Below are positions 1-64,000 of a DNA stretch of 64,000 bases, piece after piece. How positions within the stretch are numbered: position 1 is the first letter of the stretch; each line of letters begins with the position of its first letter. The translations under genes and the position numbers were made by a program. The DNA lies in contig OZ024743.1 of assembly GCA_964016885.1 (NCBI GenBank), forward strand, positions 156,798,001 through 156,862,000, given 5' to 3'. The DNA comes from Eledone cirrhosa (lineage: Eukaryota). The notes below the pieces were generated by a model, which saw only the letters and a list, made by a program, of their open reading frames with translations, did not search any database and was not told the DNA's origin.

Positions 1-303
1 CACTACCATTCATGTCCAGGACTACCAGGCTGCCCACCAGGTCCAAGTGAACGTCTGTATTTTGAGATCCAAGTTTTTTCGAAACAGAACAGCAACAACT
101 CCTCCACCTCCTGGCTGACAGAGAGATGCGTAGATCTAAAAATCATCGAACATGGGGGTTAGCTGCTGGTTACCGTGAATCCTGGACTCAGTGATGGCTA
201 TCACATCTTTACAATGTGACCTGAGATCATTTAAAAGCTGGCCCTGTTTCCAAGACATGCCCAGGCCACGTACATTCAAACATCCAGCTTGTATAGTCGC
301 CAT
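1..303 (-). pseudogene. LINE ORF2 apurinic-endonuclease N-terminus (stop and frameshift)
   Basis: Manual translation MATIQAGCLNVRGLGMSWKQGQLLNDLRSHCKDVIAITESRI...GGGGVVAVLFRK shows APE motifs (LNVRGL, D-I-I-E, GVAVLF). Confidence 0.8.
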
Positions 304-1380
304 GTTGGTGAAGAAGAGTTAAGGAGAGAAAAGGCAGGAACACTTAACTTTTCGTTTCCTGTAGGTCGGGTTGTTCGATCTCCATGTCCAGATTGGTGGT
401 GTTTGTGGAGGGAGGGTATCCTTTTTATAGGACACGGTTAAGGGGCTTTTGGCAAGGGGGGGGGGGCACAGCATGTGGGAAGTTCTCTTTTAAAGTGTCA
501 TACTGTAGGGTTGTTACCCTAATAAGTTTGAGGTTTGGGGGTGGGTCGTTGGTAGGGAAGCTTTTCCCCTCCGTTTTTATTGTGGGGTCCTTTCGCACAG
601 TTTCCACCAGTTCTTTGTTTCTTGTTTTTATGTATGTGTAGTCTGTTTTGTTTTTTATGTATACTGTTTTTGTTTGTAGTTTTCTTTTTGTGGTTGGGGT
701 TTGTAATTGTGGTGGTGTGGGTGTTTGTTTTGTTGGTGAAGTGGTTGGTTGTATTGATGGTGATTGTGTTGTTGGTGTGTTTGTCGTTTGTGGCGGTGTG
801 TTTATGGTGGGGTTGGGTTTGTGTGTTTTTTCTTTAGATGTTTATGTGTCTTTTTTGTGTATTTTTTGTTTTTGGATTTTTGGGGTTCCTCTTCATTCTC
901 ACTTAGAGATGTAGAGGTTCCCGTGTCTGAGACTTCTGAATAAGGGGTAGATGGAAGGGGTATGTTGTGTGGTGGAGTGTTTGTGCAGGTGTTTGTGGAA
1001 GTATTTGACAGGGGGGGGAGAGGCAATGGAGGGTTCTTCAGTGGGATTTTGTGTGTGTGTTGTTGTCTCTGGTCTGTGGTCGTGTGGGAGTGGCAGTTGC
1101 AGGTGTTTGTGTTGTGTTTCGTTTGGGGCGTTGATGTTGGGGTTTTGGTGTTGCTAATAACACCTTGTTTGTCCTCGGTTTGGTTAAGAGAGGGTAAAAT
1201 GCCTTTAAGTGTGTGGTTTTCATACACTTATGGCACTGAGGTCTTTTCTCCTCCACTAAAATGGAGATGACATATTATTCAAGGACGATCCTGTCCGGTA
1301 TTTTCTCAACTCTCTCTGGCCTCATGTGTACCATAACCTCGATGCAGGTTCCAAAACAGTTATGCCGTTCTTTCCTGTCT

Positions 1381-1488
1381 ACAGATAGGAGGGTGTCCTC
1401 ATCATTATTCAGGATGCAGCGTAGGATCCACCATATGTTGGATCCTACGCTGCATCCTGAAGAAGGATGAGGACACCCTCCTATCTGT
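1381..1488. repeat. Near-perfect 108-bp palindrome (54-bp arms) inside the LINE ORF1 region
   Basis: acagataggagggtgtcctcatc...ggatccaccat|atgttggatcc...gatgaggacaccctcctatctgt; ORFs on both strands read TDRRVSSSxFRMQRRI. Confidence 0.9.
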
Positions 1489-2199
1489 TGGGAGCATTAT
1501 GGGTTTTTTGGTAGTGATGTCAACTGTTCTATAAATTTGCTTCATTTTCTGTGTCATTTCTCTTACTTGTACGGGTATGTGTATGTGTGGGGTGTCTCCC
1601 TCAAATGTCACATAGTTGGAAGCTTCTTCCAAATATTGGGACTTTTGGGAAATGTCCATGGAATAGTATTTAAAATCCTGTTGCTTAGCAAAGGTCGCTG
1701 CAAATGAAATTTTGTTATTGTTGTTGTTGGTGGTGATGATGGTCTCATTCGTTGTGTTGCCACTGATTCCTTTTTGTTGTGTTGTTGTTGTTCTCATTTA
1801 TTGTGTTGTTGTTGTTGGTTGTGGTGGTGTTAGTGTTTGCTACATATACTTCCTTCTGTGTGTGGATACATGTGACGTTTTTGACGTCAGGCGTGTTCAG
1901 TTGCTTACAAGCAGATGAAGCTTGTTCCTCTTCTAAATGTTGAGGCGATAATGTTGGCATTCCTTTGTCCATGTCTGCTACTACCTGCTGGTCAAGTAGG
2001 CATGGTTTTCCCTTCCCATATTCTTGTTTTGAGAAAGAAGTAGGGGCCTTTGCCCCAGCCATTTTTTAAAAATTGAAGTGTTTTGCAAAAAATTCTTTTT
2101 TTTTTAGAAAATATTTTGGATGTTATTGCCCTGAGGGGCACGATGTTTTGGGAGACTGACCAAATCAAATTAGTATAAAAATAAAAGTTCACAATGACA

Positions 2200-4600
2200 A
2201 TAACATTTCAGCCCTCCCACCAGAGGCTAATGATGGAACGAAGGCATCGCTTATTCAATCTTTTCAGTAGCATGAGCTGCTTCCGGTAGAGGTACCAGCT
2301 TTCAGCTCCGTAGAGGAGGTTTGTGATATAAGAGCTATGTAGAACCTTATGACGAGGCATAGAAAGTGGTGCTGCCACACGCATTTTTAAGAGTCCGAAT
2401 GAGCTGCTGGCCTTGGGAATGCGGTTGTCAATGTCCTTTGCTGACATAGTGCCATTGGTAATGACGCTCCATAGCACTGAGGGGTTGCCCAGCTATATTA
2501 ATCTGCAGAGGGTGGTAATCTTCCTTTGCTGGCCTCTGGGACATGAGCCCAGTCCTTCCGAGGCTGATGGTCAGGTCAACTGCTTTAACTGCCCGGGAAA
2601 AGCCACTGACAACTCACTGAGGATCTTCCACCACGTATGCCAGAAGGAAACAGTCATCTGCAAATAACATGTACAGTATCAACCTCTCCAATGTTTTGTG
2701 CGGGCGAGTACTCGTCGCAAGTTGGATACACACCTGTCAGTACGGAACCGGATGTAAATGCCCCCCCCCCCCCATCTGTCTTTGCTTAGCAGAGCATCAT
2801 ACAGAAGAAGATTGCAAATAGGTTTCGGATAAAGACAAATCCTTGTTTCACGCCATTCTCGATGGGGATTTGATCGGAAAGACCGCCATTGTGCTTCACC
2901 GGTTCTTGTTTTCCAGTGTGCAGTTGCTGGAGCAGGGTCAGGAATTTTGGCAGACATCCTTGCCAGCTGAAGACCATCCACAGTCTATCCCTACTGACTG
3001 AAACGAATGCCTTCGTCAGATCCATGAAGGCAGCGTGTAGGGTCATATTTTGTTCTCTACATTTTTCTTAGATCTGACGGAGGAAAAACATCTTGTCTAT
3101 GGTTCCGCATTTGGCACAAAATTTACGTTAGATTTCTGGGAGCACATATTCTGCAATGGCATGGATGAGTCTATTGAACAGGACACGAGCTAGAATTTTG
3201 CCTGCAGTTAAGAACAACGTGATGCCACAGTAATTTTAGCAGTCTGATGTTTTACCTTTACTCTTGTATATGGACACGATCGCGGTATTTCGAAGCTCTC
3301 ATGGTAACTCTTCCTTCGACCAGCACTATACAAGATGCTCCCTGAGCTTAACAAGAAGTGAGCCACTGTCATACTTGCATTCCTATGCGTGAATACCGTG
3401 AACACCAGTAACCATGTGTGTTTTCAGGTGGGTGACTGAATTATTTACCTTTTCTAGTGAGGGTGGGGCATCCAGTTCATGTTTGACGTGCTGCTGTGAG
3501 ATGTTGTTGATAAAAGATTCTGCTATCGAGCGTTTGTCTCCAAACAGTTTGCCCCTTTGTTCGGTCCAGTGGTTCAGGATAGCCTTCTTGTCTGTGTTCA
3601 TTGCTGACCCATCAGATGAACGGCAAGAAGCTTGTGTTTGTTGACTTTCCTGAGTGCCTCCTAGAAGGCCAGTATCTGCATAATGATGTATTCTCGCGCC
3701 CTGTTGTGTCTACCTGTTATTCTGAATCTCCCTTAGCTTCACTGTAAAAGATTCTCTTGCAATAGGGTCAGTTTGTAGTGCTGGGATATAAACTCTAACG
3801 AGGGTGGGGAACTGCGTGGTTAGCAAGGGAAGACAGAGAGACAAACAGTCCGCCATCGTCTTTGGCCCTGCCAAACCAGTAAAAGGTGAAACCTGCACCG
3901 TGTTTCACCAAGTAGCACCACTCGACCAAACAAACCTCATTGGCGGCAGTATTGTCAATGTTCAGTCGATCCATATATCTGGCTACTAAAGCCGAGTGCC
4001 TCTGTGTGGGGCGTTGTCATAAGAATCTTGCATAGTGCCAACATTCCAACGTGCTAGATTGATATTTCTCGTTTGTAATTTACTTTGTAATGTCCTTCTT
4101 CTTCTTTCCACCACCGTGATGAGATTCCCGCTAACCCTGGTGAACCATACAGGCAAGGATGAGGCAAACTTGCTCGGGACACTCTCTCTAGATCCGACCC
4201 CTGTTGAGCAAGCATAGCTGTCCATTTAAAGAGTTGCTTCTTCTCTTTACACAGAATGCTGCCAAATGCTGATGTCTCGTTCAGCAGGCAACCGACCCAT
4301 ACATCTGAGCCGCCTACATGCGGAGTTGAGACTACGACTTCCAGTCCATCTAGTATTTGCCGGTTCGCCACCTGACAATAATTTCCCGCCTGCGCAGTTT
4401 TTTTTAAAGTAAGAGTCAGTGCGCTTAAACCGGTGCCAAACTTTAGATAATGGAGTCCTTCCCCAGTGGCTCAGCATGCTGAAACGACTAGGGTGACTGC
4501 CAGGCAGTGGGTTTTACATCAGAGTGTCCTTACCTAGCCCCTGGTTCAAAAGTCTATCTTGGTGGCACTGGAGCCACAGTTGAGAAGGAGCGTCCATATG
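2200..4600 (-). mobile_element. Decayed RTE-clade LINE (APE + RT pseudogene with 5'UTR)
   Basis: Fragments NLARWNVGTM (APE), AFMDLTKAFVSVSRDRLW, IENGVKQG, DIDNRIPKASSSFGLL, LLYGAESW; many frameshifts. Confidence 0.9.
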
Positions 4601-4717
4601 CATGTGCGCACAGTAAGCTATAGACAGAGCGTCAGTTCATTTCCCCAGGACAGGAGAGGCTCTGTAATCACATCACTATAATTGATTAGATGGGACTTCC
4701 AGTCCAAACCCTACACC

Positions 4718-4752
<35 letters not shown>

Positions 4753-5580
4753 TGTGAGCGGGAGGGGGTGTTATTGGTCGGTAATGAGGTGGGTGATAGT
4801 CAGATGAAATATAGAAACGATTGAGAAAGGATGAGAACAAGAAGTGTGATTTCGTATAGAAGTGATTGGATGAAAGAAATAAAGAAAAGCTATGTACATT
4901 ACATCTTCACTCTAATCAGCTCTCATACCTTGATTTCTCTTCTGTCTTGTATTACTTGCTGTTGCTGCTCTCAATTCCATTTAATGTAACTTCCGTCGCT
5001 CAAAGGATGTTGATGTCCCTTCTAACGGTGGGCTGATGTCGACAGGACGTTCTTTACTCTGCTCTCTGATTTGTCTGTTTCTTTATTTGTTTTTGTTTTC
5101 TGTTCGTGTTGCCGTCCTTTCTAACGGCGTATTAGTGTCAATAGGAGGTACTTTAATTTGCTCCCTGATCTGCAAGCCTATATACCTGTTCTGCATGCTT
5201 TAGCACACATATCAGACCAGCAGAAGTATAATGTTTTTCTCAATTGAACGATGAAGCAATTCTAATCTAAGCACATTTATTTAAATCTTGCGAAAACATT
5301 TATGTAAAGAGTAAACATCTGATTACCGTAAGGCTCCTCATACCTCACAAAATACTCGATTGTACACTTTCTTCAAGTGAAATTACTCAAGAACCAACTC
5401 AATATTTACATCTTGCACTAATGTTATCTGAATATTAGAATATATTTTCAGATTGTGAATAAAGATCTTTTGAGGGGAGGTCTTCTTTAAAGTGAATTAA
5501 GATGTTTGCGTAGTACATGTATGTGTCATATAGATCATGTGTATGCATTTTTTTATTTAATTGTGTATGGATGTAAGTAG

Positions 5581-5633
<53 letters not shown>

Positions 5634-5639
5634 CATTAG

Positions 5640-5890
5640 TATATATGCCGCAGCACTGCAAGCAGACCCTACTGCGACAGAATCCTTTTACAGTGAACGG
5701 AGATGACTTATACAGGATAACAACAGCTCTGACAAATTCATCATCGTGGGTCATTTCAATGAAGAAGTTGGCGGAGACCATGCACTTAGCCTGGCGTGCT
5801 CGGACAATATGTGATAGGCAATTGCATATACAGCGGCCGGATGCTCATTGAGCTATGCACTGAGGAATCCCTGGCCATCACCAACATATA
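5640..5890 (+). mobile_element. RTE LINE endonuclease fragment
   Basis: VLGQYVIGNCIYSGRMLIELCTEESLAITN matches the APE G-N-NG--LL-C---L-ITN segment; similar to the opposite-strand copy near 3740-3800. Confidence 0.75.
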
Positions 5891-6026
5891 TATTTGGGAT
5901 GGTGGGTCATATTGTTATAATATTATTAGAAATAATAATAAAACATACTCATTATTTGGTTCGAATTGGTCTTCCCTATATCTAATTTAGCTGGCAATCA
6001 ATGTTTATCATTGCTTAACCAACAGT

Positions 6027-6053
<27 letters not shown>

Positions 6054-6061
<8 letters not shown>

Positions 6062-6325
6062 TATTACATAACTAAATATATATATATATATATACGATAT
6101 TAACAAATTGAAACTATATTTATAAAACCATATCTATTTTATTATACACATTTCAAGGATACCATGTTAAATTATGGTATGCTTTCATCAGACAAAACAC
6201 AATATATACCAGTTTTATAAATAAATATTGACATACCCTTTCAAAATGCAACCGTTACTTTTGGAAGACATCAGGGATAGTGGTTTGTTTATCTTAGTAA
6301 GTCGTTGTGTTACGGAGAAGGAAAA
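6054..6325 (-). repeat. HHR-bearing pLTR-like repeat (family A), inverted copy of 9430-9803
   Basis: Reverse complement aligns with 9430-9665 and 9770-9803; further family members near 11840-12020, 23765-23895, 42795-43075 and 51610-51705. Confidence 0.85.
6135..6199 (-). ncRNA. Minimal type I hammerhead ribozyme (family A)
   Basis: TGTTTTGT CTGATGA AAGCATACCAT..ATGGTATCCTT GAAA TGTGTA TA ATAAAATA. Confidence 0.7.
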
Positions 6326-7081
6326 AGACGGAGAGAGAGAAAAACCGAGAGAGGGAAAAGTGGAGAAAGAAAGGGAGAGATAAAGAAAGGAAAAGAGAAA
6401 AAGAGAAAAAAAAAAGAAAAAAGAAAAAAAGAAAAAAGAAAAAAAAGAAAAAAGAGAAAAACGAGAGAGAGATATCAAAACACCAGACAGAGAGAAAAAA
6501 TCAAGAGAGAGAAATATAGAGATAGAGAGAGGGAGAGAGAACGAAAACCTTAAGTCATGTCATATTAAGTTAAGTTAACAATTGAGATGAAATGAATAAA
6601 TAAAATTAGAAATATTAATATTCACGAATGGAATATACATATATAATATGAGACATTAATCATTGTTTAACTATGATTATATATTTAGTTTAAAAATTGA
6701 GATCAATATATTAAAAATTGGAATTTAAACATTAAGAAATCTATATATTGCTAGAGAAAATTATCTATCATATAACACGTACACACAGGCAAAAATACAC
6801 ATAAATATATATATATACACACTCAGAAGATACAATTTATATCTACTCCCGTATATAATATATACATACAAAGCATAAATTATTTGTTTAATTAATGTAT
6901 ACATTCCTTGTGTTATTAAATAAAAATGTAAATCTATCCCTAAAAATATATCCATAAGGATCTCCCGGCTGTCGTCTAATTTGCAGACCTTCAACGTGCA
7001 TGCTGAGTATTATAATGACGCACTTAGAAAAATGGTTACTGCGAGAAAATAGAATATCTAGACGATAACCACATAAGTACT

Positions 7082-7918
7082 ATGAATAAAACACATCTAA
7101 GTCGAACTAGTATTGCACCACACACACACATCAATAGGCATACTAATAGGTGCAAACCAGCAAATAGAACCAGACGTAGAGAGTACATATGGTATAACCC
7201 CGTGTACAATATTTCTATTAGCACTAAGATTATCTCACAATTCTATACACTAATCAATAAACACTTTACAACTTCACATAAATACTATAAAATCTTTAAC
7301 TCGCGCACCATTAGACTCTCATACTCCCCTGCACCTAACATAGAACAACTAATTAAAAAACTCAACTCAGCAATACTAAATAAGTACATCCCTAATGACT
7401 CAGCGCACCGGCATAGCAACATACAACGCACTAACACGCAACTACAACCCCACCAAACTATCCAGGATTCTACTGCAAAACATAAAAATAATTGTAACTG
7501 CACCAAACCAGGTACGTGCCCACTGAGTAACCAGTGCCTAGCACGCAATATTGTCTACCGATGTACAATAAACTCCGGAACCAACAAATGGTATTACGTC
7601 GGATGTACCGCAACTTCTTTCAAAGCTCGCCTATACCAACATCGATCTTCGATCAGGCACGAAAAACTGCGCTCCGTAACAACCTTCGGCGATAAAGCCT
7701 GGCAGCTCCGGAGGAACAATCAAGCATTCTCCCTTGATTGGCAAATTATTGCTGCTGCGCCGGCATATAGGCAGAATCATCGATTCTGTAAAGTATGCAA
7801 TATGGAGATATACTGCATTTTAACGTCGGTAAACAAACTTTTGAACAGCAAAATTGAACGTTCACTGTACTGTAACCATCGTTTGAAAACGACTTTTTAT
7901 TTTATTAAATGCATGTAA
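7082..7918 (+). CDS. PLE linker + GIY-YIG endonuclease (C-terminal part of PLE ORF)
   Basis: YIWYNPVY, TIRLSYS, CNCTKPGTCPL (CxCx5C), IVYRC...YYVGCTATSFKARLYQH, CKVCNME, LLNSKIE, CNHR. Confidence 0.85.
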   Translation: MNKTHLSRTSIAPHTHINRHTNRCKPANRTRRREYIWYNPVYNISISTKIISQFYTLINKHFTTSHKYYKIFNSRTIRLSYSPAPNIEQLIKKLNSAILNKYIPNDSAHRHSNIQRTNTQLQPHQTIQDSTAKHKNNCNCTKPGTCPLSNQCLARNIVYRCTINSGTNKWYYVGCTATSFKARLYQHRSSIRHEKLRSVTTFGDKAWQLRRNNQAFSLDWQIIAAAPAYRQNHRFCKVCNMEIYCILTSVNKLLNSKIERSLYCNHRLKTTFYFIKCM

Positions 7919-8328
7919 TGTTACCTTTTTACACCACTGTTTGCAAATTTCTGTTTTATATGTTTATACACAGGATATGGCTTTCTATAATAATAGTACT
8001 AAACACTGTTTTCTGGACCCCTTTAGAAATAACCTGCTACTATAATAGCCCCAATAACTTGTCTGCAACTCTGTACCACTTTGACCCCTTTAACTAAATT
8101 TTGTCCAAACAACACCATTAGAAGAATTTACTTCCCCCGCAACCCTAACACGCCTCATTAAGCTAACTGCTGCCAAAACATTCTCTCCTTGCAATCTCTA
8201 CTAGTCTGACAGTCTTAAATCCTAGGACTCCCTCCCCCTTACTCACTTCCCTCTTCCCCTTCTCTTGCTACCTCCTTCTTTCTCTTTTATCTAGTGTATA
8301 AAATATTTTCATATCATTCCAATACAAA

Positions 8329-8445
8329 GGGTCTGACGACATGGTGTGTTTGCTTACAGTGTACCTTCGGTTTATGATAATATTTGTGTATTATTCAAAT
8401 AGCGAGGTATAGTTAACACATACACTATAGAAACAATTGTTACCT
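8329..8445 (+). ncRNA. Type I hammerhead ribozyme with ~90-nt extended stem II
   Basis: GGGT CTGACGA C-ATGGTGTGT...ATACACTAT-A GAAA CAATTG TT ACCT; palindromic stem III. Confidence 0.65.
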
Positions 8446-9429
8446 AATAAATTCTTTATACCCACATTTCCGTTTCATAAACGTCTTCTCCATATATACA
8501 AATATATAGGATTAGCTTTCATGCATTTATGGCTGTTAAATTATGCCTATCTGCAATAAAATTGTATGGGTACACATGTACATGTACACACACAATTCTT
8601 ACATATACATATATAAACATGTGTGTGCATCCTCACCCAATTGGTAGACACGTGTCACTCATGCATATATACAGACAGACATATATTCATAAAAATGCAT
8701 ATAACACATGTATATGTATGTTAATACACACATATACATACATACTCGTATAGAGATAAGTATACATCAATATATTACATAGTATAATTGAGTACATAAA
8801 ATACAAAAGGATTATATTTTGGAAATATAATTATATCAATATAACTTAAAAACAAAAGAATTCTAAAATATTAAAATATTAAAATATTAAAATATTTAAA
8901 AATATTATAGAATATTTTAAGTTAAAATAATATGTTTAATAGATTAAGTATAGAAATTTATCTTACGTATATCTTACTCAAGATATTGAAAGGATAAACT
9001 TTCGAAAATTATGAGAAGCTATCACAATAAAAAACAAACCAAATAAAAAATAAATAAAATATTTAAAAAAAATATATATATATAAAACATAAAAAATATG
9101 AAAAATATATAAAATATAAGAAATAGGAAATATGTTCTCCTTTCAAGAGCTCTCAATATATTTCTCAAGAATAGTTTATTATATTTATATTTATATTAAG
9201 GAAGAACATTTACTTATACTTGAGTACTTAACCAAAGAAAATTAAAAAGGTGAAGGGATCTAATGATTTATCGATAGGTTTCATATATTAACCAAATTAG
9301 TTAATTAATTACACTACATTTTAAATTTATATTTATATTTAAACGTTGAGTTCAATCTATGTCTGCAGCAACTGAATATTATTCCTTAAATTTAGGGAAG
9401 TTTTGGTCTTTAATATAAAGAATATCTTT

Positions 9430-9748
9430 TTTACCTTCTCCGTAACAGAACGACTTACTAAGATAACCAAATCCACTATCCCTGATGACTTCCAAAAGTA
9501 ACGGTTGCATTTTCAGAGGGTATGTCAATATTTATTTATAAAACTGGCATATATTGTGTTTTGTCTGATGAAAGCATACCATAATTTAACATGGTATCCT
9601 TTAAATATGTATAATAAAATAGATATGGATTTATAAATATAGTTTCCATTTGTTAATATCGTATATTTACTCCAAATACTTGTCGAGTGCTTTATATCAG
9701 TTATAAAAATATTTGCTTGTTGTATCCCAACAATTTAAATAGAACTTT

Positions 9749-9784
<36 letters not shown>

Positions 9785-9803
9785 GTTATGTAATAAACAA
9801 CAT
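9430..9803 (+). repeat. Family A pLTR-like repeat; HHR at 9557-9621 has GAAA>TAAA (likely inactive)
   Basis: Inverted copy of 6054-6325. Confidence 0.85.
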
Positions 9804-9989
9804 AAGATCATTATTTCATTTACCAGTGGTTTCTTGAAAGCAAACAAATTTGCTTTCAGTCATCAGAATGAAAAAATCCTGGTGTATTTATGAAAGTGGA
9901 TTGGAAAAACAAAAATTTAATAAATATGAAAGTGAGGCTGGAGAAAGAAGAAGAAAAGGAGAAAAAGAATAATAAATATAAAAGTATAT

Positions 9990-10017
9990 AAACACACACA
10001 CACGCGCACACACACAA

Positions 10018-10068
<51 letters not shown>

Positions 10069-10072
10069 CACG

Positions 10073-10155
<83 letters not shown>

Positions 10156-10276
10156 ACATATATATATAGAGAGAGAGAGATATAGATATATATATACATA
10201 TATATACATATGCATTTATATATATAATTATATATATATATATATATATCCATACATACACATAAATACACAAACA

Positions 10277-10307
<31 letters not shown>

Positions 10308-10624
10308 GCATATACATACACACACAAACACACACATATATACACACATACATACGCACCCACATATATAGATATATACATACACACGAACACACACATA
10401 TAATTATAAGAATAAATAAAAAATCAATGAACAAACATATACTGAATTAGGCAGTCACATACACTGCTAAGACAATATACATCTACTAAAATGAAGTCAA
10501 ATAAATACAAATAAAAAAATGAAAAATAAGAAATGAGAAATTAAAAAGTTGACAGCGATACAGAAGAGGAGAAAGACACTAATAGAAATAAATAAACACA
10601 CGTGGTAAGCAAATGTACAAAATA

Positions 10625-10707
<83 letters not shown>

Positions 10708-11200
10708 TATACATGCATACACATACATATATACACATATACAGAAAAATACACACATAATTATATACAGTACAAACATATACGCAGAAGAGTGTATACA
10801 TACACATACATATACACGCACATACATATGCATATATATATATGTACATGAGTGACTACGTATGTGCGCGCGCGTGCGTGTATGTATATATATATATATA
10901 TATGTGTATATGTCTGTGTGTGTGTGTATGTATATATTATGCGTATGTGTATCTGTCTTTATATCCGTGTTTTTGACATCTCGGTTTTATGTTTTGTTTT
11001 CTCTCCCCCCCCCCTTTTTTTTACTTATTCATTTTTATGCGTGTGCATGCATACAGGTCAATATGCGTGAGTATAAGTATGTTGTGTGTGTGTGTGTGTG
11101 TGTATGTACGTATCGAACTTATGGATGTGTAAGTGCGCGTGTGTATATAAGCATATATATGTTTGCGTTTCTTTTGTGAGACATGCGTGTCTGTGTATGT
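9990..11200. repeat. Compound (CA)n/(TA)n/(TG)n microsatellite region
   Basis: Directly visible; source of many spurious YI/CV/HT ORFs. Confidence 0.95.
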
Positions 11201-11643
11201 ACGTAACCCTTCTTTCTTTTTTTGTCTTCTTTTCTTTAATTTTTCTTTCTAAAGTTTTTTCTTTCTAATTTATTGTTACATGTTTATAAATATATCGAGA
11301 TTGATACTTTCCTTTAATTATTACACTCCCCTACCTCTTTTACTTCCGCATCTAAGTGTACGAGTGTGTATGCGTTTTATGCGCGCGCCTTCATATTCAT
11401 ATACTTATGATGTACATACAGATACATTTGCCCTAAATTTTAGATTTATGCACACTTTTTCACTATACGTATACATATGTGAATATACATATATGCACAT
11501 CTGTGAGCGTATATACATACATATATACACACCTAACTATATTTCTTGATAGATTTTTATATATTTCAATTTCTAATTCATTTGTCTATGTCTTTTTTTG
11601 ATTTTCTTGATGAATTTTTCTAAGTATTTACCCATGTTTTATA

Positions 11644-11719
11644 TTGCCTCGTCTGACGAACGAATGAAGACGTTTCTTTCGTATTCGCCTCATTCGGGAA
11701 ACCTCTGGTAATGAGGTAA
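11644..11719 (+). ncRNA. Type I hammerhead ribozyme
   Basis: TTGCCTCGT CTGACGA ACGAATGA...TCATTCGG GAAA CCTCTGG TA ATGAGGTAA; 9-bp helix I including GU pairs. Confidence 0.75.
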
Positions 11720-11882
11720 TTATATTGTATTGATTTTTATACATTAAATTTTGCTCTGATACTTACATAGAGCACTCTTCACTTCTATGACCTTTTCTGT
11801 TTCCAACGGAAATTTCAATACTTATATATATATATATATACGATATATTAACAAATGGAAATTATGTTTATAAAACCATATT

Positions 11883-11947
11883 TATTTCATTATACATATT
11901 TCAAGGATACCAAGTTAAATTATGGTGTGCTTTCGTCAGATAAAATA
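11883..11947 (-). ncRNA. Minimal type I hammerhead ribozyme (family A)
   Basis: TATTTTAT CTGACGA AAGCACACCA..TGGTATCCTT GAAA TATGTA TA ATGAAATA. Confidence 0.7.
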
Positions 11948-12104
11948 TAATATAGAGCAATTTTATAAATATATATTGAGATACCCTTAAATAATGCGAC
12001 CATTTCTGTTGGAAGCTCCCGGATATATATATATATATATACACATACATATATACAATATACATACACACACATATATATAAAACATACACACGCATAT
12101 ACAA

Positions 12105-14990
12105 AGTTAATCTGTAAACGCAGAAGTGGATATTTCAAAAAGCGTTGCAACCGGAGGAAGACAGGAAGACGATACTTTGGTTCGTGGAAACGTTCGCTGG
12201 CAAAGAACGGGAAAAAACGAAAATAATACGTCATTAATAGGAGCGGTGAAAAACAATTACGCGCAAAGACAGAACCACGTTTATGGTATAAAAGAGGTCG
12301 TAGACTAATGTTCTCTTAGTTGGTTAATAGAGAGGTTCTCTGGCGATGAACGAGAAAAACGAAGATAATACGTCATATGTGGAGCGTGGAGAACAATAGC
12401 ACGCAAAGACAGAACCACGTAAATGGTATAGCAGAAGTCGTAGACTAAAGTTCTAACTAGGAGACCGAATGAATCTCCGCTACAGAGTTAAGAACAAAGT
12501 AAATAAATACAATACAGAAGTCATAGAAATAAATAAATACATACACGCAAACAAATACGTACATACACAAGCATACGCAAAACACTTACCATCGGTATAC
12601 AAAACCACGCACATATAAATATGTGTGTGTGTATGCGTTTATACAAATAAGTAAATAATTATATAAACGTATATAAATAAATAAATACGCATATAACAAG
12701 CGCACACACATACCTACATGTAAATACACGAATCTTCGTAGACGTAAGTCAACCAAAACATGAAGTACACATATACGCACACCCTACATACGTACGAACC
12801 TGCATACTCACACAGACGCAAAACACCCGTATACACATAGCCAAACCATATGTACCAGAATATATAAAATTATACGCCATAACATAAACAATCAAGTATA
12901 CGTACGAGAAGGTATACGTACCTTCACAAAACCTACGGGTAAATTATACTTACCTATGCAAATAAGTAATGGTATAAACAAAACATACTTAGCTCCCACA
13001 TCAAGACGTAAAATATCCATGTATAAATCGTACTATCCGTTAGGGTATAACGTGGGGCTGTAATACAGGAAAGTTTTGTGCAATGTATGTTTACAAGGCG
13101 AAATTGCCTCAGATTTTTTGTTTAAGATGTGGTCTGTGGCGTAGAGTATTTCCAGGGGCTCAGCGGCGCAGAGGTCAAATGGTCTTTTATTTCCATTATA
13201 CGATCTAGGCCTAGCTAGGATCTCCCAGTGTAAATTATATTGGGTGTGGCTGTCTTTTAGACTCCAGATATAAGCTGAAAGTGACGTCATATTCCTTCTT
13301 AGAGGGTAACGAAAAGAATGGTTATGCATGTAAAGACGCTGCTTGAATCTATTGGCGGTTAAGCCTATGTAGGCCCTACGGGTGTTCCAACCTTACATTT
13401 GTAGACAATGTTACTAGAGAGGCATTTCCCGGATAGAAGTCAATCAACTCGATTCTTACAATTACAGTTAGTACTAACTACAGGGTTGCACGTGTTCCTA
13501 TGGCCAGGTAGTTTAGCTAAATTTGAAGCTGTGATGTTATGTGCAAGGTTAGGAGTCGTAGAGTAAGAAATTTGAATAGTATTTCTATTAAAAATTCTAC
13601 TATACTTATGTGTAGGAGGAAAATGCTTCGTAATAAGGGAAAGAAAGATCTTAGCTAATGGTGTGGCCACCTCCATATTATATGGGGTGTTATACCAACA
13701 AATGCGACGGGATCTATTTCTTCTAGGTCTATTTTCGTACTCTGTATATGCTACCTTATCGACAAATCCACGTCGAGCAAGAGCTTCATTGTAATAAGTG
13801 GTATGGTCGTTGAAAATACGCTCGTTGGTGGAAAGACGGGAAGGCCTCGACGAAACGTTTCTTACCAGGTTCTTGGTTATGCTGGTTCTTGGTTATGCTG
13901 GTTGGAATGCTTACCTATGTAATTAAGCGTATCATTCGGCTTTCTATACGGGTAATACAACCCATTCAATAAATTGAGGGTAACGTGGATGTAATTAACG
14001 ACCGAGAGATTGGCCTCAACCTGTATAGAGAGTTTGGAGCCTTTAAAGAAGGCTGTGAGTTCTTTTCTGAACCTGTCGCAAGCACTAGGTCCGCACTTAG
14101 TCGTGGTCAAAAGACCATCGTCACGGTACAAACCACCGCCCGCGTTGGGGAATTCATCCTTGATAGAGAAAAGAAGGAAAAGGCCAATAAGATCAGTAAC
14201 CTCCGCAGAATCACTGGCGCCCATACTCACTTCGAATGGGGGTACTATTGGATTTTTGAATCCAAATAGAGTCGTCGAAATTAATCATCGACTTTCGGGC
14301 ATTGAGGATGACATCAACTTCGAAATCCTTAACCCACTGTTAGTGTTTTAGTGAAATTGATAGCTCTAAGGAGAAGTGGTAAAGTGATGGAGGAGTAGTA
14401 ATTGTTGATGTCGAATTGGATAAAACGGCAATGTTCCTTGTTACATATGCCGTTGAACCAATCAATAACGCGAAAGAATTGTTCCACAGTGCAAGAGGGG
14501 CCAAACTTCTAATTTCTGGTATAATTCTATCAAGAATCGTTTTACTAACTTTACCTAAATCGGACTTCGTAGGCTTAATAAGCCGAATAGAGGGGTTGTT
14601 CAGAAAATTGGATTTGTGATACTTCAGGGTAAAGTGGGGAGAAATAGGGTCCAGACCTTCGGTCCGGTCCAGGATGTTGAGGTCAGATGTGATTTTAAAC
14701 CCAGCATCGTTCCAAAACATCATTTTCGAAGGGTAGCAATGCTGGGTTACACGGGGGGTTATTATAGGTTTTAAATCCAAATTTATCCTGTTTGTTGTCT
14801 GATTTTCGCGGATTATCGAAATAAAAGGCACGCCAACGCAACCTTTTAATGAACGCGTCTGTTTTCTGTATCAGGAGTTTTAGATACGTTTTCCTGCTTG
14901 GTACGGGTATGTTCTTTGTAGAAATATTAAGATGTTGTTTCTGCATGATGAATATAAGTCAGTAGAGTGCTCAACCGAGGGAGCCAAATA
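12105..14990 (-). mobile_element. Hydra-type PLE, left arm of a head-to-head inverted pair (RT + GIY-YIG pseudogene)
   Basis: ORF pieces MQKQHLNISTKNIP..KRLRWRAFYF, SIRLIKPTKSDLGKVSK, MGASDSAEVTDLIG..LYRDDGL, CNCKNRVD, LNKKSE. Confidence 0.92.
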
Positions 14991-15329
14991 TTACTATTTG
15001 ACTCCCTCGATTGAGCACTCTACTGACTTATATTCATCATGCAGAAACAACATCTTAATATTTCTACAAAGAACATACCCGTACCAAGCAGGAAAACGTA
15101 TCTAAAACTCCTGATACAGAAAACAGACGCGTTCATTTAAAGGTTGCGTTGGCGTGCATTTTATTTCGATAATCCGCGAAAATCAGACAACAAACAGGAT
15201 AAATTTGGATTTAAAACCTATAATAAGCCCCCATGTAACCCAGCATTGCTAACCTTCGGATATGATGTTTTGTAACTCATTCGGAGTATCAAATTTCGGA
15301 ATAGGAGCAATTCCTTCCATCAAGACCTG

Positions 15330-16644
15330 ATGAATAAAATTCGTTCTATTAAGGATTCTAATGCCGTGCACGTCCATTCCGACAAAACTGGCAACCTATA
15401 TCAAGTGGAGCGCAGTACTTACCATCAACTACTACATAATGCTGTAACTAAGGATTACCGTAAAACTAATCGGTGCGTCATCAATGAAATCAACGATGCT
15501 AGGGTTAAAATCACATCTGATCTCAACATCCTGGACCTGACCGAACGTCTGGACCCTATTTCTCCCCATTTTACCCTGAAGGATCACGAATCCAATTCTC
15601 CGAACAACCCCTCTATTCGGCTTATTAACCCTACGAAGTCCGATTTAGGTAGACTTAGTAAAACGATTCTTGATATAATTATACCAGAAATTAGAAGTTT
15701 GACCCCTCTTGCACTGTGGAACAATTCTTTCGCGGTGATTGATTGGTTCAACGGCATATGTAACAAGGAACATTGCCGTTTTATCCAATTCGACATCAAC
15801 AATTACTACTCCTCCATCACTTTACCACTTCTCCTTAGAGCTATCAATTTCGCTAAAACACTAACAGTGGTTAAGGATTTCGAAGTTGATGTCATCCTCA
15901 ATGCCCGAAAGTCGGTGATTAATTTCGACGACTCTATTTGGATTAAAAAATCAAATAGTACCCCGTTCGACGTGAGTATGGGCGCCAGTGATTCTGCGGA
16001 GGTTACTGATCTTATCATTAGCTAAGATCTTTCTTTCCCTTATTACGAAGCATTTTCCCCCTACACATAAGTATAGTAAAATTGTTAATAGAAATACTAT
16101 TAAAATTTCTTACTCTACGACTCCTAACCTTGCACATAACATCACAGCTTCAAATTTAGCTAAACTACCTGGCCGTAAGAACACGTGCAACCCTGTAGTT
16201 AGTACTAACTGTAATTGTAGGAATCGGGCTGATTGCCCCCTATCCGGGAAATGCCTCTCTAGTAACATTGTCTACAAATGTAAGGTTGTAACACCCACGT
16301 CCCGTAGGGCCTACATAGGCTTAACCGCCAATAGATTCAAGCAGAGTTTTTACATGCATACCCATTCTTTTCTTTACCATCTAAGAAGGAATATGACGTC
16401 TCTTTCAGCTTATATCTGGAGTCTAAAAGACAACCAATATAAGTTACACTTGGAGATCATAGCTAGGGCTAGATCGTATAACGGAAATAAAAGACCATGT
16501 GACCTCTGCGCCGCTGAGGCCCTGGAAATACTCTACGCCACAGACCACATCTTAAACAAAAAATCTGAGGCAATTTCGGCTTGTAAACATAAATTGCACA
16601 AAACTTTCCTGTATTACAGCCCCACGTTATACCCTAACGGATAG
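15330..16644 (+). pseudogene. PLE reverse transcriptase-GIY-YIG ORF with internal deletion of the YRDD/thumb segment
   Basis: Jumps from SAEVTDLI directly to LAKIFLSLITKHF; the missing segment is present in the left arm (about 13660-14190). Confidence 0.85.
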
Positions 16645-17578
16645 TACGATTTATACATGGATATTTTACGTCTTGATGTGGGAGCTAAGTATGTTTTGTT
16701 TATACCATTACTTATTTGCATAGGTAAGTATATTTTACCCGTATGTTTTGTGAAGGTACGTATACCTTCTCGTACGTATATTTGATTGTTTATGTTATGG
16801 CGTATAATTTTATATATTCTGGTACATATGGTTTGGCTATGTGTATACGGGAGTTTTGCGTCTGTGTGAGTATGCAGGTTCGTACGTATGTAGGGTGTGT
16901 GTATATGTGTACTTCATGTTTTGGTTGACTTACGTCTACGAAGATTCGTGTATTTACATGTAGGTATGTGTGTGCGCTTGTTATATACGTATTTATTTAT
17001 TTATATACGTTTATATAATTATTTATTTATTTGTATATACGCATACACACACACACATATTTATATGTGCGTGGTTTTGTATACCGATGGTAAGTGTTTT
17101 GCGTATGCTTGTGTATGTACGTATCTGTTTGCGTGTATGTATTTATTTATTTCTATGACTTCTGTATTGTATTTATTTACTTTGTTCTTAACTCTGTAGC
17201 GGAGATTCATTCGGTCTCCTAGTTAGAATTTTAGTCTACGACTTCTGCTATACCATTTACGTGGTTTTGTCTTTGCGTGCTATTGTTCTCCACGCTCCAC
17301 ATATGACGTATTATCTTCGTTTTTTTCGTTCATTGCCAGAGAACCTCTCTATGAACCACCTAAGAGAACATTAGTCTACGACCTCTTTTATACCATAAAC
17401 GTGGTTCTGTCTTTGCGCGTAATTGTTTTTCACCGCTCCTATTAATGACGTATTATTTTCGTTTTTTCCCGTTCTTTGCCAGCGAACGTTTCCACGAACC
17501 AAAGTATCGTCTTCCTGTCTTCCCCGGTTGCAACCTTTTTTGAAATATTCACTTCTGCGTTTACAGATTGACTTTGTT

Positions 17579-17629
17579 AGTCTCGGAAGATCCCGTTAAG
17601 GGTGAAAGCAGCGATTATTTGCTTAAACT
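17579..17629 (+). ncRNA. HHR-like motif with non-canonical position 4 (CGGAAGA)
   Basis: AGTCT CGGAAGA T CCC GTTAA GGG T GAAA GCAG..TTGC TT AAACT. Confidence 0.45.
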
Positions 17630-17741
17630 TTAATCTGTTATTTTAATAAATATTTGCTCTCCGGTTCTTATATATTTGATATATATTTATCCTTATCGAG
17701 CCCTCTTTGGATTTTAGTCTTCAAATTTGCTATTATTTCTA

Positions 17742-17865
<124 letters not shown>

Positions 17866-18113
17866 ATATATATATATATATAGTCTAACGAAGTGATTTC
17901 ATTGGTACTATTATGTTTCCTCCTGTTGTATTGTAATACAATACAACAGGAGGAAACATAATAGTACCACTGATGATGCCACAGGTGTGTGATGAAAGAA
18001 TGTTGATAGACCATATATTTTTTTTTATTTATATTATAGGGATATTACATATACAGAATGGAAAGCCAATCCACACCAAACAGTGATTGTGTTTTATAAT
18101 TATTTCTGGCAAT

Positions 18114-18290
18114 GAAGGCAGTGAATTGGCAGTATCAGTAGAGGGTTGGACGCCATGTTTCATAGCATAGTTACGCTCCTTTACGCTTTGAGTTCAAATA
18201 CCTTCGAGGTTAACTTTGCCTTTCATCCTTACGGGGTCGATAAAATAAAGTACCGGTAATGTACTGGATAATTGCCGGCCTGGAATTAGC
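18114..18290 (+). mobile_element. tRNA-derived SINE with Nin/Deu-like domain (Octopus-type)
   Basis: aaggcagtgaattggcag..gagttcaaatacc (B box)..aactttgcctttcatccttacggggtcgataaaataaagtacc. Confidence 0.8.
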
Positions 18291-18423
18291 TAATATTGTG
18301 GAACAAGATAGTTGGATTAAAGGGAAGTACTAAACAGATACGCGCACACACACACTCACACACGCATACACACACACACACATGTATCTATCTAGCTATC
18401 TCTATATATCTATCTCTTTATCA

Positions 18424-18454
<31 letters not shown>

Positions 18455-19499
18455 AGTTAACGGGACTATCATAAGGTTTCCCAGCTAGTACCGGTTGTGT
18501 GTCAGCTTACTGAATGTAAGGCAATTTGACAGTGAGATAGAATTAGTGCACTGCTTAGAAATTGAATTCCGGATGTTTCGACCAACCATGTCTGTAAGAT
18601 TGATCAACTTCACAACTTATACGAGTCAATAGATGAGTGAGAGAGAAAGATGGAACAGGTATTAGAGCAAATATTAAACAAAACACAATACAAATTATAG
18701 AAAAGTGTTCAAATTACTCTCATTGTGAATCTGCTATTTTGGAGATAATAATAAGTTGACGGGACTAGCATCTCCGTGTACCCACTATTTACGTTTATGT
18801 TAAAATTACAGTGTAGCCACAAAGTTAATTGCCTCAATAAAACACATATAAATGGGTACCATATAATTACCCGTACTCGAATTTCGCCCACACGTAATGC
18901 AGCAAGAGAGCCTACAACATCTACTGTCTGTATTATTATGCAACATTGTATAATCATAGCATGTGGCTTCATCAGCGGGTTTCGCCTAATCAATAAGAAA
19001 TCGATCGACAGAATTCGATTCCAGTCCGTGCGGCCTATGGCAGTAAAAGAGACAGGTGATACTGTAGTACATTAGTATCTGAAATCCCTACGACTCATCA
19101 AAATAACATCAACCGATTGGTCACTGTTTCAGGAATGTACGTGATATACTCTTTTACTCTTTTACATGTTCCAGCCTCACATGTGTGTGTGTATTCATGA
19201 GTAAAAAAGCAATAATTTTATATTAACATCATAAATTAAAGCACAACTCCAAAAAACACTCTGAAACAATTGACGATTCCTTTCCTACAGCTACTGCTGC
19301 GACAAATGAATGACGTTAGTCATCTAACATGTGGTGTTCCGTATCTAATACTGGTTGTCTATTATTAGCGTGTTTGGAAAGGTAGTCAACAGTTAGAGTT
19401 ATACTCTGGTGTATGGAGTTAGCTATCTGCTGGATGCACTCCATTGTGCTATTTTCTAAATCATGTTTATTAGTACTCTTATGTGGAACTCTGGATTAA

Positions 19500-19990
19500 C
19501 ACTATAGACGAGAGAGCCCAAATTCTCCACTCACACTATGCTAAACCCATGACCTCCAAATACCTGATATTCAAAATTCAGCAATGTCAAATAGTGTTAA
19601 ATTTAATATTCTGAACGCAGACTTGGTAAGAATGATGAAGAATGTGTACCGCACGTGCGACCCAACTGAAATGGCAAGGCACATCCAGCACTTCATCAAC
19701 CGCATGCAGTTCTCTGGTTATAACCAAAAAGAAGAATCAGAGTATACAAAGGAGTCACGGAGAAATATAAGACCGTCATAGAAATGGATTTAAAAGGAAT
19801 TTGCTCATTATAGAGGACCAAATCATGGAATAGCTTAGGTAGGACTAAACTTTAGATAGAGAAAGCCACTTCATGGTACGACAACCAGAGATAGCAGAGT
19901 GTCATGTTCGTGAATGTTATCCCTGGAGGGAAATTAGCTAACCATTGCAGAAAGGCCCTAAGAAAGACCCATCTAAAGATTAAAGTGGGA
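19500..19990 (+). mobile_element. PLE RT-thumb fragment of a different clade (possibly Nematis-like)
   Basis: HYAKPMTSKYLI..SAMSNSVKFNILNADLVRMMKN..FINRMQFSGY..LYRTKSW..SWY..SVMFVNVIPGGKLA. Confidence 0.6.
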
Positions 19991-21849
19991 GGACTTTAAC
20001 ATTCTCTTCCGGGGAAACTTATATATGTCGTCCATGTACTGTGCCTTTAGTAAATGGAACAATACTTTCTAAATATCTAATCTAACTATCATCTCTTCCC
20101 AGTATATACCGTTTTTCGTCGTACACACATGATGATAAGTATTGCTTCAAAGATATATTAATGCATGATGTTCATTCCCAGTATTTCTACGTTTGTTATT
20201 ATAAGTGGAGCTAATTGTGCATTCACTTTAAAAGCTGTTGTTGTGCACATTCGAGTAGGTTGATGTTTTTTGTTAATCAGTTTGTTATTTTTGCTTTCTT
20301 GCTGTTGTTATACTTATAATCAATGGAAGAAGCTTTGTTGACGGAATATATATATGCTTCATTTCCCTAATGATAAGACATTGATGATTTTCTTGTTTAC
20401 AGCTTCAATTTAACTATCGTTTACAGCTTCAGTTTAACTATCATCGCCTCCACTCATCCATTCAAAAACATAGAAACATACGCATTACAAAATATATATA
20501 ATACATAATTACTCAAGACACTTCAGCTCAGCAAATTCGAGACATATCCCATAATATGTAGACAAAGTCTGATTGAATCGATAATTCATGTGAGAAGAAT
20601 GAAAAATGTTTAATACTTGTATTGCATTTTAAATCTCATTTCGTTTATTCATGTTGTATATTTGGTTTCATTTTAGATTGTTATTTTTATCATGATATAT
20701 ACTTGTTGTTTATTTTAATGGTGATGGTGGCAGCGTTTTTTTTATTATTATGTTTATTACTAGTAATAGGATGACAATGCTGTTATTGCTGTGGTGTTGT
20801 AGTGGTAGGTAATAATGTAATTTTTGTAACTGTAGTTTTGTTGCTGTTGCTATTAATCTTATTTTTCCTGTTGTTATTGTTTTTGTTGGTGTTGGTGTAC
20901 TATAATTGTTGTTATTAATGTTGTATTCTATAGAGAAATAAATTGGTTTTTCTGAGAGTTTCACTAATGTTCACCTTAGTCTTTCTTATCATGTATGTGA
21001 TCTCACTAATCCTTTCAAATAAATGAAATGTCTCGGTATATATATTTTTATTTATTTATTTATATCTTATAGATTGAAATAACCTTCGCTTTATTGATTA
21101 CCATAGATCTTATTTTAGAACACAGTGCTGTCTTTTAGTCTTTGGTATGAAATGCTATATTTGAAGTATTTGGTATAAATAGAAATTCTTAAATAAAAAC
21201 AAATAAATAATACAACATATAACTACACTGCAACGTATTAATAACAGTCATGTCTGAGAGAAAAAAGGTTAAGCTAAGGAGATAGAGATTACTTATATTT
21301 GTCATGGGAGAAATATCGATACTGAGTTGGCGCCACTCCTGAATGATTAGGTTCAGTTTTGAAATATGTATTGTCAGAGTGTTGATCTCAGGAATATAAA
21401 ACTAGCCAATTTTCTACATACTTTATAAATTTATAGAACTTCATCAGTTGAATATTCTAAGAAAGAAGACAACATAGTCAAGCAAAACAGAGAAACATTT
21501 TACTTCTTTTTTTATGTTCGTATGATTTTTAAAAATATTTATTTCGGATAATGTATGAAAATAAAAATAGTTTATGCAAAATGTTACGCTATGAAAAATC
21601 TAGATATTTACATCATAAGTCTGACTGGAATAGAATGTTATTTCATTTTCGAAACCCGAATCATACATGACCTTGCAAAGCTATGGTTATAAAATACTTT
21701 AGCCCCAACCATCGCAACTATTCTAACAGGAAATAAATGAAACATTTTAACATCGGCAGGGTGGTGTTTATTGGAGATGTGATTACTGTTTCTAGCATGT
21801 CTAGCAGCCATCTAATCATCCACTTTTGAATGTGTTAGAAGTTCATTGG

Positions 21850-23620
21850 ATACACAAATTTACGTTAATATTTCCATCACGAATTTCAATCATTTTCGAA
21901 TATTCTTTGCGAAATCATGGTTATTTTCTTAAATTTATTTAAACAAGCATTGACTTAAAAGCTACGGGGGTTAGTTCAACTGAAACCGACAGCTAAGCAC
22001 TTATCTAAGCACTTATTTTTTAAAGGACAGTTTGATTTAATTCTACAATTACATTTAGCAGAGTTGATGTTATTGGGAACGGTATTATTGCTATTTTGGT
22101 TATGATTTAAATTTCTATTATTGATTCTATTTATATTTTGTGCTATGTCATAGTAGTAGAGTAGGATAGTTTTATTGTATGTCTGTTAAAGATTGAGTGG
22201 TATCTATGGGTTTTAGGGAAACATTTATCTAGAGCTTTAATGAATAGTTTAGCTAAAGGTGTTTTAACGCTTAATGAGAAAGGAGGTGAAAACCAAATTA
22301 TATTTCTAGTTCTATTTCTCCTGTTAGTTTTAGAGTTTAAGTAAGGTTTTCTATTGTAATGATAATTAATAATAGGGTTATTTGGCTTATCACTGTTGTC
22401 GATGTATTTAATCTTATTTATATAGCCTGCTCTGTTTAAAGCTTCATTATAATATTCTGCCTTAACGTCAACGATGTTTTTGTTAGCAGAGATTCGAGGA
22501 ATACGTTGCTGTATAGAATTTACAATAGTGTTCTTAATATATCTAGAATGACTGGAGTTGAAGCTTAAATAGTTTAAATTCTCATTAGTTTTATGGAATG
22601 GATAGTAGAGCCCTGTGTTAAGGTTTAATGTTACGCCTAAAAAGTTAACAATTTTGTAGTTATTCTTCATTTCTAACTTAAGATTGTAGCTATTGAAAAA
22701 TTGTATTATTGATTTTCTTTTTCTATTAATTTCAGAATTACTATGATTTTAATTAAGAGCAGCATATCATCACAATATAAAACACCGGTCATCTCTGGTA
22801 TTTTTCTCTGTAGTGTATTATTAATAAATATCCCCACAATGTCCGTTAATTCCGCCGAGTGCGATGACCCCACGGTGAAATCAAAATTATTTTTTCTATC
22901 AGCTCTAGTCCATAGATGGGTGTTGAATTCAATTAAAGTTTTCGTGGGGTTAAAATGATATGCATTTCTTCACTAGATAAATCTGTATGTTTAGATGCAT
23001 AGACAAAGGCTTTATTAAGTAGATTAGGAGTGATAGAGGAGTAGTAATTTGCAATATCCAATAGAATGTATTTTATGTTATTGAACCAATTTGTAACTTG
23101 GTTAGTACCGTTCCATAGTTTTAGGTAAGATATTTCTTTAAGTTGCGGTATGATTCTATCTAATATATGTTTACTAACTATGCCTAAGTCTGATTGAGAT
23201 GGTGCTATAAGTCTAACTGGTAGTTCTATTTCAAAGTTTCTTATGTGGACTTTCAAATTAATTTTTGGTTTTCTAGGTAGAAAGGGTTCGGTCCTATTTT
23301 CGATGCCTAATTTATGAATTATTTCAGAATCTTCTCTATTTAGCATTTCCGGTCTTCTTTGGAAGTTATTTTGTAGTTATTCCGTAGTTCTTTCAATATA
23401 AGGTTATTGTATTCGTCCTTTTTTCATTCCGTATAAATTGTTGGTTTTGTCAGATTTTACGAGGATTTTCTCAATTTTTTCAAGATTTTCTATATTATTC
23501 TTAAGGTCTTTAAGGTATTCCTGGCTTGCAAATTATTTTTTCTTGAATTAGATGTTTTGTATAATTGATATTATTTTATTTTCAAATTCCATTAATAGCT
23601 TGTTGTTAGGTGGATTTTAC
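21850..23620 (-). mobile_element. Decayed Hydra-type PLE (RT + linker)
   Basis: PVRLIAPSQSDLGIVSKHILDRI, LDIANYYSSI, VNFLGVTLNLNTG..PFHK, NIIWFSPPFS, KCNCRIKSNCPLKNKCL. Confidence 0.9.
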
Positions 23621-23788
23621 TTCCAGCGTCATTTAAATAAATGCTTGTTTTTTTTTATTATTTACACATTCATTTGCATATTCACACATAACTATGAATA
23701 ACCCTTAATATGTTTCCACATCCAGTGAATTTCCGACCGATAAGGTTTGATTATCATGGATATGTCTTTATTTATAAAACACATTTTG

Positions 23789-23853
23789 TATTTTATCTGA
23801 TGAAAGCGCACCAAGGTTCCCTTGGTTGTGCTTGAAATATATATAATAAAATA
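23789..23853 (+). ncRNA. Minimal type I hammerhead ribozyme (family A), intact
   Basis: TATTTTAT CTGATGA AAGCGCACCAAG GTTCC CTTGGTTGTGCTT GAAA TATATA TA ATAAAATA; perfect 8-bp helix I. Confidence 0.8.
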
Positions 23854-23916
23854 AATATGGTTTTATAAATGTAGTTTCCATTTATTTAATATCATGGTAT
23901 ATATCCATATATATAT

Positions 23917-23948
<32 letters not shown>

Positions 23949-23974
23949 TATATATATATGCAGAATATAGATGC

Positions 23975-24402
23975 AGAATAATAATTGTTTCTACTTTTGG
24001 CACAAGGCCAGCAATTACCCAGTACAATCCTGGTAATTTATTTTATCGACCCCGTAAGGATGAAAGGCAAAGTTAAACTTGGCGGGATTTGAACTCAAAT
24101 CGTAAAGGGAAGTAACTATGCTGGAAAGCATGTCCGACCCACTATCGATACTGCCAATCCACTGCAGAATAATAATTGTTTCTACTTTAGGCACAAGGCC
24201 AGCAATTAACCAGTGCATTACTGGTACTTTATTTTATCGACCCCGTAAGGATGAAAGGCAAAGTTAACCTTGGCGGGATTTTAACTCAGAATGGCAAGGG
24301 ACGTAATCCTATGCGTCAAAGCATGGCTTCCGGCCCTGCTTTGACGCATAGAGTTACGTCCCTTGCCATTCTGAGTTCAAATCCCGCCAAGGTTAACTTT
24401 GC
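23975..24402. mobile_element. Cluster of Nin-domain SINE copies: two tandem minus-strand copies plus a fold-back inverted head
   Basis: Repeated ttttatcgaccccgtaaggatgaaaggcaaagttaa; inverted repeat 24258-24402. Confidence 0.85.
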
Positions 24403-25089
24403 AGAATAATAATGTTGCTTGTTTTCTATTGGGACAACGACAATAGATGTTACTTTGCTAAAATCTAATAAATATAGAGAGCCTTCATCAATCTGAAGAT
24501 GGTTTGGTTTTGAGAGATCCGAGCAAGTCATGTACAGAGAAATTATTAGGAATGTGCGACTTACAAAAATTAATTCAGCAAGTAATAAAGATTTTCGGAA
24601 CATGTACACGCAATTCATTTCTTGTCTAGCCAGTTTGCACATTCATTATGCTTTGTTAAGATAATCTAATAAAATAACGCCCGTTAGTTTCAGAATGATT
24701 GCATAAAAACTCGGACGATAATTTTCATAAGAATGGTCAGCAACTCGAGCTATATTCGGTGACCCCCTTGCTTGATTCTTATTACTTAAACATCCTCTAA
24801 AGATCGCTTCCTCCTCGGAGGAATTATAAAGAAAATCTAAGTTAATGGACGCTATCTTCTCTTGCAATTCTTAGAATACGAGACATCTATGCTTTGTTCA
24901 GACATACGTAGGTGTACACATACTATTATATATATATATATATAAGTTTGTAGAAAAGGCCGACGAAATGTAACTAATTTTTCTTGTCAGTCCGGAGAAA
25001 TTAACTAAATAAATAATCAATTAAACGGAGCTAACTTTAAAATTTAAGTTTAAAGAATTAATAAATTAATGTTTACCGATATCCTCTAA

Positions 25090-25172
25090 ACCTGACTGTC
25101 GACAGTTTCGCTTGTGCTATGTGAAATGTATAATCACTGAATAATACATGAGGGGTCAAGCTTATCAAGCGA
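25090..25172 (-). ncRNA. Decayed HHR with U3-A8 core (TTGATAA)
   Basis: TTGATAA GCTTG...CAAGC GAAA CTGTCGACAG TC; helix I does not pair. Confidence 0.4.
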
Positions 25173-25595
25173 CTCCCTCAATTTAGGACCGATTTGTCCC
25201 AAAGTGATCACCGCCAGTAACACATACTTCTAAGAGATAGCAACATGAATAAACGTTTTATTTTTCTTTAAAAGCATTTTTTTCCGATTTATCCCTGCTC
25301 GTCCCTTCAATCTTTTTAATTTCTCATTCCCTATTATGAAGGACTAACGTCCGAAACTGTATGACCCTCTTCCTGCTATTTCAAGCGTTATACTAATATA
25401 TTCCTTCCATAATGTACCGATTGTGTTGTTATTTCTGTTTACCTGTTTCATACATATCAAAGCTTACGTGAACTTCTTAACATCGTTCGATATTCAAATT
25501 GGATTTTCACTCTGAAATTGGACCTGCACCCAGATTTTATCTGAACTTCCACCAGGAAATAGGTTCGTATCACAGATATTACTTTTCTTCTAGCA

Positions 25596-25772
25596 TGGAT
25601 TGGCAGTATCGGTAGAGGGTCGGACGCCATGCTTTGACGCATAGAGTTACGGCCCTTGCTATTCTGAGTTCAAATCCCGCCGCTTTGCCTTTCATCCTTA
25701 TGGGGTCGATAAAATAAAGTACCAGTAATACACTGGGTATTTGCTGGCCTTGTGCCAAAAGTAGAAACAATT
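25596..25772 (+). mobile_element. tRNA/Nin-domain SINE
   Basis: Same family as 18114 and 50708. Confidence 0.85.
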
Positions 25773-27069
25773 CTCTCTATATATATATATATATATATGG
25801 ACAATAGAATTCGCTGTGTAGTTGCTAGTTAGGCAACCGATGAGGACCCCCCCCCCCGTTGTTGTTTACTTCGTATATATGTGTGTGTGTAAGATTATAC
25901 ATATGCGCACATGTATGCATATATAGATATTCTCCAAGATTGGATTATGTCTAGTAATTCGATACCATTTATTCAGTGTATATAGCTAACAATCTTATAT
26001 ATTCTTAATATTTTCATATTTTCCAATGCCAATTAAGATTGATATGCTGAAAATTATTATTTCAATTTTTTATCAAGAGTTTTCTTTTTCCTGCTTATTA
26101 AATCAATTTATATTCAGAGTTTCATATAAATTCGAAGTTAAATATGGCATTAAAAGCGATAAGGCTTTCTAATATGATAAAAATATTAAATTGATAATAT
26201 TTTTAGAAACTTTAGGAATTTCCTGGAATTTGTCCAAATAATATATAAGAAGGTAATGTTCTGTATCTTTCACACATTATTTCATAATAAAGTGCATCCA
26301 AGCAGAACCAGGTCACTGATTATAGCTTTCTACCTTTGTCTAAGAATTTTCAACTACTATATTTGTGTATGTAATGAATTGATTCAAGAGTCGTTAATCT
26401 TCATTTCTAAACTAGATTATTTACTGCAAAGATAAATGTGTGAAAGTCTATAATACTTTATCGGAAGAATGTAGTATTCAATTATTAGAAAGATTTTCCA
26501 GAATCATTGTTGGCTTTCTTAAGAAAAGAGAACAAAAATCAATGGGAAATTGAAATCATCTGTAATGGTATTTCAGGCGAAACCAAGTTGAAGAGAGTTT
26601 AGTAGCAAGAGAAGTATGGACACAGAATTCAGTTGCAAAAGTTATTTAGCAGTGATAAGATGTCAACGAATATATACATATCACCTTCAAAACAATTAAT
26701 CTGTTGCTTGCTTATTCAACAAATATATTGCAATTGTATCGTACATATGTTTGTAGATTTTCTATGTTACAAGGACCCAAAATAAATTGTTTTACTGATT
26801 ACTAATCTTTTGTTAAAATCAAAGATACTGTAATGGTAATACTACATTCACTCCACCTAATAAACTTTTTCAAATCATGAGAGGATGATTGCATACTAGG
26901 TTTATATCTGATGTGTTTACAAATAATCATTGTTACAACGTTATTAAATACCAATGACACACTCCCAAGAATTGTATTATAAAATTCTTTATATGTAATC
27001 AAACATCGTATGTTACTTTCTGAAATACTATATGAGCATATATTACAAATTTGGAAACGTTTATAATAT

Positions 27070-27345
27070 CATTAGATGTTCAACTTCAACAATCAAAACC
27101 AGAAGATAGATGTTTAACGAATATGTTCTGCCGGTGATCAATTGTGGAAGTAAGATGTGGACAGTGCACAGCACTACAGCAGTGACACTTGTAGAGTCCC
27201 AAAGTAAAACGGAGCGTATAAAGCTCAGCGTGACCTTAAGTAAAAGGAAGAGCAGTAGCTGGATTCGACAGAAACTGGTGTGAAGGATATAATCGAGACC
27301 ACCAAGAAGTGCATACATAGATGAGCTGGCCACGGCCTTCGCTGG
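27070..27345 (+). mobile_element. RTE LINE 3' RT fragment
   Basis: MFNEYVLPVINCGSKMWT..QSKTERIKLSVTLSKRKSSSWIRQK..DIIE..AGH. Confidence 0.7.
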
Positions 27346-27402
27346 CAATCAATATTTATCATTGATTTACCAACGGTTAGAAATACACACACACACCACA
27401 CA

Positions 27403-27462
<60 letters not shown>

Positions 27463-27601
27463 GATTTAATGCTCTGAAATAGCGATATATATGTGAAGAC
27501 AAACATAGAATATTCGAAAATATTCTGTATGTTTATAATAAACATTTTGAAGACCTAATCGCTATAGAATAGAATACGTCACGTATTACAATTTGAGATT
27601 C

Positions 27602-27660
<59 letters not shown>

Positions 27661-27840
27661 TCAATACATTAACAGAGAGAGCCTTAAGCTATACTCTGAC
27701 TGGCTTCCATCTCACTCAACAAACATTAGGATATACATTAGTATAATCCCAATTTTACGTTTGGGGTGCTAAGTATATGTATTTTGCGGAAGGCCAGTAG
27801 TATTATTTTATATGAGACATAATTAAAATATATCTCCTTT

Positions 27841-27962
27841 TCCAAACAATTGTTTCATTATAAGTTTTCTACAAGTTGGGAGAATGTGTACGGGTTATGT
27901 AGAAGCCTTCACAACATTCCGTAGGAATATATGCAGGTGGGCACTTATAAATCATCAGTGGA
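27841..27962 (-). ncRNA. Type I HHR with long branched stem II
   Basis: TCCA CTGATGA T TTATAAGT...ACTTATAA T GAAA CAATTG TT TGGA. Confidence 0.75.
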
Positions 27963-28573
27963 TGCCCGTCAAACATCGATATAAAAAAAATTCTCTTACC
28001 GATGTTTTAATCCCATGTCAGCGATTGTCTCTCTCCGTATCAGAATGACCGCCAAATTTGAAATTCCAGCAGTCTCAGAATGAGGAGTCTCACACTGTCT
28101 TCAAGCGGAAAGGGGAGGTAATCGCGAAACACAAGGATTTAAAATAATATACACGTGGGTCAATTAATTTTTTCAACAATTTTAATCTCGCGTGTGAAGA
28201 ACACAATTAGATTTTAAAAAAATAAATATAAGCATGTATTATTTATACACGCATACTGGTATTTTCTTAGTCTAAAAACAGAGATATGATACCAGAATAA
28301 CAATCAATATTACATAGTAATAATAACTACGGAAAGTTACGCTTAAAAGGTATCTGGAAGTATTCATCTCAGGCCAAATCAAGAGTATAATATTCAATAC
28401 ATTAACAGAGAAAGCCTTAAGCTATACTCAGACTGGCTTCCATCTCGCTCAACAAACATTAGGATATACATTAGTATAATCCCAATTATACGTTTGGGGT
28501 GCTAAGTATATGTATTTCGAGGAAGGCCAGTAGTATTATTTTATATGAGACATAATTAAAATATATCTCCTTT

Positions 28574-28695
28574 TCCAAACAATTGTTTCATTATAAGTTT
28601 TCTACAAGTTGGGAGAATGTGTCCGGGTTATGTAGAAGCCTTCACAATATTCCGTAGGAATATATGCAGGTGGACACTTATAAATCATCAGTGGA
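28574..28695 (-). ncRNA. Type I HHR with long branched stem II (second copy)
   Basis: Same core and helices as 27841-27962. Confidence 0.75.
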
Positions 28696-28863
28696 TGTCC
28701 GTCAGAAATCGATATAAAAAAAATTCTCTTACCGATGTTTTAATGCCATGTGAGCAATTGCCTCTCTCCGTATCAGAATGACCGCCAAATTTGAAATTCC
28801 AGCAGTCCCAGAATAAGGAGTACGGAGGATGTTATAGTTCACTTGAAGCATTGTGTAATGAGG

Positions 28864-29163
28864 TATAAACGTTTGTATATGTATAATAAAGCCAAAACAA
28901 TGCAGGTATGGACATAGAATCAAAATTGCAAATACAAAAGATATTGTTGACAATTAGTCTTTTACCTTAGATTTATTCAAATGTCCTTAATTTTCGAGAT
29001 AATATCTCTTCTTCGGAGGGAAGAAGAGATATTATCTCGAAAATTAAGGACATTTAAATAAATCTAAGGTAAAAGGCTAACTGTCAACAATATCTTTTGC
29101 ATTTGCATTCTTTATTATAAGTGAATACCTGCATTGTTTTGGCTTTATTATACATATACAAAC

Positions 29164-29170
<7 letters not shown>
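28864..29170. repeat. Fold-back of a PLE pLTR end (~150-bp arms); U4C HHR at 28984-29020 on minus
   Basis: CCCT CCGAAGA A GAGATA T TATCTC GAAA AT TA AGG; same family as 47787-47945. Confidence 0.85.
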
Positions 29171-29257
<87 letters not shown>

Positions 29258-29273
29258 TAAAATAACAGATTAA

Positions 29274-29324
29274 AGTTTAAGCAAAGAATCGCTGCTTTCA
29301 CCCTTAACGGGATCTTCTGAAACT
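29274..29324 (-). ncRNA. HHR variant U4A (CAGAAGA)
   Basis: AGTTT CAGAAGA T CCC GTTAA GGG T GAAA GCAG CGATTCT TTGC TT AAACT. Confidence 0.55.
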
Positions 29325-30167
29325 AACAAAGTCAATCTGTAAACGCAGAACTGGATATTTCAAAAAACGTTGCAGCCGGAGGAAGACAGGAAGACGATAC
29401 TTTGGTTCGTGGTAACGTTCGCTGGCAAAGAACGGGAAAAAACGAATAATACGTCATTAATAGGAGCGGTGAAAAACAATTACGCGCAAAGACAAAACCA
29501 CGTTTATGGTATAAAAGAGGTCGTAGACTAATGTTCTCTTAGGTGGTGCATATAGACGTTCTCTGGCAATGAACGAAAAAACGAAGATAATAAGTCATAT
29601 GTGGAGCGTGGAGAACAAAAGCACGCAAAGACAAAACCACGTAAATGGTATAGCAAAAGTCGTAGACTAAAATTCTAACTAGGAGACCATATGAATCTCC
29701 GCTACAGAGTTAAGAACAAAGTAAATAAATACGATACAGAAGTAATAGAAACAAATAAATACATACACCCAAACAGATACGTACATACACAAGCATACGC
29801 AAAACCTTACCATAGGTATACAAAACCACGCACATATAAATATGTGTGTGTGTGTATGCTGGTGTACAAATAAATAAATAATTATATAAACGTATATAAG
29901 TAAATAAATACGTATATAACAAGCGCACACACATACCTACATATAAATACACGAATGTTCGGAGACGTAAGTCAACTAAAACAAGAAGTACACATATACA
30001 CACACCCACTATACGTACGAACCTGCATACTCACTCGGACGCAAAACTCCCGTATACACAGAGCCAAACCCTAAATACCAGAATATGTAAAAATGATACG
30101 CCATAACAGTCAAATATACGTACGAGAAGGTATACATACCTTCACAAAACATATGGGTAATATATGC

Positions 30168-30902
30168 TTACCTATGCAAATAAGTAAAGGAATAAACAAA
30201 ACATATACTTAGCTCCCACATCAAGACGTAAAATATCCACGTATAGATCGTGCTATCCGTTAGGGTATAACGTGGGGCTGTAATACAGGAAAGTTTTGTG
30301 CAATTTATGTTTACAAGCCGAAATTGCCTCAGATTTTTGTTTAAGATGTGGTCTGTGGCGTAGAGTATTTCCAGGGCCTCAGCGGCGCAGACGTCATATG
30401 GTCTTTTATTTCCGTTATACGATCTAGCCCTAGCTAGGATCTCCCAGTGTAACTTATATTGGGTGTGGTTGTCTTTTAGACTCCAGATATAAGCTGAAAG
30501 TGACGTCATATTCCTTCTTAGAGGGTAACGAACAGAATGGGTATGCATGTAAAGACGCTGCTTGAAACTATTGGCGGTTAACCCTATGTAGGCCCTGCGG
30601 GACGTGGGTGTTACAACCTTACATTTGTAGACAATGTTACTAGAGAGGCATTTCCCGGATAGGGGGCAATCAGCCCGATTCCTACAATTACAGTTAGTAC
30701 TAACTACAGGGTTGCACGTGTTCCTACGGCTAGGTAGTTTAGCTAAATTTGAAGCTGTGATGTTATGTGCAAGGTTAGGAGTCGTAGAGTAAGAAATTTT
30801 AATAGTATTACTATTAACAATTTTACTATATTTATGTGTAGGGGGAAAATGCTTCGTAATAAGGGAAAGAAAGATCTTAGCTAATGGTGTGGCCACCTCC
30901 AT
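30168..30902 (-). pseudogene. PLE linker + GIY-YIG endonuclease (frameshift near C-terminus)
   Basis: CNCRNRADCPLSGKCLSSNIVYKCKV..AYIGLTANSFKQRLYMH. Confidence 0.85.
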
Positions 30903-31726
30903 ATTATATGGTGGGTTATACCTTCTCGTACGTATATTTAACTGTTATGGCGTATCATTTTTACATATTCTGGTATTTAGGGTTTGGCTATGTGTATACG
31001 GGTGTTTTGCGTCCGAGTGAGTATGCAGGTTCGTACGTATGGTGGGTGTGTGTATATGTGTACTTCTTGTTTTAGTTGACTTACGTCTCCGAACATTCGT
31101 GTATTTATATGTAGGTATGTGTGTGCGCTTGTTATATACGTATTTGTTTACTTATATACGTTTATATAATTATTTATTTATTTGTACACAAGCATACACA
31201 CACACACATATTTATATGTGCGTGGTTTTGTATACCTATGGTAAGGATTTGCGTATGCTTGTGTATGTACGTATCTGTTTGCGTGTAAGTATTTATTTGT
31301 TTCTATTACTTCTGTATCGTATTTATTTACTTTGTTCTTAACTCTGTAGCGGAGATTCATTTGGTCTCCTAGTTAGAATTTTAATCTACGACTTTTGCTA
31401 TACCATTTACGTGGTTTTGTCTTTGCGTGCTTTTGTTCTCCACGCTCCACATATGACTTATTATCTTCGTTTTTTCGTTCATTGCCAGAGAACGTCTATA
31501 TGCACCACCTAAGAGAACATTAGTCTACGACCTCTTTTATACCATAAACGTGGTTTTGTCTTTGCGCGTAATTGTTTTTCACCGCTCCTATTAATGACGT
31601 ATTATTCGTATTTTCCCGTTCTTTGCCAGCGAACGTTACCACGAACCAAAGTATCGTCTTCCTGTCTTCCTCCGGCTGCAACGTTTTTTGAAATATCCAG
31701 TTCTGCGTTTACGGATTGACTTTGTT

Positions 31727-31777
31727 AGTTTCAGAAGATCCCGTTAAGGGTGAAAGCAGCGATTCTTTGCTTAAACT
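31727..31777 (+). ncRNA. HHR variant U4A (CAGAAGA)
   Basis: Mirror copy of 29274-29324. Confidence 0.55.
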
Positions 31778-31883
31778 TTAATCTGTTATTTTAATAAATA
31801 TTTGCTCTACGGTTCTTATATATTTGATATATATTTTCCTTATCGAGACCTCTTTGGATTTTAGTCTTCAATTTTATTATTAT

Positions 31884-31930
<47 letters not shown>

Positions 31931-31964
31931 TACAAGGGTGTGTATGATTGTGTATAGAAGATTA

Positions 31965-33890
31965 TATTAATAAAAGGAATTTCAACTTTGTCTGATTTAC
32001 TCGTTTTATTTACAATCCCTTTAAAATATATAATGGAATAGTATGGTAGAATATTAAATGTTAAGTCTTAATTGACTCAGTACTTTCATGCTTCCGCAAT
32101 CTTCAGGCTCATATTCTGTGGTGACAGTCAAGATTGCAATTTTCAACTATAATGAGATGGGGCAATGTTGTGCCTTATATACACTGAAAAGCGGCTACAG
32201 GATGCTAAGTTTTGCAAACTGTATTTCGACCAATCGGTGTGTAGTTTCACTGAATTACTAAAGCAGATTGGTTTAGGCGTCACGGTTGGTTGAGCACGTC
32301 TAACAACTACCGGTTGACCCTATCCAAAGCATCAATTGTTTTGCTAGTTTTAGAAATGATGAAAATAGTATTTTCTAGTATTCATCACCATCAACATCAC
32401 TTTATTATTATTATTGTTGTTGTTGTTAGTGGTCGTAGTCGACATGGTCGTAGTCATAGTCATAGTAGAAGTAATACCCCTAAGCGTTATTATTGTTCAT
32501 TAAGCTTGGGTTGGAATTTATCAATAAAATTATTTTCTTTGATTTTTCTCTTGATTTCGCTTGGGCTGTGTAATTTATAGAATGGAAATATTATAAATAT
32601 TCTCTGACCACATGTTGCTAGATGCTTACTCAGGGGTATCTGACGTACATTTGGGTCTCTGATTTGCTTTCGTTGCACCCGTGCACGTTCCGATAGTGCA
32701 TTTCCAGTTTGACCGACATATAGTTCTTCACAATTCGGGCATTTAATTCAGTAAATTAGATTTCTGCTTTTGCAGTTCATATTTGCATTTGGGAATATCT
32801 TTCCAGTTTTTGTGTTAATATATTGACCGGTGTGTATGGATTGACACGTGCATCTTCGACTATCATTGCATTTAGATACAGTGAATTGTTGGTCTTTGTT
32901 GTTAAGATCAAACTTTGCTTTTGTTAGTAATGCTTCGCATTTTTCGACTGTCTTTTACTAAGAATCAAAGATCGGTCTGTAATTAAGCCTTTTAATTCAT
33001 TACTTTGAGCAATGATCGGTAGTTTTGCCTTGGCAGTGTTGAAGATATTCTGGTGACATGGGTTGTGTCATTATAAATGGTATGACCAGTTCTTGGTTTC
33101 TTCTTCCTTGAGTTGTCCTAAGTTGTTGTATAGGTATTTTTATAGCCCGCTGTATGCCATTTTCTATGAGTAGAGATGGGTATTTTTGTTTGAGCAAACA
33201 TTCTCTCAGTTCTGTTAGGCGTTTGTGCGTGGTATTTGTATCTTAATATTTCGTATTTATAATATTTCCATTCTACAAATTACACAGCCCAAGTGAAATC
33301 AAGAGAAAAATCAAAGAAAATTATGTTATTGATAAATTCCAACCCAAGCTAAATGAACATTAATAATGGGCTATTACTCCTACTATGACTATGACTACAA
33401 CCATGTCACGCTTACTACTACAACTAACAACAACAACAATAATAATAATAAAAGTGAGGTTGATTGTGATGATTGCAAGAAAATACTATTTTCATCATTT
33501 CTAAAAATAGCAAAACAATTGATGCTTTGGACAGGGTCAACCAGTAGTCGTTAGATATGCTGCTCAACCAACCGTGACGCCTAAACCAATCAGCTTTAGT
33601 AATCCAGTGAAACTACACACCGATTGGTCGAAATACAGTTTGCAAAATTTAGCATCCTGTAACCGCTTTTCACTGTATATAAGGCACAAAATTTCCCCAT
33701 CTCATTACAGTTGAAAATTGCAAACTTGACTGTCACCACAGAATTTGAACGTGAAGATTGCGAAAGCATGAAAATACTTGTTCAATTAACACATAACATT
33801 TAATATTCTACCATACTATTCCATTATACATTTTAAAGGATTGTAAATAAAACGAGTAAATCAGACAAAGTCGGAATTCCTTTTATTAAT
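31965..33890. mobile_element. 5'-truncated Neptune-like PLE (minus, 31965-33245) with inverted 3' copy (plus, 33255-33890); decayed HHRs at 32072-32111 and 33745-33785
   Basis: KQKYPSLLIENGIQRA, C-NC..YVGQTG, PLSKHLATCG..FPFYK..KENNFIDKFQPKLN; HHR consensus TTGAAC CTGAAGA TTGC GRAA GCAT GAAA GTAC TT GTTCAA. Confidence 0.88.
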
Positions 33891-33930
33891 ATATATATAT
33901 ATATATATATATATAGTTTTAATATAGATG

Positions 33931-33981
33931 AGATTCTACAGGACTAGAACTGTTTCATTCATTAGAAATCATCAGGAATCT
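33931..33981 (-). ncRNA. Type I HHR (mirror copy of 34321-34371)
   Basis: Reverse complement of 34321-34371. Confidence 0.8.
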
Positions 33982-34320
33982 GGGTATCAAAAAATAAAAA
34001 TGGTATTTATAGGTCTCTACAAGTGGTAGGAGAGGGTGGGGAGTGGGATGGGTGTAGGTCATTGGTTGATAGAAAAGGGAATTCATTAAAAGCTAATTCT
34101 ACAAAGCTATATGCCATCCGGAACCTGTTTATAGAATTCTGTCTGCCCTTGTTACTCTAAAAACATAAATAAATATAAATAAAAATGAACTATAGATTTG
34201 TAGAATTAGCTTTTAATGAATTCCCTTTTCTATCAACCAATGACCTATACCCATCCCACTCCCCACCCTCTCCTACCACTTGTAGAGACCTATAAATACC
34301 ATTTTTACTTTTTGATACCC

Positions 34321-34371
34321 AGATTCCTGATGATTTCTAATGAATGAAACAGTTCTAGTCCTGTAGAATCT
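34321..34371 (+). ncRNA. Type I HHR
   Basis: AGATTC CTGATGA T TTC TAAT GAA T GAAA CAG TTCTAGTC CTG TA GAATCT. Confidence 0.8.
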
Positions 34372-34453
34372 CATCTATATTAAAACTTTTATACTCTGCT
34401 ATGTATTGAGTACCTTACTTACTGTGGTTACCTCCGATTCAACCCGGAATAAC

Positions 34454-34502
<49 letters not shown>

Positions 34503-36699
34503 GATAAATCCACCATTAATGGTAGGGTCTAAGCCGTATGAAGAACTCGATGTAATCCGTATGTAGAAGATGTCGTGTAGCAAAGTTTAAAATACAAAAT
34601 GTCAACGATATAATTCATTGGATACAGAGTCAAAAATACAAATAGTGAAAACAATGAAATTAAACAGAAAACTGTTAATTCATTGTAAAATTATCGTAGT
34701 AAGAAAATATACATACGTCTTCTCTACCCACCGTCTTCAGAAATAATGAGTTTTTTTTTTATTGAAGAAAAAAAAAAAAACATATATGAATAAGTAACGT
34801 TTTATAAACAAGGTTGAGATTGACCAATAGTAAACATAGGAAGAGGCAATATAGATCATTAAGTTTATAGTAGTAGATGAATAAATAAGCAGTCAGGAGA
34901 TGAGGTATCAAATGACTTTTAAGAAAATAAAGGAAAGTTGCGAGTGTAAAGGAATTTAGACATATTGTATTGGAAAAGTATGGATGGTCAAAGAAGATTA
35001 CAGTTGGAGAAAAAGGGGTGCAGAAATCAGTGTGCTACATCAAGTAGAATAGTATCGAATAATCCTAAATATTTTTTATTTCTTTGTTCGAGATTAATAA
35101 TTTGTTCTAAAAATAGAACTAGTAGAGGAATATAAATGGAACCAAAGGAAAGTAAAATTTAGATAAAAAATAGATAAAATACTATATAGGTAAGAAAATA
35201 CAAAAATGTGTGTAAGTATTGTATTAGAGTGGTCAGAAATATGTTTTACCTGTAGGGAATTATATTTTCGAATAAGAAATCTCATTAATAATCTGTTTTT
35301 TTTAAAAAGGGGTTTAAATGTATCTCCGTTAAAAGTGTTGTTAGATTGTTGAATATAATGTAATATATAGTGCTTATTAATAGTTAATTACTTAAAACGG
35401 TTATAGGGATGAGATATATGATTTAATCCATGGATTAATTCTAATAGCAGAATATATATATATATATATATATATTGGTAAAAGGAAAAGAAAATGCTGA
35501 CAAATTGTTCCCAGTGAAAAATAGTTTAATTAGGAATATATAAAAATTAGTAATAAGTATTGGCTAGTAATCAGTTTTGGTTTTAAGGTTTGACTGGTTG
35601 CGCATTTCTAATGCTTTTCAAAAATAATTTTGAGATAGAGCGCCCGTTATGTTTGCTCTAATCTGATTAATTTTGGAAATTCTACCTGTTTTATGTGAAA
35701 AAATTGGTTCCAGATGTATTATAATAAGTTTCGCGCCAATTCGTGTATCAAAAATTATTGTGGTCAAAACAAGTTTGATTGGTCGATAGTCATGTGAATG
35801 TTAAAAATTGATTTTGCGCCAAATGTAGGTTTGTCTCGGCTGATTGAGAAGTCACTGAAAAATAAGTATTTTAAGACAAATATGTGTGTGTGTGTGTGAG
35901 TAGTAGTAGTAGTAAAGAGGTTCATTGTTGTGATAATGGTCAGTAGGGATGTGTGTGTGAATTGCAGTCAAGTTGACAGGTCAACAGTTCAGGTGCTTAT
36001 TAAGACAAGTGTGTGTGTGTGAGTGAGTGTGTAGCAGAGTAATTCGTGGTAGAGGGATCGGACAGTATGAATGTGCCTGTACGTGTGTGGGGTATATTTT
36101 AACATGTTAAAAGATATTTTTCAGCTCTTGTCTTATACGGAGAAGTGTGTGTGTGTGTGTGTGTGTATGTCTATGTGTATGTTAGTGTATGTGTGTGTGT
36201 GTATATATGTGTGTGTGTGTGTATGTGTGTATGTGTGTGTGCGTGTGTGTGGGTGGACCAGTATTTTTGTGATACTGGTAAAAATGGTGTACATTATTCG
36301 ATATTTTCAGTAAAAACGATTCTCTCAATAGAACATCAAAAGCCTTAATAATAAATGGTGTGAAATGATATATAGTACTGTCATAACACCAAGGTGTGTG
36401 TGAGTGTCCAGACAGTACGTACTGCAAGGGGAATCCTTTAGGCCCTGCCGTATTGGAATATTGTGTACAAATATGTATGTGCCCATCAGTGTGCAATGCA
36501 TGTGTGCGTATATGTATGTGTGTGTATCGGCACGTTTATATCTATAGACATCAAAATGAATGTAAATTTGTGTATATTTGTGTTGCATCATAGAAGATGT
36601 GTGATTACGTATTGCATTGTGTGGATAGAGATGTATGTAGGATGTATGCTGATGTAGGTATGTATGTTGACGTGTGTATGTTGTGGGTTCGTCTTAGCG

Positions 36700-38950
36700 A
36701 GAAGTGTTTAGACGGGGTCCGTATTTGTTAATAAAGTGAGATTCCTTGCTGATGCGCTGGATGTGGGTGGCATTATTTTTAAATTTGTAGAGAGGAAAGA
36801 TTCTGAAGTTGGGATGATTTGGGGCTCAACAGGTATCAATGTGTTCACTCAGTGGTATTTTCCTGTATTCCCGTATTTTAATTTGGGATCTATGGACAGT
36901 CATGCGTTGGCGAGGCTGTTTTTGGTCTGGCCTATGTATTGTTCTCGACAACCTGAGCAAGTTAATACATATATTAGATTTTCTGATGCGCATGTGAAAT
37001 TGTGTTTTAATATAAAACGTTTTCCTTCTTTGAAATACAATTCCGAACCATCTATTAGGTTGATGCATATGCCACAGTTGGGTCTATCACATTTTTTTAC
37101 TGTGGGTTTCGTTGTTGTGGTTGGCAGTACTTTGGCATGGGTTAGGATGTTTTTCATTGACTTACATTGTCTTTTGCTCTTTATGATATCGTGTGTTCGT
37201 AGGATTTGGTTCATTCTATGGTCCCTTTTTAACACAGGGATGTTCTGGAGGATGGTTTCAAAGGCCTCATTGTTGAGGGGGTTGAGTGTGGAGGTGTATG
37301 GAAGAGATTTTAGTTGCGGTTGATTTACTTTAGGGTGTCTAAGTTCCTGGGTACTGAGTTTTAGGGCACGTTGGATTCCATTGTCAATTAGTGATGCAGG
37401 GTAGTACCTGCCTATGTGTGTGTCCTTTAGTTCTTGTAGCCGTAAGTAACAGGTGTTTTTATTGGAGACTATAGTACAGATTCTCTTGGCTAAGATGTAG
37501 GGAATATTAATTTTAACGTGTCTAAGGTGCCAAGAGTTGAAAGGAAGATATTGCTTGGAGTATGTGGGCTTGTAGTATATGCCTGTTTCTATTTTTTTTT
37601 TTGTTATGAATCTTAATGAGGATGTCGAGGAAGGGGAGTTGTTGATGGCTGTATTCCATCGTAAAGTTAATATTCGTATTGAGCCCATTTATAAGGGTGT
37701 GAAATTCTTTAAGTTTCTCGATGTTTTCGTGCCAAAGGGTGAAGTCATCTAGATATCGCTTCCAGTTCCTTTCTATGTGTAAGTGGAAAGTGTTTCCAAA
37801 TGTGTTTAGTACTTTAGTGTAGATGGTGATTTCCATGTATCCCATGACTAGGTTGGCATAAGTGGGGGCTGTTTTCGTTCCCATAGCGGTCCCAGATTTC
37901 TGCCTGTAGGATTTGTTATTGAAAACGAAGTAATATTTCTCCAAGATAAATTTGAGTCCCTCTATCACGAATTCTTGTTTGATGCGTTGTAGGAGTTCAT
38001 TGTGGTAATTATCCAGCCAGAATTGGATGGCTTCTATTCCTAGGTTGTGGGGGATGTTGGAGTATAGGTTGACTACATCGAACGTCACTAGTAGGGTTTG
38101 TTCAGACAGGGGCATATTAGGGAGGTGATTGAGCATATATAGGTCGTCCCTTATATAGCTTTTGATGTGTTTTAGAAAAGGCTTGAGAAGGTTATCAATG
38201 AAGTTGCTAAGGCGGTGGGTTTCGCAAGCGGGCCTGCTATTATAGGTCTTAATTTGAGATCATTGGGTGAGGGGACATTGATGACTATGTCTGTGGCTTC
38301 CTAGCATGCCTTACTTATTAATTCGCTTTTATGTACTTTAGGGATACCGTAGAAAAGGCTGGATTTACTTGTGAAATCTGTGATGAAGCTGGATTCCTTG
38401 TTAGTGAGTCCTTCTTTGTATTGGTTGATCAGAGTTTTTAGGTTTCTCATAATTTTCTGTTGATTGTAGTGTTCAGCCTTTTCGTAGTATGTTTCGTTTT
38501 CCAAAGTGGAGAGCGCTAAGTTGATATATAATTTTGTCTCCATTAGGACAACTGTACTCCCTTTATCAGCCTCTTTAATTGTAATGGTTCTGTCGGTTTT
38601 TAATCTACTTAATTCTTCCCATTCTTTCTTGTTGAGGTTTGGCTTGTGTTTTTGTCTGTGCAAGTGTTGGTAAGGGAAGTCTGTGATGTGTTCACAGAAT
38701 TCGTCCAGGATTTTATTTCTACCTTTTGATGGGGTGTATTTACTTCTATTTCTGGCTAATGATTCATCCTCATTGTACTGGTCGAATAGTTCTTCACTGA
38801 GTCGTAACTTTCTACAGAACCCTGTGATGTCTTCCTTCATTTCATAGTAGTTAGGACGTAGTGGGGTCGGTGTGAATTTAAGACCTTTGGAGAGTAAGTT
38901 CATAAGGTTGGGTGTTGGTTCTGCACTAGTTAGATTGATAATTGTTATTA
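36700..38950 (-). pseudogene. Neptune-type RT + Zn-linker + GIY-YIG ORF (frameshifted)
   Basis: LLSKGLKFTPTP, IKEADKGSTVV, FYGIPKVHK, RPII, TFDVVNLYSNIPH, GTAMGTKTAPTYANL, WKRYLDD, LPFLDI, YYKPT, CDRPNCGIC, NLIYVLTCSGCREQYIGQT. Confidence 0.93.
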
Positions 38951-38977
38951 CTCTCGGTTTCTGCTCCCTGTGTTGTG

Positions 38978-40208
38978 TTATTTTGTTTGCCTGTATCTGT
39001 GTGCTGTGTCTAAAAAATGGTTGTGGTAGAGGGGTTGTCTGGTGATGTTAAGTGGTCTCCTGTGTTTGTTATATTCCTTGTTGTTGTAAAATGTGGTTCG
39101 GGTTCGTGGTTGTAGATTGAATGGGGTGTTCCTGTATTGCGAGTATGGATGTGTGTTTCTATGTGCCATGTTGGATTGTGGTGGTGTAGGTGACCTACGT
39201 TGTTGGTTGTATCGTGTGTTGTGGGTTTGTTGTGTATTGTGGAAGCGAGAGTTGAGAAAATGGAAATTACCTTGCTGTCCCCTTGAAGCGGGGAGTTGTT
39301 ACATCTATATGTTTGACGATGAGGCATCCGCGTAGTAGTTGAGTGATTTTGTATGGTGTCTCCTTGAAGGGGGAAAGTTGTAAATGTCATTCTGGGGTGA
39401 TGATTTCTAGAGTTTATGTTCCTTCTTATCGTAGCGAAGTTGGGAAGTGCATCTTCCGTGTGGTGCTTCCTTCTTCTTTTGTTAGTGGCGGGGGGGGGGG
39501 GGGGCGAAGTTGTTGTGCGGTTCGGTTATGGGTTTTCCAATTTTTATGAACGGGTTATTGGAGGTGTAATCCGTTTAAAAAGTCGATTCATAGTTTAGGA
39601 ACCAAGCGGCACTTTTTTCCCAGCGTTGACGGGATTTCAGTTCTTCTCTGTTGCAGTCCCCTTTCCATAATTTAGAGATCTTCTCTGCCTTGGGGCCTTC
39701 AGTCTTATTGTTGATTTCCAGGAGGATCTCTTCATCGATGGTTTTGATTTTTTCCTCATTTGTCTGGGCCCTCAATTTAAGAAGTTCAATTTCTGTCTTC
39801 ATTTTTTACAATGCCATTCTTTCCCTAAGGTGTCTTTGAGGTTCGGGTCCATTTTTCATATAACTCCGCTTTGTTGTGATTTTATATCATCTTCCAGAAT
39901 GAGAACTTTCTGTTTCTGAGGGATGTGTTCCATTTTGGAATTGTTCGAATTTTCATTTTGTATAAATATATCTCACATTGTTCTTCGTTGGGTTTTCCTG
40001 GGTTGGTAGTAGTGAACATAGTTTGGATAGTATCGCAAAGGTTTTGAAGTTTATCGCCGATTTCGGAGGGTTTGTATCCGATGACGGTTTCCTCATTTGT
40101 GGAGTCAAGTTTGTCGACCAGCACAGATAGGTAGGTGTTAATTTTCTTGAGCTCCTGTAGAATCTCTTCATTTGTGTTGATAAGTGTTGTATCTGTTTTT
40201 GTTGGCAT
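38978..40208 (-). pseudogene. Upstream ORF1/N-terminal extension of the Neptune-like element (helical, then low complexity), frameshifted
   Basis: ATG 48 bp after the 5' pLTR; consecutive same-strand ORF pieces 39882-40208, 39575-39802, 39010-39390, 38978-39169. Confidence 0.6.
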
Positions 40209-40946
40209 TTTCTGTATCTCGTGTGAGGATATGCTATTTAAAAGAGTTATGATATATTGGTAAAAGGAAAAGAAAATGCTGACAAATTGTTCCCAGTGAA
40301 AAATAGTTTAATTAGGAATAAGTAAACATTAGTAATAAGTATTGGTTAGTATTCAGTTTTGGTTTTAAGTCTTTACCGGTTGCGCATTTCTAATGATTTT
40401 CAAAAATAATTTTGAGATAGAGCGCCCGTAATGTTTTCTCTAATCTGATTAGTTTTGGAAATTCTACCTGTTTTGTGTGAAAAAAGTGGCTCCAGATGTA
40501 TTAAAATAAGTTTCGCGCCAATTCGTGTTGCAAAAATTCGTGTGGTCAAAACAATTTTGATTGGTTGGTAGAGGTCATGTGAATGTTAAAAATTGATTTT
40601 GCGCCAAATGTAGCTTTGTCTCGGCTATTGAGATTTCACTGAAAAATAAGTATTTTAAGACAAATATTTGTGTGTGTGTGTGTGTGTGTGTGTAGTAGTA
40701 GTAAAGACGTTCATTGTTGTGATAATAGTCAGTAGGGATGTGTGTGTGAATTGCAGTCATGTTGACAGGTCAACAGTTCAGGTGCCTATTAAGAGAAGTG
40801 TGTGTGTGTGAGTGTTTAGCAGAGTAATTCGTGGTAGAGGGATCGGCCAGTAGGAATGTGTATAAATATGTATATATATATATATTGCAAAGTGAGGTTT
40901 TTTTTACAAAATGAAAAATAACCGAGGTGTCCTACACGTGTGAAAG

Positions 40947-41190
40947 TATAAAGAAAAAGAGATGAAATCGAAAATGCAACTGGAGTCTTATTTGTTTTTA
41001 AAATATATATATTTATTTGGTTCCTTTACCGGTTTCGCAGTTCTTCTGCTTTTCAAAAGGTGAGTTGAGATGGTGAGTTTTCACCTTTTGAAAAGCAGAA
41101 GAACTGCGAAACCGGTAAAGGAACCAAATAAATATATATATTTTTAAAAAAAATAAGACTCCAGTTGCATTTTTGATTTCATCTCTTTTT

Positions 41191-41197
<7 letters not shown>
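40947..41197. mobile_element. ORF-less fold-back (~117-bp arms) with two U3-A8 HHRs
   Basis: Arms are reverse complements around 41064-41080. Confidence 0.88.
41084..41121 (+). ncRNA. Minimal type I HHR, compensated U3-A8 core (mirror copy 41023-41060 on minus)
   Basis: CCTT TTGAAAA GCAG AAGAA CTGC GAAA CCGG TA AAGG. Confidence 0.72.
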
Positions 41198-41270
<73 letters not shown>

Positions 41271-41277
41271 AAATATG

Positions 41278-41314
<37 letters not shown>

Positions 41315-41345
41315 AGTGTAATTTACTACACAAAACGAAGGTTAT

Positions 41346-42778
<1,433 letters not shown>

Positions 42779-42968
42779 GTATATATATATGTAGAAGTTA
42801 TATTTAATTTGTTGGGATACAACAAGCAAATATTTTTATAACTGATATAAAGCACTCAACAAATTTTGGAGTAAAAATACAATATATTAATAAATGGAAA
42901 CTATATTTATAAAACCATAAAACTTTTAAGGGTATGTCAATATTTGTTTATAAAACTGATCTATATTA

Positions 42969-43033
42969 TACTTTATCTGATGAAAGCGCACCATAATTTG
43001 CTTTGGTGTCCTTGAAATATGTATAATGAAATA
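42969..43033 (+). ncRNA. Minimal type I HHR (family A)
   Basis: TTTAT CTGATGA AAGCGCACCA..TGGTGTCCTT GAAA TATGTA TA ATGAA. Confidence 0.7.
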
Positions 43034-43204
43034 AATATGATTTTATAAATATAGTTTCCATTTATTAATATATTATATATATATATATTTATATACTATT
43101 CTATTTTTTTATTTCAAACCGGCTCACTGTTTCAAAACATACTTACTTGTCATTTATATTCGCTAAGAATGTAGCTTCTAATTTGAATGGAAAGAGATGG
43201 GTGA

Positions 43205-43270
43205 TGTGTTGGAGTAATGGTAGCACAGTGGTCTGGATAAACAAAGATGTTGGTTCGATTTCCATGTACG
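43205..43270 (+). other. tRNA-like SINE head (A/B boxes), decayed
   Basis: TTGGAGTAATGGTAGCAC ... GGTTCGATTTCC. Confidence 0.45.
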
Positions 43271-43409
43271 TCAATACTCATCTTTTTCCATTCATCTGAG
43301 GTTCTAAACCCCATTATCAGGTTAAAATGTATTTAGTCAAAAATACGGAGAAAGCTATCCTATTTTCTAATTTCAAATCTGCTCACTGTTTCAAAACATA
43401 CTTACATGT

Positions 43410-43444
<35 letters not shown>

Positions 43445-44059
43445 CAAAGCAATTTCCGAAACACTGAATTGTGTGCGATATCTATTAGCGCACGTGTCTT
43501 TGGAACCCAGCTTGTCTCGATATCCTATGCCGCTAAAAATAGCAGCCTGGTTAACAGGACATTAAAATTAGCTCTACATGATCGAGCCGACAAATATATA
43601 GTGAGTTAGAAACTCAGAGAAGTCTCTTACAATTAAATAGCTTAATTTACTACTGAATTTACTACTTAAAATTAAGTCTGACAAACCATATTGCTGTAGT
43701 TAGTATTTTTTCACCCTCGCAACCCTAGACCTTACGATTCGAACACATGTATGTTTATCTCTCACTTATGGAAGAATACAGGATATCATATTTAATTTCT
43801 AAATCAATTGACAATCAAAGAATGTACTTCAATTAATTTTTATAATATCTACACACGTTTGAACTTCAATATTACCATTTAACTCTAAAGAATCGCACAT
43901 ACAAAGGTATTAATTGTTTGTGCAAAACAGGCTTCATTTCCTTAAGCATCAGACGATCAGTTATTAATAAAGGCAGATTTAAAACAGTTTATATTTGAGA
44001 GAAATAAAGGCATTGCTTACTTACCAAACATTAATTTACCAGGGAGAAATTATTTTTTT

Positions 44060-44315
44060 TTAATATATGTATGGTATTAATTTAAACAGGCAAACTACGC
44101 TTGCTCGTCATATATGGGATGTGAAAAGCTCAAATATCTCGTACTACCACGTGGTCTCAACATTACAAAATCCTACGAGCCAGGAAATGAAAATGCAATT
44201 TGTGTTTAACCAGTGCATCTTGATAACTAAGTTTAATCTAGGTTTATTCAGCAGGATGTCAGGCATAGTGTCTAGATACACACTTAGAAAGTATTATAAA
44301 TGTAACCAAACATAA
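44060..44315 (+). mobile_element. Old PLE GIY-YIG C-terminal fragment
   Basis: QTTLARHIWDVKSSNISY matches T-L---IW-LK-----Y of the other PLE endonucleases in this window. Confidence 0.6.
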
Positions 44316-46199
44316 TGAATAATCTAATACTTTACCGAAGAGCATAACACAATACCTGAAAAAAAACTGGGAAACAAACAGCAAATATCCAGTTGAAATG
44401 CATCCTATACATTATCAAGTGTTGTCATTCAATACGTATTTCTTATATAGGCACAATTTTGCATTTTGGAGCACGTTTTACTTGTATAACGATCTCAGTA
44501 ATTAATTTACTGGTACTAATTCGAGTTGACAAACAAGCGTCCATATGATTGTCAACTGGCAAGAAAAAGCACCCAAATCATCCCTATATACATCACTACC
44601 CTCTTAACAGTGAGCTAATTTAATAATAGATACATTATGCCTGACCACACAACATGGAGTTACCACGACAGCAACATATTTTATCAGAGATTTGCTTCAA
44701 TACGACTTGCTTAGAAAAAAAAAAGACTTGTTATATTATCGATGCCAGGGGGAATATAGACGAGGCCGGCTTCGGTGAGAGTTGAACATAGAGACGTAAC
44801 TAAATAAGTAAGTTATTTTGTCCAAGAAATTCATTGATTCTCGCAATAATGGGGAATATCTTTTGAGTACGTACGGAAGGGTAATTTACGAGGAGATGGT
44901 TACATTTTTTTGACGTTACTCCTGTGTATTGAACAGTGGAAGATAAATTCTGTACTAGAAATATTGAATTCATAATATTGGATACCGCATGTTTTCAATT
45001 TAGCATTTTGTCATAGGAGAATGCAGATGGCTATTTTTATAGGCTATCGCACGGCTTGTTTCCTCATTGAATCGTGATAGAAGTAGTATAATATTAAGGT
45101 AAAAACTGTATACTATTTAATTTCATTCCGATACAATTTTATTTCAAAATGGGCTAGATACATTTTTGTCCTTCCCCACTCCATGAAATCAATTGAATAT
45201 CTACCAGTTATATAGCAGAGTTAATTCATTTTACTTGTTCTCATCTTCTGCAGACATTGTTCGTACGTTTAGTATGTGCTGAAATCAATTTAGTTTATAT
45301 TCTATTAGAGTCATAACATGTTGAACCCTTACGTGCAATTGGCATCACCATAATCATCACCATTAGCCTTCTCATCATGATCATCATCATCATCCTCTTC
45401 GTCATCATCATTAGCATCATCAGCATCAGCATCATTATAATCGTCAACATCACTTATAACTGTAAAACTGTCGTTGCTGTTGCTGTGATAGTCGTTATAG
45501 TTTCATTTCATGTTTCAATTAACCTTATCTTAGTAAAACCTAATTATTCATGGTATGATGAAAGGAACTCAATTAATCGTTGCCAATCTTCAACCATACC
45601 TTTCAATTTAATGGCACAATTAGTGCGCTTCATTCAGTTATATTGTATTTTATCGTTTTCACATTTAGTTGTAATAATTTTCAATTTCTTATTTTTCTTC
45701 TACTTCTTGATAATTTAATTTTGTTTTAATGTCTTGCTATTTTGCTTCTTTATTTTTGTGTAATTTATGATATTATTTTGTTAATTATGTAAAGATGATG
45801 GTGAATTTACAGAAATAAAATGCTCTGCACCGAATACCATTTATGGTTTCCAATTAACTGCGTTCAAATCCGACCCAAGGTTAGTATTTCCTGGATCAAT
45901 ACTATATGTCGTAGATGTTTTATTATTGTTGTTAGAATTTTTGCTGTAGTGGTTGTGGTGGTGACATTGACAGTGCTTGTTATGCTCGACTAAACAGGCC
46001 TAAGCACAAAAGCACGAATATTTCGTTCTTCTTTTGGGTATATCATATTCAAGACTAGATTTTCCAATGTCAGCGTATTTGTTCAAGATAGACAGAGAGA
46101 GAAAATAAAATGCGCTAATGAATGCTTATACGTGCAACACAATGCTGATTGAAGAATCGTCTATCGTCATATTATATGCAAACCAGAATGTGTATCTAT

Positions 46200-46790
46200 A
46201 AAACAGCTGCACTGCCCCATTTCTTTCATATTAACCCTTCTGTGCTTGATTTAGAAACGCGAGGCCATTTTCTTACTATAGAAACAACAACATTTAATAT
46301 AAAGTACCTGTATGTATGAGTTTGGAAAAAACAATTTAAGGAAGGTTTTGATCATAAAGCTTTCCTAAGATTTTGAAAAGTGACATGAAGCTATGGTGAA
46401 AAGAATAATCGGTGTGTTTCTTCAAGATATCATCAAGTTAATGGATACCAAAACTGGATGATGGATGGGATTTCTCATAAAATAATAAAAGTGAATTCAA
46501 CACGTTGTATAGGGTATCATTATATAAATGTAAACAAGCATACAACTCCTGGAAATATTCCAACTATTTCTCGAAAATATCCCGGAAATTGAATAATTGG
46601 TCAGTTGTGCTAAGTCTGGGGTAAAAACTATGTTGGTCGTCAGTCAAATTGTACTTGATGATATCCCTCATCTCTTTGCCAGGCACTTACCCTAGACCTA
46701 CTGGGAAGCTTAGAATAGAGATTGTTCTATAATTAGAGCAATCCCTCTTGTATCCTCTTCTGAAAATTGGCATTATTGCCAAATACTCAA
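46200..46790 (-). mobile_element. Old RTE-type RT fragment
   Basis: Manual translation AIMPIFRRGYKRDCSNYRTISILS..DDQHSFYPRLSTTDQLFNFRDIFEK. Confidence 0.75.
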
Positions 46791-47149
46791 AAAAGTATCC
46801 GGAAGGGTGCAAACGTTAGCAATCGGCAACTAAAATGTTGCAACTCTTACAAGTAAATAAACAAACTAGTGTAGGAAAAAAATGTTTTGTGTATATTTGA
46901 TCGGAGTTTCCTGAACAAAGATCCACGATTTTGGTACCATATATCTGGAATGGGGATGTAAATTCCATCAATCAGGTGTGGTGCTCGAAATGACAGTACA
47001 AGCTGGAGTTGGAATACTAACAGGACACTTGCTGCCAGGATTTGTTATAGCGAGCTTCCCATTAAGAGGGCATTGTCTCATGAAGCTTAAACTGAAAGTT
47101 CGAATACAGGTCCTACATTGATTATGTCACAACAAAATTAGATAAAGTT

Positions 47150-47945
47150 AAGACTGGGTGATATATTTTAATAGGAGACTCCAATGCTTATGTTGTACCT
47201 GATTACCTGAAGTGATTGGAACGAGCGGTGACACAGATCTAAATGCGAATTGAGTGGCCTTAATAGATATACGTTCTAGTAATGCGCTCTTTGTTAAGGT
47301 TTTGTCATTGTTTTTGCATTTCAAAAACACCGACAAAAACATAACAGTTAGGATAGAAACTAAGGAAAGAAACCTCGGCAATCTTAGAATTAAGGAAGCA
47401 CTAATTAGAGACAAAACGCCACCACCAATCAATAATAGACTAGAACTCAACACCGAATTTATAACTTGATAGAGCATCTAGCCCCATGCTTAAACCCCCC
47501 CCACACACACACGCAGACACACACACATACACACACACAAAGACTAGTTCTAACACGAGAGAACATCTATCCCTCACATTTACGTATAGACATATTTTCT
47601 CACACTCACACACACACACACACACATACTTACACATTCACGCATTCTCCCACAAACTTAAACAGACATGTAAAAAAAAACCTTTTAAAGGAAGACTACT
47701 CTTTATCCACCTAACATTAACTCTATACCATTCCCTGTCAGCACGACTTGGCAAGCTGACAGGAACACTGGTTTAACCGCTTTACTTCCATCCGAAGAAG
47801 AGATAGTATCTCGAAAATTAAGGACATTTAAATAAAGCTAAGTTAAAAGACTAATTGTCAACAATATCTTTTGCATTTGCATTTTTCTTTTTAATTCTAT
47901 TTCCATACCTGCATTGTTTGGCTTTACAAATTCAAACGTTTATCT
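47150..47945 (+). mobile_element. PLE 3' end (GIY-YIG C-terminus, CA tract, pLTR with U4C HHR at 47787-47824)
   Basis: LHFK..RIETKERNLGNLRIKEALIRDKTPPPINNRLE; CCGAAGA AGAGATAGTATCTC GAAA ATTA AGGA. Confidence 0.75.
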
Positions 47946-48077
47946 ATATATATATATATATATGTATGTATATATATATATATATATATATGTAAGTATG
48001 TATGTATACGTACATACATATATGTATACAGACGTACAGTAGCATGCATATATATATATATATATATACATACAGGT

Positions 48078-48122
48078 AACGGTGCTGACGATAGCTAACA
48101 AGCTTGAAACTAGTACATCGTT
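48078..48122 (+). ncRNA. Minimal type I HHR (family R)
   Basis: AACGGTG CTGACGA T AGC TAACAA GCT T GAAA CTAG TA CATCGTT. Confidence 0.82.
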
Positions 48123-48271
48123 CCTGTGTCAGTGTTGAACAAAAAGGTGACGTGGTTGCCTTAACACCGTATGGCATAAATTCAGGCTATTCAGTTTGTT
48201 GACAAACGAACAAAGCGGCGTTATAATAAGCGTCCGCTAAACTGATGCGTGCATATATGTATGTGTACCTG

Positions 48272-48355
<84 letters not shown>

Positions 48356-48589
48356 TGCTACTGTACGTCTGTATACATATATGTATGTACGTATACATAC
48401 ATACTTACATTTAAGTAAGTGCCATACTAAGAGTGAGAAATGAAATTTCGTTTTCATTTTTTTCAACTTATCCTTTTCGGTATGCCTGACCGATTTAACT
48501 CACTCAATATGCAAATCAGGCTGCTCAGCCGTTAATTTTCATAAGGAAAGTATATACTTTCGAACGTTCAACTATCTGGCAGATGGGTA

Positions 48590-48634
48590 AACGGTGCTGA
48601 CGATAGCTAACAAGCTTGAAACTAGTACATCGTT
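48590..48634 (+). ncRNA. Minimal type I HHR (family R), second monomer
   Basis: Identical to 48078-48122. Confidence 0.82.
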
Positions 48635-48783
48635 CCTGTGTCAGTGTTGAACAAAAAGGTGACGTGGTTGCCTTAACACCGTATGGCATAAATTCAGGCT
48701 ATTCAGTTTGTTGACAAACGAACAAAGCGGCGTTATAATAAGCGTCCGCTAAACTGATGCGTGCATATATGTATGTGTACCTG

Positions 48784-48883
<100 letters not shown>

Positions 48884-48994
48884 TGCTACTGTACGTCTGT
48901 ATACATATATGTATGTACGTATACATACATACTTACATTTAAGTAAGTGCCATACTAAGAGTGAGAAATGAAATTTCGTTTTCATTTTTTTCAA

Positions 48995-49027
<33 letters not shown>

Positions 49028-49231
49028 TAGGTTGAGATATATATATATATCATAGGTTGAGATACAATTTTGGCTGTATTGTGCTGCGCTTTCTAGCAAA
49101 AGGCCACCAGCCGTAAGCAACTAATCACATTCTTTCTAACCTGACCGCTGCTACGTCACGATTCTTAGCCACTTTTGAATGTATTCTTGGCACGATCACT
49201 TTGGAAAATTTATTGTCTAAATTTGAGCTAA

Positions 49232-49305
49232 CTCCTGAAGAGTCCGGTTATCTAGATGTCCGATGTTATCGGATATCTTAAAATGCGGACAAAATCATGG
49301 TAGAG
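49232..49305 (+). ncRNA. HHR with long stem II, G12>A (likely inactive)
   Basis: CTC CTGAAGA GTCCG...CGGAC AAAA TCATGG TA GAG. Confidence 0.5.
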
Positions 49306-49650
49306 GTAACTAATTATGTTCACTTTTCTCCTAGTTTATTTTACACCTAATTCTGTTTAGTTGACTGTATATCTGAGCGATTTATACACGCTGTCGAAAT
49401 ACTCGATAAATGGTCCGTCGCAATCGACGCGAAGGGCTGCTTTTGGTTATGTGTCGGAGACTTCTTCGTAGAAGCCTTTATTCTTATAGCTTTGTCTAAT
49501 CGATTTTTTTTTATATGGTTAATTGTGCTAATTGGGAGAGGAAATGGTATATATTTTATCTGGTGATTCTATAGACGTGTTTTATGATATATAGCTGTGA
49601 TTATTTAATTTATTAACTCTTCATTGAGCCACAAAGTGACCCGTTGCAAA

Positions 49651-49694
<44 letters not shown>

Positions 49695-49701
<7 letters not shown>

Positions 49702-50545
49702 AAAGAATAGAGGTGTAACACACAAGTTATTATATATTGGTAAACGGAATAGAAACTGCTGACAAATTGTTCACAGTTGAAAAATGGTTTAATTAGGAAT
49801 AAAAGAGTATTAGTGATTGTATGGGTTAGTATTCAGTTGTGGTTTTAAGTTTTTAAGTTTTTACCGGTTGCGCATTTCTAAATGCTTTTCAAAAATAATT
49901 TTGAGATAGAGTGTCCGAGCTGACCCATTCACACAAGTCACCCACCTTTTTAAAAAATGTTCTGGTGGGGCAACAATTCTCATTCCACCCTTATCTTTCT
50001 TTCCTAGTGGAACTTGTAAAAGTTGACGAGGGGTTGACTGAAGAGGAAAGTGTCTGTCTTCAGACCTTTCAGTCACGTTCACCACACAACCTCTTTCGCT
50101 ACAAGTATCAGACAGGAAAACTGTTATAAAAACAAATAAACAAACTAATATTGGTAAACGGAATAGAAAATGCTGACAAATTGTTCACAGTTGAAAAATG
50201 GTTTAATTAGGAATAAAAGAGTATTAGTGATTGTATGGGTTAGTATTCAGTTGTAGTTTTAAGTTTTTAAGTTTTTACCGGTTGCGCATTTCTAAATGCT
50301 TTTCAAAAATAATTTTGAGATAGAGTGTCCGTGCTGTTTGCTCTGATCTGAGCAAACAGCACGGACACTCTATCTCAAAATTATTTTTGAAAAGCATTTA
50401 GAAATGCGCAACCGGTAAAAATTTAAAAACTTAAAACCACAACTGAATACTAACCCATACAATCACTAATACTCTTTTATTCCTAATTAAACCATTTTGC
50501 AACTGTGAACAATTTGTCAGCATTTTCTATTCCGTTTACCAATAT
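49695..50545. mobile_element. Neptune-pLTR-derived element: one direct arm (49735-49918) plus a ~395-bp palindrome (50149-50545)
   Basis: Arms are homologous to pLTR ends at 35474 and 40256; centre gtttgctctgatctgagcaaac. Confidence 0.88.
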
Positions 50546-50707
50546 ATATATATATAATAAATACAATATAGGAGAAAGCTTTTTAGCGATACTCCGGACA
50601 AATTCCAACTCACTCAACAGACATTAGGAAATAAGTGATTATATTCCCAATTATGTGTTCGCGGTGCTAACTAAAAGTATTGCGTGGAAAATTGGCTGTA
50701 TTATTTC

Positions 50708-50898
50708 AAAGGCGGTGGATTGGCCGTATCGGTAGAGGGTCGGACGCCATGCTTTCCAGCATAGTTACGTCCCTTTACCATCTGAGTTCAAATCCCGCCG
50801 AGGTTGACTTTGCCTTTCATCCTTACGGGGTCGATAAAATAAAGTACCAGTAATGCACTGGTAATTGCTGGCCTTGTGCCTAAAGTAGAAACAATTAT
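50708..50898 (+). mobile_element. tRNA/Nin-domain SINE
   Basis: aaggcggtggattggccg..gagttcaaatcccgccgaggttgactttgcctttcatccttacggggtcgataaaat. Confidence 0.85.
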
Positions 50899-50928
50899 TT
50901 CAAATGACATATATCTAATATATCTCTT

Positions 50929-51055
50929 CCCAGACAGACGTCTCGTTTCATTATAGGATTCCTACAATTTGGGTGAAATTATACCAATTTATGTAGGAGC
51001 TTGTATACCATCAATAGATATATATTCAAGTGGGCTCCTATAAATCATCAGTTGG
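50929..51055 (-). ncRNA. Type I HHR with branched stem II, diverged relative of 27841/28574
   Basis: CTGATGA T TTATAGG...CCTATAA T GAAA CGAGACG TC; helix I imperfect. Confidence 0.62.
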
Positions 51056-51438
51056 TGCCCCAATACTACTAATATTGATAATCTAACCAACATCAGCATT
51101 TAGCGATAATCACTTTCTGTGCCTGAGGTATCTGTCAGGTTGCCAGTCCAGCAGTTCTGAATGAAGTGCTCGAACTGATTCAAAAAATGAGGAAGTGAAT
51201 TACCGCAAAAAAAAACAATACATGCGCGTGACAATGAACTCTGAAAGGAATTCAGGCCACGTGCTAAGAACTCAATTGGAAATTGAAAAAATATCTATGT
51301 GTGTACAACATTTGATGACACACAGACATTCTCTCGGGCAAAGTAACAGAATGAGATATAAGGAACAATCAATATTCATATATAAAAAATAAACAAAGAA
51401 ATGCTAACCTTATACCGGGAATTTTTTTCATATCAGCC

Positions 51439-51478
<40 letters not shown>

Positions 51479-51704
51479 CTTTATAAGTATATATATATAT
51501 ATATATATATATAAGCAGAAGGGATATTCAATGTGTTCGTAATTCAACAAATATAAATGTTTATAAATGATTCAGAACACTCGACAACTTTTCTGGAGTA
51601 TAATATTCAATGACATTAAATAAATGGAAACTATATTTATAAAACCATATTTATTATATTAGAATAAATATGGTTTATAAATATACTTTCCATTAAATTA
51701 ATAT

Positions 51705-51825
<121 letters not shown>

Positions 51826-52259
51826 TATATGTGTGTGTGTTTTTGTGCACATGTATATATATTTACAACTTACTATACAATTTCATTACCAATTTAGTTA
51901 ATGAATTGTTTATAAATTTAAATACTTTTGTGTTGCATCTCTGTTGCTCTATGCACGATTGCATTGCTAGACGAGTTGGGCATCTGTACGTTTACAATAG
52001 CACCGTCTGATAAAATATAGTATACGAAAAACGTGCTTGAGACCTCTGGATATGTATATTTATGTAGGTGTGGTATACTCCAGAATAAGTATTTGAGCTT
52101 CGAACAAAATACTTTCTGGTATTTCAATGACTTCCATTATAATCAAGTATATTTTGAAGCCCATCCCATAAGATCAATGAATAAAGTACTAAGAAATTAA
52201 TGGAGGTCGGCAAAATCAACTGAAGTATGTGGTGATGGGGTAGTAGAATTAAATAGTTC

Positions 52260-53345
52260 CTACGGAATATTGTGTACTGTGAGTATTTGCTTTTATGGTT
52301 TAGTCAGCTTAAAAGTAAGAACCGCATCACTTTATTTATCATCACTATGTCCCTGGCTCCATGTCAACAGCAAAGCACTGATAATAATTTCATCATTGTG
52401 CCGTTCAATTCCATCTTCTTCAACACGTTCCCAAGCATTGAATGTAATACAGGGTCAAATGCCAATTTAGAAACGTCAAATACTAAATACAGAGGCACAT
52501 TAAACAACCTTGCTTTTTCCATGATAATTCTCATATTGATAATCTGATCTCTGGTTTCCACCTTCCTTCTGAAACCCATTTGTTCGTCCGTACACTGTTA
52601 TTCTACCGTTCTATGCCCTAAGATAATCAGCAAGTGTATCTTGCTGTTGTATCTTGTATCTTGTATCTTGTATCTTGTTGTATCAGTAAGCGCATCCTGT
52701 TAGTGAGAGCAATCTACGGTGTTCTGTACATTTCGTTGTTCCAACCATCTTTGGTATGGGAATAAAAACTGCCTTCTTCCCATCAGCAAGCCACTCGCCT
52801 GTTTCTACAATTCTATTGCATAGTCGGCACAATATCTTAATCATTGTTTCGTTGTCTGTCTTTAAAGGCTGTGCAGGCAAGTCATCGATACAAGAGGGAT
52901 TTATTTTTAGGCATCCTATTCAAAGACTCCTTGAATTCTAATACCAGAATGGATGGAAATTCTTCCCTCCCACATCGACTTGTTGGTTAACTACATCCCC
53001 ATCCTTCCGATACAAACTTTCACCATACTCCTTCCACCTGTTAAGAATGTCCTGAAGATCAGTCAGGACCTTTACTTCATCATACCCAATGTTTTTCATG
53101 GAAGCCCCTTTTTAATGACTTCATGACACTGTAGGCTTTCCGTATATTATATTGCTGCACTGCATCCTCAATCTCACCACACTGCGCTTTCAGCCATCTT
53201 GCCTTGTCCTGTCTGGCTTCTCACTGAACTGATTTATCCAATTCCTGGTACTTTGCTTCATTAAACTCGGAATTCGCGCTGGTGCATTGGAGTATTTTGC
53301 GCTCCTCCATCAGATGGCGAGTGGATTTAATGGTACACTTGGATT
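52260..53345 (-). mobile_element. Decayed RTE (BovB-like) RT fragment
   Basis: LCNRIVETGEW..AVFIPIPK..KCTEHR; MGFRRKVETRDQIINMRIIMEKARLFNVPLYLVFDVSKLAFD. Confidence 0.85.
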
Positions 53346-53357
53346 TAAATGTGTGAC

Positions 53358-53453
<96 letters not shown>

Positions 53454-53724
53454 CCATACACTGTTGGTTTCCCTGTTTTATTTATGGCACACGCTCTCTC
53501 TCTCTCTCTCTCTCTCTCCCTCTCTCTATCTATCTATCTATCTATACATCTATCTATTTATCTATCTATCTATCTATCACTCTCTCTCAATAGTGCGTAA
53601 CGCTTTCTACAAATTGTATTTTAAAGAGCTCAGGATTCCTTTCCCTTTGAGCACATAATTTACAGGGAATAACGAGAGTCAATGGCTCCGTTAATTCATC
53701 TTGATTCATATATTTATATATAAA

Positions 53725-53772
<48 letters not shown>

Positions 53773-53975
53773 TTTAGTGTTACTGGGGAGAACGGCCGAT
53801 TGAACAGTCTTTTCGAGACTAGAAATAGGTAGTAACTTAACCACTAATATGCTAATTGACACATCGACTACCATCGATCAATTGACCCTCTGAAACTATC
53901 GTAACACTATGGTATAACTCTCTACCTAAACATGAATTATGTTTTTATTGTTCAAACGCATATATCATATATACG

Positions 53976-54126
<151 letters not shown>

Positions 54127-54681
54127 ATTTATAGTTATTAAAGGGTTGCAATAAATGCGTCCGTAGGCGGTATGTTGTTTGTGCCCTCGAAGCTCACGCG
54201 GAGCATTGTACATTGTTATAGAAAACAAGGAATCAGTGATGCATCAAAATATTTTATTAACATATTACATATGTTTATCGTTTTCAAGGCATTTCTTCCA
54301 ACTGACAATATTTGGTCCGTTTCATCCTCATCAATTGACATCACCCTGTTTATGCGGCCTATTCACTGGTTTAGTATTTGAGGCGTCACCTCATTCCTTG
54401 ACCAGTCAGATACCTCCACAGCCTACCTTTATTCACGGGTGACCTGTCCATTACCCGAACTTGGTCAGCAAACAACTACTATGTAGCTGCAGACGTGTAA
54501 AAGTATCTGCCACAGCAGAAGTCTACTCATACAAAGACACAAACACACGCACATATGTATGCGTACATACATACACACACACCCATCTTGCACGTATATG
54601 TATAAACATATACACACATGCATACATATACACACATGCATACATATGTATACATATATATGTATATATATGTCATAGTAA

Positions 54682-54800
54682 AGGCGTGTGGCTGAGTGGT
54701 TAGAGAATTGGATTCGCAATCGTAAGGTTGTGAGTTCGCTTCCTGGACCAGGCGATGCGTTATGTCCTTGAGCAAGACACTTTATTTCACGTTGCTCCTT
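54682..54800 (+). mobile_element. tRNA-derived SINE with CORE/V-like domain
   Basis: GGCGTGTGGCTGAGTGGTTAGA (A box)..GAGTTCGCTTCC (B box)..TGTCCTTGAGCAAGACACTTTAT. Confidence 0.75.
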
Positions 54801-54895
54801 CTACCTGGAGTTGCGACCGATAGATAGTATTAGCAATTGGAAAGACCAACGGAAACATTGTTTCCTCGGTCCGATTTGACGAAAGTCGATCGTTC

Positions 54896-54926
<31 letters not shown>

Positions 54927-55081
54927 CGTATACACACACATATACGTACATACAGACACAAATACACACATACAGATTCACACACTTGCATAAATCCATA
55001 TATACACACAGATGAACGCACACACAGGCGCCCACAGATACATACTCCCGCGCGCACACGCGTCTACACCATTCTATATAT

Positions 55082-55139
<58 letters not shown>

Positions 55140-55539
55140 GCAAACACGTATATATATACATATGTCTGTAAACACACACACACATAGATATACGTATATA
55201 TACATATATATACATCGAGTAGTGTGAGATAAGGTATTATCGTTAAATAAACCATATAAAAAATACACATGAAAAACTCACAAAAAAATACACACAATAG
55301 AATAAATTACAATAAGGTAAAGTTTAGCACATTAAAGAAAAGTAACATAATATTGAGTACATCAACGAAAATTAAGATGCTGTATCTGCGATGATGTGAT
55401 GATAGTTTTTAAATAAAATACAATACAATATATGTAACGTTGGGTGTGCTAACACATTCTAAGTAAAATTCAGTAGAATCAATTGTACGATGAAACATTC
55501 CACATACTTGTGTTGGTCCACGTCTTCATGTCTGTACCT

Positions 55540-55912
55540 CCACAGGGCTCAAGTTAGACCTATCCGGGATTTCCAATGCAGAGAATGTGCATTTTTGTTG
55601 ATGTCTGCATGATGACCTCGGATTTCAGGTTGGCTGCGTCACCCTTTAATCTCACTATTTCTATGGCTTCGGTCACGCACAGCCTGTATCGCCCCTCGCC
55701 AGCTGAGTCTCCATTTGCACGTTGAATGATACTCCAGTTGAGATCGTACGCAATGCCACTATCTTTCAAGTCCCAGATCAAGTCTACCAGCCTTCTGAAC
55801 TGCCCCTTACTCCAGTCCTTAAAAGAATTCATGTGATTTGACATCCTCGACTTAAAAGTCGTGTGTGTTGCACCGATGTAGGTGAGCTTAGCTTTTTGCG
55901 TGTCAAACACAT
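55540..55912 (-). mobile_element. PLE GIY-YIG fragment
   Basis: [54 protein letters not shown]. Confidence 0.85.
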
Positions 55913-55952
55913 TTATATATAAATAAATAAATAAATAAATAAATATATATAT

Positions 55953-56068
<116 letters not shown>

Positions 56069-56073
56069 GTATA

Positions 56074-56132
<59 letters not shown>

Positions 56133-56624
56133 ATATATATATATATATTTATTTATTTATTTATTTATTTATTTACTAGATCCTAATTAGTTCTTTTCCT
56201 GTGGCATTTGGAATTTTTACACCTCATAGATTCAGTAATATTCAAAACGATCCCATTTTCTTAATTCCTTTCTTCGTTTCCCACTCAAGCCTACTTCTAA
56301 TCTCAGCCCTATCTTTCTCTTTATACCTTCTCTATCATCATATATGGTAAACTTCAAAACCTTCACCTATACAAATGATTAAAGAATAATTGTTCCACAT
56401 CACAGCACACAGATCTATGTTTATTTATGTGTTTATTTACTTGTTCTATCTGAAAACATGAGTGGAATAGCAATATGACAATATATTTTAAGGACAAAAT
56501 GAAAACATACAGACTCACACAGATAGAACGAGTAAATAAACCCATATATAAATAAATAAATAAGGACACACACACACACACCCGAATGTGACGCATGCGC
56601 AAACTAAGCTCACGCACACACACG

Positions 56625-57429
56625 ACACACAAACACAAGATGGTGTAGGACAGAAATACGGAGAGACTTACAAAATAAAAACCGAGTCACTGAGAAAGAC
56701 ACAGAATATGTATCGAAAGAGCTTTGACAATATATAAACAACTTTCCGGTTATCGAGCCAACCACCCAACCGGAAACTTATAGTAAATTGAAGTGAAAAT
56801 CAACAGGTGCCTGGGTCTTTATTGGCAACATGATCCTCTAAAAGTATAATTATATGTTTCAAACACACGTTTTCAGGTAAGAAATATCGCAAAGCTAATT
56901 CAAAAACGAATTCTATATGTGTATATATATATATCGCTTCTGTATTTGTTTAGCAAGATTATTTACCTGAAAACGTGTGTTGAAACTGATATTGTTATAT
57001 TTGGGAGGGTAATGTTGCCAATAAGAAACACACGCACCAGTTGCTTTCACTCCAATTTATCATAAATTAAATTATAAATTTAAAAAATGTATAAATTTCC
57101 GGTTGGTTGGTTGGTCGGTACCACAATCGGACGGTTGTTCATATATTGTCAAAGTTCTTTCGTCACACATTATGTGACCTCTTCAGTGAATACACACAAA
57201 AACAAGATGGCGTAGGACAGAACATAGGAGGGGCACAAAAGGTAGAAAAGAATCCACAGTCACTGAAGAGGTCACAGAATGTGTGACGAAAGAACTTTGA
57301 CATTATATAAACAACCGTCCGCTTGTGTAACCAACCAACCAACCCGAAATTTATAAATTAAATTTATAAATGAAAGCAACTGGTGGGTGTGTTTCTTATT
57401 AGCAACATGACCCTCCCAAAGTATAACAA

Positions 57430-57430
<1 letters not shown>
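56625..57430. mobile_element. ORF-less HHR repeat cluster: diverged plus unit (56625-56890), minus unit (56960-57190), plus unit (57195-57430)
   Basis: HHRs at 57259-57301 (+: GTCA CTGAAGA G GTCAC..GTGAC GAAA GAAC TT TGAC), 57148-57190 (-) and a decayed one near 56686-56728. Confidence 0.8.
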
Positions 57431-57502
<72 letters not shown>

Positions 57503-57644
57503 CGACGGAGGTGTGGTAAGGAACCAGATGGACCATAACGCACCAGAGTACTCGAATAGTAAAATGTTTGACCTCGACGGCAGAGCTCATACATATACAC
57601 ACAAATATATATATATACACACACATACATATACACATAGATAA

Positions 57645-57734
<90 letters not shown>

Positions 57735-58149
57735 GTTCACTTATATACAAATACACATTCAAGCAAATACACCCATAACGAGAGTGTTGTTGGAGACCAG
57801 TAAGCAGTGAGAATGGAAAGTTAAATAGCGAATAGGTTAATGAACTTGAAGCGAAGTGGTAGATAAGAAGTCAGTGAAGGAAAGAAGATGGGGTGGGATT
57901 TCGCTGGTCAAAGCGTCTAGAAGAGATAAGCTAAAGAGCTATGACGGTAATAAATGTTTTCTTACCAGGCTATCCCTTAAGGAAAGGATAGATCGGGGTA
58001 TCCATTAATATGTACATTGGCACCATAAGATCCTGGCAGTCGGAGGTCGGGTGGGAGCATTGGGTAAAGTGGAAAGTGAAACGAAGGATTGAACCTAACG
58101 CTAGTCAAAGAGGAAATTATTGTTTTCGTTACGTAGGGGCTTTGAGGAA

Positions 58150-58990
58150 ACATGTTATAGGTGTTAATGGTAATCAGTGTGGTACCTGGCGAAAGTACAT
58201 AAATCCCTGTGTTCACAATACAAAATCCTGTCCTGGCGAGAGTTTAACAGATCCAAACCATACATGATCTCCATTACCTCCCTCTTACAAAGGTCACAAG
58301 ACTGACTTTTATTTTGGTATGGGTGTGCGAACCTTAATACGGCCCGGGAGAGAGTATAATCCGTATTGTTCTGTTTCAAGTCCCAGATCTGTTTGACTTA
58401 CTCAGCCTAGGATTCTAGAATGAATGTAAATGAACATGCCAGCTCTTCTTAAAAAAAGTTAGAATTTTCACCCACATATTTATACGTCCCCAAATTAGTT
58501 TCAACCACACACTGGTAAACCATGTTCCTATGCATGCACGTCCAATTTAAGGGACAGTTGTTAGATTGTCTGCAGTTACACCGCGTCTGTGGATATTATA
58601 TAGGGTAATTGTTTCTACCTGCATTAGGGGTGATGTGCCAAGTGTGAGGAAGTTGCGTTTGGTTCGCACGCACGTTATATGGACCATCCAAGAGGGTGGA
58701 TTTATCCTTTATCCTTGTTCAATGGGACGGGTTGGGAAACTGCTCTGGCCAGGTTGCATACCACTGTCAAAATCCAGGATGTGTTTATTGTTTATCCGTG
58801 CTATGAACCTGCTAAGGTTGGCTGTGATAGAGTAGGACAGGCGGAGCGTTTTTCTATTCAGGGATTTATGATATCTGTGTGCTGGAGGAAAGCTTTCGCC
58901 TAGTATTCGAAAGCCCTACGTTGCTACTTTAGTGATAAGTTGTTCGTTGTTTGGAGGATTAAACAACATATAGGATTTAGAGTAAGAGTG
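58150..58990 (-). mobile_element. Decayed Hydra-type PLE 3' coding fragment
   Basis: CNCR..NNCPLNWTCMHRNMVYQC..YKYVG; IWDLKQNNTDYTL..CDLCKREVMEI..LLNSRQDRILYCEH. Confidence 0.8.
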
Positions 58991-59063
58991 CTTTGTTTTT
59001 ATACTGTCCAGCAATTCAGTTTTATGAATTATCAGTTAAGCAGGGTTTCCCACAGTTGGTCTG

Positions 59064-59177
<114 letters not shown>

Positions 59178-59199
59178 CATGTGTGTGTGTTTGTGTGTC

Positions 59200-59235
<36 letters not shown>

Positions 59236-59386
59236 TGAAAAATGTCGTGGTGCTTTGTTGCGAATATGAACATATGAATGAAAATAGACTGAGAAACAGG
59301 AATTCCCATCACCAGTAGCCTGCTTATTATCATTGGTATTTCTTCGCATTAAAGACTAGATACCTAAAAAATATATATATGTATAA

Positions 59387-59444
<58 letters not shown>

Positions 59445-59449
<5 letters not shown>

Positions 59450-59880
59450 TAAACGGAATAGAAAATGCTGACAAATTGTTCACAGTTGAAAAATGGTTTA
59501 ATTAGGAATAAAAGAGTATTAGTGATTGTATGGGTTAGTATTCAGTTGTGGTTTTAAGTTTTTAAGTTTTTACCGGTTGCGCATTTCTAAATGCTTTTCA
59601 AAAATAATTTTGAGATAGAGTGTCCGTGCTGTTTGCTCTGATCTGAGCAAACAGCACGGACACTCTATCTCAAAATTATTTTTGAAAAGCATTTAGAAAT
59701 GCGCAACCGGTAAAAACTTAAAAACTTAAAACCACAACTGAATACTAACCCATACAATCACTAATACTCTTTTATTCCTAATTAAACCATTTTTCAACTG
59801 TGAACAATTTGTCAGCATTTTCTATTCCGTTTACCAATATATAATAACTTGTGTGTTACACCTCTCTATTCTTTTAACTA
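59445..59880. mobile_element. Second copy of the ~395-bp Neptune-pLTR palindrome, in (TA)n
   Basis: Same arms and same centre as 50149-50545; tail 59840-59880 is the reverse complement of 49696-49735 apart from a 2-nt indel. Confidence 0.9.
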
Positions 59881-59900
59881 TATATATATAAATATATATA

Positions 59901-59975
<75 letters not shown>

Positions 59976-60146
59976 ATATTTATATTTATATTTATATTTG
60001 TTAGATATAACTATAAATATGTAGGGTAGTACTAAGTACTTGCTGATTACCGGTATGACAAATGGCTCAATGCAAATGTTCAAGTGTTTTACAGAGCCGA
60101 GATACAAAATGTTAAAAATATCAAATTTTAGTTTACAACAGTTATT

Positions 60147-60192
60147 AGCTGACAATTGTTTCTTCCAGAGGGAAGTCTGGTATCATCTGAGA
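60147..60192 (-). ncRNA. HHR-like motif, U4A (CAGATGA)
   Basis: CT CAGATGA TACCAGA CTTCCC TCTGGAA GAAA CAATTG TC AG; helix I only 2 bp. Confidence 0.45.
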
Positions 60193-60604
60193 AAAAGGTA
60201 TTACGAAAACTTGTAACCAGAATCCTAGTCAAGAACATTTCGGGTACATAGTTGTTATTAGTGTCAAAGGAATCATGTGGAGAGTCAGGAGTTAAACAGA
60301 TGTTCCGCTTGAAATAACACAATTACAGGCAGCACTGGTTGGAAGTGTAATAGGTATAAGTAAAAGTAAAAATCACAAGCGAAAAAATCAAAAGCACAGA
60401 AAAAGACACAAGCAAAAGAAACACAGGGAAAGACGTTATAAGCAAGGACAATTGGTGTACAATGCAAGAGACATACAGTCAATAAGGCATGTATGAACTC
60501 TATCCTCATACATGCCTTGTACGAGCACTGTACGGCGTAATTCGGGCTGTTTGTTTACAAACAAACCGAACATTATAAAAAATGTTCGGTAAACCCATAC
60601 GTAC

Positions 60605-60636
<32 letters not shown>

Positions 60637-60884
60637 ATATATGTATATATATACATACTCACGTACGTCTGTACACAAAGATGTATGTACGTATACATAC
60701 TTATATTTAGGTATCAGCCGTACTAAGAGTGAGAAATGAAATTCCGTTTCATTGTTTTCTATTTATCGTGTTCGGTACGCCCGGCCTACTATTTCACTCG
60801 ATATACAAATTAGGCTGCTCAGCCGTTAATATGCATAAGGAAAGTATATACTTTCAAACGTTCAATCATCTGACAGAAAGGTAT

Positions 60885-60927
60885 ACGATGCTGACGATAG
60901 CTAATGCGCTTGAAACTAGTACATCGT
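60885..60927 (+). ncRNA. Minimal type I HHR (family R)
   Basis: ACGATG CTGACGA T AGC TAATGC GCT T GAAA CTAG TA CATCGT. Confidence 0.82.
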
Positions 60928-61080
60928 TCATGTGTCAGTGTTGAACAAAAGGGCGACGATGGTTGCCGAGCACTGTACGGCGTAATTCGGGCTGTTTGTT
61001 TACAAACAAAGCGAACATTATAATAAATGTTCGGTAAACCCATACGTACATATATATATATATGCGTGCATGTATGTATA

Positions 61081-61645
61081 TATATAGAAATTACATGAAT
61101 CAAAGTTCTGTTCAAACCATTTATTAGCTTACAATTGGTTCGTCCAAACCGAGGTTTGAAGTCTTCGGAGAAATTTTTCAATGATTGTTTACATACATGA
61201 CCTCCTTTCCAACACAAGAGACATACAGAAACATATGTATATATTGATGCACAGTAGGTTGACATCCATTATAATATTTTAGCATGGCAATTTAAATTCA
61301 AAAATTAAAATCATATTAAAAGAAAATTAAAACAAAATTAAAGTTAAAATACATCTGCAGTTTACGAAGATAATGCAAGAGGATAGTTTGAAGTAGTTAG
61401 TGTATGCAATAGTTACACGTGGGACATGCACGTGTGTCTTATTTATATAAGATTATAATGGATGTCAACCCATTGTGCATCGATATATACATATGTTTCT
61501 GTATGTCTCTTGTGTTAGAAAGGAGGTCATGTTTGTAAACAATCATTGAACAATTGCTCCGAAGACACAAACCTCGGTTTGGACGAGACATTTGTAAGCT
61601 AATAAATGGTTTGAACAGAACTTTGATTCAAGTAATTTCTATATA
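61081..61645. mobile_element. ORF-less fold-back (~195-bp arms) with U4C HHRs (61127-61171 minus, 61556-61599 plus), each with one core substitution
   Basis: Consensus GCT CCGAAGA C TTCAAACC TC GGTTTGGA C GAAA CAATTG TA AGC. Confidence 0.82.
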
Positions 61646-62057
61646 ACTGCTCTGTAGAACAACCGATGTTATTACATTGAGCTATTTATCTTACTGGTAA
61701 TAAGATAATAAATTACTGTCTTTCACTGTTTAGGGTTTAAAGTATATATAACTATAAAAGGTTTTGGTATATACATAACCATAAAAAGTATCCTTAATAC
61801 TATGTATATATATATATATATATATACATACAACTGTACGACTGTACACATATATGTATGTACGTATACATACTTATATTTAGGTATCAGCCGTACAAAG
61901 AGTGAGAAATGAATTTTCGTTTAATTGTTTTCCATTTATCGTTTTCGGTACGCCCGGCCTACTAACTCACTCGACATGCAAATTAGGCTGCTCGGCCGTT
62001 AATATGCATAAGGAAAGTATATACTTTCAAACGTTCAATCATCTGTCAGAAAGGTCT

Positions 62058-62100
62058 ACGATGCTGACGATAGCTAATAAACTTGAAACTAGTATATCGT
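62058..62100 (+). ncRNA. Minimal type I HHR (family R), weakened stem II
   Basis: ACGATG CTGACGA TAGC TAATAA ACTT GAAA CTAG TA TATCGT. Confidence 0.65.
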
Positions 62101-62312
62101 TCCGTGTCAGTGTTGAACAATAGGGCGACGATTGTTGCCGAGCAGTGTACGGCGTAATTCAGGCTGTTTGTTTACAAACAAACCGAACATTATAATAAAG
62201 GTACGGTAAACCCATACGTTCATATATATATGTATGCATGTATATATATATATATACATACTACGGTATCAGCCGTAGAGTGAGAAATAAAGGTTCCTTT
62301 ACATTATTTTCC

Positions 62313-62344
<32 letters not shown>

Positions 62345-62613
62345 AAGATAAATCAAATGAATTTAATCTAAATCAGAATTATGGGTGTCATGCCAGAAAG
62401 ACATGCGCCATATCACCCGCAAAATAGGCTCTAAGATTCTAACGAGTAGGTCCGAGCATTTTATAATAACTAGAAATTGATTAACATATAAATAAACATG
62501 AATAATCACAGGAGATAATTTATACAAAATAAATATATATATATATATATATATATGAATCAGGAAAGAAGAGTGACACGGTTTGCTATACAAAAAAGGT
62601 TTTTAATCTCATT

Positions 62614-62720
62614 GCTGACAATTGTTTTCTCTGAATTGGTAGGTCTAGAGATCGCTATCCGCTTATTTTCGCGTTACTCGATCGCCAATACAAAATTATA
62701 ACCAGTCAGTTCATCGGAGC
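62614..62720 (-). ncRNA. U4C HHR with ~80-nt stem II
   Basis: GCT CCGATGA ACTGACTGGT...ACCAATTCAGA GAAAA CAATTG TC AGC. Confidence 0.5.
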
Positions 62721-63069
62721 TTGCGACAATGAAGAGAATATACAGGCATGAAAAGATTATACAAGCTACTATGTGTAGTAGTAATGGCATTCAGTTAGAA
62801 CAATAACAACAATATCAACAATGCTAGCAATAAATTATTTGAAATAATCACAACATCAATCTAGGTGGGAAGTATAGTATATCTATGATTTTAGCGTGTA
62901 AAACTAGCTGACATGAGGCAGATGTATAAAATTGACATGTAAAGACTGTCGTATATCAAGTGTAAAGAAAGGCTGGTGTTTTTAAACAATGTAGGTCAGG
63001 TGGCCGTAATAGTCGGTTTTTATCTGACCGATGAAGTATTTATCACTGTAGTAGAATTTGTGTGGTCTA

Positions 63070-63480
63070 CCGGATAGGTGCCCATTGGCGAATAGATGTC
63101 TCGATTCGTGCCCAGTGTACATGTGTACGGTCAACTCAGACAACTCCACCTGGCATTACATTGGATCTACCGCGGGTTCTTTTAAAAAAAGATGGTATGT
63201 ACACAGGCACTCGATGAAAAATCTTGCACTTATGGGTTCTACAACCCTCGCCAAAAAATTATGGGAACTGAAGGACAACAACACTAGCTACAGTATCAAC
63301 TGGTCGATGTTGTCGGCTGCTAAAACCTACAGTACAGGTATGTTCCACTGTGGGCTATGTGATCTAGAACTACTGTATATCCTTAAAAATGTAAAATGGC
63401 TATTTAACAACAAGTTAGAAAGATCTATATTCTGCAGACACAAAATTGCCACTAAATTCATAAGATTTAAACCTCCATGA
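63070..63480 (+). mobile_element. Hydra-type PLE GIY-YIG fragment
   Basis: CPLANRCL..VYMC..HYIGSTAGSFKKRWYVH..TTLAKKLWELK..CGLCDLE..NNKLERSIFCRH. Confidence 0.88.
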
Positions 63481-63799
63481 ATCGAACCGACGTAACATGG
63501 CTTTCAACTAGGATACCCACTACTCTGCACGAATCACCACAGAAATATAATCATTAAGTACATTCTACCCTTCTTCGTCCTATACCACACTAATGTCTGT
63601 AAGTATCTCATCAACCCATAAACTTATCTCTTCTCAGCTGCTGTCATCACTTGATGCTAAATCCAAGAACATTTCAAAATACTACTACAACGGAACTTTA
63701 CCTTCCGCTTGCTATAATTATAGTCAGCATGTTTTCTCTTTGTATGTATGTATGTATTTGTATGAGTGTGTGTGTATATGTATGTATATGTTTGTGTGC

Positions 63800-63843
<44 letters not shown>

Positions 63844-64000
63844 CCTACATAACCTCGGTATTAACTTACCCATTATTTAGCTTTGTTAGTGTTGTCTTAT
63901 ACATGTATGTTATTGAGGATGGAAAAGATAGACAAAACTCTCATCTAATATAGACCACACAAATACCACTACAGTGATAAATACTTCATCGGTCAGATAA

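Follow-up and report, generated by a model that had tools for sequence, protein, structure and literature searches.

What kind of element carries two hammerhead ribozymes 733 nt apart, each with a stem II that opens into some 80 nt, and what might so large an insert contribute to a self-cleaving RNA? The question is raised by a locus on the minus strand of the 64,000-nt stretch of the Eledone cirrhosa genome analysed here, the whole of which is referred to below as the window (Table 1). The reading that best explains the observations jointly, which we hold with a probability of roughly 65%, is that of a non-coding, high-copy element with the insertion hallmarks of Penelope-like elements (PLEs) and a type I hammerhead with a conserved, predicted three-way-junction domain II; its RNA likely self-cleaves and circularises as a 733-nt molecule, and is likely copied into (TA)n by the enzyme of a Hydra-clade PLE acting in trans. 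Judged from the sequence, such an element likely combines the cutting of its own RNA with the borrowing of PLE enzymes. This kind of element is already known, as passages of PMC7229834 and bioRxiv 10.64898/2026.07.22.740005 make clear. We assign it to the non-autonomous PLE derivatives or non-LTR retrozymes, and what appears new is the structure of its hammerhead.

The sequence-only reading had described a 733-nt tandem. Two hammerheads do lie exactly 733 nt apart on the minus strand (CTGATGA starting at 28691 and 27958, GAAA at 28589 and 27856, the GUU triplet ending at 28578 and 27845), but the units are not complete; the repeat architecture is 437+296+437 nt followed by (TA)n, a partial tandem with two laps around a spacer. 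The absence of a credible open reading frame between the hammerheads was borne out, the longest ATG ORF in the monomer being 35 aa in sense and 54 aa in antisense, and an endonuclease profile found no contiguous remnant. The element is low in GC (34%), and the 733-nt monomer folded as a circle reaches -181.7 kcal/mol (z -4.8 against 25 shuffles). Private differences between the two laps are distributed unevenly, 15 upstream versus 2 downstream among the 17 that could be assigned. The 5' end of the element is adjoined by an unrelated repeat with a 307-nt palindrome (window 28826-29170), which recurs at 47785-48028 and in loci L010, L067, L093, L112 and L155.

Table 1. Features of the element and of a sister copy, in window positions
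Feature	Position	Strand	Details
Whole insertion	27652..28821	-	5'-truncated partial tandem of ~1.6 units; non-coding Penelope-like derivative
Upstream lap	28386..28821	-	437 nt; 95.7% identity with downstream lap
Spacer	28089..28385	-	~296 nt, fills up the 733-nt unit; without ORF
Downstream lap	27652..28088	-	437 nt; its end is the fixed 3' end common to other copies
Monomer, cleavage site to cleavage site	27845..28577	-	733 nt; prediction
Tail, cleavage site to fixed 3' end	27652..27844	-	~190 nt; putative reverse transcription start
(TA)n microsatellite at 3' junction	27605..27660	not applicable	Putative target
Hammerhead 1, type I	27841..27962	-	Helix I 27962-27959/27844-27841; CUGAUGA from 27958; GAAA from 27856
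Hammerhead 1, stem III and cleavage site	27841..27962	-	Stem III ACAAUUGU; predicted cleavage after U27845
Hammerhead 2	28574..28695	-	Layout of hammerhead 1 displaced by 733 nt; predicted cleavage after U28578
Distal extension of helix I	27829..27983	-	Predicted; TATATC 27983-27978 with GATATA 27834-27829
Domain II of hammerhead 1, predicted three-way junction	27858..27950	-	Stem II 27950-27943/27865-27858; junction GCCC 27942-27939
Sub-hairpins of domain II	within 27858..27950	-	IIa 27937-27906; IIb 27904-27867
GGGC in helix I internal loop	27964..27967	-	Complementary to GCCC 27942-27939; proposed loop I-loop II pseudoknot
Sister-subfamily copy	50549..51083	-	Same branched hammerhead at 51083-50906; 72-74% identical in aligned parts

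Both motifs have the layout of a type I hammerhead, with CUGANGA, GAAA and NUH in order and helices I, II and III present. Helix I is TCCA/TGGA in both, as had been noted, and CUGAUGA and GAAA are separated by 95 nt in both, of which an 8-bp stem II (TTATAAGT/ACTTATAA) encloses 77 nt, close to the ~80 nt first estimated. Stem III, previously read as the palindrome CAATTG, is instead ACAATTGT within a 12-nt palindrome, AAACAATTGTTT. The cores had been called canonical, which is true of the boxes and the GUU triplet but not of positions 10.1 and 11.1, where U faces U without pairing; this combination occurs in 97 of 121 copies (A-U in 19, G-C in 5) and is reported as tolerated in a passage of PMC3088659. 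The triplet is GUU in 91 of these copies, GUC in 24 and GUA in 5, a distribution to which the search pattern itself contributed. Perfect palindromes, of three different sequences, form stem III in 98 of the 121 copies, and most of the remaining copies keep the palindromic centre GACGTC. Such self-complementarity fits cleavage as a dimer, as described for PLE hammerheads in part of PMC4209133. Helix I, stem II and stem III each show at least one change on both sides across subfamilies; the distal extension of helix I is paired in 98% of alignment cells, with one-sided changes only.

The branched fold of domain II is best seen when the domain is considered by itself and across subfamilies. Folded alone, domain II forms a closing stem and two hairpins in 44 of 50 family copies (drawn from 82 extracted, near-identical ones being left out), with a mean z of -4.8 against shuffles, in agreement with the two sub-hairpins that the sequence-only reading had placed inside stem II. 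Folding of the whole ribozyme region, the check it had proposed, went the other way: the hammerhead fold is not adopted, and the z values of -0.14 and -1.42 are no better than those of shuffles. Covariation within the focal family is weak (4 of 50 pairs, a value equalled by 58 of 500 shuffles). Blind RNAalifold on 26 hand-picked sequences from three subfamilies recovered helix I, stem II, IIa, IIb and a small inner stem. Paired cells make up 94.2% of the total, compared with 36-48% in slid controls, and 13 of 38 pairs are altered on both sides, which none of 500 shuffles matched. The same blind fold came from 18 other sequences (18 of 32 model hits), with 9 of 31 pairs altered on both sides. 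These two-sided counts represent a handful of lineage-level events rather than independent ones, spread over every helix. Between the focal and sister subfamilies the identity of hairpin IIa falls to 55%, but pairing persists in 89% of its cells, and 4 of its 8 pairs are changed on both sides. Since changes occur in every helix and IIa stays paired at this identity, the modelled structure of domain II is likely under selection, and the alignments point to a 95-nt domain that is predicted to be branched and maintained through compensatory changes. The branched domain II is thus conserved across subfamilies, and an insertion without structural conservation among family members, which would have counted against the sequence-only reading, is not what we find.

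The element belongs to a large family in a genome of 3.0 Gb. A family-specific exact pattern had 1,869 matches compared with 0 for the reversed control, and so is not a product of chance; a second, non-overlapping pattern for the sister subfamilies had 1,434. We looked closely at ~130 of these >3,000 copies. The first search yielded 28 other loci, every one of which ends at element positions 1161-1170, with 5' ends scattered over positions equivalent to window 28051-28685. Among 51 further loci, including two that overlap, the distance from the cleavage site to (TA)n is 184-205 nt in 45; units in this set measure ~710-746 or ~990-1030 nt, and a copy holds at most two hammerheads, with one trimer found elsewhere. 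The ~990-1030-nt units (L042-L100, the long subfamily) stem from a ~250-nt internal duplication. Sister subfamilies are ~70% identical, with tandem units of ~690-780 nt and a tail of similar length. The sister copy in the window is broken right behind its hammerhead by a SINE-like, high-copy insert of ~195 nt (~50700-50904, minus strand) flanked by a TTTGAAATAAT duplication, and copies from two sister subfamilies, picked with a query that contained the insert, have it in an identical position. The metagenome scan with the family pattern returned 0 matches, and bacterial promoter and tRNA scans were uninformative.

A shared 3' end combined with variable 5' ends is a signature of PLEs. The family shows partial tandems, a fixed 3' end, variable 5' truncation and insertion at (TA)n, and these features match PLEs, particularly those of the Hydra clade, in a portion of PMC8557442. 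It also has tandem type I hammerhead units, at least two in a row, and no protein-coding capacity, so that its description as retrozyme-like holds. Seven of the 28 copies begin upstream of the first cleavage site and none begins on it, as expected for either a circle or uncut RNA. Polarisation was tried for 28 other tandem loci and succeeded for 27, in which the private changes of the two laps number 68 and 69; these laps look as if born together, which fits a circle and also uncut linear RNA. The asymmetry of the laps in the window is not explained by a single pass round one circle; an older copy that received a second insertion, or a template switch, would explain it.

Our reading has a PLE enzyme act in trans; the element, as far as sampled, brings no enzyme of its own. 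It has neither the reverse transcriptase (RT) nor the GIY-YIG endonuclease with a CxCX5C linker that neighbouring families possess, and is therefore not an autonomous PLE. Endonuclease matches lie upstream at 1 of 79 locus strands of the family and 2 of 32 of the sister subfamilies, and since (TA)n tracts cut all of them off, the element is non-autonomous within this sample. A DNA comparison with the flanks of other hammerhead families, of which few were sampled, did not find the autonomous partner, and in 28 loci read for one abundant family of Hydra endonucleases, the sequence behind the endonuclease gave no convincing match. Fragments of Hydra-type endonucleases are plentiful in the window and in the genome. 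Those in the window are broken, often as inverted pairs (12950-16720, 22000-23570, 30168-30944, 55650-55920, 58180-58980 and 63055-63480), an RT and endonuclease fragment of a different PLE type lies at 36900-39047 on the minus strand, and Pfam on seven window ORFs gave a single match, to one RT fragment. The abundant Hydra-type family (L206-L235) has open frames of up to 918 aa, with (TA)n ~230-250 nt after the endonuclease domain in most copies; 25 of the 28 loci read lack a CUGANGA box within 1,300 nt, although Hydra elements are reported to carry hammerheads.

A long domain II is not unique to the focal family and recurs in several unrelated ones, a point that, like the link to Penelope-like transposition, the sequence-only reading had missed. 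When the pattern kept the same GAAACAATTGT stem III, spacers of 5-34, 50-79 and 80-110 nt had 8,100, 2,928 and 4,763 matches, compared with 5, 8 and 3 in controls; the long-spacer bins hold some artefacts, attributable to a nearer core or to an inverted junction, and the long-spacer matches split into several unrelated families with ~58-100 nt in domain II. One of these hammerheads, with a 90-nt rod-like domain II and the same ACAATTGT stem III as the element, lies in the window itself (8333-8441, plus strand), 417 nt behind the ORF of a Hydra-type GIY-YIG endonuclease with a CxCX5C linker (7028-7918, plus strand). An endonuclease ORF lies upstream in sense at 5 of 6 loci of this family, at 3 of 4 of another and in 6 of ~28 rows of a third, and the distances from ORF to hammerhead are ~410-830 nt. 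For the third family (BD), 13 of 28 pairs are altered on both sides when a rod structure is set by hand; RNAalifold gave almost no consensus (5 pairs) and did not recover the rod blind. Members L110, L113 and L116 of the rod-domain family have CTGTA/GACTG in domain II and the complementary TACAG/CAGTC downstream of helix I; a different pseudoknot, seen by eye, is possible there. The window contains eleven further motifs resembling type I hammerheads, in which the core boxes are 12-38 nt apart (6191, 9866, 11653, 11939, 23797, 33975, 34327, 42977, 48085, 48597 and 60891); Rfam has none of them at the gathering score.

How would a ribozyme with such a domain reach its active fold? Single-molecule folding places the hammerhead fold of the focal family ~8-9 kcal/mol above a rival, inactive fold that pairs GGGCAU with GUGCCC across the core (the energy of any pseudoknot being excluded), and in most sister subfamilies the hammerhead lies ~4-6 kcal/mol above its competitor. 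The same GGGC and GCCC could form the loop I-loop II pseudoknot listed in Table 1. Their identity across subfamilies is high (96-98% for GGGC and 88-92% for GCCC, versus 46-64% for the upstream flank), and a pattern that includes both had 3,133 matches. The upstream hammerhead in the window carries GGAC/GUCC at these positions, a double change shared with L155 that at first resembled proof of the pairing, but the genome-wide counts are compatible with chance: alongside the 3,133 unchanged copies there are 36 and 42 single changes and 2 double changes, against 0.52 expected (p ~0.09, not significant). Similar loop-loop pairings are on record in passages of PMC3088659 and PMC7936874. A speculative extension, which we regard as rather doubtful, is that domain II is a protein-sensing module that makes these RNAs natural allosteric hammerheads; it would most plausibly sense the PLE reverse transcriptase and shift the inactive GGGCAU/GUGCCC fold to the pseudoknotted active one, and such modules would have grown independently in several PLE lineages.

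Other explanations of the locus differ in how much of this evidence they can accommodate. The 77 nt might be a neutral insertion in a decaying repeat, without selected structure. The failure of the whole region to fold better than shuffles would suit this, as would a copy (L066) without most of IIa, but domain II keeps to 93-97 nt in 118 of 121 copies and IIa shows compensated pairing at 55% identity; the blind folds of both sequence sets and their two-sided changes have largely refuted what we now regard as a very improbable account. A spliceosomal intron (GT...TTGTAG), removal of which would leave an ordinary short stem II, is suggested by the window copies, which have GT at the start of the insert and a pyrimidine run with AG near its end, and by a passage of PMC4209133 according to which PLE terminal repeats can contain introns. 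GT, however, is present in only 13 of 26 aligned copies, sister subfamilies having GA or GG, and its T takes part in a covarying stem II base pair; we have rejected the intron on these grounds and give it almost no credence. It is also improbable that the unit is the long terminal region (pLTR plus 3' UTR) of an autonomous PLE with a coding part that our sample of ~130 of >3,000 copies did not reach. The position of other long-domain-II hammerheads behind Hydra-type endonuclease ORFs invites the idea, but copies that cross the unit boundary continue into the previous lap, and the three upstream endonuclease matches are parted from the element by (TA)n tracts.

An account that we consider possible, if unlikely, retains the same element and fold and has the hammerhead cut only seldom. 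Domain II would then serve mainly as a scaffold for binding or folding by a PLE protein, and copies would arise from uncut, linear read-through RNA and template jumps, with no circle. The inactive fold is favoured by 8-9 kcal/mol, and 5' ends do not pile up at the cleavage site. In the parts of PMC11167929 that describe the only PLE reconstituted in vitro, uncut RNA was the main substrate and the hammerhead was protein-assisted. That this hammerhead needed protein and was dispensable for insertion also counts against our preferred reading, as do the frog retrozyme dimers, 8 of 9 of which remained uncleaved in vitro according to passages of bioRxiv 10.64898/2026.07.22.740005. Against this account, the core boxes, the NUH triplet and compensated helices I and III are retained across subfamilies, which suggests selection on catalysis, and the laps are symmetric in other loci.

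If the self-cleaving, circularising element is the correct reading, its life cycle may be pictured as follows. Read-through transcription would produce an RNA with two hammerheads, in which each domain II would fold locally and leave the core geometry intact, and the junction GCCC would dock on GGGC of the helix I loop, clasping helices I and II. The weak, self-complementary stem III would pair across the two hammerheads to form a double hammerhead, possibly with the help of a protein; each hammerhead would cut after GUU, and the released 733-nt monomer would be ligated into a circle. A PLE endonuclease would nick (TA)n, and reverse transcription would start ~190 nt past the cleavage site and run for up to more than one turn, which would yield in-register partial tandems with random 5' ends. 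A passage of PMC11167929 reports that reverse transcription of one PLE initiates internally, downstream of the hammerhead.

The comparison with known systems places the novelty in the loop of domain II. According to excerpts of PMC7229834 and bioRxiv 10.64898/2026.07.22.740005, metazoan non-LTR retrozymes share with the element their non-coding tandem units, each bearing a single type I hammerhead, along with low GC, a highly paired predicted circle and a proposed PLE origin. The unit length of the element falls inside the 51-972 bp range given in part of the latter and exceeds the 170-400 nt of the retrozyme circles that have been tested; its copies are dispersed, 5'-truncated partial tandems, whereas the retrozymes form long arrays, and the 95-nt domain II, predicted to be branched, sets it apart from them. 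Hydra-clade PLE hammerheads, in the portion of PMC8557442 that lists them, are like it in their (TA)n target, their position near the 3' end, a 4-bp helix I, U at 10.1 (often) opposite a pyrimidine, GUU, GUA or GUC triplets and a short, near-palindromic stem III, but their loop II has 3-10 nt rather than 77, and the element encodes neither the RT nor the endonuclease of these PLEs. The longest loops II in File S2 of the same source, as far as excerpted, are ~30-35 nt, in spikemoss PLE-X1, and marked as deviating.

Minimal PLE hammerheads, in passages of PMC4209133, likewise have a helix I of 4-5 bp and a palindromic stem III that suggests dimer cleavage; their typical G10.1-C11.1 is the rare state here (5 of 121 copies), and those passages contain no large branched loop II. 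The same passages give a larger-than-usual helix II of 7-8 bp, contrary to the premise of the sequence-only reading that stem II is very short in PLE hammerheads. The oddity thus lies in the 77-nt loop and not in stem II. Pseudoknotted hammerheads have Watson-Crick pairing of loops I and II like that proposed here (part of PMC3088659), and the GCCR in the helix I internal loop and YGGC in loop II of toad and termite HDV-like agents resemble GGGC/GCCC (part of PMC7936874). In these, as the excerpts describe them, helix I is lengthened by an additional hairpin, and loop II is terminal (type III), whereas the proposed pairing strand of the element lies in a three-way junction inside domain II. 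The discontinuous Clec2 hammerhead of mammals also has a core that is split by a large insertion and evades pattern searches (passages of PMC2950038 and PMC6765202); the search there was open to an insertion in either loop 1 or loop 3, the inserted stretch runs to several hundred nt, and the ribozyme lies in an mRNA 3' UTR rather than a mobile element.

The loop II of genomic hammerheads is usually assumed to be short, and descriptors and Rfam models have been built accordingly. As had been suggested for length-limited searches, Rfam finds neither hammerhead of the element: it had 0 matches at the gathering score in the window, and no hammerhead family matched 27600-28900 at E up to 5. This miss points to a search gap and does not exclude hammerhead membership. 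A branched or 60-100 nt domain II is not described for PLE or retrozyme hammerheads in the literature passages searched (which include parts of PMC13725137, PMC10085705, PMC6155905 and PMC6962438), and an earlier report may exist; core halves 35-50 nt apart are already mentioned in part of PMC8557442.

With >3,000 exact-pattern copies that have a 95-nt domain II, and unrelated families with ~58-100 nt, such genomes probably hold more hammerheads than have been counted, and PLEs recorded as hammerhead-free may in some cases need re-inspection. If domain II were indeed an allosteric module, a class of thousands of ribozymes would have been overlooked by current models. The many subfamilies of the element provide a natural mutant series for the role of the extra domain, and they are also suited to the question of whether PLE hammerheads are assisted by proteins and make circular templates.

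Follow-up and report, generated by a model that had tools for sequence, protein, structure and literature searches.

What is the branched structure inserted into stem II of a hammerhead-like motif near 50.9 kb of a 64,000-nucleotide stretch of Eledone cirrhosa DNA (hereafter the window), and has it been kept by selection? A first-pass annotation, made from the letters of the window, had compared three copies of the motif and argued for selection on the inserted structure from two compensatory double changes. Our preferred reading, to which we give a probability of roughly two in three, is that the locus is a damaged copy of a likely non-autonomous Penelope-type repeat, whose minus-strand RNA is predicted to form a dimer-cleaving type I hammerhead in which stem II leads into a junction bearing two hairpins.

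The sequences that the first-pass annotation quoted for stem II and the sub-hairpin are present where it placed them, and the ribozyme lies on the minus strand. Along this strand it begins with GGGC (51057-51060), the 5' strand of a candidate pseudoknot, which is near-invariant in families A-H and reads GGCG in group I. There follow the 5' strand of stem I (51052-51055, with one mismatch private to this copy), the catalytic core CUGAUGA (51051-51045), position 10.1 with the 8-nt 5' strand of stem II (51036-51044), and the junction strand GCCC (51032-51035), the candidate 3' strand of the pseudoknot. Hairpins IIa (51000-51030) and IIb (50960-50998, the sub-hairpin noticed earlier) come next, and then the 3' strand of stem II with position 11.1 (50950-50958). 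The segment 50933-50949 holds GAAA (50949-50946), a near-palindromic stem III and a GUC triplet, with the predicted cut at 50933/50932, and the 3' strand of stem I closes the motif (50929-50932). Stems I and II flank the core and the open end is in stem I. The earlier assignment of stem III and the triplet has to be replaced. With the distal GUC (50935-50933) as the triplet all four stem I pairs form in 29 of 33 family-B copies, whereas the proximal GUC gives this result in only one of the 33 and leaves stem I pairing as 'x|xx' in most. Stem III is then a near-palindrome of 3 bp with a 7-nt loop. Three changes are private to the 50.9-kb copy: C>A at position 2 of stem I, A>U at 10.1 and C>U in stem III. 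Their combination is found in one of 33 family-B copies, where 31 carry the family alleles. The 50.9-kb copy also has a single ribozyme only. Together with a SINE in its tail, these features make it look damaged and probably impaired.

The motif is part of an abundant repeat. The sequence of 50894-51430 was retrieved at 30 genomic places with 96-100% identity and a common 3' end near 50542. The family-B unit spans 50542-51437 on the minus strand, measures about 707 bp when the SINE is discounted and lacks about 17 nt at its 5' end; it is flanked by (TA)n and has a tandem period of about 705-707. Its upstream part (51066-51370, minus strand) is non-coding, without an ORF and with several conserved predicted hairpins. 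The SINE (50712-50893, plus strand, antisense in the unit tail) lies between copies of an 11-bp target duplication (50701-50711 and 50894-50904) and reads as tRNA-like from its A/B-box-like motifs. It also occurs in loci L252, L254, L255 and L269, where it breaks up B and E copies at 12-29 nt beyond the predicted cut, a position that partly reflects query choice and possibly a target preference. The window also holds a full family-A unit (27655-28385, minus strand, core at 27958, predicted cut between 27845 and 27844) preceded by a 5'-truncated tandem partner (28386-28821, minus strand, core at 28691). Beside this tandem, a 307-bp inverted repeat (28864-29170), related to 47785-47974, belongs to another element.

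Genome searches with two families returned at least 1970 and at least 2567 first-look candidates, counts that overlap, and the 40 candidates scored per family were 96-98% and 90-97% identical. In 1 Mb of sequence taken without selection, of which 100 kb flanks the window, a covariance model detected four complete members, and a type-I scanner made 53 matches in 1 Mb of unselected genome against 1 in the reversed control. Units of about 705-800 bp sit in (TA)n, share their 3' end and are variably truncated at the 5' end. They are often preceded head-to-tail by a partial copy, and at one locus several full units occur. These partial tandems, 5' truncations and (TA)n targets match Penelope-like elements as described in the available text of PMC8557442. 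[quoted passage not shown]

The unit could also be the pseudo-LTR or the 3' UTR end of a longer, unsampled autonomous Penelope-like element. A Hydra-type fragment (7028-7918) followed 418 nt downstream by a hammerhead with a 90-nt insert, an arrangement present in two copies, fits such an element, and the loci examined reach only about 3.5 kb each; no autonomous element sharing the repeat ends was found among them. This reading is nevertheless at odds with the full-length A, B, C and D units, which are preceded by another unit's tail or by (TA)n, and with the content of the four units checked, in which the longest stop-free frame is at most 73 aa, blastx gave nothing below E 0.99 and comparison with the eight Penelope-type protein fragments of the window gave no match. 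We consider it very unlikely. The host repeat is a high-copy, non-coding one that resembles a non-autonomous Penelope-type element or a retrozyme.

The initial case for selection on the inserted structure was thin. The copies at 27841 and 28574 are 95.7% identical over 437 nt and are halves of one tandem insertion, so that two lineages had been compared and not three, with two single events between them. Both reported double changes (A-U to G-C in stem II and U-A to C-G in IIb) are real, and a third, U-A to A-U in distal stem II, had been missed. For these two lineages alone, the chance that four substitutions over 28 paired sites fall as two full pairs is 0.004, a figure in which the post-hoc choice of structure is unaccounted for.

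Iterative searches extended the comparison to 219 distinct complete ribozymes in 12 subfamilies. One of these, F3 (one copy), was excluded from the consensus counts, and the B3 consensus leaves out further located B3 copies. The 11 multi-copy subfamily consensuses are 44-90% identical pairwise and stand for about 11 related lineages, few of them independent. The core, A15.1-U16.1 and the NUH triplet are exact in 11 of 11, the triplet of G (7 decayed copies) reading AUC. Thirty real copies, 27 of them distinct, were aligned by sequence only. Pairing held in 84.9% of cells, against 35-43% with partners slid, and double-change cells numbered 130 against 52 when shuffled; 'further pair types' were no higher than in the shuffles (48 vs 52). 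Double changes affected 3 of 4 pairs in stem I, 6 of 9 in stem II, 9 of 13 in IIa and 1 of 7 in IIb.

The consensuses gave a similar distribution. Stem II was paired in 85 of 88 cells and IIa in 98 of 108, and double changes affected 6 of 8 pairs in the former and 7 of 10 in the latter. For IIb the figures were 66 of 77 cells and 1 of 7 pairs, an under-count because G and H lie one column off in the consensus alignment; subfamily B2 has a G·U intermediate of the IIb change. The three unpaired stem II cells are one alignment slip and two ascertainment-biased cells. The search patterns for B3 and E2 imposed unusual bases at position 2 or 3 of stem II, which makes the cells concerned unreliable. 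Among the consensuses, 7 of the 15 model pairs that vary were fully paired and doubly changed against 75 of 5221 background pairs, with the caveat that the structure was taken from the same sequences and relatedness was ignored, which makes the slid, shuffled and background controls optimistic. One stem II column also 'covaries' with an unrelated IIb column because both changed in family B only.

A sceptic could hold that the paired changes are a coincidence of few events on a common tree, the repeat having spread by DNA-level amplification without selection on RNA structure. The relatedness of the roughly 11 lineages, the choice of the structure after the sequences were seen and the 75 background pairs that look compensatory all lend this some force. 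Yet the 85 of 88 paired stem II cells hold at 44-65% identity, in 7 of 7 families the upstream region folds more strongly when read on the ribozyme strand, and 5' truncation suggests RNA-based copying, so we regard coincidence as highly improbable. Selection on the branched stem II, as judged from these comparisons of sequence, holds once the further subfamilies are added.

Folding agrees with this structure. Nine inserts folded separately gave an identical three-way junction of II, IIa and IIb, with a mean stem II pair probability of 0.87-0.97. The GCCC junction strand was unpaired in the insert MFE fold of 8 of 9 consensuses, its last C being paired in F. The sub-hairpin of the first-pass annotation, IIb, forms in all nine folds but is the least supported helix, and is weak in family F. 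That annotation had missed IIa, the best-supported branch, along with the stem III palindrome, the candidate pseudoknot and the host-repeat nature of the locus. RNAalifold returned stem I and IIa only from the copy alignment, and II, IIa and IIb from seven consensuses.

Structure extends well beyond the ribozyme. In seven families the z scores are -2.9 to -6.2 for the stem II inserts, folded in the sense direction, and -3.1 to -8.1 for the upstream 300 nt of the unit (in family B, -8.1 sense and -3.9 antisense), and most unit tails are structured too. The region 51130-51380, which had been set aside as 'non-HHR', is structured as well, so that selection is not confined to the ribozyme insert. 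Its proposed homology to 28040-28320 stands on colinear conserved blocks in multi-family alignments, but not on pairwise comparison, which yields no BLAST HSP. This broader structure raises the possibility that the hairpins are kept because the element RNA is structured, for stability or RT recognition, and give no catalytic help. The stem II inserts of other hammerheads of the genome, which run from 13 to more than 90 nt and suggest that size is flexible, point the same way. Such an explanation has more difficulty with an intact core and with stem III palindromy that covaries in all families. It would also leave the ribozyme active and demote only the branch. The 5' ends discussed below bear on it too.

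The palindrome of stem III is perfect in 7 of 11 families and nearly perfect in the other 4, and its central letters vary. Stem III folds as a monomer only in family H among the 11. A palindromic stem III of changing sequence fits dimer cleavage as described in the available text of PMC4209133.

The second feature is a plausible pseudoknot, proposed from sequence, that would link the flank of stem I to the stem II junction. The GGGC that immediately precedes stem I and the GCCC that directly follows the first stem II strand are kept in families A-H, where their pairing shows conservation without covariation. Group I, a set of 8 matches of which 7 are full-length, has the same layout, and its majority carries GGCG/CGCC in place of GGGC/GCCC. 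Its member in the window (18851-18991, minus strand) is a CpG-decayed distant relative with the same branched arrangement, which a covariance model scan of the window with default filters did not report; 4 of 6 group I loci tested against the model matched at E 4e-6 to 4e-3, partly from the core. In a group of hammerheads with 48-51-nt inserts, 12 of 12 distinct matches have 5-7 bp of complementarity at the pseudoknot place, against about 3.1 in controls. In the consensus MFE folds of A, D, E2, B3 and G the pseudoknot segments pair in a nested helix, in competition with stem II, so that GGGC and GCCC might also act as a switch.

Several other hammerheads were encountered in the genome. Loci L008, L048, L081, L131, L143, L158, L196, L252, L277 and L307 carry hammerheads with 48-51-nt stem II inserts forming one hairpin; hammerheads of this kind have 5-7 bp of complementarity between 5' flank and junction, with a double change in L143. 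Hammerhead-like motifs with 53-92-nt stem II inserts occur in L165, L173, L255, L125, L141, L208, L213, L217 and L256. Mismatches at 10.1-11.1 are common among hammerheads of the genome.

If RNA of these repeats is cleaved in vivo, the 5' ends of truncated copies may record it. Among 268 copies, 89 had 5' ends free of query effect, and 77 of those were truncated; copies found with tail queries, which also end near the cut, were left out because the flank in the queries biased their 5' ends. Fifty ends fell within -100 to +120 of the predicted cut, 13 of them at -1 to +11 where 2.3 were expected (scan-corrected p 4e-4). About five of the background ends are SINE interruptions. The predicted cut site is passed by 26 of the 77 truncated copies. 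An ATATAT run in families A, B and D coincides with +9 to +11, where 6 of the 13 clustered ends lie, and may contribute to the cluster. Four sequencing runs from one study, made up of contigs, yielded neither informative joints nor informative ends.

These ends are where the explanation by structured RNA without catalytic help can be weighed further, since it takes the cluster for an RT stall at the folded domain or for microhomology to the (TA)n target. The pile-up is indeed mostly 5-11 nt past the predicted cut, just 3' of stem I. However, an excess survives exclusion of the ATATAT positions (7 ends at -1 to +7 against 1.8 expected, p 0.004), and at most one end falls in each of the six-nt AT runs at -93, -88, -89 and -73. 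We judge this explanation unlikely overall. The cluster itself hints at in vivo cleavage or RT stalling at stem I.

The reading that we prefer, a dimer-cleaving hammerhead in a non-autonomous Penelope-type repeat, suggests the following cycle. A tandem locus would be transcribed, and two hammerheads in the RNA would pair through the palindromic stem III, as a dimer because most monomers are unable to close it. The GGGC upstream of stem I would pair with the junction GCCC and dock stems I and II; this docking would replace the loop-loop contact, while IIa and IIb would keep the GCCC strand exposed. Cleavage after GUC would create a new 5' end. The RT and endonuclease of an autonomous Penelope-like element would then use (TA)n for priming, and copying would begin at the fixed 3' end. 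It would stop near the cut if the RNA had been cleaved; on uncut or circular templates it would continue beyond the cut and so produce partial tandems. Hydra-clade-like Penelope elements, fragments of which are present in the window, are candidates for the enzyme source.

Broken Penelope-like ORF fragments are found at 7028-7918, 13440-16644, 22143-23376, 30168-30944, 36900-39047, 55560-56156 and 63055-63480 of the window. Several carry DKT and CxCX5C, the motifs by which the (TA)n-targeting Hydra clade is described in the available text of PMC8557442, and are labelled Hydra-clade on that basis. The 36.9-39.0 kb fragment, with an RVT_1 match, looks like another clade; a Pfam search of five window ORFs returned RVT_1 only, in one of the five. 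A Penelope-like match upstream of the ribozyme at L107 (one of 133 complete ribozymes) was considered as an autonomous partner and proved to be a neighbouring insertion across (TA)n. No coding remnant was found in the four units checked.

How does this ribozyme compare with known systems? As far as the available text of PMC4209133 describes them, the minimal hammerheads of Penelope elements share a type I core, a stem I of 4-5 bp, a stem II of 7-8 bp, a palindromic stem III that is unstable in the monomer and implies dimer cleavage, and, within one genome, numerous consensus families related by compensatory changes. They differ in that a small loop closes their stem II, whereas an ~80-nt three-way junction does so here, and the candidate pseudoknot is a further difference. 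G10.1-C11.1 and the extra nucleotide after 9, both part of the described consensus, are also mostly missing here. The former is present only in E and E2 and absent in 9 of 11 families, the other families having U·U, A-U, C·A, A·A or G·U, and the extra nucleotide between 9 and 10.1 occurs in family E only. A stem II starting with U10.1-U11.1 is a tolerated natural variant according to the available text of PMC3088659.

Non-LTR retrozymes, proposed to be non-autonomous Penelope-like derivatives (PMC7229834; 10.64898/2026.07.22.740005, both as available in part), are likewise non-coding head-to-tail repeats with one type I hammerhead per unit. The retrozymes described in that portion of PMC7229834 mostly have canonical loop-loop hammerheads and units of about 220-350 bp, in contrast to the 705-800 bp units, mostly one or two at a locus, found here. 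Pseudoknotted hammerheads, in which a helix of 4 or more bp joins stems I and II, make up about 40% of representatives and include all three types in the portion of PMC3088659 available; here, unlike there, the partner strand lies in the multibranch junction of a repetitive animal type I motif, and highly repetitive type I motifs were left out of two pseudoknot panels of that study. The 'HHR_half_core' of Naiad elements (available text of PMC8557442) resembles our motif in having core halves set apart, by 35-50 nt, also in Octopus Naiad; its structure was unassigned there, whereas here the spacer is 93-97 nt and has a covarying fold. As modelled here, the motif would work in the manner of the dimeric hammerheads of Penelope elements and sits in a repeat that resembles a retrozyme; it departs from the described consensus at the junction and at 10.1-11.1.

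Such motifs are missed by Rfam and by searches with short spacers (7-17 nt in the available text of PMC8557442). Rfam covariance models gave no hammerhead match at E<=10 in 50850-51440, and no hammerhead among the 150 of 162 whole-window matches listed, where microsatellite-driven miRNA matches dominate. In the literature, as represented by partly available sources, we found no natural hammerhead with a two-hairpin stem II junction; Lünse 2017, Arkhipova 2017 and File S2 of Craig 2021 were outside this scope and could show long stem II variants. The main text of a 2026 Octopus repeat annotation contains neither 'hammerhead' nor 'ribozyme'.

In-vivo cutting by Penelope-like hammerheads and its purpose are called unclear in the available portions of PMC8557442 and PMC11167929. 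In a lizard element the ribozyme depended on protein, its cleavage could be dispensed with in vitro, and the site was free of read ends (PMC11167929, same portion). Thousands of insertions with 5' ends that can be mapped against the cut site bear on this question, and the natural variants provide material for examining a pseudoknot within a branched stem II. We advance only tentatively, as a doubtful possibility, that these ribozymes form a large pseudoknot-docked branched hammerhead class in thousands of non-autonomous Penelope-type repeats, with genomic 5' ends that record germ-line cleavage and cleaved RNA as the transposition template. If so, some Penelope-like clades scored as hammerhead-less may bear expanded forms.

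The window and other loci contain further repeats. The hammerhead that follows the Hydra-type endonuclease fragment 7028-7918 after 418 nt lies at 8319-8446 on the plus strand; its 90-nt stem II insert is mostly unbranched, its stem III palindrome is identical to that of family A, and a second copy is found in L009. Two 100-bp perfect palindromes (50297-50396, identical to 59592-59691) are probably inverted repeat junctions, with Rfam miRNA matches below threshold. Tandem repeats of 139-140 bp occupy 12192-12454 and 29415-29670, in 3' regions of Hydra-type elements. Finally, L184:8630-9700 has the look of a classical retrozyme, with a short hammerhead repeated at a 311-bp period in at least four tandem units and one inverted unit.
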